Assembly: GCA_004796365.1 (NCBI GenBank)
Contig: QZLE01000154.1
Coordinates: forward strand, 4,493 to 68,492
Source of the DNA: Gammaproteobacteria bacterium
GTDB lineage: Bacteria; Pseudomonadota; Gammaproteobacteria; QZLD01
Direction: 5' to 3'
DNA length: 64,000 bases
Made by a program: the position numbers and the translations under genes. The notes under the pieces are model-generated. The model was given only the letters and a program-made list of their open reading frames with translations, had not been told where the DNA came from and ran no database searches. The stretch's first letter is position 1. Every line of letters starts with the position of its first letter. Shown in pieces: positions 1 to 64,000 of this stretch.

Positions 1-57
1 TTTAAGTAATGTCATTTCAAGTTATTTATTGGTGTTTTAGTTTTGAGAGGGGGTGGT

Positions 58-948
58 ATGCGTTTCAGGTTGTTTTTCGGACTTATTTTGGTTTTGATTC
101 AGTTTGGGTGCTCTTCACGTATGGAACGAATAGAGGTGCCTGTAAGTAAAGAAAATTCTGGGGTGAAGAATCTTGCAACAATTATTCTTACAAGACCTCC
201 AACGCCCCTTATGAGAATTGGCTTTGATGTATATGACGGTGATAAAAAGATTGGTGTTTTATATCAGAATAGCCAGATTGTTTGGAAGAGAAAGCCTGGT
301 TATGTGAGGCTGCATCTGGTTCCTCACCAAAGCGAATGGGTTAAGTTCGCAAACTCAGGGCGCATGATTGACTATATTGCAGGTATTAACTCAGGACATC
401 CTTATATACTTTATCAACTTACCTATGAAGATTATCTTGATCATGATAAACCATTTGAATATAAGTGTGGGATTAACGGGGAAGATGGCCGTACAATATG
501 GTTCGAACCACAGCGGTGGATTACGTCTTCAGACTTGAAAGTTCTGAAATCCCATAGCCATAATAATCGTAGCAATAATGAAAAGGTTGCTGAGGGCAAT
601 GTGCAGCAACTGTTAAAAGCTGGAAGTAAAAGCTGGGATTTCAAGATCAATTGGTTTATAGGTAATTCTCAAAAAAACGTCACTTTGGCAGAAGGTATGC
701 TGATAGATGATGTTTATTCCTTGATGAATATTGAAACAAGGTTTAAGGAGTACGCATTTATGGATGACTTATTACGAGGTCTGAGAAAGCAGGGGATATC
801 TCCCAGAGAGGCAAGAGGCCGCAATACATTTTATTTAAATGGTTCGTATCACCTTGAAAGGCTTTATGGACATTTCGTATTCAATGAAAACAAACGCTTA
901 ACAAATATTGATGACTCTCCATACAAAATACTCCCTTTCAGCATGTAG
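58..948 (+). CDS. hypothetical lipoprotein
   Basis: ATG at 58 sits 5 nt after a GAGGGGG Shine-Dalgarno; the track ORF starts at the upstream TTG at 43. N-terminus MRFRLFFGLILVLIQFGCSS has a lipobox (FGC). I recognise no family. Confidence 0.5.
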   Translation: MRFRLFFGLILVLIQFGCSSRMERIEVPVSKENSGVKNLATIILTRPPTPLMRIGFDVYDGDKKIGVLYQNSQIVWKRKPGYVRLHLVPHQSEWVKFANSGRMIDYIAGINSGHPYILYQLTYEDYLDHDKPFEYKCGINGEDGRTIWFEPQRWITSSDLKVLKSHSHNNRSNNEKVAEGNVQQLLKAGSKSWDFKINWFIGNSQKNVTLAEGMLIDDVYSLMNIETRFKEYAFMDDLLRGLRKQGISPREARGRNTFYLNGSYHLERLYGHFVFNENKRLTNIDDSPYKILPFSM

Positions 949-1037
949 TGGAATTGGAGGTATTCCCAGGCTCAGCTTGGGAATACCTTTTGGATACGGC
1001 ATAATATCCCCCATATTAGTAATCACCAAGAATCATA

Positions 1038-2951
1038 ATGCTCAAAATCTCTGAAATATCTTTATATCGCGGTGGCAGGCAACTGTTTGACCATGCATCG
1101 TTAACTGTTTTCTCTGATCAGCGCATCGGAATCGTAGGTGCCAACGGTACCGGTAAGAGTTCCCTTTTTGCTCTGATTAAGGGGGAACTTGGGTTGGATT
1201 CAGGCAGCATCGATTTATCTGGTGATTTAGTGATTTCCAGTGTGGCTCAGGAAACACCGGCAGTTGAAAGAACTGCTTTAGACTATGTCATCGATGGTGA
1301 CAATGAGCTGCGCAGGCTGCAGGCGGAACTGGCGCATGAAGAAGCTCAGGGGGATGGAGATCAGATCGCAACCTTGCACTCTCAGATTGATGCTATAGAT
1401 GGATATACTTGTCGTAATCGTGCAGCAGAACTGCTAGACGGGCTTGGATTTTCTGCGCAAGATATGGAAAAGATGGTTGCTGAATTCTCCGGTGGCTGGA
1501 GAATGCGTCTCAACTTGGCTCAGGCCCTGTTTTGTCGTTCTACACTTTTATTACTGGATGAACCGACTAACCATCTTGATCTTGAAGCTGTGGTTTGGTT
1601 GGAAGGATGGTTACGCTCCTATCAGGGAATGGTGCTGTTGATTTCTCATGATCGTGATTTTCTTGATTCTGTAGTTAATGGAATCGCCTGTTTGGAGCAG
1701 CAAAAGCTGACTTTATATTCGGGGAACTACACCGAGTTCGAATTAGTGCGAGCTGAAAAGCTGGCACAGCAGCAGGCTTTGTTTGAAAAGCAGCAGCGGG
1801 AAATTGAGCATATGCAAAGCTATATAACCCGCTTTAAGGCAAAGGCAACCAAGGCTAGGCAGGCTCAGAGCAGGGTTAAGGCCCTAGCCAGAATGGAAAA
1901 GATACTGCCTGCTCATATCGACTCAGGGTTTTCATTTCATTTTCGCCCGGCGCCAAAGTCACCAAAGCCTATGCTTAAGTTTGAAAATGCAGGGTTTTCA
2001 TACGATCCAGCGATACCTATAGTTGATGGTCTTGATCTTTCGATAATGCCTGGTGATCGTATAGGATTGCTAGGTGTAAACGGAGCAGGTAAGTCAACAT
2101 TAATTAAGATTTTTGCCTGTGATTTGCAGTTGTCTATAGGTGATATGTTATGTAGTGATGGGGTGGAGATTGGCTATTTTGCTCAGCACCAGTTAGAGCA
2201 GCTTGACCTATCTGCATCTGCGTTATTGCACATGCGCCGCATTGATCCAAAGGCAACGGATCAGGAACTGCTGAATTATCTGGGTGGATTTGGATTTGCA
2301 GGAGATAAGGTAGAAGTTGCTGTTGCTCCGTTTTCCGGTGGGGAAAAGGCAAGGCTGGTTTTGGCGATGATTGTATGGCAGCGGCCTAATCTTTTGCTGT
2401 TGGATGAGCCAACAAATCACCTTGATCTGGAGATGCGTCAGGCATTAGTGGTTGCTCTACAAGAATATGATGGTGCTGTGGTTATTGTTTCGCATGATAG
2501 ATATCTGCTGAACACAACTACAGACCGGTTCTTCTTGGTTGATTCCGGCAAATTGCAGGAGTTTGATGGTGACCTGGAAGATTATTATAAATGGCTTGTG
2601 GATCGGCATAAGTATTTGCAGGTAACCAAAGATGGAGATGAATGCTTTGATGAAACTGTGAGCTCATTATCTCGCAAGGATATGCGTAGGATTGAAGCAG
2701 AAAAGAGAAAACAGCTTTATCCTTTAAAAAAGCAGGCTGATTCGCTCGAGTCTAAAATCGATAAAATAACAAAAAGATTGGGTGATATTGAAGAAGAAAT
2801 GGCTGACCCACAGATCTATGCAGAAGACAACAAAGGGAAATTGCAAAAGATCATAGTTGAACAAAGCAGGCTTAAATCTGAAGTTGTTGAACTTGAAGAG
2901 CAGTGGATGGAGGCTTTGGAACTTATTGGGGAAATGGAGGGAGCCCTATAA
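1038..2951 (+). CDS. ABC-F family ATPase with two ABC domains and a coiled-coil C-terminus (YheS/Uup-like)
   Basis: Two Walker A motifs (GANGTGKSS, GVNGAGKST), two LSGG signatures (FSGGWRMR, FSGGEKAR), LLLDEPTNHLD repeated twice, no transmembrane segments. Confidence 0.85.
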   Translation: MLKISEISLYRGGRQLFDHASLTVFSDQRIGIVGANGTGKSSLFALIKGELGLDSGSIDLSGDLVISSVAQETPAVERTALDYVIDGDNELRRLQAELAHEEAQGDGDQIATLHSQIDAIDGYTCRNRAAELLDGLGFSAQDMEKMVAEFSGGWRMRLNLAQALFCRSTLLLLDEPTNHLDLEAVVWLEGWLRSYQGMVLLISHDRDFLDSVVNGIACLEQQKLTLYSGNYTEFELVRAEKLAQQQALFEKQQREIEHMQSYITRFKAKATKARQAQSRVKALARMEKILPAHIDSGFSFHFRPAPKSPKPMLKFENAGFSYDPAIPIVDGLDLSIMPGDRIGLLGVNGAGKSTLIKIFACDLQLSIGDMLCSDGVEIGYFAQHQLEQLDLSASALLHMRRIDPKATDQELLNYLGGFGFAGDKVEVAVAPFSGGEKARLVLAMIVWQRPNLLLLDEPTNHLDLEMRQALVVALQEYDGAVVIVSHDRYLLNTTTDRFFLVDSGKLQEFDGDLEDYYKWLVDRHKYLQVTKDGDECFDETVSSLSRKDMRRIEAEKRKQLYPLKKQADSLESKIDKITKRLGDIEEEMADPQIYAEDNKGKLQKIIVEQSRLKSEVVELEEQWMEALELIGEMEGAL

Positions 2952-2973
2952 TTCCCACCTTTGGCACAAAAAA

Positions 2974-4251
2974 CTAATTTCCAAGCAGTAATTTTTGTAC
3001 CGCTGCGATCTCTTCCCTAGCTTCATCACGAATAAGCAGGCCAGCGTGCCCTTCATCATCTTTTTGCAAACCAAGCTTGGCAAATGCAGGTGTTTCCGAA
3101 ACATCCGGATATTCACTGGCGTGGTCTCCGGTGGAAATATTATGCAACTGTGAGATAACGATCAGATCCGTATAGTCTGGCTGGTTATGTTCATCGCGCA
3201 TCCACTCGTCTGCATCTGCGGGTAGACTGGAAAGGTCATCCGGGAAATTCCACTTGCGCATAATCATGGTGCCGATCTGCCCTTTGTATTCTGAAATTGT
3301 TTTTTCCAGAAGCATAGGGTCCTGAGTTAGTTCAGGGTAGTTGCCGGCATGGACTAGCATTGGTACGACGCCGATATCGTGCACCAGGCCAGCTAAAAGC
3401 GCTTTGTCAGGTGAAAATCCACGGATTTTTTTTGATAGAACTGATGCAATAGCCGCTACCATGGTGCTGTGCATCCATAGTTCAACCATGCGTTTGTTCA
3501 AAAGAGGTGACTTAGACTTAAAGATATCGCGCATGGTAACCGCCATAACCAGTTCTCTGGTTGTGGATAGGCCAAGGCGCACAACAGCTGCAGAGACATT
3601 ATCAACTTGGCGTTGCCCAGTATATAACGCGCTGTTTGCAGCCTGAACAATTCTGGCAGTAACTACCGGGTCTGTCTGAATGATCTGGGAAACATCGTGG
3701 GCGCTGGCATCTGGATTTGATACAGCCTCACGTACCCTTATTGCCATGTCTGGCATGCTTGGAAGGTCTAATTTGTCCTCCATCAAATCCTGGAAAAGGC
3801 GGAAATAGATTCTGGTTCCCACATCTTCGCCACCTTCGTCAACTTCAGCCACTTCAGGTGCAGGTGGTTTTGTATCTTCTAAAAGCTGTTTTACTGTATC
3901 TGTTTTTACATTAATCAGGCGGATGTCTGTTTGGGCAATGGCAGACTTTTCATATGGCACTTCCCAACCAAGGGGTTTGTCAACAACGCCGGAGTCTCCC
4001 ATTCCAACAAGGGACTCTTGATCTCCAGTAGGACTTACTAAAACTAATACTCCAGAAAGCACAAAATGTGTATATTCGTCAGCGCCACCTTTTCGGAATA
4101 CCACGGTCTTTGCCGGATATTCTTCAATTGTACACTCCTTGGCCAAACTCTCGATGGAATCTGGTGGTAGGTCGCTAAATAGCGAGAGGTTTTCGATGAT
4201 CTCTGGAGAAACCCCGGTTGAAATTAATGTCATCTGCTTTTTTACCTTCAA
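2974..4251 (-). CDS. signal-transduction protein with an N-terminal cyclic-nucleotide-binding-like domain and a C-terminal HDOD domain
   Basis: HDOD-like motifs (LAGLVHDIGVVPMLVHAGNYPEL, LGLSTTRELVMAVTM). The N-terminal roughly 120 aa resemble a cNMP-binding fold. Confidence 0.65.
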   Translation of the reverse strand: MKVKKQMTLISTGVSPEIIENLSLFSDLPPDSIESLAKECTIEEYPAKTVVFRKGGADEYTHFVLSGVLVLVSPTGDQESLVGMGDSGVVDKPLGWEVPYEKSAIAQTDIRLINVKTDTVKQLLEDTKPPAPEVAEVDEGGEDVGTRIYFRLFQDLMEDKLDLPSMPDMAIRVREAVSNPDASAHDVSQIIQTDPVVTARIVQAANSALYTGQRQVDNVSAAVVRLGLSTTRELVMAVTMRDIFKSKSPLLNKRMVELWMHSTMVAAIASVLSKKIRGFSPDKALLAGLVHDIGVVPMLVHAGNYPELTQDPMLLEKTISEYKGQIGTMIMRKWNFPDDLSSLPADADEWMRDEHNQPDYTDLIVISQLHNISTGDHASEYPDVSETPAFAKLGLQKDDEGHAGLLIRDEAREEIAAVQKLLLGN

Positions 4252-4412
4252 AGCTCAAGTATTGGTTTTTATATAATATAATCTAGCAGTTTTTAACGAT
4301 AATTCATCTTATGTGTTATTAATATTTCCTTAAAATGAGAGTTAATGCTCAAGATGGAATTATTATAATTTTGTAAAGGTTGTTATAGCTGTTTGGTTTG
4401 GTAGTGCATTTT

Positions 4413-4421
4413 TGCTATAAT
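4413..4421 (+). promoter_or_regulatory. candidate extended -10 promoter element (TGcTATAAT) upstream of the 4540 ORF, followed by a short stem-loop plus T-run in the leader
   Basis: tgctataat at 4413-4421; cgcaaCTCttgcg then gttttt at about 4422-4440. Confidence 0.25.
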
Positions 4422-4539
4422 TCGCAACTCTTGCGGTTTTTCTGCAGGAGGTGAATGGAGAAAATATAATTATTTCAATATCTTATTCGTGGTGCTTCTA
4501 GGGTTTGAACGGTGCGGATTGCTTAAAGAAGGATGGTTT

Positions 4540-4833
4540 ATGGCTAGTATTTCTGATATCAAAGATTGCATACATAATCTACTGCCAGAGTATTCGGTAG
4601 ATGTTAAGGAGGACTTTGATAATGCAGCTATCACATTTCACATTAAAAAAGGCGTCAATTCATATCAGCTAAAGGTATCTGATGGGTTTATCGAAGGGAA
4701 AACCCCGGAAGATATTGCTGCGGCACTGGAAGGTGATAACTTTGTTACGCGCATGATTAATGCAGGGAGTCATCCAATGATTCTTACAAACGAAGGCCTA
4801 AATTACCTTAATAGTGAGGTTAATAGCGATTAG
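4540..4833 (+). CDS. hypothetical protein (about 97 aa)
   Basis: ATG at 4540 with an AAGGA RBS 7 nt upstream; the track ORF begins at GTG 4489. Followed by an intrinsic terminator. Confidence 0.4.
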   Translation: MASISDIKDCIHNLLPEYSVDVKEDFDNAAITFHIKKGVNSYQLKVSDGFIEGKTPEDIAAALEGDNFVTRMINAGSHPMILTNEGLNYLNSEVNSD

Positions 4834-4852
4834 TGTATATTTACAGAATCTA

Positions 4853-4886
4853 TCAAAAAAGGGAGGCTAATTGCCTCCCTTTTTAC
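4853..4886. terminator. bidirectional rho-independent terminator
   Basis: A-run, then GGGAGGC-taatt-GCCTCCC, then TTTTT; sits between the 4540 ORF and tRNA-Arg. Confidence 0.65.
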
Positions 4887-4913
4887 TTTGTGCTTTCAAC
4901 AACAAGCAAATAA

Positions 4914-4990
4914 TGGCGTCCCGAAGAGGATTCGAACCTCTGACCTACAGATTAGGAATCTGTTGCTCTATCCTGCTGAGCTACCGGGAC
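4914..4990 (-). tRNA. tRNA-Arg (anticodon CCT)
   Basis: 77-nt cloverleaf on the minus strand. Acceptor GTCCCGG/TCGGGAC, D-stem GCTC/GAGC, anticodon stem ACAGA/TCTGT with loop TTCCTAA, T-arm AGAGG-TTCGAAT-CCTCT, discriminator G plus an encoded CCA. Confidence 0.9.
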
Positions 4991-5057
4991 GCGTTAAAGA
5001 TCGCGTCCGGAAATAACTAACATCCTTGTTTTTGATTCTCTGCTGTACGAAGTCTGA

Positions 5058-7916
5058 TTAACTGGCTTTTGAATCAACCTTTTTCGTTTCAACCTGCTGC
5101 ATGTTGCTATTGGCTTTCTGCAATAGCTTTTTGTATGCGTCTTCGGCATCAGCATGCGCTGCTCCACTATTGGCGTTTTCATTTTTTTCTTGTGGCGTAA
5201 CGGCTGTGTTTGCTATTTTTGGTTCAGCAGGTTTTTCCACTGCCTCTTTGGCTTTAGGTTGCTCAGCTTTTGATTCAGGCTGTGGTTCATTTTTGGTCTC
5301 AGTTTTTTGTGCAGCTTCAGCCTTAGTTTTGGCTGCTGGTTTGGTTTCAACCTGCTGCGATTTTGGTTCAGCTTTAGGAGCAGCTTTTTCTTGCGGTTTG
5401 TCGGCAGTGTCAGTTTTTGCTGGTTCCGCTCTCTTCTCCTCAATTTTAGCTTCCGCTTTTGGTGCACTTTCTGCTTTTGCCAGCTCTGCAGGCTTAGCTT
5501 CTGCTGTGGTCTCAATCTGAGCTGGTTTAGTAATTTCAGTCTTTGCAGGTTTAACGCCTTCAGGTTTTTTGTCAGCTGCTGGTACTTCTTTCTTGGTTGA
5601 AGGGCCTTGCTTAGCTTTTGCATGTGGTTCTTGCTTTTCCAAGTGATCTTTCTGTGCTGAAGGCTTTTGTTTGGCTGAAGGCTCTTTGTGCGCTGAAGGC
5701 TCCTGTTTTGCTGAAGGCTCCTGTTTTGTTGAAGGCTCCTGTTTTGTTGAAGGCTCGACAGCTTGCTGTGAATCTTTTGCTGTTTCTGTCTGCGCAGTTA
5801 CTTGATCATTGGTTGCAACCTCTGTGTTTTCATTAGTTCTGCGCTTGCGCTGTCTGCCACCACGTCTACTGCGTCTGGTTGATGAGCTTTTGCTCTCGTC
5901 ATCGCTTTTTGTTTCTGGAGCTTCTGCTACTGATTTTGCAGCTGCATTACCGTTTTCACCAGCAGTTTTGGTTTGCTTGGTATTTTGTCTGCTGCGATTA
6001 CTTGCTGGCTTATTTGCAGTTTTGGTTTCCTGCTGTTTTGTATCAGAGCTCTTCTTGCGCTGCTTGTTTTGCTGGCCTTTTGCCTTGGTTTTTGTAGCTT
6101 CAGAACTTTCAGATGATCGAGCAACATTTTGTTTGTTGCGGTTTTGTGCTTTTGTTGGAGAGGTTTTTTGCTGGCCGGCTTTTGATTTAGGCTTGCTTGG
6201 CTTAATTTCAACAGCAGGCTCTGCTTTTGTGCTATCGCTAGAGAAAATAGAAATTATTTTCTGGATAAGTCCTTTGCCGCTATCCTCTTTGCGAGGTGGG
6301 CGCGGAGTTTCCGGTTCTATGCCGCTTACTGCTGGTGTTTCAGCTGGTGCAGCTTTAACAGGCGCCGGTGAGGTGATCTCTTCAAGTTCTTCATCTTTCC
6401 ATTCGGTAGCCATATTGTAACTAGCAGTACCTTTTTTGTCGGTCTCGTTGGCCTTAACGCGGTCAATTTCAAAGTGAGGGGCGGTAAATGATTTATTTGG
6501 TATTAATACTATTTCGATATTGTGTGCTGTTTCCAGGCTTGCAATTGCTGACCTCTTTTCATTCAGAAGATAGGTGCCGATCTCAACTGGTACCTGAACA
6601 ATAATTTGTGTAGTAGTTTCTTTTATCGCATGCTCTTCAAGGATGCGGAAAATTGACAGGGCCATAGACTCAGTAGAACGGATAGTGCCTTGGCCATTAC
6701 AGTGTGGGCAGATTGAGTGCGTTGCTTCACCAAGGGCTGAGCGTAACCTTTGACGCGACATCTCCAGTAGGCCAAATCTAGATATGCGTCCAATCTGAAC
6801 GCGGGCTCTGTCCATTTGCAGAGAATCTTTGAGGCGGTTTTCAACCTCACGCTGATTCTTGGAGTTAAGCATATCGATAAAGTCGATGACAATAAGGCCG
6901 CCAAGGTCACGGATGCGAAGCTGTCTGGCAATCTCGTCAGCGGCTTCCAGGTTGGTGTTTAGGGCAGTTTCTTCAATGTCACTACCTTTGGTTGCCTGGG
7001 CTGAGTTGATATCGATTGAAATCAAAGCTTCGGTTCTATCGATTACGATAGCTCCACCTGATGGAAGGCGCACCTCTCGCAGGTAAGCGGATTCAATCTG
7101 GCTTTCTATTTGATATCTTGAAAAAAGAGGGATATCACTTTGATATAACTTAAGTTTAGACAGGTTGTGAGGCATTACCTGCTTCATAAAGCTGTATGCC
7201 TCATTGTAGGTGTTCTCATCGTCTATCTGGATCTCTCCTACATCATTGCGGAAGTTGTCTCTAAGTGCGCGAATGATTGCATTACTTTCCTGGTAGATGA
7301 GAAATGGAGCAGGCTGTTCTTCAGCTGCGGTGTTAATTGCGCCCCAGATCTGCAGCAGGTAGTCCAGATCCCACTGAAGTTCTTCCAGTGATTTGCCCAC
7401 ACCGGCTGTGCGCACGATCATTCCCATGCCGCTTGGATATTCAAGGGTTTTCAAGATATTGCGAATTTGGTCTCTGTCATCCCCTTCGATGCGACGCGAA
7501 ACGCCACCAGCTCTAGGGTTGTTCGGCATAAGCACAAGGTATCGACCTGCAAGACTTATGAAAGTTGTAAGTGCTGCGCCTTTGTTGCCGCGCTCCTCTT
7601 TTTCAACTTGAACTACGACCTCTTGGCCTTCGGAAATAACTTCCTTAATGCTGATTTTTCCAGAAAGATCCGCATCAGATTTAAAGTAGGTTTTGGAAAT
7701 TTCTTTAAGTGGAAGGAAACCGTGTCTGTTGGAACCGTATTCAACAAATGCAGCTTCCAGGCTTGGTTCAACTCGGGTGATTTTGCCTTTGTAGATATTG
7801 GCTTTTTTTCTTACAACAGCCAGTCTTTCAACGTCTAAATCATATAGTTTTTGGCCGTCAACCATAGCAACACGCAACTCTTCTTGCTGAGTCGCGTTGA
7901 CAAGTAGTCTTTTCAT
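5058..7916 (-). CDS. rne: ribonuclease E
   Basis: N-terminus [30 protein letters not shown], an S1 domain, and the catalytic-domain Cys pair CPHCNGQG. The C-terminal half is a low-complexity Lys/Glu/Pro/Ser/Ala-rich scaffold with KQEPS(T/A) repeats. Confidence 0.95.
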
Positions 7917-8522
7917 TTTGTAAATCTCTTTGTTTTTTAGCGCTCTACCTTGCTTTGGCCTTTCCTTGCATCTGGCTTGATCATCAATGGCGGCAACTGT
8001 TTTTTGCAGTTTGTTTTCTAAGCCGCGCGAATTTCTTTATTGCCTTGATGCCGTACTTTTGCCGAACATATAGCTTTGGGAGCGCTTGATTATATTGCTC
8101 ATTTATAAGTATGGGTTGAGCAATACTTAACCCTAATATTCAATCCATGGTTTGGCACATTACTTTTGGGATGCTGGTCAGCTTATAAAAAAGCTGTACG
8201 TTTTGTTTTGTGATACTAAATAAACTGCTAGGAAGAGTTATTTAGTTAACATTTATCACCCTGAAGCTGCCACCCCTTTGGGTAGAATCTTTGCGTGTTC
8301 GAGTTTGCATTATTTTGCGCAAAATCTGCAGCATATTACGCTGCTTTGCAACACTATAGCAGTGATTAATCTTCGCTTCAAATAAATAGTACATTCTTTT
8401 TTACAGTTTTTTTACTAAAAGCTATATAAAATATCAAGTTGAGTAAAGCTTAGGTAATAAAGGGTAAATTGGGATAGAATGCTGTTTCTTGCGCAGATAT
8501 ATTTTAATAAGTTTGGTAGATA
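7917..8522. promoter_or_regulatory. 606-nt divergent rne/rluC intergenic region; presumed long rne 5'UTR and promoters
   Basis: E. coli rne has a long structured, autoregulatory 5'UTR and is divergent from rluC. Here it is called by position only; no structure was computed. Confidence 0.4.
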
Positions 8523-9500
8523 ATGAGTAATAGTTCTGTACGTTTAGTCGAGGTTTCTGAGGAAGATCAGGGGCAACGTCTTGATAATTTTCTTGTAAGA
8601 CACCTAAAAGGAGTGCCTAAAAACAGAATCTATAAGCTATTACGAAAAGGTGAATTTCGAGTCAATAAGGGGCGGAAAAAACCTGATTATCGAGTGCAGG
8701 ATGGAGACGTAGTAAGGATTCCTCCTATTAGGGTTTCTGAAGGAAGGCAGGCATCTCCAGGGGGGAGCGTGATTGAAATTGTAAAGCGCTCAATAATCTT
8801 TGAAGACGAATCGATAATGGTTGTTAATAAACCTTCTGGCCTAGCAGTTCACGGCGGAAGTGGTCTTAATTACGGATTGATTGAGGCGTTGAGAGCTGTT
8901 TATCCAAACGCCCCTTTTTTAGAACTTGTTCACCGTATTGATCGCGATACCAGTGGTTGTGTGATGGTGGCCAAAAAAAGGAGCAGGTTGCGCGAGATTC
9001 ACGGACTTATGCGTGAGTCAAAGCTTGATAAATACTATCAGCTATTGGTTTGTGGCCAGTGGGATAAGAGTAACATTAAGGTGGATGCAAGCCTGGAAAA
9101 GTTTACTATTCAAGGTGGGGAGCGGATGGTTAAGGTTTCTAAAGATGGTAAGTCATCGCTCACGATTTTTAAGATATTGCAAGAGTTTGAGTATGCTACG
9201 CTTTTGGAGGCGGACCTTAAGACGGGTAGAACGCATCAGATCAGGGTGCATACTAAACACTGCGGCAACCCGATAGCTGGTGATGATAAGTATGGTGATA
9301 GAGAGGAAAACAAGGAGTTTCGTGATTTTGGGTTGAAACGTTTGTTTTTGCATGCTGCCAAGCTGCGTTTTGTAATGCCGTCCTCTGGAAAAGAGTATGT
9401 TGTCGAAGCCCCTTTGCCCCAGGACCTTCAGGAAGTTGTAAATAGGTTAAGTTCAAACCGGCTGAATTCAAACAAAGGGCAGAATCAGAATGAAGTATGA
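8523..9500 (+). CDS. rluC: 23S rRNA pseudouridine synthase RluC (S4 domain plus RluA-family catalytic domain)
   Basis: HRIDRDTSGCVMVAKK catalytic-Asp motif, an N-terminal S4-like region, and conserved synteny divergent from rne. Confidence 0.85.
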   Translation: MSNSSVRLVEVSEEDQGQRLDNFLVRHLKGVPKNRIYKLLRKGEFRVNKGRKKPDYRVQDGDVVRIPPIRVSEGRQASPGGSVIEIVKRSIIFEDESIMVVNKPSGLAVHGGSGLNYGLIEALRAVYPNAPFLELVHRIDRDTSGCVMVAKKRSRLREIHGLMRESKLDKYYQLLVCGQWDKSNIKVDASLEKFTIQGGERMVKVSKDGKSSLTIFKILQEFEYATLLEADLKTGRTHQIRVHTKHCGNPIAGDDKYGDREENKEFRDFGLKRLFLHAAKLRFVMPSSGKEYVVEAPLPQDLQEVVNRLSSNRLNSNKGQNQNEV

Positions 9501-10131
9501 ATTAATAGTTTTTGACTGGGACGGTACCTTAAAGGACTCCCAGTCTCATATAGTTGATGGACTTTGTATCGCAGCGAAAGAGCTGGGTGTGGAGCTAAGG
9601 CGCGAAGATGCTAAGGATATAATCGGCCTATCTTTGGTTTCTGCAATTGAGAAACTGGTGCCTGGTATCTCGAGTGCTGATCTGGAGCGTTTTGTGAAGA
9701 TTTATAGGGAGCATTTTTACAAAACTTTGCCGCAAACGAATTTATTTGATGGTGTTGAGCATATGTTGCAGAATCTGGCTTCACAGGGATACATGCTGGC
9801 TGTTGCGACGGGGATGAGTCGCGCCGGGCTTGATAGCTCAATGCAGAAGTTGGGCGTGGCGAAATATTTTGATGATACAATCTGTGCGGATGAGAGTGTC
9901 TCTAAGCCTGCTCCGGATATGTTGGTTGAGGTTATAGACAGACTTGGAGTTGATAAATCCTGTGCATTGATGATTGGTGATACGGAATTTGACTTAGAGA
10001 TGGCGCTTAATGCCGGGGTTGATTCTGTTGCTGTCTGCTGCGGGGTGCATGAGCGTAAAAGGTTGGAAAAGTATCCGGTAAAGGTGATCTTAGGTTATAC
10101 ACCTGAGATTGTTGAATGGTTAAAGCAGTAG
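9490..10131 (+). CDS. HAD-superfamily phosphatase (phosphoglycolate phosphatase-like)
   Basis: Motif I FDWDGTL and a later GDTEFD motif; overlaps the rluC stop by 11 nt. Confidence 0.8.
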   Translation: MKYELIVFDWDGTLKDSQSHIVDGLCIAAKELGVELRREDAKDIIGLSLVSAIEKLVPGISSADLERFVKIYREHFYKTLPQTNLFDGVEHMLQNLASQGYMLAVATGMSRAGLDSSMQKLGVAKYFDDTICADESVSKPAPDMLVEVIDRLGVDKSCALMIGDTEFDLEMALNAGVDSVAVCCGVHERKRLEKYPVKVILGYTPEIVEWLKQ

Positions 10132-10159
10132 ATATGATGATATATAGCAGGGGAAGGAA

Positions 10160-11140
10160 ATGATAGGGGAAAAAAGCATATTCGGCTCAATCAAAGGTGA
10201 AAAAGAGAATTTTGTAGCTGATGAACACTGGGAGCGCCGCGCTTTGGTTAATGTGGCTATGTCGGTTATTGATGAGCAAAGAAAGGCGCGGCGTTGGGGG
10301 GTGTTTTTCAAGCTGGCTATGCTTGCGTATCTTGTTGCTATCTTTGTTGTTTATGCTTTCCCACCCAAGCCGGGTATAAATGGTAATGCCAAAAAAGAGC
10401 ATGTTGCAATCGTAGATGTAAAGGGGCTTATCTCTTCAAAGTCTTATGCCAATGCTGACGATATAAATAGTTCTTTGAATGATGCCTTTAAAAATGAGCG
10501 ATCCAAGGCGGTTGTTTTAAGGATCGATAGCGGTGGTGGAAGCCCTGTACAGTCTGGATATGTATATGATGAGATTATGCGTCTGAGGCAGAAATATCCA
10601 GATAAAAAGGTATTTGCAGTGGTTGAGGATGTATGTGCATCAGGCGCTTACTACATTGCCGCAGCAGCAGACGAGATCTATGCGGATAAGGCCAGTATAG
10701 TTGGTTCAATTGGTGTGCGCATGGGTAGCTTTGGTTTTGTTGATGCGATGAAAAAGCTGGGTGTGGAAAGAAGAATGATAACCGCAGGTGAAAACAAAGG
10801 GTTTGGGGATCCGTTTTCTCCGCAGTCATCGGAGGTGGTTGAACATTCGAAGAAACTAGTTGCTGGGGTGCATAAGCAGTTTATTGATGCGGTAAGAAAG
10901 GGGAGGGGTGAGCGCCTGAAAGAGACATATGATATGTTCAGCGGCCTTATCTGGACCGGGGAGCAGAGCTTGGAGCTTGGGTTGGTTGACAAGCTTGGCA
11001 GTCTCAGGCAGTTAGTAAGGGATGAGCTCAAGCAGGAGAATACAGTGGTTTATTCGCCGCAAAAAGGTTTGCTTGATTCGCTAAAACAGCAATTTGGTAT
11101 TTTGCTGCAGGAGTCTATGAGTTCTGTTGGGTACTATTAG
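10160..11140 (+). CDS. S49-family signal peptide peptidase (SppA 36K/SohB-like)
   Basis: One N-terminal transmembrane segment and an S49 core (GSPVQSGY...EDVCASGAYYIAAAADEIYA...SIGV). Confidence 0.75.
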   Translation: MIGEKSIFGSIKGEKENFVADEHWERRALVNVAMSVIDEQRKARRWGVFFKLAMLAYLVAIFVVYAFPPKPGINGNAKKEHVAIVDVKGLISSKSYANADDINSSLNDAFKNERSKAVVLRIDSGGGSPVQSGYVYDEIMRLRQKYPDKKVFAVVEDVCASGAYYIAAAADEIYADKASIVGSIGVRMGSFGFVDAMKKLGVERRMITAGENKGFGDPFSPQSSEVVEHSKKLVAGVHKQFIDAVRKGRGERLKETYDMFSGLIWTGEQSLELGLVDKLGSLRQLVRDELKQENTVVYSPQKGLLDSLKQQFGILLQESMSSVGYY

Positions 11141-11143
11141 CCC

Positions 11144-11731
11144 TCACAAAACTTCCACCCCTTTATTCTTCAGCAGATCAATCAGCTTAATTAGCGGTAG
11201 CCCGATAAGTGAATTGGGATCGGAACCATCCATTTTTGAAAATAGGGCAATGCCTAGTTTTTCAGACTTGAAGCTGCCTGCGCAGTTATAAGGTTTTTCC
11301 TTTAGTAGATAGCTTTCAACCTGTTGCTTGGTAAGCTTACGAAAACCGACATTAAACGGGTCGATATCAACCTGGTAGCTGTCATCTGCGGCATCGTAAA
11401 GGCAAAGCGATGTATAAAAGGTAACGGTTTTTTCTGAAAAGCTTAAAAGCTGCTCTACAGCCGCATTATGGTCTGCAGGTTTGCCGATTATTTCTTGTTT
11501 GCCGGATATTACCGCTGCTTGGTCGGAGCCGATGATCAAACCAGCCTTATGCTTTGCCGCAATAGCTTGCGCTTTATTGATAGCAAGCCTTTTTACGTAA
11601 TCTTCAATATCCTCTTCATTAATTCTGGATTCGTCTATGTTCGGGGAGTCAACGTCAAAATTGCTGAGAATTTTATGTAATACCTCTTTGCGAAATGGAG
11701 ATGTTGAGGCAAGAATAATTTTTGCAGACAT
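11144..11731 (-). CDS. Maf/YceF-family nucleoside triphosphate pyrophosphatase
   Basis: MSAKIILASTSPFRKEVL...GSDQ motifs. Start set at the ATG at 11731, which has an AGAGG RBS; the track ORF extends to a TTG at 11773. Confidence 0.85.
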   Translation of the reverse strand: MSAKIILASTSPFRKEVLHKILSNFDVDSPNIDESRINEEDIEDYVKRLAINKAQAIAAKHKAGLIIGSDQAAVISGKQEIIGKPADHNAAVEQLLSFSEKTVTFYTSLCLYDAADDSYQVDIDPFNVGFRKLTKQQVESYLLKEKPYNCAGSFKSEKLGIALFSKMDGSDPNSLIGLPLIKLIDLLKNKGVEVL

Positions 11732-11990
11732 CTGAAAACCTCTATAGAAAGTCAATCGAAACTTAAAAAGCAACCAAAAGCAGGGGGTGAAGCGCTTTTA
11801 ATGCTATTTTGCCATACTTTTATATGTAAATATAAATTGCAAATGTAATAAAGTTGTAATGTTTTGGTGTTGCTGGTATTGGTTTTAATTTTGAAGCTAA
11901 TGATTTTATAGGTTTTTTTGTTGAATTTTATCAAAAAAATACTACTTAAACTTTGACATGTAGCGTTTAGAAATATAATATGCACGCGCT

Positions 11991-12524
11991 ATGCTGAATC
12001 AGTCTAAAGATAAACTAGCTCCAATCCCAATGGCCGAAAGAGGGGAAACCCTTGAAATAAAGCTTTCTATGGCCAAAATGGAGCGTTTGTCAGAGCTTGT
12101 TATTGATGCTGCAGGTGAAGTTGCAGCAAAGCTTGAATTTGGGATTGACAGCGAAGGGATTAAGTTTATAAGTGGATCTGCTACTGCTGAGCTAACTGTT
12201 GAATGTCAGCGCTGTATGCAGCCGATGAATGTTTCGGTTGAAGTCGAATTTAAACTCGGCATGGTAGTAGATGAGGATTTGGCTCAGGAGCTATCTGAAG
12301 ATTATGAGCCGTTGGTTGTTTCTGAGGAAACAATCTCGTTGTCCGCGCTTATCGAGGATGAGTTAATATTGGCACTGCCTATAGTGTCGATGCATGAGGA
12401 TACAAACTGTTCGCCATATGTATCTGAATATTTGGCAGATGACTCGGATAAAGAGTCTGAAAGTGAGGAAGACAGGGTCTTCCCATTTGCGCAACTTGGC
12501 GAAATGCTAAAAAAGAAACAATAG
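11991..12524 (+). CDS. yceD: YceD (DUF177) 23S rRNA accumulation protein
   Basis: Sits immediately upstream of rpmF-plsX as in E. coli; has CxxC pairs and an acidic C-terminus. Confidence 0.8.
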   Translation: MLNQSKDKLAPIPMAERGETLEIKLSMAKMERLSELVIDAAGEVAAKLEFGIDSEGIKFISGSATAELTVECQRCMQPMNVSVEVEFKLGMVVDEDLAQELSEDYEPLVVSEETISLSALIEDELILALPIVSMHEDTNCSPYVSEYLADDSDKESESEEDRVFPFAQLGEMLKKKQ

Positions 12525-12542
12525 ATTTTTTAAGGAATAGTC

Positions 12543-12722
12543 ATGGCTGTACAACAAAACAGAAAAACTCCTTCAAAGCGTGGAATGCGTCGTTCACATG
12601 ATTCGCTTACTGGTCCAACCCTTTCAGTTGAAAGTACAACTGGCGAAAAGCATAGAAGACATCACATCTCTGCTGATGGCTACTATCGTGGTAAAAAAGT
12701 AATCCACAAAGATTTCGATTAA
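12543..12722 (+). CDS. rpmF: 50S ribosomal protein L32
   Basis: 59 aa [20 protein letters not shown]... read by hand; it is below the ORF-track length cutoff. Confidence 0.95.
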
Positions 12723-12811
12723 GCACTTTTTTATTCCATCCGCCCAGTACGGAAAGCAATATGTTGTCATCGTTAAGGTGGGTGGATTAGTTCGTCTGCA
12801 AAACGGAATCT

Positions 12812-13852
12812 TTGAAATCAATGAGTGAACCAGTAAAAATAGCTCTGGATGCTATGGGTGGTGATCACGGCCCGTGCGTGGTTGTGCCTGGAGCACTTTC
12901 AGCACTGGAGCAGCACCCAAATCTGCATCTTATCCTAGTTGGAAACGAAGATGAGGTTAATGCCCATCTTGTCAAAAATGGCGGCGATAGATTCAAAGAT
13001 CGCATCTCTGTGCGTCATGCCTCGCAAAAAGTTGAGATGGATGAGTCTCCGGCCACAGCGTTGAGGTCGAAAAAAGACTCGTCGATGCGAGTTGCTCTTA
13101 ACCTTGTTAAAGAAAATCAGGCCGCAGCCTGCGTAAGTGCTGGTAATACAGGTGCGCTGATGGCAATTGCCCGATTTGTTCTAAAGACCCTGCCTGGAAT
13201 TGATAGACCTGCAATTATGAAGACCCTGCCAACAGATAAAGGGGTTGTGCGTCTGCTTGATCTTGGGGCGAATGTTGATTGTTCTGCGGAAAATTTATTT
13301 GAGTTTGGCGTAATGGGTTCAGTTTATGCTCAGGCAATTGAAAACATGCCCAGCCCAAGGGTTGCTTTGCTGAATGTAGGGCATGAAGAGATTAAAGGAA
13401 GCGAAGAGGTCAAGAAAGCCTCTGCTATTTTCGCTGCAAGCCCTTTGAATTACACCGGTTATGTTGAAGGTAATGGCATTTTCTTCGGTGAGGCTGATGT
13501 TATTGTATGTGATGGCTTTGTCGGGAATGTTTCGTTGAAGGTTATTGAGGGGCTGGCAAAGTTGATTGCGCTTTTCCTGCAGCAGGAATTCAAGCGAAAT
13601 ATTTTTACCAAATTGGCTGGGCTGGTAGCATTACCGGTTTTAAAACAGCTGAAAAATAGGATTGATCCGGGCAAATATAATGGCGCGAGCCTGCTTGGAT
13701 TGAAAGGGATAGTTCTAAAGAGTCACGGTGGAGCAGGGGTCGACTCCTTTGCCTGCGCTATTACCAGCGCAGTGCTGGAGGTTGAAAAAAACGTTCCTGC
13801 GCTGATTCACTCAGAGCTTGATTCAATATTGTCAAAGCGTGAAGCAAATTGA
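12812..13852 (+). CDS. plsX: phosphate acyltransferase PlsX
   Basis: [11 protein letters not shown] motif; sits between rpmF and fabH. Confidence 0.95.
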
Positions 13853-14817
13853 TTTATTCTAAGATATCGGGAACAGGTGCTTATCTGCCTGAAAAAATAT
13901 TAACCAATGCTGATCTGGAAAAGATCGTTAATACCAACGATCAGTGGGTACGTGAGCGTACAGGTATCGAGCAAAGACATATCAGCGCTGATGATGAGCT
14001 TTGCTCTGATTTGGGTTCGAAGGCAGCGCAGCAGGCGATAGATAACGCAGGAATATCTGTAGCAGATATTGAACTGATAGTTGTGGCAACCTCAACCCCA
14101 GATCGCATGTTCCCAAGCACTGCTTGTATTATCCAGAGCAAACTTGGTGCAAAATGCCCGGCATTTGATATTACCGCCGCATGTTCGGGATTTGTATATG
14201 CATTGTCAATTGCAGATAACTATGTTCGTGCTGGTGTTGCGAAAAATGTCTTGATTATCGGTGCTGAAACCTATAGCCGTATTTTAAACTGGAAAGATCG
14301 GAATACCTGTGTGCTGTTTGGTGATGGTGCCGGAGCTGTTGTGCTTAAGGCTTCAGATGAGCCGGGGGTTATGTCGGTTAATATTGGTGCCGATGGTGAC
14401 CACCAGGATCTTCTCGGTATCCCATGGGGCGTATCGCAAGGTTACGACGCCCTTACCGAAGGCTCCAAATGGTTTGATATGAAGGGTAATGAAGTATTCA
14501 AGCATGCGGTTAAGACCATGTCTGCTATTGCTCTGGAGGTTCTGCAGGAAAATGGTTTCGACCCTCACGCAACAGATTACTGGTTGATTCCTCATCAGGC
14601 AAATATCAGGATTCTTAAATCAACTGCGAAAAAGATGAAGCTTGATCAATCTAAGGTTATTGTGTCGGTTGATAAGCATGCCAATACTTCCGCGGCATCA
14701 ATTCCATTAGCTATGCATGGAGCACTGGAAACAGGAAAAATCAAGTCAGGTGATCTTGCTGTTCTTGAAGCATTTGGCGGAGGTTTGACTTGGGGCGCGG
14801 CGCTGGTTAGGCTTTGA
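13849..14817 (+). CDS. fabH: 3-oxoacyl-ACP synthase III
   Basis: [14 protein letters not shown] start; active-site Cys in AACSGF; TTG start overlaps the plsX stop. Confidence 0.95.
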
Positions 14818-14888
14818 CCACAAAATCAAGGTTACAAAAATTATTACCGAAAAGAGTTAGATCACAAGGATTTATTTAGGAAGAAAAT

Positions 14889-15836
14889 ATGTCAAAAAAG
14901 ATCGCATTTGTATTTCCGGGGCAAGGTTCGCAGTCAGTTGGAATGCTGGCAGAACTTGCGGAATCTAATCCGAAAGTAAAAGAAGTTTATGCCGAAGCTT
15001 TAGAAGTTTTGGGTTATGACCTTTGGGATTTAGTACAAAACGGTCCAGCAGAAGACCTCAACAGCACAGAAAAGACCCAGCCTGCGTTGCTAGCTGCTGG
15101 CATTGCTGTGTGGGAATGCTGGAAACAGAATAATCCAGACGTAATACCAGTTGTTATGGCCGGTCACAGTCTTGGTGAATACACTGCTTTAGTTGCATCT
15201 GGATCAATTAAATTTAAAGATGCTATCAAACTGGTAGAAACCCGTGGCAAACTTATGCAGCAGGCAGTTCCAGAAGGGGAAGGGCAGATGGCTGCTATCC
15301 TTGGTCTTGATGACGAAGTAATTATCGAGGCATGTAAAGAGGCAGAGCAAGGGCAGGTGGTTTCTGCTGTAAACTTTAACGCGCCGAGTCAGGTTGTAAT
15401 TGCAGGAGCTAAAGCTGCAGTTGATAGAGCTTGTGAACTTGTGAAAGAAAAGGGTGCCAAAAAGGCGGTTGTGCTGCCAGTTAGCGTTCCTTCACATTGT
15501 GAATTGATGAAAGAAGCATCGGAAAAACTTGCAGCAGAACTTGATAAAATTGAGATTGCAAAGCCAGAGATTCCTGTTTTGCACAATGTTGACGTACAAG
15601 TGGCAGAAGATGCCGCGCAAATCAAAGATAAACTGGTGAAACAGCTTTATTGCCCGGTTCAGTGGGTTAATCTGGTTTCATCATTTGCGGATTACAGTAT
15701 TGAAGGGATTGTGGAATCAGGTCCGGGTAAGGTATTGTTTGGCCTGAATAAAAGAATTATCAAAGGGGTAACAACATTCCCTGTTTTTGATGTTAACAGC
15801 CTGAAAAAGGCGGAAACCATGCTTTTAGGAAAATAA
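14889..15836 (+). CDS. fabD: malonyl-CoA:ACP transacylase
   Basis: FPGQGSQ and GHSLGEY motifs. Confidence 0.95.
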   Translation: MSKKIAFVFPGQGSQSVGMLAELAESNPKVKEVYAEALEVLGYDLWDLVQNGPAEDLNSTEKTQPALLAAGIAVWECWKQNNPDVIPVVMAGHSLGEYTALVASGSIKFKDAIKLVETRGKLMQQAVPEGEGQMAAILGLDDEVIIEACKEAEQGQVVSAVNFNAPSQVVIAGAKAAVDRACELVKEKGAKKAVVLPVSVPSHCELMKEASEKLAAELDKIEIAKPEIPVLHNVDVQVAEDAAQIKDKLVKQLYCPVQWVNLVSSFADYSIEGIVESGPGKVLFGLNKRIIKGVTTFPVFDVNSLKKAETMLLGK

Positions 15837-15859
15837 GGCTATTAGGAGAGTAAGGAAAG

Positions 15860-16597
15860 ATGACTAAAGAAATTGCATTGGTTACAGGATGTAGTAGAGG
15901 GATTGGTAAGGCTGTAGTTTTAGAACTTGCGGCGCAGGGCTACTATGTGATTGGTACAGATTTAAATGACGAACTGGCTCAGTCAATCACTGACTATATC
16001 AAAGAGGCTGGTTTTGAAGGTGAAGGTCGTGTTCTGAATGTAAATGACCAGGAAGCGATTGATGAGATCATCAAAAGCATCTCTAAGGATTTTGGTGCAC
16101 CTACAGTATTGGTTAACAATGCAGGTATTACTAAAGATAATCTATTGATGAGAATGAAGGATGAGGAGTGGGATATGGTTGTAAACACCAATCTAAGCTC
16201 GATCTTCCGTATGTCTCGTGCAGTATTGCGTGGCATGATGAAGGCCAAAAAAGGTCGCATCGTTAATATTGGATCGGTTGTTGGTCTTTCTGGTAACCCT
16301 GGGCAGGCAAACTATTGCGCAACCAAAGCAGGCGTAGTTGGCTTCTCTAAGTCTATGGCACAGGAGGTTGCATCCAGAGGGATCACTGTTAATGTGGTTG
16401 CCCCTGGGTTTATCGACACAGAAATGACTAAGGCTCTATCAGATGAGCAGCGCGAAGCATTGGCATCAAAAATACCTCTGGGAAGGCTTGGCGAAGTAGA
16501 AGATATTGCCAAGACAGTTGCATTTTTGGTGTCTGACGGAGCAGGTTTTATCACTGGTGAAACAATCAGTGTAAATGGTGGTATGTACATGTCATAA
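15860..16597 (+). CDS. fabG: 3-oxoacyl-ACP reductase
   Basis: SDR protein with TGCSRGIGKA and YCATKAG motifs. Confidence 0.95.
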   Translation: MTKEIALVTGCSRGIGKAVVLELAAQGYYVIGTDLNDELAQSITDYIKEAGFEGEGRVLNVNDQEAIDEIIKSISKDFGAPTVLVNNAGITKDNLLMRMKDEEWDMVVNTNLSSIFRMSRAVLRGMMKAKKGRIVNIGSVVGLSGNPGQANYCATKAGVVGFSKSMAQEVASRGITVNVVAPGFIDTEMTKALSDEQREALASKIPLGRLGEVEDIAKTVAFLVSDGAGFITGETISVNGGMYMS

Positions 16598-16748
16598 AGC
16601 TTTGTGGGTGGTCTGCAAGGTTTATTGGCTTAACAAATAACTCAAATTATTTAAAAAAACTGGAATGGTTATTATGTTTTTCTTACAATACCGATCCAGG
16701 ATTTAGATAATTTGATCTATGTTGAACTGAAATAAAGGAAATTTTGAA

Positions 16749-16988
16749 ATGAGCAATATTGAAGAGCGCGTAAAGAAGATTGTCGTTGAACAACTTGGTG
16801 TTCAGGAAGAGGAAGTAACAAGTGAAGCATCTTTCGTTGACGATCTTGGTGCTGACTCTCTTGATACTGTAGAGCTTGTAATGGCTCTTGAAGAAGAATT
16901 CGAGTGCGAAATTCCAGATGAAGAAGCTGAGAAAATCGCTACAGTACAAAACGCTATTGATTACATCAACGCTAATCTAGATAGCTAA
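16749..16988 (+). CDS. acpP: acyl carrier protein
   Basis: [19 protein letters not shown], the canonical AcpP sequence. Confidence 0.97.
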
Positions 16989-16997
16989 TTAATACAG

Positions 16998-17045
16998 GCT
17001 GCAGTAACGGGTTGATATAAATACCCTTATTGCAGCTTTTTTTTG
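16998..17045 (+). terminator. acpP-fabF intergenic stem-loop plus T8 (terminator/attenuator)
   Basis: gctgcagtaa...ttattgcagc followed by tttttttt. Confidence 0.55.
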
Positions 17046-17072
17046 TCTGAATAAAATCAAAGAGGTTTGGTT

Positions 17073-18314
17073 TTGGAAAAACGGCGTGTAGTTGTTACAG
17101 GGCTTGGCATAGTATCGCCGGTAGGAAGTACTATACAAGCAGCATGGAAGAATATCGTTGAGGGAAAAAGTGGTATCCAGCCTATAACCTCATTTGATGT
17201 ATCTGCTTATTCAACCCAGTTTGGCGGCGTAGTCAGTGATTTTGATCCTAAGGAGTACATTGCTCCGAAAGATCTTAAAAAGATGGATCCGTTTATTCAG
17301 TATGGCATAGCTGCTGGTATGCAGGCCATGCAGGATTCTAGCATTGAGGTTACTGAAGAAAACGCAGACAGGTTTGGTGTGATTGTAAGTTCTGGTATTG
17401 GTGGTTTGCATACCATTGAAAAGGCCAATGAGCTTATCAATAAAAGTGGTCCTCGCAGAATATCCCCATTCTTTGTTCCCAGCAGCATCATTAATATGAT
17501 CTCTGGAAATCTATCTATAAAGTATGGACTTAAAGGTGCAAATGTTGCAGTTGTTTCTGCATGTGCGACAGCAACCCATAGTATTGGAATGGGGGCGCGC
17601 ATGATTCAGTACGGTGATGCTGATGCGATGCTGGTCGGTGGCGCTGAGATGGCGATTACGCCAACAGGTTTAGGTGGTTTTGCTGCGGCTAAGGCTCTTT
17701 CTTCCCGTAATGATGACCCTGAAGGCGCAAGCCGCCCATGGGACCAGGGCCGTGATGGTTTTGTCTTGAGTGAAGGTGCAGGTGTAGTAGTGCTGGAAGA
17801 GTACGAGGCTGCGAAAAGGCGTGGCGCGACAATCTATGCGGAACTTACCGGATTTGGCTCAAATGGTGATGCATACCATATGACCCAGCCCTCTCAAGAT
17901 GGAAGTGGTGCACGCAAGTGTATGGAGCTGACGTTGAAAGATGCTGGCTTGAATCCGGATGATATTGATTATATCAATGCTCACGGCACTTCGACACCGG
18001 CTGGTGATATTGCGGAAACTAATGCTATCAAGCTTGCATTTGGTGGTCATGCTAATAAGTTGGCAGTTAGCTCTACAAAATCTATGACAGGTCATTTGCT
18101 TGGTGCAGCTGGCGGGATTGAGGCGATTTTCTCTATCTTATCGATAAGGGATCAGATAATCTCTCCAACCATTAACCTTGATAATCCAAGCGAAGGGTGC
18201 GACCTGGATTACGTCCCGGATACAGCACGTGAGAGCGTCATCAGGCACGCGCTATCCAACTCATTTGGCTTTGGTGGAACAAATGGGTCACTGCTTTTCT
18301 CAAAGCTGGATTGA
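17073..18314 (+). CDS. fabF: 3-oxoacyl-ACP synthase II
   Basis: [10 protein letters not shown]. Start moved to the second TTG at 17073, 7 nt after an AGAGG RBS; the track ORF starts at 17067. Confidence 0.93.
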
Positions 18315-18388
18315 TTCTCCAGACCTAATCGATTCTCGATGCTTAACTGATAAGCAAAGATATTCAACTGCGTTTGCAAGGTGAGATC

Positions 18389-19204
18389 ATGATCCTTGTA
18401 AACGGAGTTGAAACCGATTATATAAAAGCAGATGACCGTGGGTTATTATATGGTGACGGTCTTTTCGAGACTGTTGCAGTCAAAGATTCACAGCCCAAAT
18501 TGCTGGAAATGCATTTTCAGCGCCTTAAAGATTCTGCAACAAGGTTATCAATTCAAGGGTTCGATACCGAAGCAATAGCCAAAGATATTGACCTGATTGT
18601 CTCTAAAAGCGGTCTGCATAATGCGGTAGTTCGTATTACAGTCACCAGAGGTTCTGGCGATCGGGGTTATGCTTCGTTATCTGCAGAAGCTAATGTAGTT
18701 ATTTCAATATCCCCATTTCCGGAATACATCCATGATAAACGCAGTTCCGGAATAACTGCGGTTTTTTCAAGTGTATTGCTTGATAAGGAATCTTACCTTG
18801 CAGGTGTCAAACACCTTAACCGTTTAACCCAGGTGTTGGTTGCAAATGAAGCCGCAAAAAAAGGGGTTGATGAAGCGCTAGTGCTTTCGGAAGACGGTCA
18901 GGTAGTTGAGGGTGGAAAGTCAAATGTATTCTTTGTCTTTGAAAATCAGATCAAGACACCAAGACTAGATGAATATGGTGTGGCTGGAATTATGCGGCGT
19001 CGGGTAATTGATGTGGCGCCTGTAGCTGGATATGAGGTCGTTGAGGCAAATATCAATCTTGATGATTTATTGGATGTCAAAGAGGTTTTTGTAACCAATA
19101 GTATTATTGGCATTTGGCCGGTTTATACTCTTAATGAAAGAGTTTTTTCTCAATTTACTTGTGCCAAAAAGTTACAGCAGCTACTTGCCGAGGATATGGC
19201 ATGA
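18389..19204 (+). CDS. pabC: aminodeoxychorismate lyase
   Basis: MILVNGV...GLLYGDGLFET. ATG at 18389 after an AGGTGA RBS; the track ORF begins at TTG 18374. Sits at the E. coli position after fabF. Confidence 0.85.
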   Translation: MILVNGVETDYIKADDRGLLYGDGLFETVAVKDSQPKLLEMHFQRLKDSATRLSIQGFDTEAIAKDIDLIVSKSGLHNAVVRITVTRGSGDRGYASLSAEANVVISISPFPEYIHDKRSSGITAVFSSVLLDKESYLAGVKHLNRLTQVLVANEAAKKGVDEALVLSEDGQVVEGGKSNVFFVFENQIKTPRLDEYGVAGIMRRRVIDVAPVAGYEVVEANINLDDLLDVKEVFVTNSIIGIWPVYTLNERVFSQFTCAKKLQQLLAEDMA

Positions 19205-20214
19205 AAAGAATAATCTATCTGTTTTCAGCAATTTGCGTCTTTACTGTCGGAGTAGCGGCCTGGCTGGTTTACGACTATACCGCGTTTACCGGATCCTCGC
19301 TTGGTATTGGAATGCATTCGGTGAAATATATCGTTCCTGTCGGTAGCTCTATGACATCTTTATCAAAGCGGCTTGAGGATGATGGAATAATTTCAAATCG
19401 CCACTATTTCGGCATCATGGCTCGGTTTGATGGTACTGCAAATCAAATTAAGGCTGGAGAATATGACATCCTTCCAGGGATGAATCCTCGCGATTTGATG
19501 CAGCTTTTTGTAAAAGGAAAGGTTAAACAGTACAGCCTGACTATTGTAGAGGGACGAACCTTCAAACAGCTGCTTGCAGATCTGCACAATAACGATATTC
19601 TTCAGCACGACCTTCCTGAATTGACAAATCAACAGATTATGGAGAAGATCGGGGCAAAAGGGCAGCATCCTGAAGGGATGTTTTATCCGGATACCTATTA
19701 TTTTCCCAGAGGAACTAGCGAATCGCAGTTTTTAAAACGTGCCTATTGGGTTATGCAAAACAAGCTTGCTAAGTTGTGGGACCAGAGGGAGAAAAGCTCT
19801 GTATTAAAAACCCCGTATGAGGCACTTATTCTAGCCTCAATAATAGAAAAAGAGACAGCAGTGGCTGCTGAGCGTCAGAAAATCGCTGGTGTGTTTATCC
19901 GCAGGCTTAAAAAAGGAATGCGCTTGCAGACAGACCCTACTGTAATCTATGGCATGGGTGATTCTTACAACGGTGATATCCGTTTTAGAGATTTGAAAAG
20001 AGATACGCCTTATAACACTTATACCAGAAAGGGGTTGCCACCAACTCCAATTGCAATGGCTGGGGAAGCGGCAATCTATGCTGCATTGCATCCGGCAAAG
20101 GGTAATGAGCTGTATTTTGTTGCCAGAAATGATGGGACTCATGTGTTTTCTGATACACTGAAAAAGCATAATCGCGCGGTAGATAAGTATCAAAGGAAAA
20201 GGAATAGAAAGTAA
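19201..20214 (+). CDS. mltG: endolytic murein transglycosylase MltG (YceG)
   Basis: N-terminal transmembrane segment and YceG-like domain. ATG at 19201 overlaps the pabC stop (ATGA). Confidence 0.9.
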   Translation: MKRIIYLFSAICVFTVGVAAWLVYDYTAFTGSSLGIGMHSVKYIVPVGSSMTSLSKRLEDDGIISNRHYFGIMARFDGTANQIKAGEYDILPGMNPRDLMQLFVKGKVKQYSLTIVEGRTFKQLLADLHNNDILQHDLPELTNQQIMEKIGAKGQHPEGMFYPDTYYFPRGTSESQFLKRAYWVMQNKLAKLWDQREKSSVLKTPYEALILASIIEKETAVAAERQKIAGVFIRRLKKGMRLQTDPTVIYGMGDSYNGDIRFRDLKRDTPYNTYTRKGLPPTPIAMAGEAAIYAALHPAKGNELYFVARNDGTHVFSDTLKKHNRAVDKYQRKRNRK

Positions 20215-20868
20215 GTGGAAAAAGGGGTTGTTTTGAAGAAGGGATTGTTTGTAACTGTCGAGGGTGGCGAGGGCGCGGGGAAGTCAACCTGTCTGGATTA
20301 TGTTAAGCAGTTATTAGAGCAAAAAGGGATTAATGCGGTATTTACCCGCGAGCCGGGAGGAACCGAAATTGGTGAAGATGTGCGCAGCATCTTACTTAAT
20401 AAGAAATACCTTGGTATGTCAGCGGATACAGAACTTCTGTTGATGTTTGCAGCGCGAGCAGAGCATATAGACAAAAAGATCTTACCTAATCTTAGTGATG
20501 GCAAGTGGGTGATATCTGATCGGTTTACAGATGCAACCTATGCCTACCAAGGGGCTGGGCGAGAAATTGGCCCTGAGCGGGTGGCGTTAATTGAAGATTG
20601 GGTGCAGGGGGAGCTGCGTCCGGATATGACGTTATTACTGGATCTTCCGGTTGAGGTTGGTATGGAACGTGCCACTAAACGTGGTGAGCTGGATCGCTTT
20701 GAAGTGGAGCAGATGAGCTTCTTTGAGCGGGTTGCCGCGATTTATCGCCAGCGGGCACAAGCAGAACCACAAAGATTCAGGGTGGTTGATGCGTCAAAAG
20801 TTATCACCGAGGTTCATGAGCAGATAAAATCGATATTTGAAGCAAAGTTCTCAGAATTAGGTATATAG
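20215..20868 (+). CDS. tmk: thymidylate kinase
   Basis: VEGGEGAGKST P-loop. GTG at 20215 overlaps the mltG stop; an alternative TTG start at 20233 (MKKGLFV) is also possible. Confidence 0.9.
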   Translation: MEKGVVLKKGLFVTVEGGEGAGKSTCLDYVKQLLEQKGINAVFTREPGGTEIGEDVRSILLNKKYLGMSADTELLLMFAARAEHIDKKILPNLSDGKWVISDRFTDATYAYQGAGREIGPERVALIEDWVQGELRPDMTLLLDLPVEVGMERATKRGELDRFEVEQMSFFERVAAIYRQRAQAEPQRFRVVDASKVITEVHEQIKSIFEAKFSELGI

Positions 20869-20895
20869 GTTAAATAGACACGAGGCAGGAAGGTT

Positions 20896-21876
20896 TTGCA
20901 ACATCAAATTTATCCCTGGAATCAACAGCAATGGCAACAGATTACCACTGCATTTAATAGTGGCAGGATGCCGCATGCAGTTTTGCTACAAGGTGCCAAA
21001 GGTTTAGGAAAACTGGACTTTGCCAAGGCGCTGAGTGCGTTTGTCTTGTGCAGCAAAAAAGGTGAAAACTCAGCCTGTGGAGAATGCCATACCTGTAAAC
21101 TATTAAGGGCAGATACACACCCGGATTATAAAGAAGCTGCTCCAGCAGATGAAGGTAAAAGTATTCTGGTTGATCAGATTCGTGATTTTTGTGACTTTTT
21201 TATATACAGCAGCCAGCTATCTTCCTATAAGGCAGGAATTATTCACCCTGCAGATAGAATGAACCGCAATGCAGCAAACAGCCTGCTAAAGACCCTGGAA
21301 GAACCAACCAAAAACAGTTTGATAATATTGGTGGCAGAATCAACAACCAGTCTACCTGCAACTATTAAAAGTCGCTGCCAGGTATTGGAGTTTGCTGTGC
21401 CGGATAAGGCAGAGGCTATTTCATGGTTACAATTTGCATCCGGGGCATCGCAAAATATCGATCTCGCGTTAAGCCTTGCCGATTATGGGCCGCTAGAGGC
21501 TCTGGATTACCTTAAATGTGATTATTTGCAGCACAGGCAAGAACAGTTTGAAATGTTTGCTGAGCTGAAAACTGGAAAAGTATCACCAACCAAGGCAGCG
21601 GAAAAGTTAAGCAAAAGCCTAAATCGTAGGGCTCTGGGGTGGATGATCAGTTGGATCCAGGACATGATAAAGCTGAAAATGGTGGATAACACCACTTCAA
21701 TAACAAACTTTGATATAGCCAAAAGGCTGACAGATATCTCAAAAAACATATCAATTTCAGGTTTATATGGGTATTATGACAAAGTTTCTACATCACTGGG
21801 GTTGATAGATCGCCAGGCAAATCTACAATTAGTGTTAGAAGATTTATTTGTTAGTTGGATATATTTGGAGAAATAG
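20896..21876 (+). CDS. holB: DNA polymerase III delta' subunit
   Basis: HAVLLQGAKGLGK and CxxC...C motifs; TTG start. Confidence 0.85.
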   Translation: MQHQIYPWNQQQWQQITTAFNSGRMPHAVLLQGAKGLGKLDFAKALSAFVLCSKKGENSACGECHTCKLLRADTHPDYKEAAPADEGKSILVDQIRDFCDFFIYSSQLSSYKAGIIHPADRMNRNAANSLLKTLEEPTKNSLIILVAESTTSLPATIKSRCQVLEFAVPDKAEAISWLQFASGASQNIDLALSLADYGPLEALDYLKCDYLQHRQEQFEMFAELKTGKVSPTKAAEKLSKSLNRRALGWMISWIQDMIKLKMVDNTTSITNFDIAKRLTDISKNISISGLYGYYDKVSTSLGLIDRQANLQLVLEDLFVSWIYLEK

Positions 21877-21882
21877 CGAAGT

Positions 21883-22233
21883 ATGGGTTCAGCCGGAGCA
21901 AGACAAGGGATATTGTCACTAACTATAAAAGATAAAAACGCCCTGTATGCAGCCTATCTGTCGTACATTAAAAACGGCGGCTTATTCGTTCCAACTAATA
22001 ACGCCTATAACCTTGGAGATGAGGTATTTATTCTGCTTACCCTGATGGAAGAAAATGAAAAGATACCAGTAGTTGGTAAGGTAGTGTGGATAACTCCAAG
22101 AGGTGCCCAGGGTAACAGAACCGCAGGAATCGGGCTGCAATTTACCGATAAGGATGGCGGTCCGGCAAGGGCAAAGATTGAGACCTACCTTGCAGGAACC
22201 ACAACCTCAGAACGTCCAACCCACACTATGTAA
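21883..22233 (+). CDS. pilZ: PilZ-domain protein
   Basis: 116 aa; holB-pilZ-tatD order as in Pseudomonas. Confidence 0.7.
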   Translation: MGSAGARQGILSLTIKDKNALYAAYLSYIKNGGLFVPTNNAYNLGDEVFILLTLMEENEKIPVVGKVVWITPRGAQGNRTAGIGLQFTDKDGGPARAKIETYLAGTTTSERPTHTM

Positions 22234-22575
22234 TTCGGGGCTATTTTCCCAATTTCTGCGTTACAATCGCTAAAAAAATGAGTCGCCTACTTGTGTGTAG
22301 GCTCAACATCTTTTTTATCTATTGTGCCTTGATCTTGAACAAATACTCTGTGAAATTAAAAAGCTACCCGCTTGCTTACTCTTTGTTGTAAATAATTAAA
22401 AATGAGCCACGCACTTATTCGTGCGGTTCTTCTGAGCATAGTCGAAGGGCTCAACATAAGTACGACTGCTTCTCAATATCAGTTTGGAAAGTACTTAGTT
22501 TTGATGTCTTAAGTGGTAAGTTGTTTATCCATCGACTATTTTCATTAAATGACTTTGTAGTTAAAAAGGTTTTTT

Positions 22576-23025
22576 ATGTTCGATTCTCACGGTTTCTTTA
22601 CTTTATATTTTGACGAAGCAATTATCGTATTTGTTGCAGAAGGCTCATGGAATGAACAGGCATCGAACATTTGTATAATTGAAATTAAGAAAATAATCGA
22701 CGGATTTGATGGTAAGAGCTTTGGGATTGTAGTGGATTCAACAAATCTTGAAGGAGTTACACCTGAAGGTTATAACGTATGGCTGAAGGCAATTGATGAG
22801 TGGAACAAAAGGAAACACATTGCTACTACTAGAGTGGATGATCCAGAATCTACTATATATCAAGCATTTTTATCTGGATTTGATGAGTTCTTTAATGAGA
22901 CCCAGCAATTTAGATATTCTAGTTCAATTGAAGATGGAATCAGTTGGCTAAATAGTATTGGCCTTGAAGGGTTTGCGGAAGGAATTGGCTCAAAGACAGC
23001 AATAACAAATAAGCCTTTAGGTTAA
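22576..23025 (+). CDS. hypothetical protein, possibly STAS/SpoIIAA-like
   Basis: 149 aa, no transmembrane segment; the alternating beta/alpha pattern is reminiscent of the STAS fold. Weak evidence. Confidence 0.35.
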   Translation: MFDSHGFFTLYFDEAIIVFVAEGSWNEQASNICIIEIKKIIDGFDGKSFGIVVDSTNLEGVTPEGYNVWLKAIDEWNKRKHIATTRVDDPESTIYQAFLSGFDEFFNETQQFRYSSSIEDGISWLNSIGLEGFAEGIGSKTAITNKPLG

Positions 23026-23119
23026 AATAATATATCTTTGATCGCTAACACTTCTGATATAAGTTAAAATACGTCCTCATAAAAATCAATATATCTTATC
23101 TATTACCCAGAGGTTTCTT

Positions 23120-23896
23120 ATGCTGGTCGATTCCCATTGCCATCTTGATATTATGGACAAACAATATAGTCTGGAGGCTGTTGCTGCATACGTAGAACAG
23201 GCTAAAGCGAATGATGTTGCTTATATGCAGTGTGTTTCGATTAATATGCAGGATTTTCCTAAGATTCTGGATATTGCTAATCGCTTTGATAATGTGTTTG
23301 CCTCGGTTGGTGTGCACCCTAATGATCGCATTGAGCCTGAAGTTACTCAGGAAGAATTGGTTAAGTGCGCTGCAGATGAAAACGTGATAGCAATTGGTGA
23401 AACCGGTTTGGATTATTTCAGAAGCTCTGGTGACTTGGAATGGCAGCGCGAGCGCTTTCGTACGCATATTGCAGCTGCTCGTGAGGCAAAGAAGCCTTTG
23501 ATTATCCATATTCGCGATGCTTATGATGATGCGATCAAGGTTATGGAGCAGGAAAATGCGGCTGATATTGGTGGAGTGGTACATTGTTTTACCGGTAATG
23601 TTGAAGATGCAAAGCAGGTGATCGACCTTAATTTTCATATAGGCATATCCGGCATTGTTACCTTTAATTCTGCTGCGGACATAAAAGAGGTTGCAGCCAC
23701 TATCCCGGAACACCGCTTGTTAATAGAAACAGACTCCCCGTTTTTAGCGCCGGTTCCTCATCGTGGTAAACCGAATGTTCCAGCCTATGTGCGTTACGTA
23801 GCCCAGTATATTGCTCAGCTTCGCGATGAACCTTTGGAGAAGGTTGCTGCCTATACTACCAATAACTTCTTTAATCTTTTTCCGGCAAAAAGATAA
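23120..23896 (+). CDS. TatD-family deoxyribonuclease (YcfH-like)
   Basis: MLVDSHCHLD...GVHP...GETGLDY...HCFTG motifs. Confidence 0.9.
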   Translation: MLVDSHCHLDIMDKQYSLEAVAAYVEQAKANDVAYMQCVSINMQDFPKILDIANRFDNVFASVGVHPNDRIEPEVTQEELVKCAADENVIAIGETGLDYFRSSGDLEWQRERFRTHIAAAREAKKPLIIHIRDAYDDAIKVMEQENAADIGGVVHCFTGNVEDAKQVIDLNFHIGISGIVTFNSAADIKEVAATIPEHRLLIETDSPFLAPVPHRGKPNVPAYVRYVAQYIAQLRDEPLEKVAAYTTNNFFNLFPAKR

Positions 23897-23924
23897 CGTT
23901 GCGAAATTTCAAGGCTATAAAACA

Positions 23925-24620
23925 ATGAAAAAATATCTATACCTGATACTTGTCCTGTCTTCGTTTTTTTCTTTCAGTGCCATTGCCAGTAATATGGCCA
24001 ATGTTGCTACTAGTGACAAAGAAAGTAATAAAAATGAAGTAGCTAAAGATCTTGCGAACAATGTAGCCATCAAAATGGCCAGAGATTTTTTTGAGCGGAT
24101 CGGAGATATTAAATCTGATTTCAGGCAAACCTCTTTTGATGCTGGGGGTAAGGTAACACAGCAAACCGATGGTGTGCTCTATATGCGGCGACCCAATCAG
24201 TTTCGTTGGGATTATAAATCACCCTATGAGCAGATGATTCTGGCAGATGGTAAAAAGCTGTGGGTATTTGATATTGACCTTGACCAGGTAACTGTTCGTG
24301 AGCAAAAAGATGCTGTTGATTCAACACCGGCCAGTATTTTAACTGAAGGGTTTTCTGCAGTTGAAAAAGCCTTTGTGACCTCCGGTGCTGGAGAAACTCA
24401 GGGTATAAAATGGATTGTACTTACTCCGAAAGATAAGGATAGCCAGTATAGCGATATTATGTTTGGCTTTAAGGGGGAGAATCTGGAAATTGTGCAGATC
24501 AGGGATAAGTTTGACCAGATGACTTTGATGGAGTTTTCTAATATGCAGTTGGATGCTGGACTTGCGGATGGAGTATTTGTGTTTACACCACCTCAAGGTG
24601 TGGATGTAATTGGGAAGTAA
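23925..24620 (+). CDS. lolA: outer-membrane lipoprotein carrier protein LolA
   Basis: Signal peptide [24 protein letters not shown] at 23925; the track ORF extends upstream to 23811 in the same frame. Confidence 0.85.
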
Positions 24621-25938
24621 TGTGATACAACACAAACCCTTAGCTGACCGGATGCGCCCACGTGATATTACCGAATATATCGGGCAGGCTCACCTACTGG
24701 CGGAAGGAAGGCCGTTGCGGGATATTATTGATGCAGGGCAGGTGCATTCTATGGTGTTCTGGGGGCCTCCAGGAACCGGAAAAACCACTCTGGCGCGCAT
24801 TCTTGCAACCTGTTGTGATGCCGATTTTGTTTCAATATCTGCTGTGATGTCCGGCGTAAAAGATATTCGTGCCGCGATTGATTCTGCCAAGCAAAATCAG
24901 CAAGTATATGGCAAGAAAACCATCTTGTTTATTGATGAGGTACATCGCTTTAATAAATCGCAGCAGGATGCATTTTTGCCATTTATTGAAGACGGCACGA
25001 TAACCTTTGTCGGTGCAACTACCGAAAACCCATCTTTTGAGCTGAATAATGCATTGCTATCCAGATTGAGAATCTACGTGCTTAAGCCGCTTGATCGGGC
25101 AGAGATCCGCAAGGTACTGGAAGCTGCCCTGGCAGATGGCGACAGAGGGTTGGGAAGACATCAGTTAGATATTGAACCCACCGTGTTGGAATTGATGATT
25201 GATAGTGCTGACGGTGATGCGAGGCGCGCACTAACAGTGTTAGAGATTGCCGCGGATTTTGCCGAGCATGTCGATGACGTTGGTGGGGCATCTGCAAAGA
25301 TATCTGCAGATACCATTAGCGAGATTGTCGCCGGTGGCGGGCGCAGGTTTGATAAAGGTGGAGAGTATTTTTATGACCAGATTTCTGCCTTGCATAAGTC
25401 GGTGCGTGGTTCATCCCCGGATGCCGCTCTTTATTGGTTACACAGAATGCTGGATGGTGGTTGTGATCCAATTTATCTTGCGCGCCGTATAGTGCGTATG
25501 GCAACAGAAGATATTGGTAATGCAGATCCTCGAGCATTGCAGATTACCCTTAATGCCTGGGATGCATACGAGCGCCTTGGTAGCCCGGAAGGGGAACTAG
25601 CGCTTAGCCAAGCAATTGTGTATCTGGCTGCTGCTCCAAAGAGTAATGCAGTGTACATGGCGCACAAGGCGGTAATGGGCGATATCAAAAATGGGTGTAC
25701 TTCTGAGGTTCCGATACATCTGCGCAATGCGCCAACCAAGCTGATGAAGGAACTGGGATATGGTAAGGAATACCGGTATGCTCATGATGAGCCTGGTGCT
25801 TATGCGGCAGGAGAAGAGTACTTTCCAGAAGATATTGCTCAGGATACCCAATATTACCACCCAGTACCGCGAGGGCTGGAGATTAAGATTGGGGAGAAAT
25901 TGGTGCAGCTGAGAGAGTTGGACAAAAAAACAAAATAA
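24610..25938 (+). CDS. rarA: replication-associated recombination protein RarA/MgsA (AAA+)
   Basis: [11 protein letters not shown] Walker A; overlaps the lolA stop; E. coli lolA-rarA synteny. Confidence 0.9.
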
Positions 25939-25965
25939 AAAACCCCAGCAGGTGCTGGGGTCTTA
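25924..25965. terminator. bidirectional terminator
   Basis: A-run, then CCCCAGC-aggt-GCTGGGG; a T-run on the minus strand. Sits between rarA and the convergent small ORF. Confidence 0.6.
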
Positions 25966-25987
25966 AAGGCAAGAAGCAATTTCCATA

Positions 25988-26173
25988 TTATCTTTCCTCT
26001 GTTCTCCTCATATTACTGAAGATATTTTTGAATAAATTTTCCTTTTGAAGATCTGCAAACACTTTTGCGCCTCTGGTAGTGGCTGGATGTGGCCTAATGT
26101 CTAGTGCCTCGCCCTGGATAGTTGCAGTTTTATAGTTATGTTCCCTATACCTATTTGTCGTGTAGTTCATCAT
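25988..26173 (-). CDS. small hypothetical protein (61 aa), basic and aromatic-rich
   Basis: Near-consensus Shine-Dalgarno TAAGGAGGT 4 nt upstream of the ATG; terminator downstream. Confidence 0.5.
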   Translation of the reverse strand: MMNYTTNRYREHNYKTATIQGEALDIRPHPATTRGAKVFADLQKENLFKNIFSNMRRTEER

Positions 26174-26330
26174 AGCGACCTCCTTACAAATAGCTGTTGA
26201 ACCATAAAGAAATAATGTTCTCTATGATCTAATTATATGAAAAGGAGTTCTTTGTTGCAATGCAGCAAACTAAATAGTTTGTATTCAACTTGTGAATAGT
26301 TATGATGCATGAGTCGCAAAAGTTCAATTA

Positions 26331-27221
26331 TTATTTCTGGTCTTCAAGGTCAGATGCATAAATAATCTGTATCGGCTTTTGAAACTCTTGTTTTTCTATG
26401 GGTTTTGCAGTTGTCTTTTTCGGCTGAGTATAAATAAAGCCTTTAATATCCTTCCAGTACTTTTTATCCTGCAAAATTGTATAGCGATTGTTGGGAAAAG
26501 ACTTTTCAACAACCTCACCTTTCCAGCGAGAGAGTAATTTTTGCGCATGCTTTGCAAGATACCGGTCGTCAGTGTCTGCAATAGCAATAAAGGTAGGTAA
26601 TTCCATAAGAGGTGCTAGAGATATGGACGAAAAGTGGTTTGTGAGAAAAAATTTAACCGGAAGATACAGACCATTGCTATCAATAACGCTGGTCATACTA
26701 TCGAACGGGGAAGATAAGATTAAGCTATTTACGTTACGGTAATGCGCAATAACTGTGGCGACTCCGGAACCCAGACCATGGCCATAAACAATAACATCTT
26801 GGTAATCAATTTTATGATCCGCGCAAATCTGGTCGAGAATATCCAGAGAATCGCCAATCAGGTTGTTCTGTGTTGGTTCGCCGGTGCTTTCACCATAGCC
26901 GCGGTAATTGACCATCAAAACAGATAGGTCGCCAAACTTGTCAGCAACAGGGAACAGGCTTGAAAGTTCTTGGTCGCCATCACCGTATATCACCAGCAGT
27001 TTTTTGTTTTGTTCGGAAAGGTTATTAATAAACCAGCCGTGCAGAACTTGGTTGTCGCGAAAAATCCCAATTTCATAGTCGTTATAGGTGGCGCGATCAG
27101 GGAAATTCATCTTTTTTGGGGAGAATACTAAACTGTCCTGCGTTTGATACAGATAAACCAGTCCCAGAAATACAGGGATTAGTAAGTATTTAAAGTTTTT
27201 TACCATATTCTTGGAAACCAT
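26331..27221 (-). CDS. membrane-anchored alpha/beta-fold hydrolase
   Basis: N-terminal transmembrane segment and abhydrolase-like core (VIVYGHGLGSG...D...H). Confidence 0.6.
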   Translation of the reverse strand: MVSKNMVKNFKYLLIPVFLGLVYLYQTQDSLVFSPKKMNFPDRATYNDYEIGIFRDNQVLHGWFINNLSEQNKKLLVIYGDGDQELSSLFPVADKFGDLSVLMVNYRGYGESTGEPTQNNLIGDSLDILDQICADHKIDYQDVIVYGHGLGSGVATVIAHYRNVNSLILSSPFDSMTSVIDSNGLYLPVKFFLTNHFSSISLAPLMELPTFIAIADTDDRYLAKHAQKLLSRWKGEVVEKSFPNNRYTILQDKKYWKDIKGFIYTQPKKTTAKPIEKQEFQKPIQIIYASDLEDQK

Positions 27222-27289
27222 GGGTTTTACCTGCTATAGCTTTGAATATAAAACAGCGCATTTTACAGCAAATTACCAAGGAATAAAAA

Positions 27290-27778
27290 ATGAAAACGCT
27301 ACATCTGATACGCCATGCAAAATCTGACTGGGATGCAGAGAATCAAAGAGATATAGACAGACCGCTGAATAAGCGGGGACGTAAGGCGTGTAAGATAATG
27401 GCGCAGCGAATCATTGATGCCGGATGCAATCTGGAAAAAGTGTTTTGCAGTCCGGCTGAAAGAGCGCAGCAGACCATTAAAGGCATTGCAGAAGCACTGG
27501 CGCCAAGAGATATAACCTGGGAAATTGATTATGAACTTTACACATTTGACTCTCAGGATTTGCTGGATTGGCTGGATAAGGTGGAAGATGCGATTGATGA
27601 GTTGGTATTGGTTGGCCATAATCCTGCACTTACCGAATTGACCAATCTTTTGGGGGAAATGCATCTGGAGAATTTACCAACTTGCGGATATGTGCAGATT
27701 CAGCTCGATATCCATACCTGGAATGAGATTAGTGCAAATTGTGGTAAGCTACAGCAGTTTTTAACCCCTAAAGACTAG
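27290..27778 (+). CDS. sixA: phosphohistidine phosphatase SixA
   Basis: LHLIRHAKS RHG motif; about 160 aa. Confidence 0.85.
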   Translation: MKTLHLIRHAKSDWDAENQRDIDRPLNKRGRKACKIMAQRIIDAGCNLEKVFCSPAERAQQTIKGIAEALAPRDITWEIDYELYTFDSQDLLDWLDKVEDAIDELVLVGHNPALTELTNLLGEMHLENLPTCGYVQIQLDIHTWNEISANCGKLQQFLTPKD

Positions 27779-27801
27779 GGTATAACTATAGGGCAGATAT
27801 T

Positions 27802-27840
27802 AGCTCAAGCTATTTAATTTTGAGCTTTGCTTTCTTTTTT
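27802..27840. terminator. convergent stem-loop terminator
   Basis: AGCTCAA-(11 nt)-TTGAGCT then a T-rich run; the stop codon of the 27814 gene lies in the loop. Confidence 0.45.
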
Positions 27841-28635
27841 CCTTTCCTTCTCTCTTTCTTCTGCCCGTTTTTTAATCCTCATGACAGTTTCTTTGCCATA
27901 TAACTTTTCGGCACACTCATCGCATAGACCGTGAGAACATTGTGCACTGGTGCGCTTTTCCAGGTAATGCTCAACGTGTTGCCAGAACCCTTTTTCATCT
28001 CTAACTTTCTTGCAGCAGGAACATATAGGAACTATTTCGCGAAGATCTTGTATTTCATCTATGTAATCGCTTAAAAGCTTATTTTCTTCACCCAATATTT
28101 TATTGTAATGAAGTAGCTCTAGATCACTTTCAATTAATAATAAAAAGTTTTTGATTAACTCAATAAAGTTATCGTTATAGGTATTTTCTTTGTTATCCAG
28201 AACGCACATAGTTCCAAATGGTTCTCCGTCAGGGAAGGTAAGCGGAAACCCTAAGTAAGAAATCATATTGAGCTTAACGTCAGGATTATTACACCAATGT
28301 TCGTCTGTCAGCGCATTAGGCACAAGTAACATCTTGTTTGTTCTTATTACGGTTTCGCAATAAAGGCCAGAACCACAAAAATGCTCATGATCCCCTGGAT
28401 TATAAGGGTTGCCTTCAGTTTGGCTTGATACATAAACCTCAATATCATGCTTGTTGAGCCGCATAATCAGTCCTGTCGGCACATCCATTAGCTTTGCCAT
28501 CGTATTAACAGTATTTTGCCATTTGTTGATAACAGAGTTGGGAACATTGAGTGGTTCACTGGGCTCAGAACGATTGCATATTTCTTGATCCATGTTACTT
28601 CTCCTGGCGAATTGATAATCCATCATTATTTGCAT
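27814..28635 (-). CDS. GAF-domain protein with a C-terminal Cys-rich (putative zinc-ribbon) module and a basic tail
   Basis: GAF-like core at about residues 40-200. C-terminus IVPICSCCKKVRDEKGFWQHVEHYLEKRTSAQCSHGLCDECAEKLYG. No DNA-binding or enzymatic output domain recognised. Confidence 0.55.
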   Translation of the reverse strand: MQIMMDYQFARRSNMDQEICNRSEPSEPLNVPNSVINKWQNTVNTMAKLMDVPTGLIMRLNKHDIEVYVSSQTEGNPYNPGDHEHFCGSGLYCETVIRTNKMLLVPNALTDEHWCNNPDVKLNMISYLGFPLTFPDGEPFGTMCVLDNKENTYNDNFIELIKNFLLLIESDLELLHYNKILGEENKLLSDYIDEIQDLREIVPICSCCKKVRDEKGFWQHVEHYLEKRTSAQCSHGLCDECAEKLYGKETVMRIKKRAEEREKERKKESKAQN

Positions 28636-28821
28636 AATTATACACTGTATTAGTTCGTTTTTCTGAGTTTAACGTCTTATTTTTATTGATGTTTAGCGTT
28701 ATTGGTGCCAAAAGTTGGATTTTTTACGCAGTGTACCAAAAAACTGGGAAAATATTGATAATAATCTGTACATCCTGTTAGTCAGTCACTATCATCAGCG
28801 GCTGATGTAAATGTTTGATAA

Positions 28822-30138
28822 TTGGTGGATGCATTGAAGATTTTTCTTAAGGCCTTAGGTTGCAGACTGAATGAAGCGGAACTGCAAACCTGTGCGAATG
28901 AACTACAAAGTTATGGTTACGAAATTGTAAACAGTCTTCAAGAAGCTGGTATCGTTGTATTTAACAGCTGCGCTGTTACTCAAGAAGCAGAAAGAAAATC
29001 GCGCCGGGCCATTAGAAAGTATTATCGTGATAATCCCGGAATAAAACTGGTTGTTACCGGTTGTTATGCAACCTTAAGTCCTGAGGATGTTGCGAACAAG
29101 CTTGGTGTAGACCTGGTAATAGATAATACTCAAAAAGATAATCTAGCTAAGATTGTTAAAGAGAAATTCGAGATCCCGACCAGCTCGGTACATGCTGCAG
29201 AAGCAAATGAATCGGTACTGTTTGCTCGGGGAAAAGATCGTGCGTTTGTGAAGATACAGGATGGATGCAGAAATAGCTGTGCCTATTGCATCGTCACTGT
29301 GGCTCGCGGAGAAGAAAGAAGCAGAACCCCGGAAAAAATAATTGCCGAAATTAATTCTCTGCATACACAAGAAATCAATGAAATCGTGCTAACCGGTGTG
29401 CATGTTGGCGGTTACGGCAGTGATAATGATAGCTCATTAGCAAAACTAATTGAGGTTATTCTGAATGAAACTGATATTCCGCGCATAAGGATTTCATCGC
29501 TAGAACCTTGGGATCTTAATGAAGAGATAATTGCAAAGTTTAAAGACAAGCGGCTTATGCCACATCTACACCTGCCTTTGCAAAGTGGTAGCGACGGGGT
29601 ATTAATGCGTATGGGTAGAAAGTGTGATCGTGACTCATACCGTCGGATTGTGCAAAGCGCACGCGATGCAATTCCTAACCTTGTAGTAACTACTGACATT
29701 ATCGTTGGCTTTCCTGGTGAAACCGATGAAGATTGGGAACACTCCAAAGAGTTTATTCAGGAGATGGGTTTCAGCCATATCCACATATTCTCGTTTTCAT
29801 CGCGGGAAGGAACACCAGCGGCAAAGATGGATAACAAGATCGAGCCCGACGTGATCAAGCAACGCTGCAAAGAACTGGAACATATTAATGAAAACATGCG
29901 CGAGCAGTTGATGCGAGCAAATCAAGGCTTGGTATTTAATGTGTTATTTGAGTCATACAGTATCGAGCTTTATTCACATGAAAAACGCTTTTTCGGGTAT
30001 ACAGATAACTATATCCGAGTTGCCGTTGACGTGCCGGATGGTCTAGAAGAGCTTGCCGGGCAGATCCACCGAGTTAAACTTGATTGCGTGGATGAGAGTG
30101 GGGAGTTTATGATAGGACGCACGATGCAGCACGAGTAA
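28822..30138 (+). CDS. MiaB-family radical-SAM tRNA methylthiotransferase (MtaB-like)
   Basis: N-terminal LGCRLN (MTTase domain) and radical-SAM CRNSCAYC. TTG start at 28822; an alternative TTG at 28834 is possible. Confidence 0.8.
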   Translation: MVDALKIFLKALGCRLNEAELQTCANELQSYGYEIVNSLQEAGIVVFNSCAVTQEAERKSRRAIRKYYRDNPGIKLVVTGCYATLSPEDVANKLGVDLVIDNTQKDNLAKIVKEKFEIPTSSVHAAEANESVLFARGKDRAFVKIQDGCRNSCAYCIVTVARGEERSRTPEKIIAEINSLHTQEINEIVLTGVHVGGYGSDNDSSLAKLIEVILNETDIPRIRISSLEPWDLNEEIIAKFKDKRLMPHLHLPLQSGSDGVLMRMGRKCDRDSYRRIVQSARDAIPNLVVTTDIIVGFPGETDEDWEHSKEFIQEMGFSHIHIFSFSSREGTPAAKMDNKIEPDVIKQRCKELEHINENMREQLMRANQGLVFNVLFESYSIELYSHEKRFFGYTDNYIRVAVDVPDGLEELAGQIHRVKLDCVDESGEFMIGRTMQHE

Positions 30139-30188
30139 AAAGCTACAATGCTCATAACGCTTTTTTGTATTAAGTGAAGTGAAAAATA

Positions 30189-31373
30189 TTAGTTACTCCT
30201 TTTTGATCCGCAACAGCAAGACTTCGGTCTTTCTTCTTCCTTTTTGCTTGAACAACAGCTGGTTTTTGATTGCTCGCTCTGTGGTTTTTGGTCACAGCAG
30301 TTTTTGGTTGCAGGTTTAGCAGCACCTTTTGGTTTTAGTGAAAATGGAGCAAGCCAGATTTGGCGAATATGCTTTTGCGAAATAATCAAAACTGTCAGAG
30401 TTGCCCAGGCTATAAAGTGGGGAACTAGGTGCTCATGATCATGCGGGTCGTTTATTACGCTGATACCAAATTCGCTAGAAATAAAGTCGGTTAGTATTCC
30501 AAATCCCAGGGCGCAAAATCCGATTGCAGAAAGATAGGCTACCATTGCGCGCTTACCAAGCTGACTGTTAATTACTCCCAGTGTGGCAATATTGGTGGCA
30601 GGGCCTGCCAGTAAAAATACCAATGCTGCTCCGGGGGAGACCCCCATGGCAATTAACCCTGCTGCTATTGGTGTAGATGCAGTGGCGCAGGTGTACATCG
30701 GTATGCTTATCGCCATTACCAGCAGCATACCCAGATAGCTGTGCCCGAGCTCGGAAAAATAGTCAGGTGGAACGTAAGTTAAGATCGCTCCAGCAGCAAT
30801 GATACCAATAAACAGCCATTTAAAGGTGTTGTCATACAAAGTGGTGAAAGAGTATTTCTGTCCATCCCAAAAGCGTTCTAGTCCTGATGATTCCGGGATA
30901 GATTTTAGATTACTGCTGCAGCTTGATTTTGGGGCCTCACTAGGTTTGCTTTGGGTATTTGATGGATCGTTATTATCTACATCGGCAAAGGTGTCTACCA
31001 GAACACCGGCAGTAATCGAAGATATAAGTGCGGCGATTGGCCTGACAATTGCCATAAATGGGCCTAAAAGAGCAAAAGAAACCGATATCGAATCCACTCC
31101 GGTTTCTGGCGTTGCAATCATAAACGATGCAGTTGCGCCTTTAGATGCGCCTTGTTTGCGTAGCCCAAGGGCAACGGGAATAACACCGCAGGAGCACAGT
31201 GGAAGCGGGGCTCCTATAAATGATGCCTTTACCACTGGTTTAATACCGGTTCCGGAAAGGTGTTTTTTAATAAGCGCATCAGATGCATATGATTTTATTA
31301 ATCCTGAAATAATCAGACCTAGCAGCAGGAATGGTGCGACTTCTAAAAGTATATTCAAGGTATTTGTTAACAT
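30189..31373 (-). CDS. permease-family metal efflux transporter (SO_0444-like) with a poly-Cys C-terminal tail
   Basis: Multi-transmembrane protein with CxC sites in loops and a tail KNCCDQK...SCCSSKK...SCCCGSK. Confidence 0.6.
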   Translation of the reverse strand: MLTNTLNILLEVAPFLLLGLIISGLIKSYASDALIKKHLSGTGIKPVVKASFIGAPLPLCSCGVIPVALGLRKQGASKGATASFMIATPETGVDSISVSFALLGPFMAIVRPIAALISSITAGVLVDTFADVDNNDPSNTQSKPSEAPKSSCSSNLKSIPESSGLERFWDGQKYSFTTLYDNTFKWLFIGIIAAGAILTYVPPDYFSELGHSYLGMLLVMAISIPMYTCATASTPIAAGLIAMGVSPGAALVFLLAGPATNIATLGVINSQLGKRAMVAYLSAIGFCALGFGILTDFISSEFGISVINDPHDHEHLVPHFIAWATLTVLIISQKHIRQIWLAPFSLKPKGAAKPATKNCCDQKPQSEQSKTSCCSSKKEEERPKSCCCGSKRSN

Positions 31374-31386
31374 AATGACGCCCCTG

Positions 31387-31818
31387 TTATTCTAGCTCTT
31401 TGCAAGAATCTAATGCGTTTAGAATGTTACAGTGATCTGCGCTATTGGATCCTCCATCGCAGCTGTTTACGATGTTCTGCAAAGCTGCCTTAATTTTGGT
31501 TAGTTCAGAAATCTTGCCTTCAATATCGATAAGCTTTTTGCTGGCGAACTCCTTTACGTCACGGCAGGTCTTAGAGTGTTTTTCATGGCGCAGATACAGT
31601 AGTTCTTGGATCTCTTTTATAGAAAACCCAACATGCTTTGCACGTTTTATAAATTTGAGCCCCTCAATGTATTCATTGTAATACATACGATAGCCTGAGG
31701 CTGTACGTTGCGGTTTTTCCAATAATCCAATCTTTTCGTAATAGCGAATTGTTTCGATAGGGGTATTGGATTGTGTTGCTAGTTCGCCAATCCTAAGGTG
31801 TTTCATTTTTCTATCCAA
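31387..31818 (-). CDS. MerR-family metal-responsive transcriptional regulator
   Basis: N-terminal MerR HTH (MKHLRIGELATQSNTPIETIRYYEKIGLL) and a C-terminal Cys cluster (CDGGSNSADHCN...C). Sits directly upstream of the permease. Confidence 0.8.
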   Translation of the reverse strand: MDRKMKHLRIGELATQSNTPIETIRYYEKIGLLEKPQRTASGYRMYYNEYIEGLKFIKRAKHVGFSIKEIQELLYLRHEKHSKTCRDVKEFASKKLIDIEGKISELTKIKAALQNIVNSCDGGSNSADHCNILNALDSCKELE

Positions 31819-31982
31819 ATTGAGTTCATACCATAATTATAAACTATGGAGTTAACTCCAGGGTCAATGGTTGGGTCACGAAAGTATGAAGTAGGGCATA
31901 AAATGGCATAAAAAATAGAAAGATAAGATAAATTGTAGTAACATTTCCCCAGTTTTTACCCCTGACAGATTCTTTACTGAAT

Positions 31983-33221
31983 ATGAGTTCTTTTACAACT
32001 GCTGACTTTGAATATATGCGCAGAGCAATCACGCTAGCGCAAAAAGGTATCTATACCACGGATCCCAATCCGCGAGTTGGCTGTGTTGTTGTGAATGGTT
32101 GTAAAGGGAGCGAGAAGATAATTGGTGAAGGCTGGCATCAAAGAGCCGGTGAACCTCATGCCGAAGTTAAAGCGCTTAATTCATGTGCTGAATCATCCGA
32201 ACTTTTTTTTCCCTCTGGGGGCTTTTCATTCGCTGATGGCTTTTTATCCGCTGAGGGCTCTTCATTCGCTGAGGGCTCTTCATTCGCTGATGGCTCTACC
32301 GTTTATGTAACCCTTGAACCATGTTCCCATTATGGCAGAACCCCACCTTGTGCTGATCTCCTGATTAAATCCAAGGTTAAACGAGTGGTTATTGCAATGC
32401 AGGACCCAAACCCACAGGTGGCTGGTAATGGTATTAAAAAACTGGAAGATGCAGGTCTTCAGGTTCAAGTTGGTCTTATGCAGGCAGAGGCTGAAGCCTT
32501 AAATCCTGGGTTTATCAAAAGAATGCAAACAGGTCTGCCATTTGTTCGCTGTAAGATGGCAATGAGTCTTGATGGCAGAACTGCAATGGCGTCTGGTGAA
32601 AGTAAGTGGATTACCGGTGAGCAGGCGCGGGCAGATGTTCACCGTCTCCGTGCTCGCAGTAGCGCAATAATTACCGGTATTGGCTCGATATTACATGACG
32701 ATCCGCAAATGGATGCTAGACTTGTAGATATGGATGTCAAACAACCACTTAGAGTGGTTGTGGACCCTAATTTACAGATTGCCGAAACGACACGGATTTT
32801 GGATGTCCCAAATGCTGAAAACGGGGTGCTTTTATTTGCCAGTACTGAAACCATAAGTGTAGACGTGCAAAAGGTAGAGCGATTACATCAGGTTGGAGCC
32901 AAAGTGGTGGTAGCCAATATGTTGGATGCGGATCGGGTAGATTTGAAGTGGGTTGTGAAATATCTAGCTGACGAAGGCATTAATGAGTTGATGGTAGAGG
33001 CCGGTGCTATTTTATCCGGTGCGTTTTTGCAGGCAGGTTTGGTTGATGAGTTGGTGGTTTACTTGGCACCACATATCATGGGTAGCGATGCCAAAGGTTT
33101 ATTTGCGTTGCCGGAGTTGGAAAAGATGGCAGACAAGATTGAGCTGGATATTCAGGACATTAGGGCAATTGGCGATGATTGGCGGATTGTTAGTAAGGTA
33201 AAAAATTGTTCACAGGAATAG
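31983..33221 (+). CDS. ribD: bifunctional riboflavin biosynthesis deaminase/reductase RibD
   Basis: Deaminase HAEV and PCSHYGRTPPC zinc motifs plus a reductase domain. Carries an in-frame 24-aa repeat insertion. Confidence 0.9.
   Translation: MSSFTTADFEYMRRAITLAQKGIYTTDPNPRVGCVVVNGCKGSEKIIGEGWHQRAGEPHAEVKALNSCAESSELFFPSGGFSFADGFLSAEGSSFAEGSSFADGSTVYVTLEPCSHYGRTPPCADLLIKSKVKRVVIAMQDPNPQVAGNGIKKLEDAGLQVQVGLMQAEAEALNPGFIKRMQTGLPFVRCKMAMSLDGRTAMASGESKWITGEQARADVHRLRARSSAIITGIGSILHDDPQMDARLVDMDVKQPLRVVVDPNLQIAETTRILDVPNAENGVLLFASTETISVDVQKVERLHQVGAKVVVANMLDADRVDLKWVVKYLADEGINELMVEAGAILSGAFLQAGLVDELVVYLAPHIMGSDAKGLFALPELEKMADKIELDIQDIRAIGDDWRIVSKVKNCSQE
32220..32291 (+). repeat. 18-nt tandem repeat, 4 copies, in-frame inside ribD
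   Basis: ggcttttcattcgctgat / ggctttttatccgctgag / ggctcttcattcgctgag / ggctcttcattcgctgat. Confidence 0.85.
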
Positions 33222-33874
33222 TTGAAGACATAGGTAAGATTGCTCAGCTGCAAGACAGTGGTGGTGATGTGCGCCTTGAGGTTGCTGTTGGTAAGATGCC
33301 TCTTACCGATGTGAATCTTGGTGACAGTATTGCTGTGAATGGTGTTTGCTTGACTGTTACTGATTTGAGCGCAACCAGCTTTTGGGCTGATGTTTCCAAA
33401 GAGAGTTTAAATAAAACCTCGCTGGCTATAGCCAGAGCAGGTACCGAGGTTAATCTGGAAAAAGCTTTGATGCCAACCAGTCGCATGGGTGGCCATATTG
33501 TAAGTGGTCACGTGGATGGCCTGGGTGAGGTTGTCAGCCGTAATAATGATGCGCGTTCGGTTAAGTTTAAAATTAAGGCTCCGGCACAGATTGCAAAATA
33601 TATCGCGGCCAAGGGTTCGATCACTGTTGATGGTATCAGCCTTACGATCAACGAGGTTGATGGTGATCTGTTTTCGCTGAATATAATTCCACAAACCCTC
33701 AAGGAAACTACCTTGAATAACGCGAATCCTGGTAGAAAGGTTAATCTTGAAGTGGATATAATTGCGCGCTATCTGGAGCGATTGCTGCATGGTGGTGTGA
33801 GTCAGGAGAGTTATGACGGCGAGGCTGAAAAGTTATCGCTGGGTTTCCTGGCTGAAAATGGATTTGTAAAGTAA
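33206..33874 (+). CDS. ribE: riboflavin synthase
   Basis: MFTGIVE N-terminus; internal duplicated lumazine-binding halves. Confidence 0.9.
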   Translation: MFTGIVEDIGKIAQLQDSGGDVRLEVAVGKMPLTDVNLGDSIAVNGVCLTVTDLSATSFWADVSKESLNKTSLAIARAGTEVNLEKALMPTSRMGGHIVSGHVDGLGEVVSRNNDARSVKFKIKAPAQIAKYIAAKGSITVDGISLTINEVDGDLFSLNIIPQTLKETTLNNANPGRKVNLEVDIIARYLERLLHGGVSQESYDGEAEKLSLGFLAENGFVK

Positions 33875-34058
33875 AAGAATGGATTCCAGCTTGCGCAGGA
33901 TGACGATTAATAATGATTGGAGTATATAAACGTAATAAGCGCGGCATAGGCAAGGCAAGAATTTTTTGAAACGGAGCTTACTTGTTGCTAAATGAGTTTT
34001 TTAACAAAGGTTTTAAACACAGCATAAGCAAGCGCAATAGTTTATTTGAGATGAGATA

Positions 34059-35198
34059 ATGGCATTAAATACAGTTGAAGAAATAGTTGAAGACATCCGC
34101 CAGGGTAAAATGGTCATTATCATGGATGATGAAGACAGAGAGAATGAAGGTGATCTGCTTATGGCAGCATCAAAGGTTAGACCTGAGGATATAAATTTTA
34201 TGGCTCGCTACGGCCGTGGTTTGATCTGCCTTACCCTTACCCAGGAGCGTTGTGAAAAGCTTAAGCTGTCATTGATGGTTGAGAAGAGCGATTGCAAGCA
34301 TGGCACCAATTTTACGGTTTCTATAGAAGCAGCCGAAGGCGTAACTACTGGTATATCTGCGGAAGATCGTGCCAAGACTGTGCAGGCAGCAGTGGCACCT
34401 GATGCCTGTGCTGATGATATTGTACAGCCAGGCCATATTTTTCCACTTATGGCGCAGCCTGGCGGTGTTCTAACTCGCGCCGGACATACAGAGGCCGGTT
34501 GTGATTTTGCAAAGTTGGCAGGGTTGGAGCCTTCTGCGGTTATTGTTGAAATTCTGAATGAAGATGGCACTATGGCGCGTTGCGATGACCTAATCAAGTT
34601 TGCCAAAGAGCATAGTTTGAAGATGGGTACCGTGGCTGATCTGATTAATTATCGAATTGCCAATGAAAAGCAGATCGAAAGAATTGGTCAGTGCGAGTTC
34701 CCAACTGAGTATGGCATGTTTCAACTGATTACTTATCAGGATAGTATCGATAAGGCGATTCATCTTGCTTTGATCAAAGGTCATGTTACCCCTGATGAGC
34801 CAACTCTGGTTCGTGTGCATATGGAAAACCCTCTTTGTGATTTGCTTTATGGAGTACGCCGTGAAGAGAGGTTGCCGCTGCGTCAGGCGATGAAATATGT
34901 TTCGCAGGAAGAAAATGGTGTGGTACTTGTGCTTCGTAAAAGTGATCACAATGAAGATATGCTGCGTTCTATACATGAATATCAGCGCTCTGTTCCCGAG
35001 GTTGCCAAAGGTGAAGGGGGGCAAAGTGTAAAGCTGCGTAATTTTGGCCTTGGCGCTCAGATATTATCTGATCTGGGAGTTAAGAAATTACGTGTGCTAG
35101 GGAATAAGCGCAGAATGCATGCCCTTTCCGGTTTTGGAATAGAGGTAGAAGATTATGTGACTCCGTTAAAGGGTCAGGAAAGTTTAAATACAAAATAA
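34059..35198 (+). CDS. ribBA: bifunctional 3,4-dihydroxy-2-butanone-4-phosphate synthase / GTP cyclohydrolase II-like protein
   Basis: N-terminal DHBP synthase ([11 protein letters not shown]...). The C-terminal cyclohydrolase-like domain appears to lack the canonical Cys triad. Confidence 0.85.
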
Positions 35199-35209
35199 AA
35201 GGAGATGCT

Positions 35210-35680
35210 ATGAGCCCTATTAAATTGATTGAAGGCGACTTTCGTGTTGAAGGTGCCAAGTTCACCCTGATTGCATCACGTTTCAATAGTTTTATTGTTG
35301 ATCGTTTGGTTGAAGGGGCAATTGATGCCCTGAAGCGTCATGGAATTAACGAAGAAAATATCGAGCTGGTAAAGGTGCCGGGGGCATTTGAGCTTCCATT
35401 GGCTGCAAAAAAGATTGTGGCATCAAAAAGGACAGATGCTGTAATTGCACTTGGTGCCGTGATTCGTGGTTCTACACCTCACTTTGATTTTGTTGCTGCA
35501 GAATGTACCAAGGGGTTGGCTTCTGTATCACTTGAGTCAGATATTACTGTTAGTAACGGAGTTATAACTACCGATACAATCGAGCAGGCAATCGAAAGAG
35601 CAGGGACGAAGGCAGGAAATAAGGGAGCAGAGGCTGCAATGACTGCTATCGAAATGGTAAGCCTACTCCGCAATTTGTAG
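35210..35680 (+). CDS. ribH: 6,7-dimethyl-8-ribityllumazine synthase
   Basis: FxIxxSRFN...GAxELP motifs. Confidence 0.92.
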
Positions 35681-35706
35681 TTTTAATAACCTGTAGAGCA
35701 GCATTA

Positions 35707-36312
35707 ATGACCACAGAAAAGAAAGTTCCGACTGTCCATCGTACCAGGGCTCGCCACAGAATTTTGCAGGCTTTGTACCAATGGGAGATGACGCATAGCG
35801 ATTTGCATGACATAGAGACATTTTTTCATGAAGATCAGGATATGCGTCGTGTAGATATTGAGTATTTCAAGGAGCTATTACACGAGATTCCAAAAAACAA
35901 GAGTAGTCTTGATTCTAAGATAGGGCCGCTATTAGACCGACCTATAGACCAGCTTGACCCCATTGAGATCAATATCCTGCGTATGGCTGCTTATGAATTG
36001 ATTTTCAGAATCGATATACCTTATCGAGCAGTGATTAACGAAGCAGTCGAACTTGCAAAGGCGTATGGAGCTGAGGACAGTCACAAGTACATAAACGGTG
36101 TAGTTGACCGTATTGCCGATAGAGTTGAACTGCGCGTTAAAGAGATGGGGAATCGTGCTCCTAAGAAAAGGCAGCGCTTGAATCAGGAGGTTGTGGTAAA
36201 ACGCCAAAAGGTTAAGATCTCACAAAAATCTGCAGAGGCAAAAGAGAAGGCTCGCGAAGAAAAGCAAGCCCGCTATGAAGCTAAGGAAGAGCTGGCTAAT
36301 AAGAAGTTTTAA
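35707..36312 (+). CDS. nusB: transcription antitermination factor NusB with a roughly 60-aa Lys/Glu-rich C-terminal extension
   Basis: NusB core ARHRILQALYQWEM...; 201 aa against a typical 140 aa. Confidence 0.85.
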   Translation: MTTEKKVPTVHRTRARHRILQALYQWEMTHSDLHDIETFFHEDQDMRRVDIEYFKELLHEIPKNKSSLDSKIGPLLDRPIDQLDPIEINILRMAAYELIFRIDIPYRAVINEAVELAKAYGAEDSHKYINGVVDRIADRVELRVKEMGNRAPKKRQRLNQEVVVKRQKVKISQKSAEAKEKAREEKQARYEAKEELANKKF

Positions 36313-36354
36313 TAGCTATAGCTAAATAAAACCATAGGGGTATTCAGCATGCCC

Positions 36355-37107
36355 TTATGGCTTATTAATCACTAGTGTTTTATATATCTTGTTGTAAATT
36401 CCTTCATTTTTAATCTCGATTAGAGCCTTTTCATATTTTTTAGCAAATTCAGAATGCTTTGAATTGAAGAATGTATATACATTGGTTACAGCAATTGGTG
36501 GTTCTAGTCTATAAATCCCGAGTTCATTGGTATGAATAGCTTGAGAAATTCTATGTGCAGTTAAACCATCTGTAACGAAAATATCTGCCTTATCTTGGTA
36601 TAGATGAAGCAATCCAGACTTTACTGAATCTACATGGAATAATATGTGATCTTTAAAAAGAACATTTGAATATACTTGTCCTTTTACGCTTACAACCCTA
36701 AGTTTTTTTAACCCATCGATATTTGTTGCATCTATTTCTTTATTCGTGGAATAGGCATAAAAAGGGATGGTGGCAACAGGTTCATTAGCCATTATCAGGC
36801 CGTCTGAAGGGTTTGCGTACTCTTTTATTCTTGCAATCTCAGCATCAATACGTCCTGCCTCAAGCATTAGTTTAGCTTTATCAGGTGGGAGTATGGTTAA
36901 CTCAATTTCTTCGCCTGTTTTTTTAGAAATCTCATTTAATAGTTTGGCGCTTAATTTAAATGAAAGATCGTCCTTACTTCCGGCGGGGATGCTAAATATA
37001 ATTTTGCCGTCCTCCGCGGGAGTGATTTTTGTGGTTTTATCATTTGCAAAAATTAAACTGCAATAGATGCCTGCCAAAGCAAGCATTAAAAATCTTATTA
37101 TATTCAT
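36355..37107 (-). CDS. periplasmic solute-binding protein, family 3 (PBPb), copy 1
   Basis: Signal peptide; paralog of the adjacent gene; no permease or ATPase partner nearby. Confidence 0.6.
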   Translation of the reverse strand: MNIIRFLMLALAGIYCSLIFANDKTTKITPAEDGKIIFSIPAGSKDDLSFKLSAKLLNEISKKTGEEIELTILPPDKAKLMLEAGRIDAEIARIKEYANPSDGLIMANEPVATIPFYAYSTNKEIDATNIDGLKKLRVVSVKGQVYSNVLFKDHILFHVDSVKSGLLHLYQDKADIFVTDGLTAHRISQAIHTNELGIYRLEPPIAVTNVYTFFNSKHSEFAKKYEKALIEIKNEGIYNKIYKTLVINKP

Positions 37108-37245
37108 GTGTCCAGTTTTTATCTTTTTAATATTGTGGTAATTTTGTTACATAAGACTAAAAAGTCATAAATAAAATAATGTTATTTAAACTATTATTTT
37201 ACGGATTATAGGTAGTATACATTAAATCTAACGTTTCATTCTAGA

Positions 37246-37992
37246 TTACTTTGTCTCTTCGAATATTTTATCGTATATACCTTCTTTCTTGATTTCAATT
37301 AGAGCTTTTTTATATTCTATAGCTATATCAGCATTTTCAGCAGAAAAGAAAGTGTAAGCATCTACAACTGCTAGCGGTTGGTTTAATTTATAGATACCTA
37401 GCTCTTCTAACTTGAGAATGTCTGTAGTAGTCTGCGCTGATATTTCATCTGTAACAAAGATATCAGCACGTTTTTTATGTAAAAACCAAAAACCTGATTT
37501 TATTGAGTTTACAAAAGTTATCTGTGAACTTTTAAAAAAAGTTGGTGAGAATACTTGCCCCCTTAAAGCAGCTATCCTTAAAGTCTTTGAACTTTTGATA
37601 TCTTCAATGCTGACATCTTTATTTTTCGAGTAGGCGTAGAAAGGAAGTTTAACTATAGGCTCATCCACCATTACAAAAGAATTATAATTATCCGAAAATT
37701 CCTTTATTCTTGCCAGATCAGCATCAATTTCTCCTTTTTTCAACATTACTTTTGCTCTTTTATGTGGCAGTGTAATAAGGTCCATTTTATAGCCCGTTTT
37801 TTTGGAGATTTCTTTTAATACCTTTGCTCCTAATCTAAATGGTCTGTCTTTTTGGGTAACTCCGGCTAAGCCAAAGATTATTTTTTCCCTTTCTTTTGGG
37901 GCTTGGGTAGTCTTGGAAACGGTTTCATTAGCAGTGGCAGTGTTGCAAAAAATGCAGCCAATAGTAAGTAATAGTAAGCGTAAGAATTTCAT
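37246..37992 (-). CDS. periplasmic solute-binding protein, family 3 (PBPb), copy 2
   Basis: Signal peptide; tandem paralog. Confidence 0.6.
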   Translation of the reverse strand: MKFLRLLLLTIGCIFCNTATANETVSKTTQAPKEREKIIFGLAGVTQKDRPFRLGAKVLKEISKKTGYKMDLITLPHKRAKVMLKKGEIDADLARIKEFSDNYNSFVMVDEPIVKLPFYAYSKNKDVSIEDIKSSKTLRIAALRGQVFSPTFFKSSQITFVNSIKSGFWFLHKKRADIFVTDEISAQTTTDILKLEELGIYKLNQPLAVVDAYTFFSAENADIAIEYKKALIEIKKEGIYDKIFEETK

Positions 37993-38181
37993 TTGTCAGT
38001 TTTATGTCGGTGTTAAATGCATATGCAAGTCTTATAACATAAAAGTACGAATAATTCTTTGAATAAGCCCATGCTTTATATTTTTATCCTAAGTGCATTT
38101 TCATAATACTTTTCAAACTAGTTGTGCAATAATTCTAATTACATAGCTATAAGTAACTACGTATATCGCAAGGAAATAACA

Positions 38182-38895
38182 ATGAATACAAAACAGATCC
38201 AGCAAGCTTTAAAAGACGCCGGTTTTGATCCTGGCCCGATAGATGGAGTAAGGGGTAGAAGGACGATAAAGGCAATAAAAGATTTTCAGGCAGCTAACGG
38301 ATTGGCTGTGGATGGGTTAGTTGGACCAATAACTCAAGCTGCTCTGTTGCAAGGAGAGGAGCCACAAGTTGAAGAGGAAGAGTTTGCCATTCCCTTAACA
38401 TTGCCATGGCTTGAAACAGCTTACAATCTTATTGGCACTCAAGAGCAGCCAGGTGCTGGATCCAATGAAGCAATACTCGGTTGGGCAGAGGATCTTGAAA
38501 TTACATCGTATAACGATGATGACATCCCTTGGTGTGGTCTGTTTGTTGCACATTGTGTTGGTTCACAGATGCCAGAAGAAGTTCTACCAAATAATCCGCT
38601 AGGAGCGCGGCAATGGGAAAAATTTGGAAATGAAGTATCACCTTGTTTAGGTTCGGTAATGGTTTTTTGGCGTGGTAGTCGTGATGGCTGGAAGGGGCAC
38701 GTTGGATTTTACTGGGCAGAAGATGATAGCGCATATCATATTCTTGGGGGCAACCAGTCAAATTCAGTAAGCGTAACCAGGGTAGCTAAGGATCGATTTC
38801 TATCTGCTAGATGGCCTGATACTGGGCTGGAGGCTGAAAGTATTATTAGGCTTGCTACTGAAAGTGGTAGATTGTTTTCTACAAATGAAGCATAG
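38182..38895 (+). CDS. signal-less peptidoglycan hydrolase: N-terminal PG_binding_1 domain plus a C-terminal CHAP/NlpC-P60-like (TIGR02594-like) domain
   Basis: PG-binding repeats (GPIDGVRGRRTIKAIKDFQAANGLAVDGLVGPIT) and a Cys...His pair (WCGLFVAHCV...GHVGFY). ATG at 38182 with an AAGGA RBS. No signal peptide. Confidence 0.6.
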   Translation: MNTKQIQQALKDAGFDPGPIDGVRGRRTIKAIKDFQAANGLAVDGLVGPITQAALLQGEEPQVEEEEFAIPLTLPWLETAYNLIGTQEQPGAGSNEAILGWAEDLEITSYNDDDIPWCGLFVAHCVGSQMPEEVLPNNPLGARQWEKFGNEVSPCLGSVMVFWRGSRDGWKGHVGFYWAEDDSAYHILGGNQSNSVSVTRVAKDRFLSARWPDTGLEAESIIRLATESGRLFSTNEA

Positions 38896-38921
38896 GCTTT
38901 ACTGCTAGCAGACCATACATT

Positions 38922-39725
38922 ATGCAATCAGGTAATATGGACATCAATATGAAAAGAATCGTTTGGTTTTTACAGAATGTATTTATTCCAGTAGTTACAG
39001 TTGGTACTGCAACCATGGTTGCAATATTGAACTTCTCAGTTTCAAAAGTAGATCAAGATCTTAAACAGCAGATTGCCTCGGTTGATTTGGCTATTAAGGA
39101 GGCTCAAAATGAACGGGAAAAATTAAATGCTGAAAGGGAGTTTAATTTTAAGATTTACGATCTTGTACAGCAGTCAATAGAAGAGGGGAACGAAAAAAAG
39201 CAGGAAGTTGCTAAACAGTTTGTGATTGTGATGGTTGACGGAGAGCTAAGAAATAGGTTGCTTGGAGTCCTAGAGGCCGGTGGTACCGATGCAATTAAAC
39301 AGCAAACCGCGCTGCTTCTTAGAAAGGAGGAGCAGTTCAATGTCCAGCAGCAGATAATATTCTCTAAGCCTAAGGTAGTTAAAGAGGCATTTGACTGGGA
39401 AGATTTTGATTACGATATTTTTTGGTGTGAGAGATCTGGGCGTATTGCCAAAGAGCAAGCAGGGATTATTGCTAATCAAATGAAGGCAGATGGAGCCAAG
39501 GGAAGGGTTCGAGTTCGGGAACTGCCTAACTCTGTTAATGCAAAGTCGAACTATAAAGTATCTGGGTATTCAATTCGAATGGGTAAGAGTGAGCTAAGGC
39601 AGGCAAATGCGTTAAAAGATATGTCTGAAAAAGTATTGGATAATAATGGATTTAATGCTGATTTTGTTTTACAACCGACTCGACAAAGAACAAAATGGTA
39701 TCTCAGTGCTTTTGTGTGTCCTTAA
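38922..39725 (+). CDS. membrane-anchored coiled-coil protein, hypothetical
   Basis: One N-terminal transmembrane segment (IVWFLQNVFIPVVTVGTATMVAIL), then a coiled-coil-like region. Confidence 0.45.
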   Translation: MQSGNMDINMKRIVWFLQNVFIPVVTVGTATMVAILNFSVSKVDQDLKQQIASVDLAIKEAQNEREKLNAEREFNFKIYDLVQQSIEEGNEKKQEVAKQFVIVMVDGELRNRLLGVLEAGGTDAIKQQTALLLRKEEQFNVQQQIIFSKPKVVKEAFDWEDFDYDIFWCERSGRIAKEQAGIIANQMKADGAKGRVRVRELPNSVNAKSNYKVSGYSIRMGKSELRQANALKDMSEKVLDNNGFNADFVLQPTRQRTKWYLSAFVCP

Positions 39726-39751
39726 GAGAACAAGATAAATAGATTAGCTTT

Positions 39752-40498
39752 ATGCAAACGATACCCATTATAAACCTTTCAATAGCTGCTATTCCTGTAG
39801 TTATTACAATTATCATTCTATACAAATGGTCTCATGACTATAAAAATGGGATATATGCAGTTTGCAGAATGTTAGGGCAGTTATTAATTATTGGTTATTT
39901 TCTGGCATTTATATTTGAGTCGGACAGCGCCTTAATAGTATTGGGTGTTGCATCATTCATGCTATTTGTGTCGGCATGGATCTCATTACGCACAGTTCCT
40001 GATAAACGTCGGCAGATATATCTACAGGCCTTAGGTTCTTTGTTGATTGGTGGAGGGTCGGCTCTGGCTCTTATATCCCTGGGAGTTCTACAGCTTGACC
40101 CATGGTATAACCCACGTTTTTTTGTACCTCTTGCTGGGATGGTATTTGCCAATTCGATGAATTGTATCAGTCTTGCAGCAGATCGTTTGAGTGGAGAACT
40201 TCAGCGAGGGGGTTCCTATGAGTTTGCTAGGAACCACGCATTTCGCGCCGCACTTATTCCATCTACCAATCAGCTTTTTGCTGTTGGTCTAGTAGCTATT
40301 CCGGGGATGATGACAGGTCAGATCCTGTCTGGAGTTTCCCCGCTTATTGCAGCGCGTTACCAGATTATGATTATGTGTATGATCTATGGAACATCTGGGA
40401 TTACCACAGCTTGTTTTTTGAGCTTTGCCCGACCATATTTTGTAAAAGATGGAACTGAATATAAACAAGGAATGATAGATGAAAAAACTGATTACTAG
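39752..40498 (+). CDS. FetB/YbbM (UPF0014) family ABC-type permease, no adjacent ATPase
   Basis: Motifs GQLLIIGYFLAFIF, VPLAGMVFANSM and RAALIPSTNQLFAVGLVAIPGMMTGQ match the family. Confidence 0.7.
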   Translation: MQTIPIINLSIAAIPVVITIIILYKWSHDYKNGIYAVCRMLGQLLIIGYFLAFIFESDSALIVLGVASFMLFVSAWISLRTVPDKRRQIYLQALGSLLIGGGSALALISLGVLQLDPWYNPRFFVPLAGMVFANSMNCISLAADRLSGELQRGGSYEFARNHAFRAALIPSTNQLFAVGLVAIPGMMTGQILSGVSPLIAARYQIMIMCMIYGTSGITTACFLSFARPYFVKDGTEYKQGMIDEKTDY

Positions 40499-41231
40499 TA
40501 TCTTAATTGCTATGTGCTTATCGGGAGTATCTACGGTATATGCTGGAAACTGGTGGGAGAAGATAGTCGATACTGTGCAATCTTTTGATAAAGACCAAAG
40601 TTCTACTTCTTCCGTTGTCGGAGAACTATCAAATACCGATATAAGTAAGGCATTTAAGCAGGCATTGCAGATTGGTTCAGAGAATGTTGTTAAACAGCTG
40701 GGTAGAAAAGATGGGTTTAATGCAGACTCGCTAATCCATATACCGTTGCCAGATGACCTGAAAAGAATAAGGAAAATCTTGAAAAAAGTTGGTCTGGAAC
40801 GCTATGCAGATGATTTGGAGCTTAAGCTTAACCGGGCTGCCGAGGCTGCAACTCCAAAGGCGAAAAAACTATTTCTGGACGCAATCAAACAGATGACATT
40901 TAAGGATGTTCAAACGATCTATAATGGGCCGAAAGACTCGGCTACCCGCTATTTTCAGAAAAAAATGTCTCCACAGCTGGCTGGAGAGATGCGCCCGGTT
41001 GTCAATAAGGCTATGTCAGAGGTGGGCGTGGTGCAGGCTTATGATGGATTGATAAAGGAATATAAAGATATACCGTTTGTACCGGATGTAAAAGCTGATC
41101 TAACCAAGCATGTAGTAAATAAAGGGATGGAAGGGATTTTTTATTATTTGGCGAAGGAAGAGGCGGAGATACGCAAAGATCCTGTAAGGCATACAACGGA
41201 TTTATTGCGCAAGGTATTCGGCAATAAATGA
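40479..41231 (+). CDS. secreted hypothetical protein (possibly DUF4197-like)
   Basis: Signal peptide MKKLITSILIAMCLSGVSTVYA; overlaps the permease gene by 20 nt. Confidence 0.4.
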   Translation: MKKLITSILIAMCLSGVSTVYAGNWWEKIVDTVQSFDKDQSSTSSVVGELSNTDISKAFKQALQIGSENVVKQLGRKDGFNADSLIHIPLPDDLKRIRKILKKVGLERYADDLELKLNRAAEAATPKAKKLFLDAIKQMTFKDVQTIYNGPKDSATRYFQKKMSPQLAGEMRPVVNKAMSEVGVVQAYDGLIKEYKDIPFVPDVKADLTKHVVNKGMEGIFYYLAKEEAEIRKDPVRHTTDLLRKVFGNK

Positions 41232-41262
41232 AGTAACTAAGAGAGTCAAAATCATACCGGAT

Positions 41263-41790
41263 CTAATAGGCGGACATAAGCATCATGTTTTCTTCAGTTA
41301 CAGGAATGCCATTTTCCTGCATATAGTTGAATATTCGTTGCACATGGTCCTTATCAGCCTTATTTAATTCCTGAAAGATCTTATCAATGACAGAATTATT
41401 CTCTTCTTCCATGAATTGCTGAAAATGGATCTCCACTGCGGAGTTTTCAATTTCAAGGGCAAGATTAAAAGCGTAATCTCTAGTTGGCGGCATTAAATTA
41501 TAATCATCAATCAATTTTCTTAGGTTGGCATTTTCAGAGTTAAGTATGTCAAGCTCTTGAATGACCAAATTTTCTGGAAACTTGCTGAATACTTCACCAC
41601 TTTCAATGCCACTTTTAAAAAGTGCTGCGTGGTTTTTTTCTTCAAGTACCAGGCGCCACCAGAACTCACTATCTTGAGAAAATACCTTATAAAAGATTGT
41701 ATACAGTTCGCTTACATTTAGTTCAAGCTGAATCGATGCTTCAATAAGTTCTTTAAGTTGTGATGGAGTGTTTTGGCTCAATGATTTCAC
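41263..41790 (-). CDS. hypothetical protein, possibly a ferritin-like four-helix bundle
   Basis: Helical, with an ExxH-type motif (EEKNH); weak evidence. Confidence 0.3.
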   Translation of the reverse strand: MKSLSQNTPSQLKELIEASIQLELNVSELYTIFYKVFSQDSEFWWRLVLEEKNHAALFKSGIESGEVFSKFPENLVIQELDILNSENANLRKLIDDYNLMPPTRDYAFNLALEIENSAVEIHFQQFMEEENNSVIDKIFQELNKADKDHVQRIFNYMQENGIPVTEENMMLMSAY

Positions 41791-41860
41791 CTAAGTATTG
41801 AGGTCAGTTTTAGTATTATCTAATTAGTATAGACAATAATCTATGACTAAATATTAAAAA

Positions 41861-43468
41861 TTATGTTTTTTCTCGGGTGCACAGTTCCAGGAGCTCATTT
41901 GCCAAAGGCATGGCCGCATCTTTTTTATCAATCTTCAGCTGTTTTTCAAGGGCAGCTGCAATTGTACCAATCTTCGGGAAACCAAAACTGCCAGCTGTTC
42001 CTTTAAGTTTGTGTGCCAGTGATTGCATCTCTTTCCAATTATTTGTGTTCTTTGCATCCTCAAGCCTGGTTGCATAATACTTGAGTTTATCTGCAAACGA
42101 TTCGCTTAGCTGCTGAAATTCAGGGTCATCTATCAATGCCTTTTCAATATCGGATATCGATTCGGTCTGTTTTTGCTCTGGAGCAAGGCGTAGGCTATTG
42201 GAAAGCAGATCAAAAAATTCCTTACGATTAATAGGCTTACATATTACATCGTCAAACCCTATTTGCAGCAGATGATCCATGTCCTTCTTTTCATTATTGG
42301 CCGTAACTGCAACAATTGGATAACTGACTCCTACCTCTCTCATCTTCGAAGCAGCCTCTATTCCATTCACAACCGGCATTTGTACATCAAGCAGAATCAG
42401 GTCAAAATGATTTGCAATTGCTTTCTCAATTGCCTCTTGGCCATTGATGACATAAGTTGCATCAGCCCCGGTCTGCGAAAGCATCAATTCCAGTAGCTTT
42501 TGGTTATCAGGATTGTCTTCAGCAATAAGAATGCTACCATCAAGTTGAGGCGGCAATGTATCGTGGCTGATAAAAGAAGTGCGGCGCAGCTCAAATTCAC
42601 TCCAGATAAATTGGCTTTCTTCGATATGCCCGGGGTTAACTTCAACCGTAAAGGTACTTCCTTCGCCAGGGGTGCTCTCAACCTTTATCTCATTTCCTAA
42701 GAGCATTGCAATTTGATTAGAAATAAATAAACCCAGGCCGGTTCCACCGTATTTTTTCGAAATAGAGCTGTCGGCCTGCTCAAAAGGGCGGAAGATTCGG
42801 GAAAGGTGATTGCTATCAATGCCAATTCCGTTATCGGTAATAGTAAACTCAATTCTGTGCTTGTCGCGACGATAACAAACCCGCAATTCAATATCGCCAC
42901 CTTTGGTAAACTTTATCGCATTACTGCAAAGATTAACCAAAATCTGTTTGAGCTTGGTTCTATCGCTAATTATTGTAGTTGGAAGGGGGTAAGTGCACGT
43001 CAGTGAGAAATTATTGCCAGCAGATTTAGCTTGCTGCAGCATTATATCTTCAATATCAAACAATAGATCGTGTAAAGAAAAGGTCGAAAGGTCAATGGAG
43101 AACCTTTCTGTCTCAATCTTACTCAGATCCATAATTCCATTAAGAACATTCAGCAGGTAATAACCATTGGTAGCAATTGTCTTAATTCTTTCTATGATAT
43201 GATTGTTGTTATGGCCAGCAACAATATCCTCAGCAAAACCAATAATAGCGGTCAAAGGGGTCTTTAATTCATGTGCCAGATTGGCATAAAGCAGATTATG
43301 ACCAGAGCGCGCCTCATCCAGTTCAGACTTAAGCTTAGAATTTTCAAATTCCAGCTCCCTGATCTTATTTTCAAGTTCATCTTTGGTCATAGGTATTAGT
43401 TTCACAGTCCATGCACCTAACCAATTATAATCCAAAACCAAGCATAATGTTTTTAGAAAAGCAGTCAA
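41861..43468 (-). CDS. cytoplasmic hybrid sensor histidine kinase (coiled-coil-HisKA-HATPase-REC-HPt)
   Basis: H-box LAHELKTPL; HATPase G-boxes; REC domain (ILIAEDNPDNQ...LDVQMP); HPt domain (HKLKGTAGSFGF). No transmembrane segment or sensor domain. Confidence 0.85.
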   Translation of the reverse strand: MTAFLKTLCLVLDYNWLGAWTVKLIPMTKDELENKIRELEFENSKLKSELDEARSGHNLLYANLAHELKTPLTAIIGFAEDIVAGHNNNHIIERIKTIATNGYYLLNVLNGIMDLSKIETERFSIDLSTFSLHDLLFDIEDIMLQQAKSAGNNFSLTCTYPLPTTIISDRTKLKQILVNLCSNAIKFTKGGDIELRVCYRRDKHRIEFTITDNGIGIDSNHLSRIFRPFEQADSSISKKYGGTGLGLFISNQIAMLLGNEIKVESTPGEGSTFTVEVNPGHIEESQFIWSEFELRRTSFISHDTLPPQLDGSILIAEDNPDNQKLLELMLSQTGADATYVINGQEAIEKAIANHFDLILLDVQMPVVNGIEAASKMREVGVSYPIVAVTANNEKKDMDHLLQIGFDDVICKPINRKEFFDLLSNSLRLAPEQKQTESISDIEKALIDDPEFQQLSESFADKLKYYATRLEDAKNTNNWKEMQSLAHKLKGTAGSFGFPKIGTIAAALEKQLKIDKKDAAMPLANELLELCTREKT

Positions 43469-43611
43469 ACTATGCTAATTTTCGATAAATCGCCAACATA
43501 AATGACTGTGGACCCACAAATTTTTAACAAATTAGTAATTTTTTTACAAAAAAGTTAATTTTTCACTTGTAAATTAACTCTAAAATCTGGAAAATACGCT
43601 TCTCAAATCGC

Positions 43612-43699
43612 GGAGAGGTGGCTGAGTGGTCGAAAGCGGCGGTCTTGAAAACCGTTGAAGGGTGACCTTCCGGGGGTTCGAATCCCTCCCTCTCCGCCA
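43612..43699 (+). tRNA. tRNA-Ser (anticodon UGA)
   Basis: 88 nt. Acceptor GGAGAGG/CCTCTCC, anticodon loop CTTGAAA, long variable arm, T-loop GTTCGAATCC, and an encoded CCA. Confidence 0.9.
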
Positions 43700-43890
43700 C
43701 TTTCTTGTCTTTATTCCCAAATCCCTTATACACTCGAATACGTACTAATTGTCAGGTATTTTTACACTTTTGACATTCTTATTTTGCCATAAAATTGTAA
43801 CATACTGAAAAACAACCTTAAAAACCAGGTGGTATGCTTATTGCATTAATATCGCCTAATATTATGTTAATGTAAATTATGGAGATGAAT

Positions 43891-44481
43891 ATGAAAAATA
43901 AGGGGCTTAAGTCGATCATTGCTGCACTAGCTATATCGCTTATTGCAAGTGTTGCTCAGGCTGGCGTTATAACATATACAGATGAGTTTCCTTCTGAAGA
44001 TTCAACTGTTATTGGCTCTAATGGTTATATTAACGCTGAGCGTGGTTATGGCTATTTTTGGTCGCAGTCTCGCGGCGATATGGTTGCAGAGACATTTGCT
44101 GATACTGGAGTTGCTGCTCTAAACCAGCTTGATATTGATCTGAATATTGCATTTAGCAGTTTGCGTACCGATATTTATTGGGACGTTTTTGTAAATGACG
44201 TGCTTGTTGGTAACTGGTCTTGGGCTGCATATGCTGGTGCTGGTGTTATTGATCTGTCATTCACATTTGACGATATCATTGGTAACGGTGTTTACGAAGT
44301 TGCTATGTACGTAACCAACAACGTTTATGGTGGTGGCGGTTCTATGACCCTTGGTTTGGGAACAGAGATTGCTCTTACAGGTACAGATGTCATTGGTGGC
44401 GAAGTTCCTGAGCCTGCTGCTTTAGCTCTTCTTGGTTTTGGTCTTATCGGTCTAGGTGGTTTTACCAGAAGAAGAAAGTAA
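43891..44481 (+). CDS. PEP-CTERM sorting-domain secreted protein
   Basis: Signal peptide; C-terminus VPEPAALALLGFGLIGLGGFTRRRK (PEP motif, transmembrane helix, basic tail). ATG at 43891, 7 nt after a GGAG RBS. Confidence 0.8.
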   Translation: MKNKGLKSIIAALAISLIASVAQAGVITYTDEFPSEDSTVIGSNGYINAERGYGYFWSQSRGDMVAETFADTGVAALNQLDIDLNIAFSSLRTDIYWDVFVNDVLVGNWSWAAYAGAGVIDLSFTFDDIIGNGVYEVAMYVTNNVYGGGGSMTLGLGTEIALTGTDVIGGEVPEPAALALLGFGLIGLGGFTRRRK

Positions 44482-44505
44482 GATATTACTTAGATTTGTC
44501 TTTAA

Positions 44506-44539
44506 AAGCCCTGGGTGTGAAAATACCCGGGGTTTTTTT
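44506..44539 (+). terminator. rho-independent terminator
   Basis: GC-rich imperfect hairpin (ccctgggtgtgaaaatacccgggg) followed by T7. Confidence 0.6.
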
Positions 44540-44540
44540 G

Positions 44541-45479
44541 TCATTCCTGCACTTCGTCAGTGCTTTCTGCAAAATCATATGGCGTAACCAAAACCACAAT
44601 TCCAACTGCTGGGTTGTCAAGATAGTGCAGTTCTCTACTGCGCATTCTGCGGCGTGATTTCACTGGGATAGCGGTGGCATTTATCTGTTTGCCAAATGAG
44701 TATGATTCTTCCTCATCTGCGTAGATATCTTCGTTATCTTCGTGGTAGTAGATAAGATCGGTTAGGATGTGCAGATAACGTTCGCGATAGATAGTTACAC
44801 AGCCATTTAATTTTGTTGTGGCAATAACCTGTTGTTGTGGTTGATTCAAGGGTTGTTCTGAGTCAGCTATTTCAATATCAATAATCTGTTGGTTATCAGT
44901 AAGAGGTGTTACGATAGCGTTTTGAGTATATGAGTTAGTGTTTGCTGTGTTTTGCTTAAATTCTTTTGGTGTAGTTGTTGTATAGAGTTTAGCGCTGGTC
45001 TGATTTCCTGAAGCAACAGAATCTTCTTTTACTGGTATAGACCACATTGACTCTTCTTGGCCCTCTTCGTGTTTTAGCGGCTTTGCCAGTAGCAGAGGCC
45101 CAGCAGTGATACGAATTGGTGCTGAATTATTCTGGTCAAAACCCGGTTGACGCCAGCCGGTATGTGCCATTAGCCTTTGCCCTTTTGATCTGGCTATTGC
45201 TGCAGCTTCATTTATTAATCTGAGTTCTGATTTAGGGATTGTGGAATAGGGGATGAGCTGGCCCAATTCATCTGTGTTAGTGCCGGTATGAAGATTTATG
45301 CATGCGCCAGTGTCTGGCTGGATAAGTTCCGGCTTCCAGGTTTCGCTGTCGATTCCTGTGCTGGATAGCTGACGGTAGAAGATTAGTTCTACCTCATACC
45401 ATTGAATATCTGTTTCAGCATGTGCGCTTGTGATAATGAGGAATGAAAGCGCTATTGCAGTTGAAGTCTTATTAAGCAT
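44541..45479 (-). CDS. CsiV-like periplasmic protein
   Basis: Signal peptide, WYEVELIFY-type N-terminus, and a position immediately downstream of mfd (8-nt overlap) as for csiV in Vibrio. Family assignment is from memory. Confidence 0.45.
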   Translation of the reverse strand: MLNKTSTAIALSFLIITSAHAETDIQWYEVELIFYRQLSSTGIDSETWKPELIQPDTGACINLHTGTNTDELGQLIPYSTIPKSELRLINEAAAIARSKGQRLMAHTGWRQPGFDQNNSAPIRITAGPLLLAKPLKHEEGQEESMWSIPVKEDSVASGNQTSAKLYTTTTPKEFKQNTANTNSYTQNAIVTPLTDNQQIIDIEIADSEQPLNQPQQQVIATTKLNGCVTIYRERYLHILTDLIYYHEDNEDIYADEEESYSFGKQINATAIPVKSRRRMRSRELHYLDNPAVGIVVLVTPYDFAESTDEVQE

Positions 45480-48400
45480 TATTTAATCCATTTATCAGGT
45501 CGGTTACAGCCTTGTACCTTTCTTCGTTGCATTTAAGGTCGCGTTTGACCTTAAGTTTGTTTTCACCTTCTAGTTTATATCTATCAGGCTGAAATTGTAT
45601 CAGTTTGATAATTTTAACCGGATCAACGCTGGTGTCGTTGTCAAAGATCACTATACCACCAGCTGGACCAAAGTCTATTTTTGAGATTCCCATTTCTTCG
45701 GCGGTCAGGCGCAGTTGTGCTAAGTCGAATAGCTTTTTGGTGTGTTCCGGTAGCAGGCCAAAGCGGTCTATCATTTCAATCTGCAGATCTTTTATTTGTT
45801 CGGAATCAGATACGCTGGCGATGCGTTTGTAGAGTACCAGGCGCATATGTACGTCTGGAATATAGTCTTCGGGGATGATTGCCGGAATGCGTAGGTCGAT
45901 TTCGGTACCAGATACCTTTGAGGCATCCATGTCTGGAATCTTACCTGCCTTGAGTGCATCAATAGCGCGCTGTAACAAGTCGGTATACAGGGTAAAACCG
46001 ATCTCCTGAATTTGCCCGCTCTGTTCGTCACCTAACAGTTCACCGGCACCACGAATCTCTAAGTCGTGGTTGGCTAGCATAAGTCCAGAACCAAGGTCTT
46101 CCAACGATTCTATTGCCTCTAGGCGCTTTACCGCGTCACTGGTCATCACTCCTTTTGGAGGGGTAATCATATAGGCGTAGGCGCGGTGGTGTGAGCGGCC
46201 AACACGGCCGCGCAGTTGGTGCAGTTGTGCCAGACCAAGTTTGTCAGCGCGGTTGATGATGATGGTATTGGCGGTGGGGACGTCGATTCCGCTTTCGATA
46301 ATGGTGCTACACACCAATAAGTTGAAACGTTGATGGTAGAAGTCGAGCATAACCTGTTCCAGCTCGCTTTCACGCATCTGGCCGTGGGCAAAGCGCACTG
46401 TTGCTTCGGGAATCAACTCCTGAAGATCAGCGGAGATCTTTTCCATGGTCTTTACATCGTTGTGCAGGAAGTATACTTGCCCGCCACGCTTGAGTTCACG
46501 TAGGCACGCCTCCTGAAACAGGGCGTTGTTCCATTCGGATACAAAGGTCTTTATCGCCATCCGTTTTGCCGGAGGTGTGGCGATAATTGATAGATCACGC
46601 AGGCCGGACATCGCCATATTTAGGGTTCTTGGAATAGGTGTTGCGGTAAGTGTGAGGATATCGACCTCGCTGCGTAGCTTTTTAAATTGTTCCTTTTGGC
46701 GAACACCAAAGCGATGTTCTTCATCGATAATGACAAGCCCTAGGTTTTCAAATTTAATGTCATCCTGAATAAGTTTATGAGTGCCGATAATGATGTCAAT
46801 CTTGCCTTCTTTCAGGTCAGCAAGGATTGTGTCTTGCTGCTTTTTGGTATTGAATCGCGATAGACATTCGATCTTAACCGGCCAATCGGCAAAGCGGTCG
46901 CAGAAATTCTGATAATGCTGGGTTGCCAGCAGGGTGGTTGGAACCAGTAGAGCTACCTGGCGATTATTGTGGACACCGATAAAGGCAGCGCGCATAGCAA
47001 CTTCAGTTTTACCGAAGCCAACGTCACCACATACCACACGATCCATAGGTGTTGCTGCCTGCATATCGGTTAATACCGCATCTATGGCTGTTTCTTGGTC
47101 CGGTGTTTCTTCAAACGGGAATGATTCGGCAAATAGAGAGTATTCCATAGTCTCAAAACTGTAGGAATGTCCCTGCTTTGTTGCGCGCTGGGCATATACC
47201 TCTAGAAGTTCGGCGGCCACGTCTCTAATCCTTTCTGATGCGCGCTTTTTCGCCTTTTCCCACTGGTCAGTGCCCAGGCGGTGCAATGGTGCCTTTTCTT
47301 CAACCGAACCGTTATATCGGCTGATAAGGTGCAGTGATGCGACTGGTACATATAGCTTGTCGCTGTTGGCATATTCAAGGGTTAAAAACTCTGTTGTTGT
47401 GCCGTTGACATCAAGTGTTTGCAAACCAATGTAGCGCCCGACTCCGTGGTCAATATGTACCACCGGTGTGCCTTCTGTCAAATCGGTAAGGTTATTGATT
47501 CTGGATTCATTGTCTTTATAGCTATGTTTGCGGCGTCGTTTTTGGGCGGCGCGCTCAGCAAGCAATTGTGATTCGGCAATCAGCGCAATATTAGGTTTGG
47601 TGTGCACAAAGCCTTCATCGATATCACCAACGGTAATAGCTAGTTTTTTATCGTGCTTCAGGAATGCTGCCCAGTTTTCGGTTTTTTTTGGGTAGATCTT
47701 ATTGGCTTTTAGGAGTTCAATTAACGACTCTCTGCGGCCGATCGTTTCCGCGCAGATAAGAATTTTGCCATCAAAACTGTCGATAAAGCTTTGTAGCTGC
47801 GCTGTTGGTTTTTCCAGTCGTGCCTGAACTTTTAATGCCGGAGGGGCAGTGGTAGCATAGTTATTGATGCTTGTAGTTACCTTTTCGGTTTCAAAACTGT
47901 TTAAAGTTAGAAGCGAAAAATTCTGTAGGTTGGTTTTTATATCGTTACTGGAGATAAACAATTCATCCGGTATCAGGATTGGATTTTCGATGTCATGTCT
48001 TAGCTGTTCATGACGATGATTGATTTGTTCCCAATAATGATCGATTGCACCGGGAGTATCTTCAAATGAAATTACTGATGTGTCTTGTGGTAGGTAGTCA
48101 AATATTGTCGCAACCTTGTCATGAAACAGCGGCATGTAGTATTCAATACCATTTGGCGCTAGACCATTGCTGATATCTCGGTAAATTGTGCAACGCTGAG
48201 GGTCGCCTTCAAATCTAGCGCGAAACTCCTGGCGGAATTTTTTTATTGCATTTTCATTGAATGGAAATTCACGTGCCGGCAGTAGGCTGATGTCTTCAAC
48301 TTTTTCAATCGTGAGCTGGGTTTCTGGGTCGAATGTACGGATAGTTTCCACTTCATCATCGAACAAATCTATGCGGAAAGGCAGGTGGCTGCCCATGGGG

Positions 48401-48945
48401 AAGATGTCAATAATGGAGCCACGCACTGCAAATTCGCCGTGCTCGATAACTTCCGGTACGCAAATATAGCCGCTTTGTTCCATATTGCTTCTGATCTGGC
48501 CGATATTTAGTGTATCACCAAGTTTAACTATCAGACTATGGTTGCTGACATAGTCGGTTGGTGGTAACTTTTGAATTAGGGTTGGAGCTGGGATAATTAT
48601 CGTTGCGCAACTGCTTTTTTTTAGGACGTATGTTTTAAGACGATAAAGAGTTGCAAGGCGCTGAGAAATTATATCCTGGTGCGGTGAGAATTTGTCGTAT
48701 GGTAAGGTTTCCCAGTCTGGGAAGATATCTACGCACTCTTCATTGTTATTGAAGAATTCGATCTGGGTCTTGAGCCTGTATGCAGATGTAGTATCCGGAG
48801 TTATTATTAGTAGCAGTTGTTTGGATTTTTGTTCGCGTAGCGATTTGATCAGTAGGGCAGGGCTGCTGCCGTAAAGTCTGTGAGCTGTGGCGTTGGCTTG
48901 GTTTTGTGGAGCAGTTGGCTCGAACAGGGATAGATAATCAGGCAT
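45472..48945 (-). CDS. mfd: transcription-repair coupling factor Mfd
   Basis: 1157 aa; DEAD-like helicase motifs (GDVGFGKTEVA, DEEHRFG) and TRCF domain order. Confidence 0.95.
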   Translation of the reverse strand: MPDYLSLFEPTAPQNQANATAHRLYGSSPALLIKSLREQKSKQLLLIITPDTTSAYRLKTQIEFFNNNEECVDIFPDWETLPYDKFSPHQDIISQRLATLYRLKTYVLKKSSCATIIIPAPTLIQKLPPTDYVSNHSLIVKLGDTLNIGQIRSNMEQSGYICVPEVIEHGEFAVRGSIIDIFPMGSHLPFRIDLFDDEVETIRTFDPETQLTIEKVEDISLLPAREFPFNENAIKKFRQEFRARFEGDPQRCTIYRDISNGLAPNGIEYYMPLFHDKVATIFDYLPQDTSVISFEDTPGAIDHYWEQINHRHEQLRHDIENPILIPDELFISSNDIKTNLQNFSLLTLNSFETEKVTTSINNYATTAPPALKVQARLEKPTAQLQSFIDSFDGKILICAETIGRRESLIELLKANKIYPKKTENWAAFLKHDKKLAITVGDIDEGFVHTKPNIALIAESQLLAERAAQKRRRKHSYKDNESRINNLTDLTEGTPVVHIDHGVGRYIGLQTLDVNGTTTEFLTLEYANSDKLYVPVASLHLISRYNGSVEEKAPLHRLGTDQWEKAKKRASERIRDVAAELLEVYAQRATKQGHSYSFETMEYSLFAESFPFEETPDQETAIDAVLTDMQAATPMDRVVCGDVGFGKTEVAMRAAFIGVHNNRQVALLVPTTLLATQHYQNFCDRFADWPVKIECLSRFNTKKQQDTILADLKEGKIDIIIGTHKLIQDDIKFENLGLVIIDEEHRFGVRQKEQFKKLRSEVDILTLTATPIPRTLNMAMSGLRDLSIIATPPAKRMAIKTFVSEWNNALFQEACLRELKRGGQVYFLHNDVKTMEKISADLQELIPEATVRFAHGQMRESELEQVMLDFYHQRFNLLVCSTIIESGIDVPTANTIIINRADKLGLAQLHQLRGRVGRSHHRAYAYMITPPKGVMTSDAVKRLEAIESLEDLGSGLMLANHDLEIRGAGELLGDEQSGQIQEIGFTLYTDLLQRAIDALKAGKIPDMDASKVSGTEIDLRIPAIIPEDYIPDVHMRLVLYKRIASVSDSEQIKDLQIEMIDRFGLLPEHTKKLFDLAQLRLTAEEMGISKIDFGPAGGIVIFDNDTSVDPVKIIKLIQFQPDRYKLEGENKLKVKRDLKCNEERYKAVTDLINGLNNA

Positions 48946-49017
48946 TGGGGCTATATGTTAGTTTGTTGCGCTTGTTTAATGTGCGCATATTTTCCCATAT
49001 GTGGGGCTAAAATCAAA

Positions 49018-52000
49018 CTAAGATGGCTTAACCCCTTCGTTTAGCAGCTCTTCCAATTTTTTTCTTGGTACTGGCTTGCTGTAAAGAAACCCTTGAATAA
49101 AGTCGCAGCTGTTGTTCTTAAGGAAGTTAAGCTGCTCGTGAGTTTCCACACCTTCTGCTACAACCTGTAGTTGCAGCTTGTGCGCCATGGCAATAACAGC
49201 AGCGGTAATTGCCATGTCATTGCTGTCTTCCGGTATGTCACGCACAAATGATTTATCTACCTTAATAACATCAATCGGTAATTTCTTCAGATAACTTAGA
49301 GAGGAGTATCCGGTTCCAAAGTCGTCAATAGATATAGAAACACCAAACTGTTTCATCACGTGTAGTAGCTCAATTGTTTCGTCAATATCTTCCAGAAGCA
49401 TACTTTCCGTGATTTCCAGCTGCAGAAATTTAGCTGGCAGACCACTTTCGCTTAGAGCGCTTTCAATTATCTGCGGCAGGTTCGGATCCTGGAACTGGCG
49501 CACCGAAAGGTTGACTGCAACTTTGGGTTTAGATATTCCGGACTCGTGGATTTTGTTTATCTGTCTACACGCCTCTTTTATTATCATTTCTCCAAGTGGG
49601 ACGATAAGCCCGGTTTCTTCAGCTATATAGATGAACTGTTCTGGCGATATCAGCCCTTTTGATGGGTGATTCCAGCGCACTAGTGATTCAAATCCGGCAA
49701 TGGTTTGAGTGTTCATATTGATAATTGGCTGATAGTGGATTTCAAATTGTTGTTTTTCGATTGCCTGCCTTAGTTCGTTCTCCAAAAATAGTCGGCCTAG
49801 AGCCTCAATATTCATTTCACTGGTAAAGAATTGGTAGTTGTTTCTGCCAAGCTCTTTGGCGCGATACATAGCCAGGTCAGCATTTTTGATCATGGTTGTT
49901 GGGTCAGTGGTATCTGCCGGTGCAACGGTGATTCCGATACTAGTCGTTGAAATGATCTCCTGGTCGTTGATCAGCATCGGCTTTTCAAATTCCTGAATGA
50001 TCTTGCGTGCCATAGAACCAGCTGCTGAAGAGTTAGGGATATCAGTAAGCAAAATGGCAAATTCATCACCACCTAGTCGTGCTACGAAATCATCAGCAGA
50101 TACCGCTTCACGCAGCAGTTTTGCTGCGGATTTGAGCAGGACATCCCCTGCATCATGCCCCAGGGTATCATTGATACGTTTGAATTGGTCAAGGTCTAGA
50201 TAGAGAACCGCGATCTTTTTTTCTTCTTTTATACATTTTTCAATGTGCTGCTCAAGGCGTTCACGGAATAATCTGCGGTTTTCCAGTCCGGTAAGGGTGT
50301 CATAGTAGGAAAGCCTTTCGATCTCAAACTGAGTATTTTTCAATTCAGTAAGATCTTCACTAACAGTAACGTAGTGGGTTAGCTCACCTGCATCATCATG
50401 GATAGGTGAGATCGAAACCAGCTCCCAGTACTTTTCTCCGTTCTTTCTGGTGCTTTCAACTTCACCGTGCCATGACTTTCCTGAAGTTATTGTTTCTGAT
50501 AACTGATGGCTATTAGCAGGGGTAGATTCTGATTTGAATAGGTCTGCCTTATTGCCAAGGACTTCATCATAGGAATAACCGGTGATTTCGGTAAAGCGCT
50601 TATTTACATATTCAATGTCGCCTTCAATACTGGTTATCATTACTGAGCTTGCGCTTTGGTCGACTGCGCTGGATAGTTTTAGTAGCGACTGTTCATTTTG
50701 TTTGGTTTCGGTTATATCACTTCCAATGGTTACAAAACCGATCGGTTCTCCGCCTTTTTTCATCATGCCAATTCTATTGGACCACCATAGATTACCCCTT
50801 GGTGTTGGTAACGGTAAAATATAGGTATGCGGCCTGTCTGTTTCGCGAACCTTTTCCATGGTTTCCCGGAACCCTTCTCGGTGGTCTTCTGCAATATAAT
50901 TTAGTAGGTTGGTGCCGATTACCTGTTCTAAAGTAAAGCCATGACCTACACGGTTTGCAAAGATGATATTTCCCTCTAGGTCTAAAAGAGCAACATAGTC
51001 TGGCATATGAGCAATCAGGGAGCGCCATTTGATTTCTGAATCACGAAGGGCATTTTCTGCCTGAATTCTCTCCAGAACATGTCCGACGCTAGCAGCTGCT
51101 GCCCCTAAGATCTCTTTATCAAGATCATTTGCTGTGCTTGGAGTTTCAAAATAGCAGGTGATTGCCCCAAGCTTTTTATTTTTTACAGAATTTACCGGGC
51201 ATGACCATGCCGCACGCAGGTTAGCCTTTGATAATTTTTCGCGCCAGCTTAAATGGTGAGGGTGGATCAGAATATCCCCGGTGATATTAATTTTGTCTTC
51301 ATACAATGCGGTTGTAGTACACCCATGATGATCGCTTATTTTCAGGGACTGCATTGATCTGCAGAAAGACGGGTCGAGATTGGGAGCAGTCGATAACGAA
51401 ACACTGTCTTCTTTTGCGTCATAGGTATAAATTGCGGCACGAGATTGGGGAATAACACTTTCTATAGCATTGGTTATGATGGAAAAAATATCCTGCAGAG
51501 ATGCATCTTCAGAAATGGCCTCAAGTGCTTTTGCTTGAGCATCGGCAAGAATTTTCTGGTGGTGCTTTTCGGTAACATCCTTGGCGTTGACCACGATTCC
51601 CTGAACACCATGAATGTTGAGCATGTTCGTTGCGGTTGCTTCAAAATACAGGTAGGCACCATCTTTTTTTCTAAAGCGGAATTCAGGAATGCTTCTTTGG
51701 CTTCCTGTTGTCTCTGAAACGCCTTTGGATACACTAATAACTGCTTTTAAGTCATCTTTGTGGATAAAGTCGTGTGCGCACTTGCCAACCATTTCAGAAG
51801 CAATATAGCCACTGACCTTTTCTAATGAGGTGCTGATATATTGAAAATTGGCCTGGACATCAACAATTGATGTGAGGTCGCTGGCGTAAGCTGTAATTGC
51901 ATGTAGCTTTTCCTGGTCAATTGCGAATGCCCTGTTGCCATTGTTCTTGACAATGCGGGAGATATTGGCCAGGGCTCCGTCATAGCGACCATCAGCATCG

Positions 52001-53370
52001 AAAAATGGAGTAATATTGATTCTTACCGGAACGTTTACATTGTTTTTGGATATAAGGGTGATTTCAAACTCTTCATGAATCCCCATCTTTTGCTTTTTAA
52101 TCGCAGCAATACATTTACTTTTACTTTCTCTATCCATTAGTGAATAGATGTATCTGTCAGTAAGCTCATCAAGGTTACCGTATTCCAGAAGGTTTATCAT
52201 GTATGTGTTGGCAAATGTAGTAATACCCGATTTATCGATTGCCCACATCCCTTCTTGGTTTTCTGGCTTGTCAATTTCACCGGAATCCAGTTGTATAGTT
52301 ATATTTTCTTCTTTATTGGCTTCCAGTTCTTTATCTTGTCTGCGTACAATAAAAAGCAGGTATATCGTGAGCAATAGAGTAATAGTAATTCCAACAAATA
52401 ATATTACAAAAGGTACGTATTCTCCTCTTCTAGAAAAATACTCCATGTCGCGTGGGGTAAGTACTAGGCTCCACTTTCTGTCGGCAAACTTGATTAAATA
52501 AAATGTGTGTCTTTCTTGGGTAAGCTTATTGTAAGTTTTGTCCAGATCTCTCTCGCTAGCATGCTGAGCAAAACTGCTGGTATCGGAGGATTGATCGAAG
52601 ATTATTGCATTAATGTTATCTGCTCTGCTTCCAATGCTATGGGCGGTATTTGCTAAAAGTGTTTTGATATTAAATGTAGATCTGATTAACCCTAATAATT
52701 TCTTTTCATTCGAATCAGCAGAAATAAAACGATATACGGGTAGATAGGCTTCAATAAAACCATTGGGCATGGACCGGTTTTTTTTGTATGTTTGGGTAAT
52801 CAGGTTTTGTTTTTGGTCGTATTTTTGTAGGTCAACTCGGTCGCGAACAAAGTCTGTAGTTGGGTCTAGTCCCAGAATATTATTGAAATCATCAACATAT
52901 GATTCAGTGTAGTAGATTGGAAAATAACTGGTGCGCTTGCCAACTTTTATCAAATCTCCCTGGTTATCAATCTCTGTAATGCGAAAATCCGGAAATTCGA
53001 AATGGCGGGTTTCCATTTCAAAGCTTTTATAAAGGTGGTAGGGGACATGCGGTAGCCATTGAATATTTACTGTGCCAGTGTTGTTTCTTAATCCGCGCCC
53101 TACGAAGCTGTTAAATTCCCTTCTTCGCACTACGTCTGATGCTTCGTAAAGATTGCCAATATCATATATCTGTTCCAGGTGTGACTGAATCTCATTTCTA
53201 ATTACATTTGAGTATTGTTTTGCCGCATCATTAAAGCTGCTTTCGGCAAAGTCTTGTTTCCATCCCTGAGCCATAAAAAAACCGAGTATGGATATTATTG
53301 TTCCGAAAACAGCAGACCATATTGGCGAGCGATAAGATTTAGGTAGTAACTGGCGCGACTTGATTTCCAT
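49018..53370 (-). CDS. membrane sensor with CHASE, multiple PAS, GAF, GGDEF and EAL domains (c-di-GMP turnover protein)
   Basis: Two transmembrane segments flanking a roughly 300-aa periplasmic domain; RLGGDEF; EAL-domain motifs (ESLVRW, DDFGTGYSS). Confidence 0.85.
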   Translation of the reverse strand: MEIKSRQLLPKSYRSPIWSAVFGTIISILGFFMAQGWKQDFAESSFNDAAKQYSNVIRNEIQSHLEQIYDIGNLYEASDVVRRREFNSFVGRGLRNNTGTVNIQWLPHVPYHLYKSFEMETRHFEFPDFRITEIDNQGDLIKVGKRTSYFPIYYTESYVDDFNNILGLDPTTDFVRDRVDLQKYDQKQNLITQTYKKNRSMPNGFIEAYLPVYRFISADSNEKKLLGLIRSTFNIKTLLANTAHSIGSRADNINAIIFDQSSDTSSFAQHASERDLDKTYNKLTQERHTFYLIKFADRKWSLVLTPRDMEYFSRRGEYVPFVILFVGITITLLLTIYLLFIVRRQDKELEANKEENITIQLDSGEIDKPENQEGMWAIDKSGITTFANTYMINLLEYGNLDELTDRYIYSLMDRESKSKCIAAIKKQKMGIHEEFEITLISKNNVNVPVRINITPFFDADGRYDGALANISRIVKNNGNRAFAIDQEKLHAITAYASDLTSIVDVQANFQYISTSLEKVSGYIASEMVGKCAHDFIHKDDLKAVISVSKGVSETTGSQRSIPEFRFRKKDGAYLYFEATATNMLNIHGVQGIVVNAKDVTEKHHQKILADAQAKALEAISEDASLQDIFSIITNAIESVIPQSRAAIYTYDAKEDSVSLSTAPNLDPSFCRSMQSLKISDHHGCTTTALYEDKINITGDILIHPHHLSWREKLSKANLRAAWSCPVNSVKNKKLGAITCYFETPSTANDLDKEILGAAAASVGHVLERIQAENALRDSEIKWRSLIAHMPDYVALLDLEGNIIFANRVGHGFTLEQVIGTNLLNYIAEDHREGFRETMEKVRETDRPHTYILPLPTPRGNLWWSNRIGMMKKGGEPIGFVTIGSDITETKQNEQSLLKLSSAVDQSASSVMITSIEGDIEYVNKRFTEITGYSYDEVLGNKADLFKSESTPANSHQLSETITSGKSWHGEVESTRKNGEKYWELVSISPIHDDAGELTHYVTVSEDLTELKNTQFEIERLSYYDTLTGLENRRLFRERLEQHIEKCIKEEKKIAVLYLDLDQFKRINDTLGHDAGDVLLKSAAKLLREAVSADDFVARLGGDEFAILLTDIPNSSAAGSMARKIIQEFEKPMLINDQEIISTTSIGITVAPADTTDPTTMIKNADLAMYRAKELGRNNYQFFTSEMNIEALGRLFLENELRQAIEKQQFEIHYQPIINMNTQTIAGFESLVRWNHPSKGLISPEQFIYIAEETGLIVPLGEMIIKEACRQINKIHESGISKPKVAVNLSVRQFQDPNLPQIIESALSESGLPAKFLQLEITESMLLEDIDETIELLHVMKQFGVSISIDDFGTGYSSLSYLKKLPIDVIKVDKSFVRDIPEDSNDMAITAAVIAMAHKLQLQVVAEGVETHEQLNFLKNNSCDFIQGFLYSKPVPRKKLEELLNEGVKPS

Positions 53371-53690
53371 TCTATTTGTAATTATCTGTGCTTATTCGCA
53401 AGATATGGTTCCTTTGTAATTACTTTTTGACAAAGAAAGCAGCTGTTTTATTACGGGGGCAAATGATTGGGGTATCTTTATAGGTATTCCATACAGCTGT
53501 TCTTATGAAATTCTAGTAGATTTTGCCATTTTTTTTGACGTTTGTGGGAATTAGATGCAATATTTGTGAATAGTTTCCCGAATTAATGTGGTGAAAGTCT
53601 TTTTTAGTTAGAAAGTTTCAAAATTATTTTTCAGGTATTCAGCAAATACCTTTATAAGAAATCCATAACTTAATCAAGGTACGCTAATTT

Positions 53691-54098
53691 ATGCTTTTAG
53701 GGTTCATTATTCTACTTTTAGGTGCCTTTTTAGGCAATATTATATCTAGCTATTCAGGCCTGCCTGTTCCGGGTACGGTTTTTGGTATTCTATTGGTATT
53801 GGTATGCCTAGCCATAATTAAGAAGGTTCCACACAGCCTGAAGCTGGTAAGTGATGGCTTGCTAAAATACCTAGCTCTGTTTTATGTTCCTGCTGGGGTC
53901 GGGCTGGTTGCATATCTTGATCTTTTGGCTGCAGATTGGAGCAAGATTCTGGTAGCACTCTTGGTTAGCTCGGTGATCACAATTATTGTTGTTGCAATGA
54001 TAATGGATAAAATCACAAGTATTATAAATATAAAAAGCAGTAAAAATGAGTGCTCTGATTCAGCTGCTGATTCATACAACAATGGGAAAAGTGTATGA
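53691..54098 (+). CDS. lrgA: CidA/LrgA-family holin-like protein
   Basis: 135 aa with four transmembrane segments; precedes lrgB with an overlap. Confidence 0.75.
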   Translation: MLLGFIILLLGAFLGNIISSYSGLPVPGTVFGILLVLVCLAIIKKVPHSLKLVSDGLLKYLALFYVPAGVGLVAYLDLLAADWSKILVALLVSSVITIIVVAMIMDKITSIINIKSSKNECSDSAADSYNNGKSV

Positions 54099-54802
54099 GT
54101 CTTGAAATTATAGCAATAATCGAATCACCACTATTTGGAGTATTGCTAACGGTAGGTGTGTTTTTTCTGAGCCTGGAGATAAATAAGTTCTTTAAGGGGA
54201 CCCCTTTGCTGCACCCAGTAATGTTATCAATGGCAATAATTATCCCCTTGTTGTTATGGACCGGAATTCCATATGAAACTTATTTTAATGGTGCAAGTAT
54301 TATCCATTTTTTGTTGGGGCCGGCGACAGTTGCGCTTGCAGTGCCGTTATATGAAAACTTTGCCAGGGTGCGCCAGGTATTTTTACCATTAATGCTGGCA
54401 TGCATCATAGGCTCTACCATTGCTGCGACATCAGCTTGTGCGGTGGTATGGGGTTTGGGAGGAGATTTTAAGACTATTTTATCTATAGCCCCTAAAAGTG
54501 TAACCACTCCAATTGCGATGGGTATATCTGAGCAAATTGGAGGAATCCAGTCCTTGACAGCAGGGGTTGTCCTTATAACAGGTACCATCGGTTGTATAGT
54601 TTCCCCGGTTATCTTTAAGATTCTCAAAATCCGAGATGATGGCGCCAAAGGGTTTGCTTTAGGGGTGAGCTCTCATGGGTTCGGAACAGCGCAGGCACTG
54701 CAGATAAGTGCTGTTGCTGGTGCCTTTGCTGGCCTTGGCCTCGGTGTTACCGGGGTTTTAACGGCCTTTGGGTTGCCGTTGGTTTTATCGGTATTCTGGT
54801 GA
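54095..54802 (+). CDS. lrgB: LrgB/CidB-family membrane protein
   Basis: 235 aa polytopic protein coupled to lrgA. Confidence 0.75.
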   Translation: MSLEIIAIIESPLFGVLLTVGVFFLSLEINKFFKGTPLLHPVMLSMAIIIPLLLWTGIPYETYFNGASIIHFLLGPATVALAVPLYENFARVRQVFLPLMLACIIGSTIAATSACAVVWGLGGDFKTILSIAPKSVTTPIAMGISEQIGGIQSLTAGVVLITGTIGCIVSPVIFKILKIRDDGAKGFALGVSSHGFGTAQALQISAVAGAFAGLGLGVTGVLTAFGLPLVLSVFW

Positions 54803-54912
54803 TATCTCTTTTTTCTGATATTTTGCGGGGTAGAATTTCTCTTTAGTACTATAATACAGTTTATCGTTATACGAATAATTATACTGTTGATAAATCATAA
54901 GGATTACGATTT

Positions 54913-56547
54913 ATGTCATCTTTGCTAAGAAATTTTTGGATAAAATATCGTATTTGGTTAATTGTGATTATTACAGCTGTTTCAATGCTTGTTGGGGCTG
55001 TGACTGTTGCAATGTCTGTTAGAGATCCGCTTGAATCAGGGAAACGTGATCTGATTAAGCAGTTGGTAGAGTCTGCATTTGCCATTGTAAAGCATAATCA
55101 TAGTCAAATTGGGGTCGACTTAACTGAAGAAGAAGCTAAGAAAAAGTCACTTGATGCTATAGCTAATATGAGGTTTGGAAAAGATGGCTACTTTTGGGTA
55201 AATAACATAAAAGGGGTGTTGGTTATGCACCCAATAAATCCAGAATTAAATGGTATTGATATCTCTCAATCAAAGGACGCTAATGGTAAGAAGCACATGC
55301 TTGAGATCATTGATGTGGCTCAGAAAAAAGGTGGAGGCACAGTCACATATGCTGTTCCAAAGCCTGATAGTGAAGAATCATATAATAAAATCGTTTATGT
55401 AAAGTATTTCAAAGATTGGGATTGGGTTATTGGTACTGGGTCTTATACAGATGATATAGATTCAGCTATCAGTGAACAATTATATGGGGCCGGTTTAGTA
55501 AATGGGGGGTTGTTAGTCGTTATTATTTTCCTTTCATGGGTTATTATTCGTAGCATTTCTCTTCCACTTGGCAATGCAGTTAAATCCATTGATAAAATAT
55601 CCCATGGCCAAATTGACTTAACTTATCGCCTTGATGAATTTGGCAACGATGAAATTTCGCAGGTAAATGTAAATCTAAATAATCTGCTGGGAACGGTAGG
55701 AGATGTAATAAACGAAGTTAATGCCTCATGCACCCAGTTAGGAGATACATCATTATCCTTAACCTCGGCCTCTGACAAAACCGATCAGGAAATGAATAGG
55801 CAGCTTCATGCTGTAGAGTATCTGGTGAGAGCCATGAATGAGATGCTTGATACAGTTAATAATGTTGCTAATAACGCAACAAGGACAGCAGAGTCTGCAA
55901 CTAGGGCGAATGAAGAGACTAAGGTTGGAAGGGATATTGTTGAAGTTACTCAGCAGTCAAGTAAAGATTTGCTTGAGCTGGTTGAGCAATCGATGGAGAA
56001 AGCAAAGCTATTGGCTGAAGGAACTAAGGATATTGGCACTGTTCTTGACGTGATAAATGGTGTGGCTGAACAAACAAATCTACTGGCGTTAAATGCAGCG
56101 ATTGAAGCAGCAAGAGCTGGTGACCAAGGGCGAGGTTTCTCTGTGGTGGCAGACGAGGTTAGGGTGTTGGCCCAGCGCACTCAAGATTCAACCACGCAGA
56201 TTATGGATATTATTGAGAGGTTGGAAGATGGCGCAGAAGGAACAATAAATAGCCTTGGAGAAATTGAACAAAAAGCATCTAAAACAGCAGAGGATTCAAT
56301 TAAGGCTAATGAGGCGCTTCACGGAATTTCTGACGCAGTATCATTGATAAGCGGCATGAATAATCAAATTGCGAGTGCAGCAGAAGAACAAAGCTTAACA
56401 TCTCAAGAGATTAGTCGTCACGTTAATGATATTGAGGAGATAACAAATAACACCAAGGCTAGCCTTGAGGAAACAAAGACAGCAGTGAGAGGCGTGGATC
56501 AGGTTACTGATAAGTTTAAATTACTAGTCAGTAAGTTTAAGTGCTAG
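54913..56547 (+). CDS. methyl-accepting chemotaxis protein with a periplasmic single-Cache domain
   Basis: TM - Cache ([16 protein letters not shown]) - TM - HAMP - MCP signalling domain ([28 protein letters not shown]). Confidence 0.9.
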
Positions 56548-56561
56548 TATATGTAAATGCC

Positions 56562-57056
56562 TTATAAGTGGAGTCTTAGAAGGTCAGTTGGCCTGGTTGA
56601 GTTTTCCCATAAACGATCAAATAGGATAGATAGCTCTTCTGCTGAGGTGACGTTATGCAGTTCTGCCCGTCCTTCATATGGTTTTTCATTTCTGGTGCGA
56701 CAAAATGCTGATTTGTCTGTGACGATAAGGTTTTCTTTGGAAAACTGCTTGTCGTCCGTGTGTAGTTCTCTAAGTTCAATATAGCTGCTTAGTTTCTCCA
56801 TTAGATAAACCAGGTGTCTTCCATCTTTAATGATGTTATGTGCGCTGTGAACAAGAATACGCACACGGGAGTGACTGCTTTCCAAAATTGTTTGCTTGAT
56901 GCCGGAGTAAATGTCTTGGCAGTCGAAAACCCTTTTATCCAGATCCAAATCAAGTATGTCAATTTCATGCCGGGCATTTTCGATAATGGTTTTATAGACC
57001 TCGATGCGCCCTTCGGTGTCTTCTACGGTGATTACCTGATTTTCTTGTACCGCCAT
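56562..57056 (-). CDS. hypothetical protein (164 aa)
   Basis: ORF only; I recognise no family. Confidence 0.35.
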   Translation of the reverse strand: MAVQENQVITVEDTEGRIEVYKTIIENARHEIDILDLDLDKRVFDCQDIYSGIKQTILESSHSRVRILVHSAHNIIKDGRHLVYLMEKLSSYIELRELHTDDKQFSKENLIVTDKSAFCRTRNEKPYEGRAELHNVTSAEELSILFDRLWENSTRPTDLLRLHL

Positions 57057-57135
57057 TTAGATTCCGTTTTGTTTAGATATGGATATAAGTGTAGCAGGGA
57101 ATGGTGATAGTTGTTGCTACCCATTCCTGCAATGT

Positions 57136-57552
57136 TTAACCATCTTCAGCAAACTTTTCCAGATCACAAGCATCGGTAAACCACGGTGCTCTGGAATTCC
57201 AGAATATATTTTTCTGCGGTGCATATTCAGGGTCTTTATCCAGAGTTCCCGCAGGAATAATTACATATCTTTCATTGCGTGAATACCATGGCATGTTGGA
57301 ACCACAAGTAGGACAAAAGCCACTGCTGAATAGTTTGGCAGTTTCTGGTTCAAATCTTTTTACACAATCTTTACCTTTGCTCCATCTGAATTGCGGCGCT
57401 TTTACCATTATATTCGGGGAAAATGCAGAGCCAGTGATTTTGCGGCATCTGCTGCAATGGCAGTATTTAAAGAAAAGGAACGGTTTTTCAACTTCGTATT
57501 CGATTGCGCCACAAAGGCAGGAGCCTACGTACTTTCCTTGTTCATTATCCAT
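57136..57552 (-). CDS. GFA-family (CENP-V/glutathione-dependent formaldehyde-activating-like) zinc protein
   Basis: CLCGAIEY...CHCSRCRK...C...C Cys pattern. Confidence 0.75.
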   Translation of the reverse strand: MDNEQGKYVGSCLCGAIEYEVEKPFLFFKYCHCSRCRKITGSAFSPNIMVKAPQFRWSKGKDCVKRFEPETAKLFSSGFCPTCGSNMPWYSRNERYVIIPAGTLDKDPEYAPQKNIFWNSRAPWFTDACDLEKFAEDG

Positions 57553-57563
57553 TATTTGCTTCC

Positions 57564-60443
57564 TTAGCTCTTTGCTTTATCCATCCTGTTGCCAAAACCC
57601 TTTGTTTTTTCTGCAGGTATAAGATTCAGGGCCAATAGTTCATTATTTAGCGCATTGACCTCAGCCTTTGGATCCGGTGTCGAGTTTTTCATGCCATCAG
57701 CCAAATTATTGACCTGATACTCTCGTCTCTGTGAGGAATATTCTGCAGGAGTTTCAATGCCTGCCGCTATTTCTGCCTTGATGCACAGTAGCTCAGCAGC
57801 TTTGGTGTTTTGCTCTGATATCGCGGCAAGTTTTTCTTTGTCTAGAGTGGTTGCAAGGGTCAGGTTTTCTCTGAAGCGTTTGTTTAGGATATTATCTTGC
57901 TGTTTGTGTGTTGCTGTAGCTTGTTGCCAGTCAGATTCATATTCTTCATTATTGATTTCTTTCGTATCCAGCAGTGCAGATTCTATCTTGAGACATATAT
58001 CCAGTTTTTGTTGGAAAGCATCATCTTTTTGTTTTAATGCAGCATCTTTGATCGATTTTTCTTTATCAATCACTGTCTGGCAGGCTTTTTTGAATCTTTC
58101 ATAGCACTCTTTGTCAGCAGATTTCGGGATGTTGGTGATTTCTTTCCATTGTTGCTTTAATTCTTCAAGGTCATGCTTAGAAGTCGCGAACTCTTCATCA
58201 CTTGCTGATGCAATTTGTTCAATCTGTTCGGTGACCTGATTTTTTTTATGCAGGTTTTCATTACGTTCAGAGTTGTTGGCATCATAGATTTCCTGGCGCT
58301 TGGAAAACACCTGGTCGCAAACTGTACGAAAATCAGACCATATCTTTTGCTCGTCTTTTCTAAAGGTTGCTCCTACTTCTTTCCAGTCCTTTTGTAACAT
58401 CTTAATGCGATCAGCTGCCTGAAATACATCTTCAATATTTAGTATTTCTTGTGCTTGTTCAATGATCTCGAGCTTTTTAGCTTTGTTGTCGTTGCGGTAA
58501 TCATTAAGTTTTGTTTTGATGGCGTCCTGTGCGGTGCGGTATCTGTCGGTAATTGTTCTGGTAATCTTGCGGTCGGTCGGGCCGCATTTTTTCCAGGCGT
58601 CAATCTTGCTGGAAAGGAAGCTGTCTACTTTTTTCCAGTCCGGATTTCCCCAATCAGTATCTGCAAAGAACTGTTCCATATCGCGGCATACACCTTCGCG
58701 CTGCTGCTGATTTATTTGGCGCAATTGGGACTGCTGTTCATAAAATGTTTTGCAAGGCGCGAATGCTTTGTCGGCGGCACCGCTGAATCTTTCCCATAGC
58801 TCCTGGGATGAATTTGGTTCTGATGCCCCTAGTTTTTTCCACTGCTCCTGCAATAATTTAATATTTTCTGCCAGTTGTTCCGGATCAGTATCTGCGCTGG
58901 ATTCAGCTAGCGCCTCCATCTCTTTGCACAGTTCTTCTTTTTTAGGGGTGGTTGCCCATCCTTTCCAGTCTTGTAACTGTGAAACCCTAGCAGACAAGGC
59001 GTTAAACCTGTTTTTGGTTTTGCCATCAATAGATGGGATATTGTTGATAAGTTTACGCGCTTTTTTCAGTAGGTTATTGGCATCACTTACTGACCCTGCA
59101 TCCAGTTCTTTTTCCAGAGAATTAAGGATTGATGGAAGCTCTTTGCGCTGTGATTCCAAGTTCTTTTCTTGCAGGTCAAATTTTTTCTTCAGAGCTTCCA
59201 GTTTGTTATTAACGTCCTGTAGGTGCTGCGGAGGTTTGGCCCAAAGAGGGTCAATCTGAAATGCTTTGCCTTTGCGCTGAATCTCCTTGAATTTCCCTGC
59301 CGGGATAAAGTTCTCCTCCATAAAGGTATCAATGCGCTTGATGAGTTCAAGAGATTCGTCTTTGGTCTCTAAAGCTTTTGTAAGCCCATCTGTTAGCCTG
59401 ATGGTCTGTTTTCTAATACTGTAAAATTCGTTGCAAAGCTTGTCTTCCTCTTTTGTTGGAAGTTGGCCGATAAGTTTCCACGCTGTTTCGCTATCGCTAA
59501 GGATTTTGTTACTATCTTTTTGAAAATCTTCAGCTGCCGATGCTTCGGTTTGTAGTTTTTGCAGATTTTCTTTCAGTTTTGCCAGAATTTTTTGTTTCTC
59601 TTCACGAAACTGTTCCTGCTGTTTAAGTTCTACCTGACGCTTTTCTTCAATCTCTTTATGCTTTTGCAGGATATGTTGGCAGCTTTGATTTGCCGTTTGG
59701 TATTTTTGCTCCAATTCGGTGTCTTGCTCATAGTCAATTTCATTCCATTGCTGGGTCAGGCGTTGTAGCTCTGAGTTGAACTTTTTGTTATACCCTTGCT
59801 GCTCAAGTGTTTCCAGTGAAAGGCAGATAGCCTTTCGTGCTTTCTCTATCTCTTTGGGTTTTTCAAGCTCAGCGATAATGGTTTCAAGTTTTTCTTTTGC
59901 GGTTTTTGTAACCCTTTTGTTTTTTGTACGGCACTTTTTTATTATGCGCTCCAGTGCAGCTTGCTCTGTTATCTTCTCAAGTGCGGCAAGTTGTAAATCC
60001 AGGTTGCTATTGTCAATTACCAGTGACTCCAGGATGGATAACCGTGTAATGCGTGGTAGCAATGCCATTTTGATTTTTGAATCATCGGTTTTTTTCAAGA
60101 TGGTTTCGATATCTGTTATATCTTCAAAGCTGTTCGCGCGATCTATTCTATTTTCATGGGTTAAGCCGCAGTCAATTATTCCGGAAATCATCTGAATCAT
60201 GCGTTCTTTTGCCAGTTTTTTAGCATCAATGTTTGTTTCATTGCCAATTACTGTTTCCAGTTTGTCGATATTGTTCAGGCGCTTGATTGCAAGTTTGCGG
60301 ATCTCTATTTCGTTGTCATTAATCAATTCCGTAATTATATTGTCAAAATCGGAATCTTTGGGGTCAAGAGCAAGTAATGCCTGTTTACGAACTTCGGCAT
60401 TGCGGTGTTGCCATTTAGGTTTTTTGAACTTTGAAAATAACAT
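57564..60443 (-). CDS. DUF349-repeat giant coiled-coil protein (959 aa)
   Basis: At least 10 degenerate repeats of about 70 aa with W-x-x-G/K...W signatures (QEQWKKLGA, IDAWKKCGP, QKDWKEVGA, KQQWKEITN, ...). Confidence 0.65.
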   Translation of the reverse strand: MLFSKFKKPKWQHRNAEVRKQALLALDPKDSDFDNIITELINDNEIEIRKLAIKRLNNIDKLETVIGNETNIDAKKLAKERMIQMISGIIDCGLTHENRIDRANSFEDITDIETILKKTDDSKIKMALLPRITRLSILESLVIDNSNLDLQLAALEKITEQAALERIIKKCRTKNKRVTKTAKEKLETIIAELEKPKEIEKARKAICLSLETLEQQGYNKKFNSELQRLTQQWNEIDYEQDTELEQKYQTANQSCQHILQKHKEIEEKRQVELKQQEQFREEKQKILAKLKENLQKLQTEASAAEDFQKDSNKILSDSETAWKLIGQLPTKEEDKLCNEFYSIRKQTIRLTDGLTKALETKDESLELIKRIDTFMEENFIPAGKFKEIQRKGKAFQIDPLWAKPPQHLQDVNNKLEALKKKFDLQEKNLESQRKELPSILNSLEKELDAGSVSDANNLLKKARKLINNIPSIDGKTKNRFNALSARVSQLQDWKGWATTPKKEELCKEMEALAESSADTDPEQLAENIKLLQEQWKKLGASEPNSSQELWERFSGAADKAFAPCKTFYEQQSQLRQINQQQREGVCRDMEQFFADTDWGNPDWKKVDSFLSSKIDAWKKCGPTDRKITRTITDRYRTAQDAIKTKLNDYRNDNKAKKLEIIEQAQEILNIEDVFQAADRIKMLQKDWKEVGATFRKDEQKIWSDFRTVCDQVFSKRQEIYDANNSERNENLHKKNQVTEQIEQIASASDEEFATSKHDLEELKQQWKEITNIPKSADKECYERFKKACQTVIDKEKSIKDAALKQKDDAFQQKLDICLKIESALLDTKEINNEEYESDWQQATATHKQQDNILNKRFRENLTLATTLDKEKLAAISEQNTKAAELLCIKAEIAAGIETPAEYSSQRREYQVNNLADGMKNSTPDPKAEVNALNNELLALNLIPAEKTKGFGNRMDKAKS

Positions 60444-60640
60444 AAGTAAAACGCCTGAATTTTGTCGATTGAATTTTAGTTATTGAGTTACATCTATTTC
60501 GTGAATAGATCCTGATAAAAGATTAATGGAAAACAATTATATTAGATACTAACTCAATATAGTAAAATGTTAATTGGTTTTTGCTAAAAATCACGTAAAT
60601 AGTGTATTCTATGGCCTCTTTAACCGGTTAGTTTACTAAA

Positions 60641-61024
60641 ATGCAGCAATTAATCTCTATTGGTATTGGTGGCGCTATCGGCGCGATCTTGCGTTATCTG
60701 GTTTCCGGTGGCGTGCATACCTTTATGGGAAAGGATTTTCCGTACGGTACCCTGAGTGTAAATGTGATTGGTAGCTTTGTTGTGGGAGTATTGTTTGTCA
60801 TTTTCGCGACTAATGATACGATTCCAGAATTACTCAAAATTTCTGTTTTAGTTGGTATGTTGGGAGCATTTACAACGTTCTCTACATTTTCTTTGGATAC
60901 CTTTAAGCTGATTGAAACAGCTGCATTTTCCAAGGCGGGAGTCAATATTGCGATTAATGTTGTCGCAAGTATTGCTGCAACATGGTTTGGAATAGTTTGT
61001 TCACGGGTTGTTGTTCAGGGTTGA
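60641..61024 (+). CDS. crcB: fluoride channel CrcB/Fluc
   Basis: 127 aa, four transmembrane segments, GxxGAxLR motif. Confidence 0.85.
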   Translation: MQQLISIGIGGAIGAILRYLVSGGVHTFMGKDFPYGTLSVNVIGSFVVGVLFVIFATNDTIPELLKISVLVGMLGAFTTFSTFSLDTFKLIETAAFSKAGVNIAINVVASIAATWFGIVCSRVVVQG

Positions 61025-61067
61025 ATGCAACCTTTTATCTTTTTTCTTTATTTGAAGATGACTACGT

Positions 61068-62342
61068 ATGTTAGATGCAAAATTTTTAAGAAATAATATT
61101 GAAGAGGTGGCGCAAAAAGTTGGGCGTCGTGGGTTTGTACTTGATGTTGCTGAGCTTGCTGATTTGGAAGATCAAAGAAAAGGTATTCAGGTTGAAACTC
61201 AGGAGTTACAGAATAAACGCAAGACTATTTCCAAAGAAATTGGCAAGGTAAAAGGATCTGGAGGTGATGCCCAGCCATTACTGGATGAAGTGGCACAGAT
61301 TGCCCTAAGGCTGGACGAGTCTTCGCAGCAGTTAAATGACCTTCAGGACAAGATAAACGATATTCAGCTTGGTATACCTAATATTCTCAGTGATGAGGTA
61401 CCTGATGGAAATGATGAGGAAGACAATGTAGAGGTGCGTAGCTGGGGCACTCCGCGCCAATTTGACTTCGACCCTAAAGATCATGCAGATCTTGGTGTTG
61501 ACAGTGGCATGATAGACTTTGAGTCATCTGCGAAGATTACTGGCTCCAGGTTTGTGGTAATGAAGTCTGGTATTGCCAAACTACATAGAGCCCTGACCCA
61601 GTTTATGCTTGATACCCACGTAGAAGATCATGGGTATGAGGAAATATATGTCCCGTATATGGTTAATGCGGATTCTCTATACGGAACAGGGCAGCTGCCT
61701 AAGTTTGAGGAAGACTTGTTTGCCCTTAGTGGTGACAAAAAATACTACTTGATCCCAACGGCAGAGGTGCCGGTAACCAATATGGTTCGTGATGAAATCA
61801 TATCGCCAAAGCATTTGCCGATAAAGTATGTTTGCCACACACCATGTTTTAGATCGGAGGCCGGTTCAGCTGGAAAAGATGTGCGCGGTATGATACGCCA
61901 GCACCAGTTTGAAAAGGTTGAGCTTGTGAATGTAGTCCACCCGGATGAATCGGATCAAGCGCTTGAAGACCTGACCGCATGTGCAGAAAAAATTCTGCAG
62001 AAGCTGGACCTGCCATACAGAACCGTGATTCTTTGTGCTGGGGATACTGGGTTCTCATCCTCTAAGACTTATGACATAGAGGTATGGCTGCCAGGTGCAA
62101 ATGCCTATCGTGAGATTTCATCCTGCAGTAATTTTCAGGATTTCCAGGCGCGCAGATTACAGGCACGCTGGAGAAACCCTGAAACCGGCAAGCCTGAACT
62201 GGTGCACACCTTGAATGGTTCCGGGCTAGCAGTTGGGCGTACCCTGATCGCAGTTATGGAAAACTACCAGCAGGCGGATGGTAGCATCAAGGTGCCTGAA
62301 GCGCTGAAACGTTACATAACCGAAGATGTTATAAAGTTATAA
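61068..62342 (+). CDS. serS: seryl-tRNA synthetase
   Basis: N-terminal coiled-coil arm and class II core (motifs 2 and 3: [22 protein letters not shown]). Confidence 0.95.
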
Positions 62343-62756
62343 TTCTTTTGTGGTAGGCTGGGTTTGTGTCTGCAATCCAGCCAGCCAGCAATAAGAAGTG
62401 CTGCATCCCGCGACTTCAAGATCAATAGAAGCAAAGCCTCTGATCCTGCCTATCAAAATATCACCATATAACCCTGAATTAATGCTGACTGCAATTGCAT
62501 GTTAGCCTGTAAGATATTGATTACACCCACTTAAGATTTGTCCGCTATTTTATATTTAATCCATCCGTATAATGGGGTATAACAAAGAGAAGTAAAATAA
62601 TAAGATGTAAATAATTATAAAGATAACTATACAGAGGGAACTTAACAAAGGCATCAGTATCAATAGTGGTGTATTGAATAAAAATGGTGTGATTTGCGCT
62701 TCCCCCACACAAAGATGAATGAGCAGGATAAAAAATAAGGACACAGGAGAGGACAC

Positions 62757-63053
62757 ATGGGAATCTCAACTTTAGTATCAGATGACAAAAAGAAGCTTAC
62801 GTTTCAGGTTTCAGGAAATATGGATTTTAGTATCGTCCGTCCACTATTTGGAACGGCGAATGATTATGCATCTGATGAGACAACGTTTATTATCAATTTT
62901 GACAAGCAGACAAACGTTCATGACTCCGGGCTTGGTGCAATTCTGCATTTGGCTGAGATTAAACATGAGTCAATTAGGTTGGAAAATTGCCCGAAAGAGG
63001 TTTCTGCAAAGATAGAAAATTCCAGTTTAAAAGAGCTGGTGTATATAGCTTAG
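62757..63053 (+). CDS. STAS-domain (anti-sigma-factor-antagonist-like) protein
   Basis: 98 aa; ...FDKQTNVHDSGLGAILHLAE... matches the STAS core DSSGLG motif. Confidence 0.5.
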   Translation: MGISTLVSDDKKKLTFQVSGNMDFSIVRPLFGTANDYASDETTFIINFDKQTNVHDSGLGAILHLAEIKHESIRLENCPKEVSAKIENSSLKELVYIA

Positions 63054-63249
63054 TAATATAAAAAAAAGATTAACACGTCCATACCCGCATTAGCGGGAAT
63101 AAAGGATAATTTTCTTTAATTATCCTTTTCCATTTACAAAACATCTAAGCAGTAATATCCTAGCCGCATCATATATATTTAATTATTAATAATTAAGCAC
63201 TTATTTAAAGCAGTATTTGCTGCTGCTAGTTATTGCGGATGCATCTGAA

Positions 63250-64000
63250 ATGGTTGAGCTATCAGGTTATACCAATTTAAAAGAGATAATGCTATCGAAT
63301 GGGTTTTCAGTTTTTCGGGCTCAAAGAGAAAGTGATAATCTAAATGTTTTTATAAAGGTGTTAGATGCTGGTCGCGTAACTATTGAGATAGCAAATCAAT
63401 TTAATAATGAGTTTAAACGCCTTTCAGATTTTGATTTTGAAGGCGTTATTAAACCATTGGCTATGGAAAGTATCGGGGAATATAAGGTTATGGTCTTTGA
63501 AGATCATGGCTTTGCCTTTTTGAATGAGGCAATGCTCGATACTGAGATCAATATTGAAGAAGCATTGGTAATTGCTAATAACCTTATTGTTGCTATTGGG
63601 GAGTTGCATTCATGGCAAATAGTTCACGGCAAAATCTGTCCTCGTGATATTCTCTATGATCCTGAAACTAAAAATGTCATGCTGTTTGGTGCTGGTATAT
63701 TTGATACTTCCTTTTTTTGGGAAAAAGATCCTGAGTGGAAAAAACAATATTTATATGTATCCCCTGAAGTAAAGCAGCTGACAAATCATAGGCCTGATTA
63801 CCGGACCGATTATTATTCTTTTGGTGTGATTGTTCACGAGTTACTCGCAGGTTTTCTTCCGTTTTATGATGATTGTATTGATGAATATACATCTCAGAAT
63901 ATTCTAGCAGAATCCTTGTTTTCAGCGCAAAATAGACCAGCTAAAGTACAAATTCCTAATGTAATTGCTGATATTGTCAGAAAGTTACTTGCGCTGGAAC
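63250..64000 (+). CDS. Hanks-type Ser/Thr protein kinase domain protein (3' partial; runs off the window)
   Basis: Hand translation MVELSGYTNLKEIMLSNGFSVFRAQ...VIKPL...HGKICPRDILYD...DYYSFGVIVHELLAGFLPF. Catalytic-loop and subdomain IX signatures are present. Not in the ORF track because no stop is reached. Confidence 0.6.
   Translation, partial: MVELSGYTNLKEIMLSNGFSVFRAQRESDNLNVFIKVLDAGRVTIEIANQFNNEFKRLSDFDFEGVIKPLAMESIGEYKVMVFEDHGFAFLNEAMLDTEINIEEALVIANNLIVAIGELHSWQIVHGKICPRDILYDPETKNVMLFGAGIFDTSFFWEKDPEWKKQYLYVSPEVKQLTNHRPDYRTDYYSFGVIVHELLAGFLPFYDDCIDEYTSQNILAESLFSAQNRPAKVQIPNVIADIVRKLLALE

What the first reader, a model, noticed from the sequence alone, without database searches (positions are those of the whole stretch)
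62757..64000. STAS-domain protein immediately upstream of a Hanks-type Ser/Thr kinase gene that continues beyond the window
A 98-aa STAS/anti-sigma-antagonist-like ORF is followed, after a 196-nt gap, by an ORF whose first 250 aa carry eukaryotic-like kinase signatures (HGKICPRDILYD catalytic loop, DYYSFGVIVHELL). Classical partner-switching uses GHKL kinases, not Hanks kinases, so this pairing is unusual. N-terminal Hanks kinase domains in gammaproteobacteria often head very large multidomain sensor proteins. The locus is flanked by AT-rich, non-coding-looking DNA.
Basis: partly seen in the sequence, partly recalled or inferred. Interest (0 to 1): 0.55.

Follow-up and report, generated by a model that had tools for sequence, protein, structure and literature searches.

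The report
Dead kinase paired with unphosphorylatable STAS
The two genes are real and travel together in related bacteria. However, the "kinase" has lost its catalytic residues and the small STAS protein has lost its phosphorylation site, so this is probably a phosphorylation-free binding pair and not a new kinase-substrate switch.

Summary
A 98-aa ORF (62757-63053) is under purifying selection and folds like SpoIIAA/RsbV (STAS). After a 196-nt spacer, a kinase-fold ORF starts at 63250 and runs off the window.

- The full protein (P0002, from the same contig) is about 1,294 aa: kinase-like domain, AAA_16 P-loop ATPase, then about 700 aa of helical region. It stops exactly where its 1,800-2,100-aa relatives continue into GAF/His-kinase outputs.
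- It belongs to the already described CP1 (COG3899-linked) kinase/pseudokinase family.
- In this clade HRD is HGK, the catalytic-loop Asn is Asp and DFG is GAG. All 114 other relatives checked keep HKD..N and DF[GS].
- The STAS protein has Asp where SpoIIAA has its phospho-Ser (HDSGLG versus DSSGLG).
- The closest Ser-bearing STAS relatives sit next to classical GHKL kinase or PP2C partners.

The pair recurs at 35-42% identity in a different gene neighbourhood. It is absent from six output-bearing relatives, so the linkage looks functional.

Best reading: a pseudokinase/STAND scaffold that binds a non-phosphorylatable STAS adaptor. The binding mechanism is inferred, not shown. This is a new variant of known kinds and of moderate interest.

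The parts
62508..62525 (+). Palindromic block TGTAA-N8-TTACA in the serS-STAS spacer. It is conserved among orthologous loci and is a candidate regulator-binding site for the STAS gene.
   Evidence: The alignment of window, L001, L023 and L004 shows an invariant TGTAAGATATT.ATTACA island in an otherwise diverged spacer. The motif is not enriched elsewhere in the window.
62566..62574 (+). Conserved -10-like element CGTATAATG, the candidate STAS promoter. It would give a 5' leader of roughly 180 nt.
   Evidence: GTATAAT is invariant in all four orthologous spacers. The simple promoter scan did not call it, because no -35 element is evident.
62757..63053 (+). Gene for a 98-aa single-domain STAS protein (SpoIIAA/RsbV/HsbA fold). 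Asp56 in the HDSGLG motif (62919-62936) sits at the canonical phospho-Ser position.
   Evidence: ORF and Shine-Dalgarno site. Pfam STAS E=0.011. AF2 model with Foldseek hits to SpoIIAA/RsbV. Profile alignment to SpoIIAA MDSSGLG. dN/dS 0.07-0.14. Identical protein P0121 is annotated D6B28_09350.
63084..63128 (+). Two adjacent hairpins just after the STAS stop codon: CCCGC-ATTA-GCGGG and an 11-bp AT-rich stem. They may act as a partial terminator. They are not conserved in orthologues.
   Evidence: Fold of -19.5 kcal/mol over a 45-nt window. The consensus terminator scan did not call it. It is absent from the aligned orthologous spacers.
63131..63164 (+). Conserved promoter-like island CATTTACAAAA..GCAGTAATATCCTAGC (-35 TTTACA, 17 nt, -10 TATCCT), upstream of the kinase-like gene.
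   Evidence: The promoter scan finds 63133..63161. It is the only long invariant block in the STAS-kinase spacer across window, L001, L023 and L004.
63250..64000 (+). First 250 codons of a roughly 1,294-aa CP1-family protein: the pseudokinase domain. Motif coordinates: beta3 Lys in VFIKVL at 63346-63363; alphaC Glu at 63403-63420; degenerate catalytic loop HGKICPRD at 63625-63648; degenerate DFG (FGAGIF) at 63685-63702; SPE at 63754-63771. The rest of the protein (AAA_16 ATPase plus helical region) lies beyond the window.
   Evidence: Translation. Pkinase 56.6 bits. Identity to P0002 residues 13-262. Full gene on the same contig, L002 10001-13921. Motif states. Coordinates. Orthologues start at MVEL/MIEL/MVDL, which favours ATG 63250 over the annotated start 12 codons upstream.

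Best explanation
The end of the window holds a conserved two-gene cytoplasmic signalling module.

Gene 1 encodes a 98-aa STAS protein. It is a diverged relative of HsbA/SpoIIAA-type anti-sigma-factor antagonists, and its phospho-acceptor Ser is replaced by Asp. It therefore cannot be switched by phosphorylation at that site and may mimic the phosphorylated state.

Gene 2 encodes a protein of about 1,294 aa from the CP1 / COG3899-linked kinase family. From N to C terminus it has:
- a kinase-fold domain that has lost the catalytic Asp, the catalytic-loop Asn, the DFG Asp and the Gly-rich loop (a pseudokinase that keeps the Lys-Glu pair);
- an AAA_16 P-loop NTPase with an intact Walker A and a Walker B changed from DD to DN;
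- about 700 aa of helical region.
It has none of the GAF / His-kinase / GGDEF / HD outputs that its relatives carry.

Proposed mechanism (inferred, not shown): the pseudokinase domain is a docking surface, not an enzyme. The nucleotide state or oligomeric state of the STAND-like ATPase, set by whatever the helical region senses, controls binding and release of the STAS protein. The STAS protein then acts in trans as the output adaptor that the protein lacks in cis. Each gene appears to have its own promoter.

Shown here: both folds, the residue losses, the domain architecture, and conservation of the pairing.
Inferred: physical interaction, direction of signalling, and the downstream target.
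For: Folds:
- STAS.
- Kinase.

Architecture:
- Pkinase + AAA_16, with only a faint TPR match afterwards, in the 72%-identical orthologue and in the window's own full-length protein.
- The protein aligns over 100% of its length at 30-32% identity to the N-terminal 1,300 aa of 1,800-2,100-aa Pkinase-AAA_16-GAF-HisKA-HATPase_c proteins.
- It ends just before their GAF domain (consensus; C terminus).
- No transmembrane segment is predicted.

Residue losses are specific to this clade:
- H[GKR]K..D and [GC]AG in all six orthologues, against HKD..N and DF[GS] in 114 relatives.
- Walker B LDNFH against LDDLQW in the relatives.

STAS acceptor site:
- Asp56 is invariant in the six orthologues and in the nearest relatives P0127, P0128, P0129, P0135 and P0152.
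- It aligns with SpoIIAA Ser58.

Linkage:
- The order serS-STAS-pseudokinase is found in window/L002, L001, L004 and L023.
- Every STAS cluster shares a contig length with a kinase cluster.
- The pair recurs in L006 (STAS 37% identical, kinase-like 26%; motifs IKD..M / TLG).
- It also recurs in L005, in a different neighbourhood (response regulator-GGDEF-EAL, His kinase, response regulator, methyltransferase). There STAS is 42% identical and the kinase-like protein 35%, with motifs HGC..Q / GLG.
- Six output-bearing relatives (L012-L016, L022) have no STAS neighbour.
- Ser-bearing STAS relatives (P0131, P0132) sit next to HATPase_c_2 or response regulator-SpoIIE-HATPase_c_2 genes instead.
- The STAS subfamily is rare: 28 representatives at E<=1e-3 among 1.84 billion proteins.
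Against: - No interaction data exist, and no co-fold could be run.
- Only one truly independent neighbourhood (L005) supports linkage beyond shared synteny. Its kinase-like gene is cut at residue 1,012, so whether it lacks output domains is unknown.
- The genes are 190-290 nt apart in every locus, with a promoter-like island between them. They may not be co-transcribed.
- For L012 and L013 the upstream flank is under 1 kb, so absence of a STAS gene is weakly tested there.
- Some kinases catalyse with non-canonical residues, so sequence alone cannot prove inactivity.
- Ser57, next to Asp56, remains a conceivable acceptor.
Confidence: 0.5

Rival explanations
1. One reading: an active Hanks-type Ser/Thr kinase phosphorylates the adjacent STAS protein. 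This would be a partner-switching module that uses a eukaryotic-like kinase in place of a GHKL kinase.
For: - The kinase fold is clear, and the beta3 Lys, alphaC Glu, SPE and subdomain IX Asp are kept.
- Ser57 is present next to Asp56.
- A Hanks kinase phosphorylating a STAS protein has a precedent: PknD and Rv0516c (PMC1847690).
- The pairing is conserved.
Against: - The catalytic Asp (HRD to HGK), the catalytic-loop Asn (to Asp), the DFG Asp (to Gly) and the Gly-rich loop are all missing. These losses are confined to the STAS-linked clades, while 114 relatives keep the residues.
- The canonical acceptor Ser is Asp.
- No PP2C phosphatase gene lies in the conserved neighbourhood.
Confidence: 0.07
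2. The two genes are only neighbours. The STAS protein works with other partners, for example the HsbR-like system encoded about 10 kb downstream, or an unknown target. The CP1 pseudokinase-ATPase acts independently.
For: - The spacer is 190-290 nt, with a conserved promoter-like island and, in the window, hairpins between the genes.
- Most evidence for the pairing comes from genomes that share the whole serS-to-ftsK synteny block.
- The genome has a separate HsbA-like STAS gene after cheR-cheD-cheB.
Against: - The pair persists at 35-42% identity in a different neighbourhood (L005).
- Identity falls in step for both partners across loci: STAS 85/70/42/37% and kinase-like 72/57/35/26%.
- In every context long enough to judge, an Asp-type STAS gene has a CP1 gene immediately downstream on the same strand.
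- Ser-type relatives have GHKL or PP2C partners instead.
Confidence: 0.25
3. The pair is an anti-phage or conflict system: a STAND NTPase with an N-terminal kinase-like effector and a small accessory protein.
For: - The best NCBIfam and PADLOC hits for the kinase-like domain are defence kinases (MADS6, PD-T4-6, MkoA).
- An AAA_16 domain followed by helical repeats is a STAND-like layout.
Against: - Those hits cover only the generic kinase domain (residues about 20-290) and score far below the family cut-offs, for example 48.8 against 460 bits.
- The STAS protein has no PADLOC hit.
- The locus lies in a stable housekeeping block (crcB, serS, infA, ate, aat, trxB, ftsK) with no mobile-element genes, and it is conserved across genomes at 57-76% identity.
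- The closest relatives are sensor kinases.
Confidence: 0.05

Closest known systems
CP1 bacterial Ser/Thr (pseudo)kinase family, linked to the COG3899 predicted ATPase (reviewed in PMC12599244, Biochem Soc Trans 2025)
   Same: A cytoplasmic kinase-fold domain fused to a COG3899/AAA_16 ATPase. The family is found in cyanobacteria and proteobacteria. About 40% of members have one or more degraded catalytic motifs. The window protein fits this description: Pkinase + AAA_16, no transmembrane segment, degraded motifs.
   Different: This clade has lost three catalytic or metal-binding residues at once. It also has a DD-to-DN Walker B, lacks the GAF/PAS/FhlA-type additional domains, and is paired with a STAS gene. 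The review does not mention STAS (0 occurrences).
Dual Ser/Thr-kinase / His-kinase sensor proteins of cyanobacteria (Pkinase-AAA_16-GAF-HisKA-HATPase_c, with or without a receiver; annotated as 'trifunctional serine/threonine-protein kinase/ATP-binding protein/sensor histidine kinase'; from my own knowledge, the HstK/Pkn41-type proteins of Anabaena)
   Same: 30-32% identity over the entire 1,294 aa, in the same domain order, with shared motifs (KLYGRE, GIGKT/S, GNP[LF]F, DRYQS.WG).
   Different: The relatives keep HKD..N and DF[GS] and carry GAF plus His-kinase, GGDEF or HD outputs. The window protein stops before the GAF domain. No STAS neighbour was found in the six relatives checked.
SpoIIAA / RsbV / HsbA anti-sigma-factor antagonists (classical partner-switching STAS proteins)
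   Same: Same fold (TM 0.75) and size, the same ..SGLG.. helix-start motif and a single-domain architecture. The nearest Ser-type sequence relatives are HsbA-like proteins encoded after cheR-cheD-cheB and before a response regulator-SpoIIE-HATPase_c_2 gene (HsbA biology in PMC5085249 and PMC6482189).
   Different: The phospho-Ser is replaced by Asp. No GHKL kinase or PP2C phosphatase gene is adjacent. The neighbour is a pseudokinase-ATPase.
M. tuberculosis PknD and Rv0516c (a Hanks kinase that phosphorylates an anti-anti-sigma STAS homologue; PMC1847690)
   Same: A Hanks-fold protein functionally associated with a STAS protein.
   Different: PknD is an active receptor kinase and Rv0516c is phosphorylated. 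Here both the catalytic residues and the canonical acceptor are missing.

Membership tests
STAS domain (Pfam PF01740 / SpoIIAA-like fold) | Sequence match to the family model above the curated threshold | tested here: inconclusive
   The window protein scores 16 bits against a cut-off of 22.6 (E=0.011). However, 24 of 26 aligned family members hit STAS/STAS_2 at E<=0.01 (best 1e-15). The family profile hits PDB STAS proteins at 2e-12 to 6e-7.
STAS domain (Pfam PF01740 / SpoIIAA-like fold) | Alpha/beta fold of SpoIIAA: a central beta-sheet flanked by helices | tested here: met
   The AF2 model has pLDDT 80.2. Its top 16 Foldseek PDB hits are all SpoIIAA, RsbV, RsbS or other anti-sigma antagonists (prob 1.00, TMq up to 0.75).
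Phospho-regulated anti-sigma-factor antagonist (SpoIIAA/RsbV/HsbA type) | Conserved phosphorylatable Ser at the start of helix 2 (Ser58 in SpoIIAA, motif DSSGLG) | tested here: not met
   The ungapped profile alignment places Asp56 (HDSGLG) at the Ser58 position. It is invariant in the six orthologues.
Phospho-regulated anti-sigma-factor antagonist (SpoIIAA/RsbV/HsbA type) | Adjacent GHKL anti-sigma kinase (HATPase_c_2) and/or PP2C (SpoIIE) phosphatase gene | tested here: not met
   The neighbours are serS and the CP1 protein. There is no HATPase_c_2 or SpoIIE gene in the 10 kb on either side. Ser-type relatives do have such neighbours.
Hanks-type (eukaryotic-like) Ser/Thr protein kinase, catalytically competent | Protein-kinase fold / Pkinase model above threshold | tested here: met
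   PF00069 scores 56.6 bits against 31.7. The AF2 model is closest to S. aureus PknB (E 7e-14).
Hanks-type (eukaryotic-like) Ser/Thr protein kinase, catalytically competent | Catalytic Asp of HRD and Asn of the catalytic loop (HRDxKxxN) | tested here: not met
   HGKICPRD aligns to HRDIKPQN of PknB 4eqm: Asp to Lys, Lys to Cys, Asn to Asp. The same holds in all six orthologues.
Hanks-type (eukaryotic-like) Ser/Thr protein kinase, catalytically competent | Mg-binding Asp of the DFG motif | tested here: not met
   GAG aligns to DFG.
Hanks-type (eukaryotic-like) Ser/Thr protein kinase, catalytically competent | Gly-rich loop GxGxxG | tested here: not met
   The loop is LSNGFSVFRA. It is also degenerate in the whole CP1-like family.
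Hanks-type (eukaryotic-like) Ser/Thr protein kinase, catalytically competent | Beta3 Lys (VAIK) and alphaC Glu | tested here: met
   VFIKVL Lys36 and NNEFKR Glu54 align with the PknB Lys and Glu.
Hanks-type (eukaryotic-like) Ser/Thr protein kinase, catalytically competent | Phosphotransfer activity | not testable with these tools
   This needs a biochemical assay.
CP1 (pseudo)kinase family (PMC12599244) | Kinase-like domain physically fused to a COG3899-type predicted ATPase | tested here: met
   AAA_16 (PF13191) follows the Pkinase domain, with E=1e-27 in the L001 orthologue. It is also precomputed for P0002. The equivalence of COG3899 and AAA_16 rests on my own knowledge.
CP1 (pseudo)kinase family (PMC12599244) | No transmembrane region (cytosolic) | tested here: met
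   The maximum Kyte-Doolittle 19-residue mean is 1.22, below the usual 1.6 threshold.
CP1 (pseudo)kinase family (PMC12599244) | Placement in the CP1 clade of the published kinome phylogeny | not tested
   The published CP1 reference sequences or HMM were not available. The assignment rests on architecture and on homology to cyanobacterial and proteobacterial relatives.
Dual Ser/Thr-kinase / sensor His-kinase proteins (Pkinase-AAA_16-GAF-HisKA-HATPase_c) | Homology across the Pkinase-AAA_16-helical core | tested here: met
   30-32% identity over 98-100% of the query (E down to 1e-199).
Dual Ser/Thr-kinase / sensor His-kinase proteins (Pkinase-AAA_16-GAF-HisKA-HATPase_c) | C-terminal GAF and His-kinase (or other enzymatic) output | tested here: not met
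   P0001-P0006 and L001 have only Pkinase and AAA_16. The gene ends 55 nt before a convergent Bax1-I gene.
STAND-type P-loop NTPase | Walker A GxxxxGK[ST] and Walker B hhhhDD/E | tested here: inconclusive
   Walker A GDPGIGKTS is intact. Walker B is LFLDNF, with the second acidic residue changed to Asn, in the serS-linked clade. It is canonical (FFDDL) in L005.
Known anti-phage defence systems (PADLOC-DB) | Full-length match to a defence-system protein model | tested here: not met
   Only the generic kinase domain matches. The STAS protein has no hit.

The most novel reading that the evidence does not exclude
The pair is a 'fossilised' kinase-substrate couple that has become a new kind of partner switch without phosphorylation. 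A STAS protein is locked in a phosphomimetic (Asp) state. It is held or released by a dead kinase domain whose grip is set by the nucleotide cycle of the attached STAND-like ATPase. In this way the STAS protein replaces, in trans, the GAF/His-kinase output that the rest of the family carries in cis.
Probability: 0.25. Interest if true: 0.6.

Novelty: new variant of a known kind. Interest (0 to 1): 0.45.

Why it matters
Bacterial pseudokinases of the CP1 family have been catalogued, but none has a known partner or function (PMC12599244). A conserved, dedicated small partner gives a concrete and testable handle: a binding assay with two soluble proteins. It could show how an output-less pseudokinase/STAND protein signals.

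It would also extend STAS partner-switching to a version in which neither the kinase nor the phospho-site is functional.

The finding is limited to a small clade of uncultured, AT-rich Gammaproteobacteria. It rests on comparative genomics only.

Tried and rejected
- Word-index protein search with the 250-aa window fragment found nothing, although its own protein is in the database. The full-length orthologue from L001 had to be used instead.
- A metagenome scan with the STAS alignment found no relatives.
- A metagenome scan with the kinase-clade alignment returned only five distant, output-bearing relatives. None had a STAS gene.
- Contexts for the STAS relatives P0129, P0135 and P0152 sit on contigs of about 1 kb or less and are uninformative.
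- Rfam search of 62300-63300 gave no credible RNA family; the best E-value was 0.67.
- PADLOC and NCBIfam defence hits were rejected as generic kinase-domain matches far below the cut-offs.
- PDB sequence searches with the full-length protein and with its profile found only kinase domains. Nothing matched the C-terminal 1,000 aa.
- The palindrome upstream of the STAS gene is not repeated in the window above chance.
- A cluster-member look-up gave no taxonomy finer than 'Gammaproteobacteria bacterium'.
- The MlaB-type STAS reading was considered and rejected. MlaB is a weaker structural and sequence match than SpoIIAA/RsbV, and no mla genes are adjacent.
- P0130 (1,779-aa repeat protein) and P0151 were treated as spurious hits of the STAS profile.
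Full report
**1. What is at the coordinates**

The window ends with three co-directional genes after crcB (60641-61024):
- serS (61068-62342);
- a 98-aa ORF (62757-63053), preceded by a strong Shine-Dalgarno sequence;
- an ORF that starts at ATG 63250 and runs off the window.

The 98-aa ORF is a real gene. Against orthologues, most substitutions fall at third codon positions, and dN/dS is 0.07-0.14.

**2. The small protein is a STAS protein without the phospho-acceptor**

Pfam alone is below threshold (PF01740, 16 bits against 22.6). Other evidence settles the fold:
- An AlphaFold2 model built on six orthologues has pLDDT 80 and a beta-alpha order typical of SpoIIAA.
- Its best PDB matches are SpoIIAA and RsbV (TM 0.75, probability 1.00).
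- A profile of the six orthologues, searched against 1.84 billion representative proteins, found only 28 relatives at E<=1e-3. Nearly all are proteins of about 100 aa.
- 24 of 26 aligned members hit Pfam STAS.
- The profile matches TM1442, SpoIIAA and RsbV in the PDB.

In these alignments the consensus l-D-S-S-G-L-G lies in register with SpoIIAA M-D-S58-S-G-L-G. The window protein reads H-D56-S-G-L-G with no gap from the preceding strand. Asp therefore occupies the position of the phosphorylated Ser. (That Ser58 is the SpoIIAA phospho-site is established knowledge.) Asp56 is invariant in the six orthologues and in the next-closest relatives P0127, P0128, P0129, P0135 and P0152.

More distant relatives keep DSSGLG and sit in classical contexts:
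- P0131 lies beside a HATPase_c_2 gene.
- P0132 lies after cheR-cheD-cheB and before a response regulator-SpoIIE-HATPase_c_2 gene and an Hpt gene. This is the HsbA/HsbR/HptB arrangement (PMC5085249, PMC6482189).

The window's own genome has such an HsbA-like gene about 10 kb beyond the window end.

**3. The large protein**

A genome scan found a 72%-identical orthologue (L001) with a 1,294-aa product. A search seeded with it recovered the window's own protein, P0002 (THB70485.1, 'MAG: hypothetical protein D6B28_09355 [Gammaproteobacteria bacterium]'). Its residues 13-262 are identical to the window fragment. Orthologues all begin MVEL/MIEL/MVDL, so ATG 63250 is the likely start and the protein has about 1,294 aa.

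Domains are Pkinase (residues about 20-256) and AAA_16 (about 297-485, E=1e-27), followed by about 800 aa with only a faint TPR_12 match. No transmembrane segment is predicted.

The protein aligns over its whole length, at 30-32% identity, to the first 1,300 residues of more than 100 proteins of 1,800-2,100 aa. These are mainly cyanobacterial proteins that continue into GAF, HisKA, HATPase_c and receiver domains, or into GGDEF or HD domains. The window clade (P0001-P0006 and L001, 57-76% identical to each other) stops at the ..YPELINSEVF motif, just before the GAF domain of the relatives. A convergent Bax1-I gene follows 55 nt later.

The protein is large, but it lacks the output half.

A recent review describes exactly this kind of protein as the CP1 family. 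CP1 proteins are cytosolic kinase-like domains that are always fused to a COG3899 predicted ATPase. They occur in cyanobacteria and proteobacteria, about 40% are pseudokinases, and no function is known (PMC12599244).

**4. It is a pseudokinase**

The HMMER alignment to S. aureus PknB (4eqm) gives the following:

| Motif | PknB | Window protein | Change |
|---|---|---|---|
| Catalytic loop | VHRDIKPQNIL | VHGKICPRDIL | catalytic Asp to Lys; Asn to Asp |
| DFG region | IFDFGI | LFGAGI | DFG to GAG |
| Beta3 Lys (VAIK) | aligned | VFIKVL | kept |
| AlphaC Glu | aligned | NNEFKR | kept |

An alignment of 120 family members shows that these losses are confined to the six-member clade (H[GKR]K..D and [GC]AG). 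All 114 others keep HKD..N and DF[GS]. The Gly-rich loop is degenerate family-wide. The AF2 model of the fragment (pLDDT 81) is a normal bilobal kinase fold, closest to PknB/Stk1.

In the ATPase, Walker A is intact. Walker B is LDNFH in place of the family's LDDLQW in the serS-linked clade. By analogy with Walker-B mutants, this suggests nucleotide binding with impaired hydrolysis. That point is inference.

**5. Is the pairing meaningful?**

The order crcB-serS-STAS-pseudokinase-Bax1-I-infA-ate-aat-trxB-ftsK is kept in the window contig (L002), L001, L004 and L023. Every STAS cluster shares a contig length with a kinase cluster. This could be plain synteny, but two more diverged cases argue for function:
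- In L006 a 37%-identical STAS gene follows serS and precedes a 26%-identical kinase-like gene with motifs IKD..M / TLG.
- In L005 a 42%-identical STAS gene lies 191 nt upstream of a 35%-identical Pkinase-AAA_16 gene with motifs HGC..Q / GLG. The neighbourhood is different: response regulator-PAS-GGDEF-EAL, His kinase, response regulator, and a TRAM/methyltransferase gene.

Identities of the two partners fall in parallel across loci.

Conversely, five output-bearing relatives from metagenomes (L012-L016) and the closest non-clade relative (P0007, L022) have no STAS ORF detectable with the family HMM. Two of these have under 1 kb of upstream flank.

So the Asp-type STAS goes with degenerate CP1 proteins, and these lack outputs wherever the full gene could be seen. 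The Ser-type STAS goes with GHKL or PP2C partners.

**6. Transcription**

The two genes are always 190-290 nt apart. The STAS-kinase spacer is poorly conserved except for one island, CATTTACAAAA..GCAGTAATAT[CG]CT. It reads as TTTACA-17 nt-TAT[CG]CT and was also picked up by the promoter scan. In the window, two hairpins follow the STAS stop codon, but they are not conserved.

The serS-STAS spacer holds a conserved palindrome TGTAA-N8-TTACA and a conserved GTATAAT. The genes therefore probably have separate promoters. The STAS gene has a much stronger ribosome-binding site than the large gene. No Rfam family matches.

**7. Explanation and rivals**

The best-supported reading is a dedicated pair in which the pseudokinase domain serves as a docking module for a non-phosphorylatable, possibly phosphomimetic, STAS protein. 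The STAND-like ATPase and helical region provide the regulated switch. The STAS protein serves as the trans-acting output that the protein lacks in cis.

The folds, residue states, architecture and co-occurrence are shown here. Binding, direction of signalling and target are inferred.

Rivals:
Atypical catalysis and Ser57 keep it from being excluded.
- Mere adjacency remains possible, because only one independent neighbourhood is available.
- A defence-system reading is unlikely. The locus sits in a housekeeping setting and only generic kinase matches were found.

**8. Novelty**

Both protein kinds are known: STAS, and CP1 pseudokinase with a COG3899 ATPase. A Hanks kinase acting on a STAS protein also has a precedent (PMC1847690). 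What appears undescribed is the conserved pairing of an Asp-substituted STAS with an output-less, triply degenerate CP1 protein. Literature searches found nothing, and the CP1 review does not mention STAS. I rate it a new variant of a known kind with moderate interest. It offers a tractable entry point to an uncharacterised pseudokinase family, but it occurs in a narrow uncultured clade and has no experimental support.

Noticed in passing
window 62508-62525 and 62566-62574: A conserved palindrome TGTAAGATATTGATTACA and a conserved GTATAAT lie in the otherwise diverged serS-STAS spacer. They are shared by four orthologous loci. They probably represent an operator plus a -10 element for the STAS gene, with a leader of about 180 nt.
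   Followed up: partly
window 63131-63164: The only conserved island in the STAS-kinase spacer is CATTTACAAAA..GCAGTAATATCCTAGC (TTTACA-17-TATCCT). This suggests that the large gene has its own promoter.
   Followed up: partly
L002 20936-23921 (same contig, about 7-10 kb beyond the window end): A cheR-cheD-cheB cluster is followed by a second, canonical STAS gene (MAIKSSVSEDQLTLTIFVEGNFDFNLHKEFRDA...). It resembles HsbA-type antagonists. The genome therefore also has a classical partner-switching module.
   Followed up: partly
window 62400-64000 versus 61200-62300: The STAS and kinase-like genes have 31-38% GC, against 45-52% for serS. This may be a trace of foreign origin, and the closest full-length relatives are cyanobacterial. 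Alternatively it may reflect weaker codon selection.
   Followed up: no
window 57564-60443 (-): A 959-aa protein made of five DUF349 repeats is conserved in the same position in all orthologous loci. Its function is unknown.
   Followed up: no
window 49018-53370 (-), 53691-54802 (+), 54913-56547 (+): Three features lie upstream of the region studied: a 1,450-aa CHASE-PAS-GAF multidomain sensor, an LrgA/LrgB pair, and a dCache-HAMP methyl-accepting chemotaxis protein. Domain calls come from the contig annotation.
   Followed up: no
L015 3874-6213: An AT-rich metagenome contig encodes another CP1-type protein with independently degraded motifs (HRN in place of HRD/HKD, GFS in place of DFG). It has no STAS neighbour. 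This shows that catalytic decay has occurred more than once in the family.
   Followed up: no
The word-index homology search with the 250-aa window fragment returned no hit, even though the identical full-length protein P0002 is in that database. A negative from that tool with a fragment query should not be trusted.
   Followed up: yes
P0130 (1,779 aa) and P0151 (1,214 aa), hits: These long repeat proteins were picked up by the STAS profile through many short stretches. They look like compositional or repeat artefacts, not STAS domains.
   Followed up: partly
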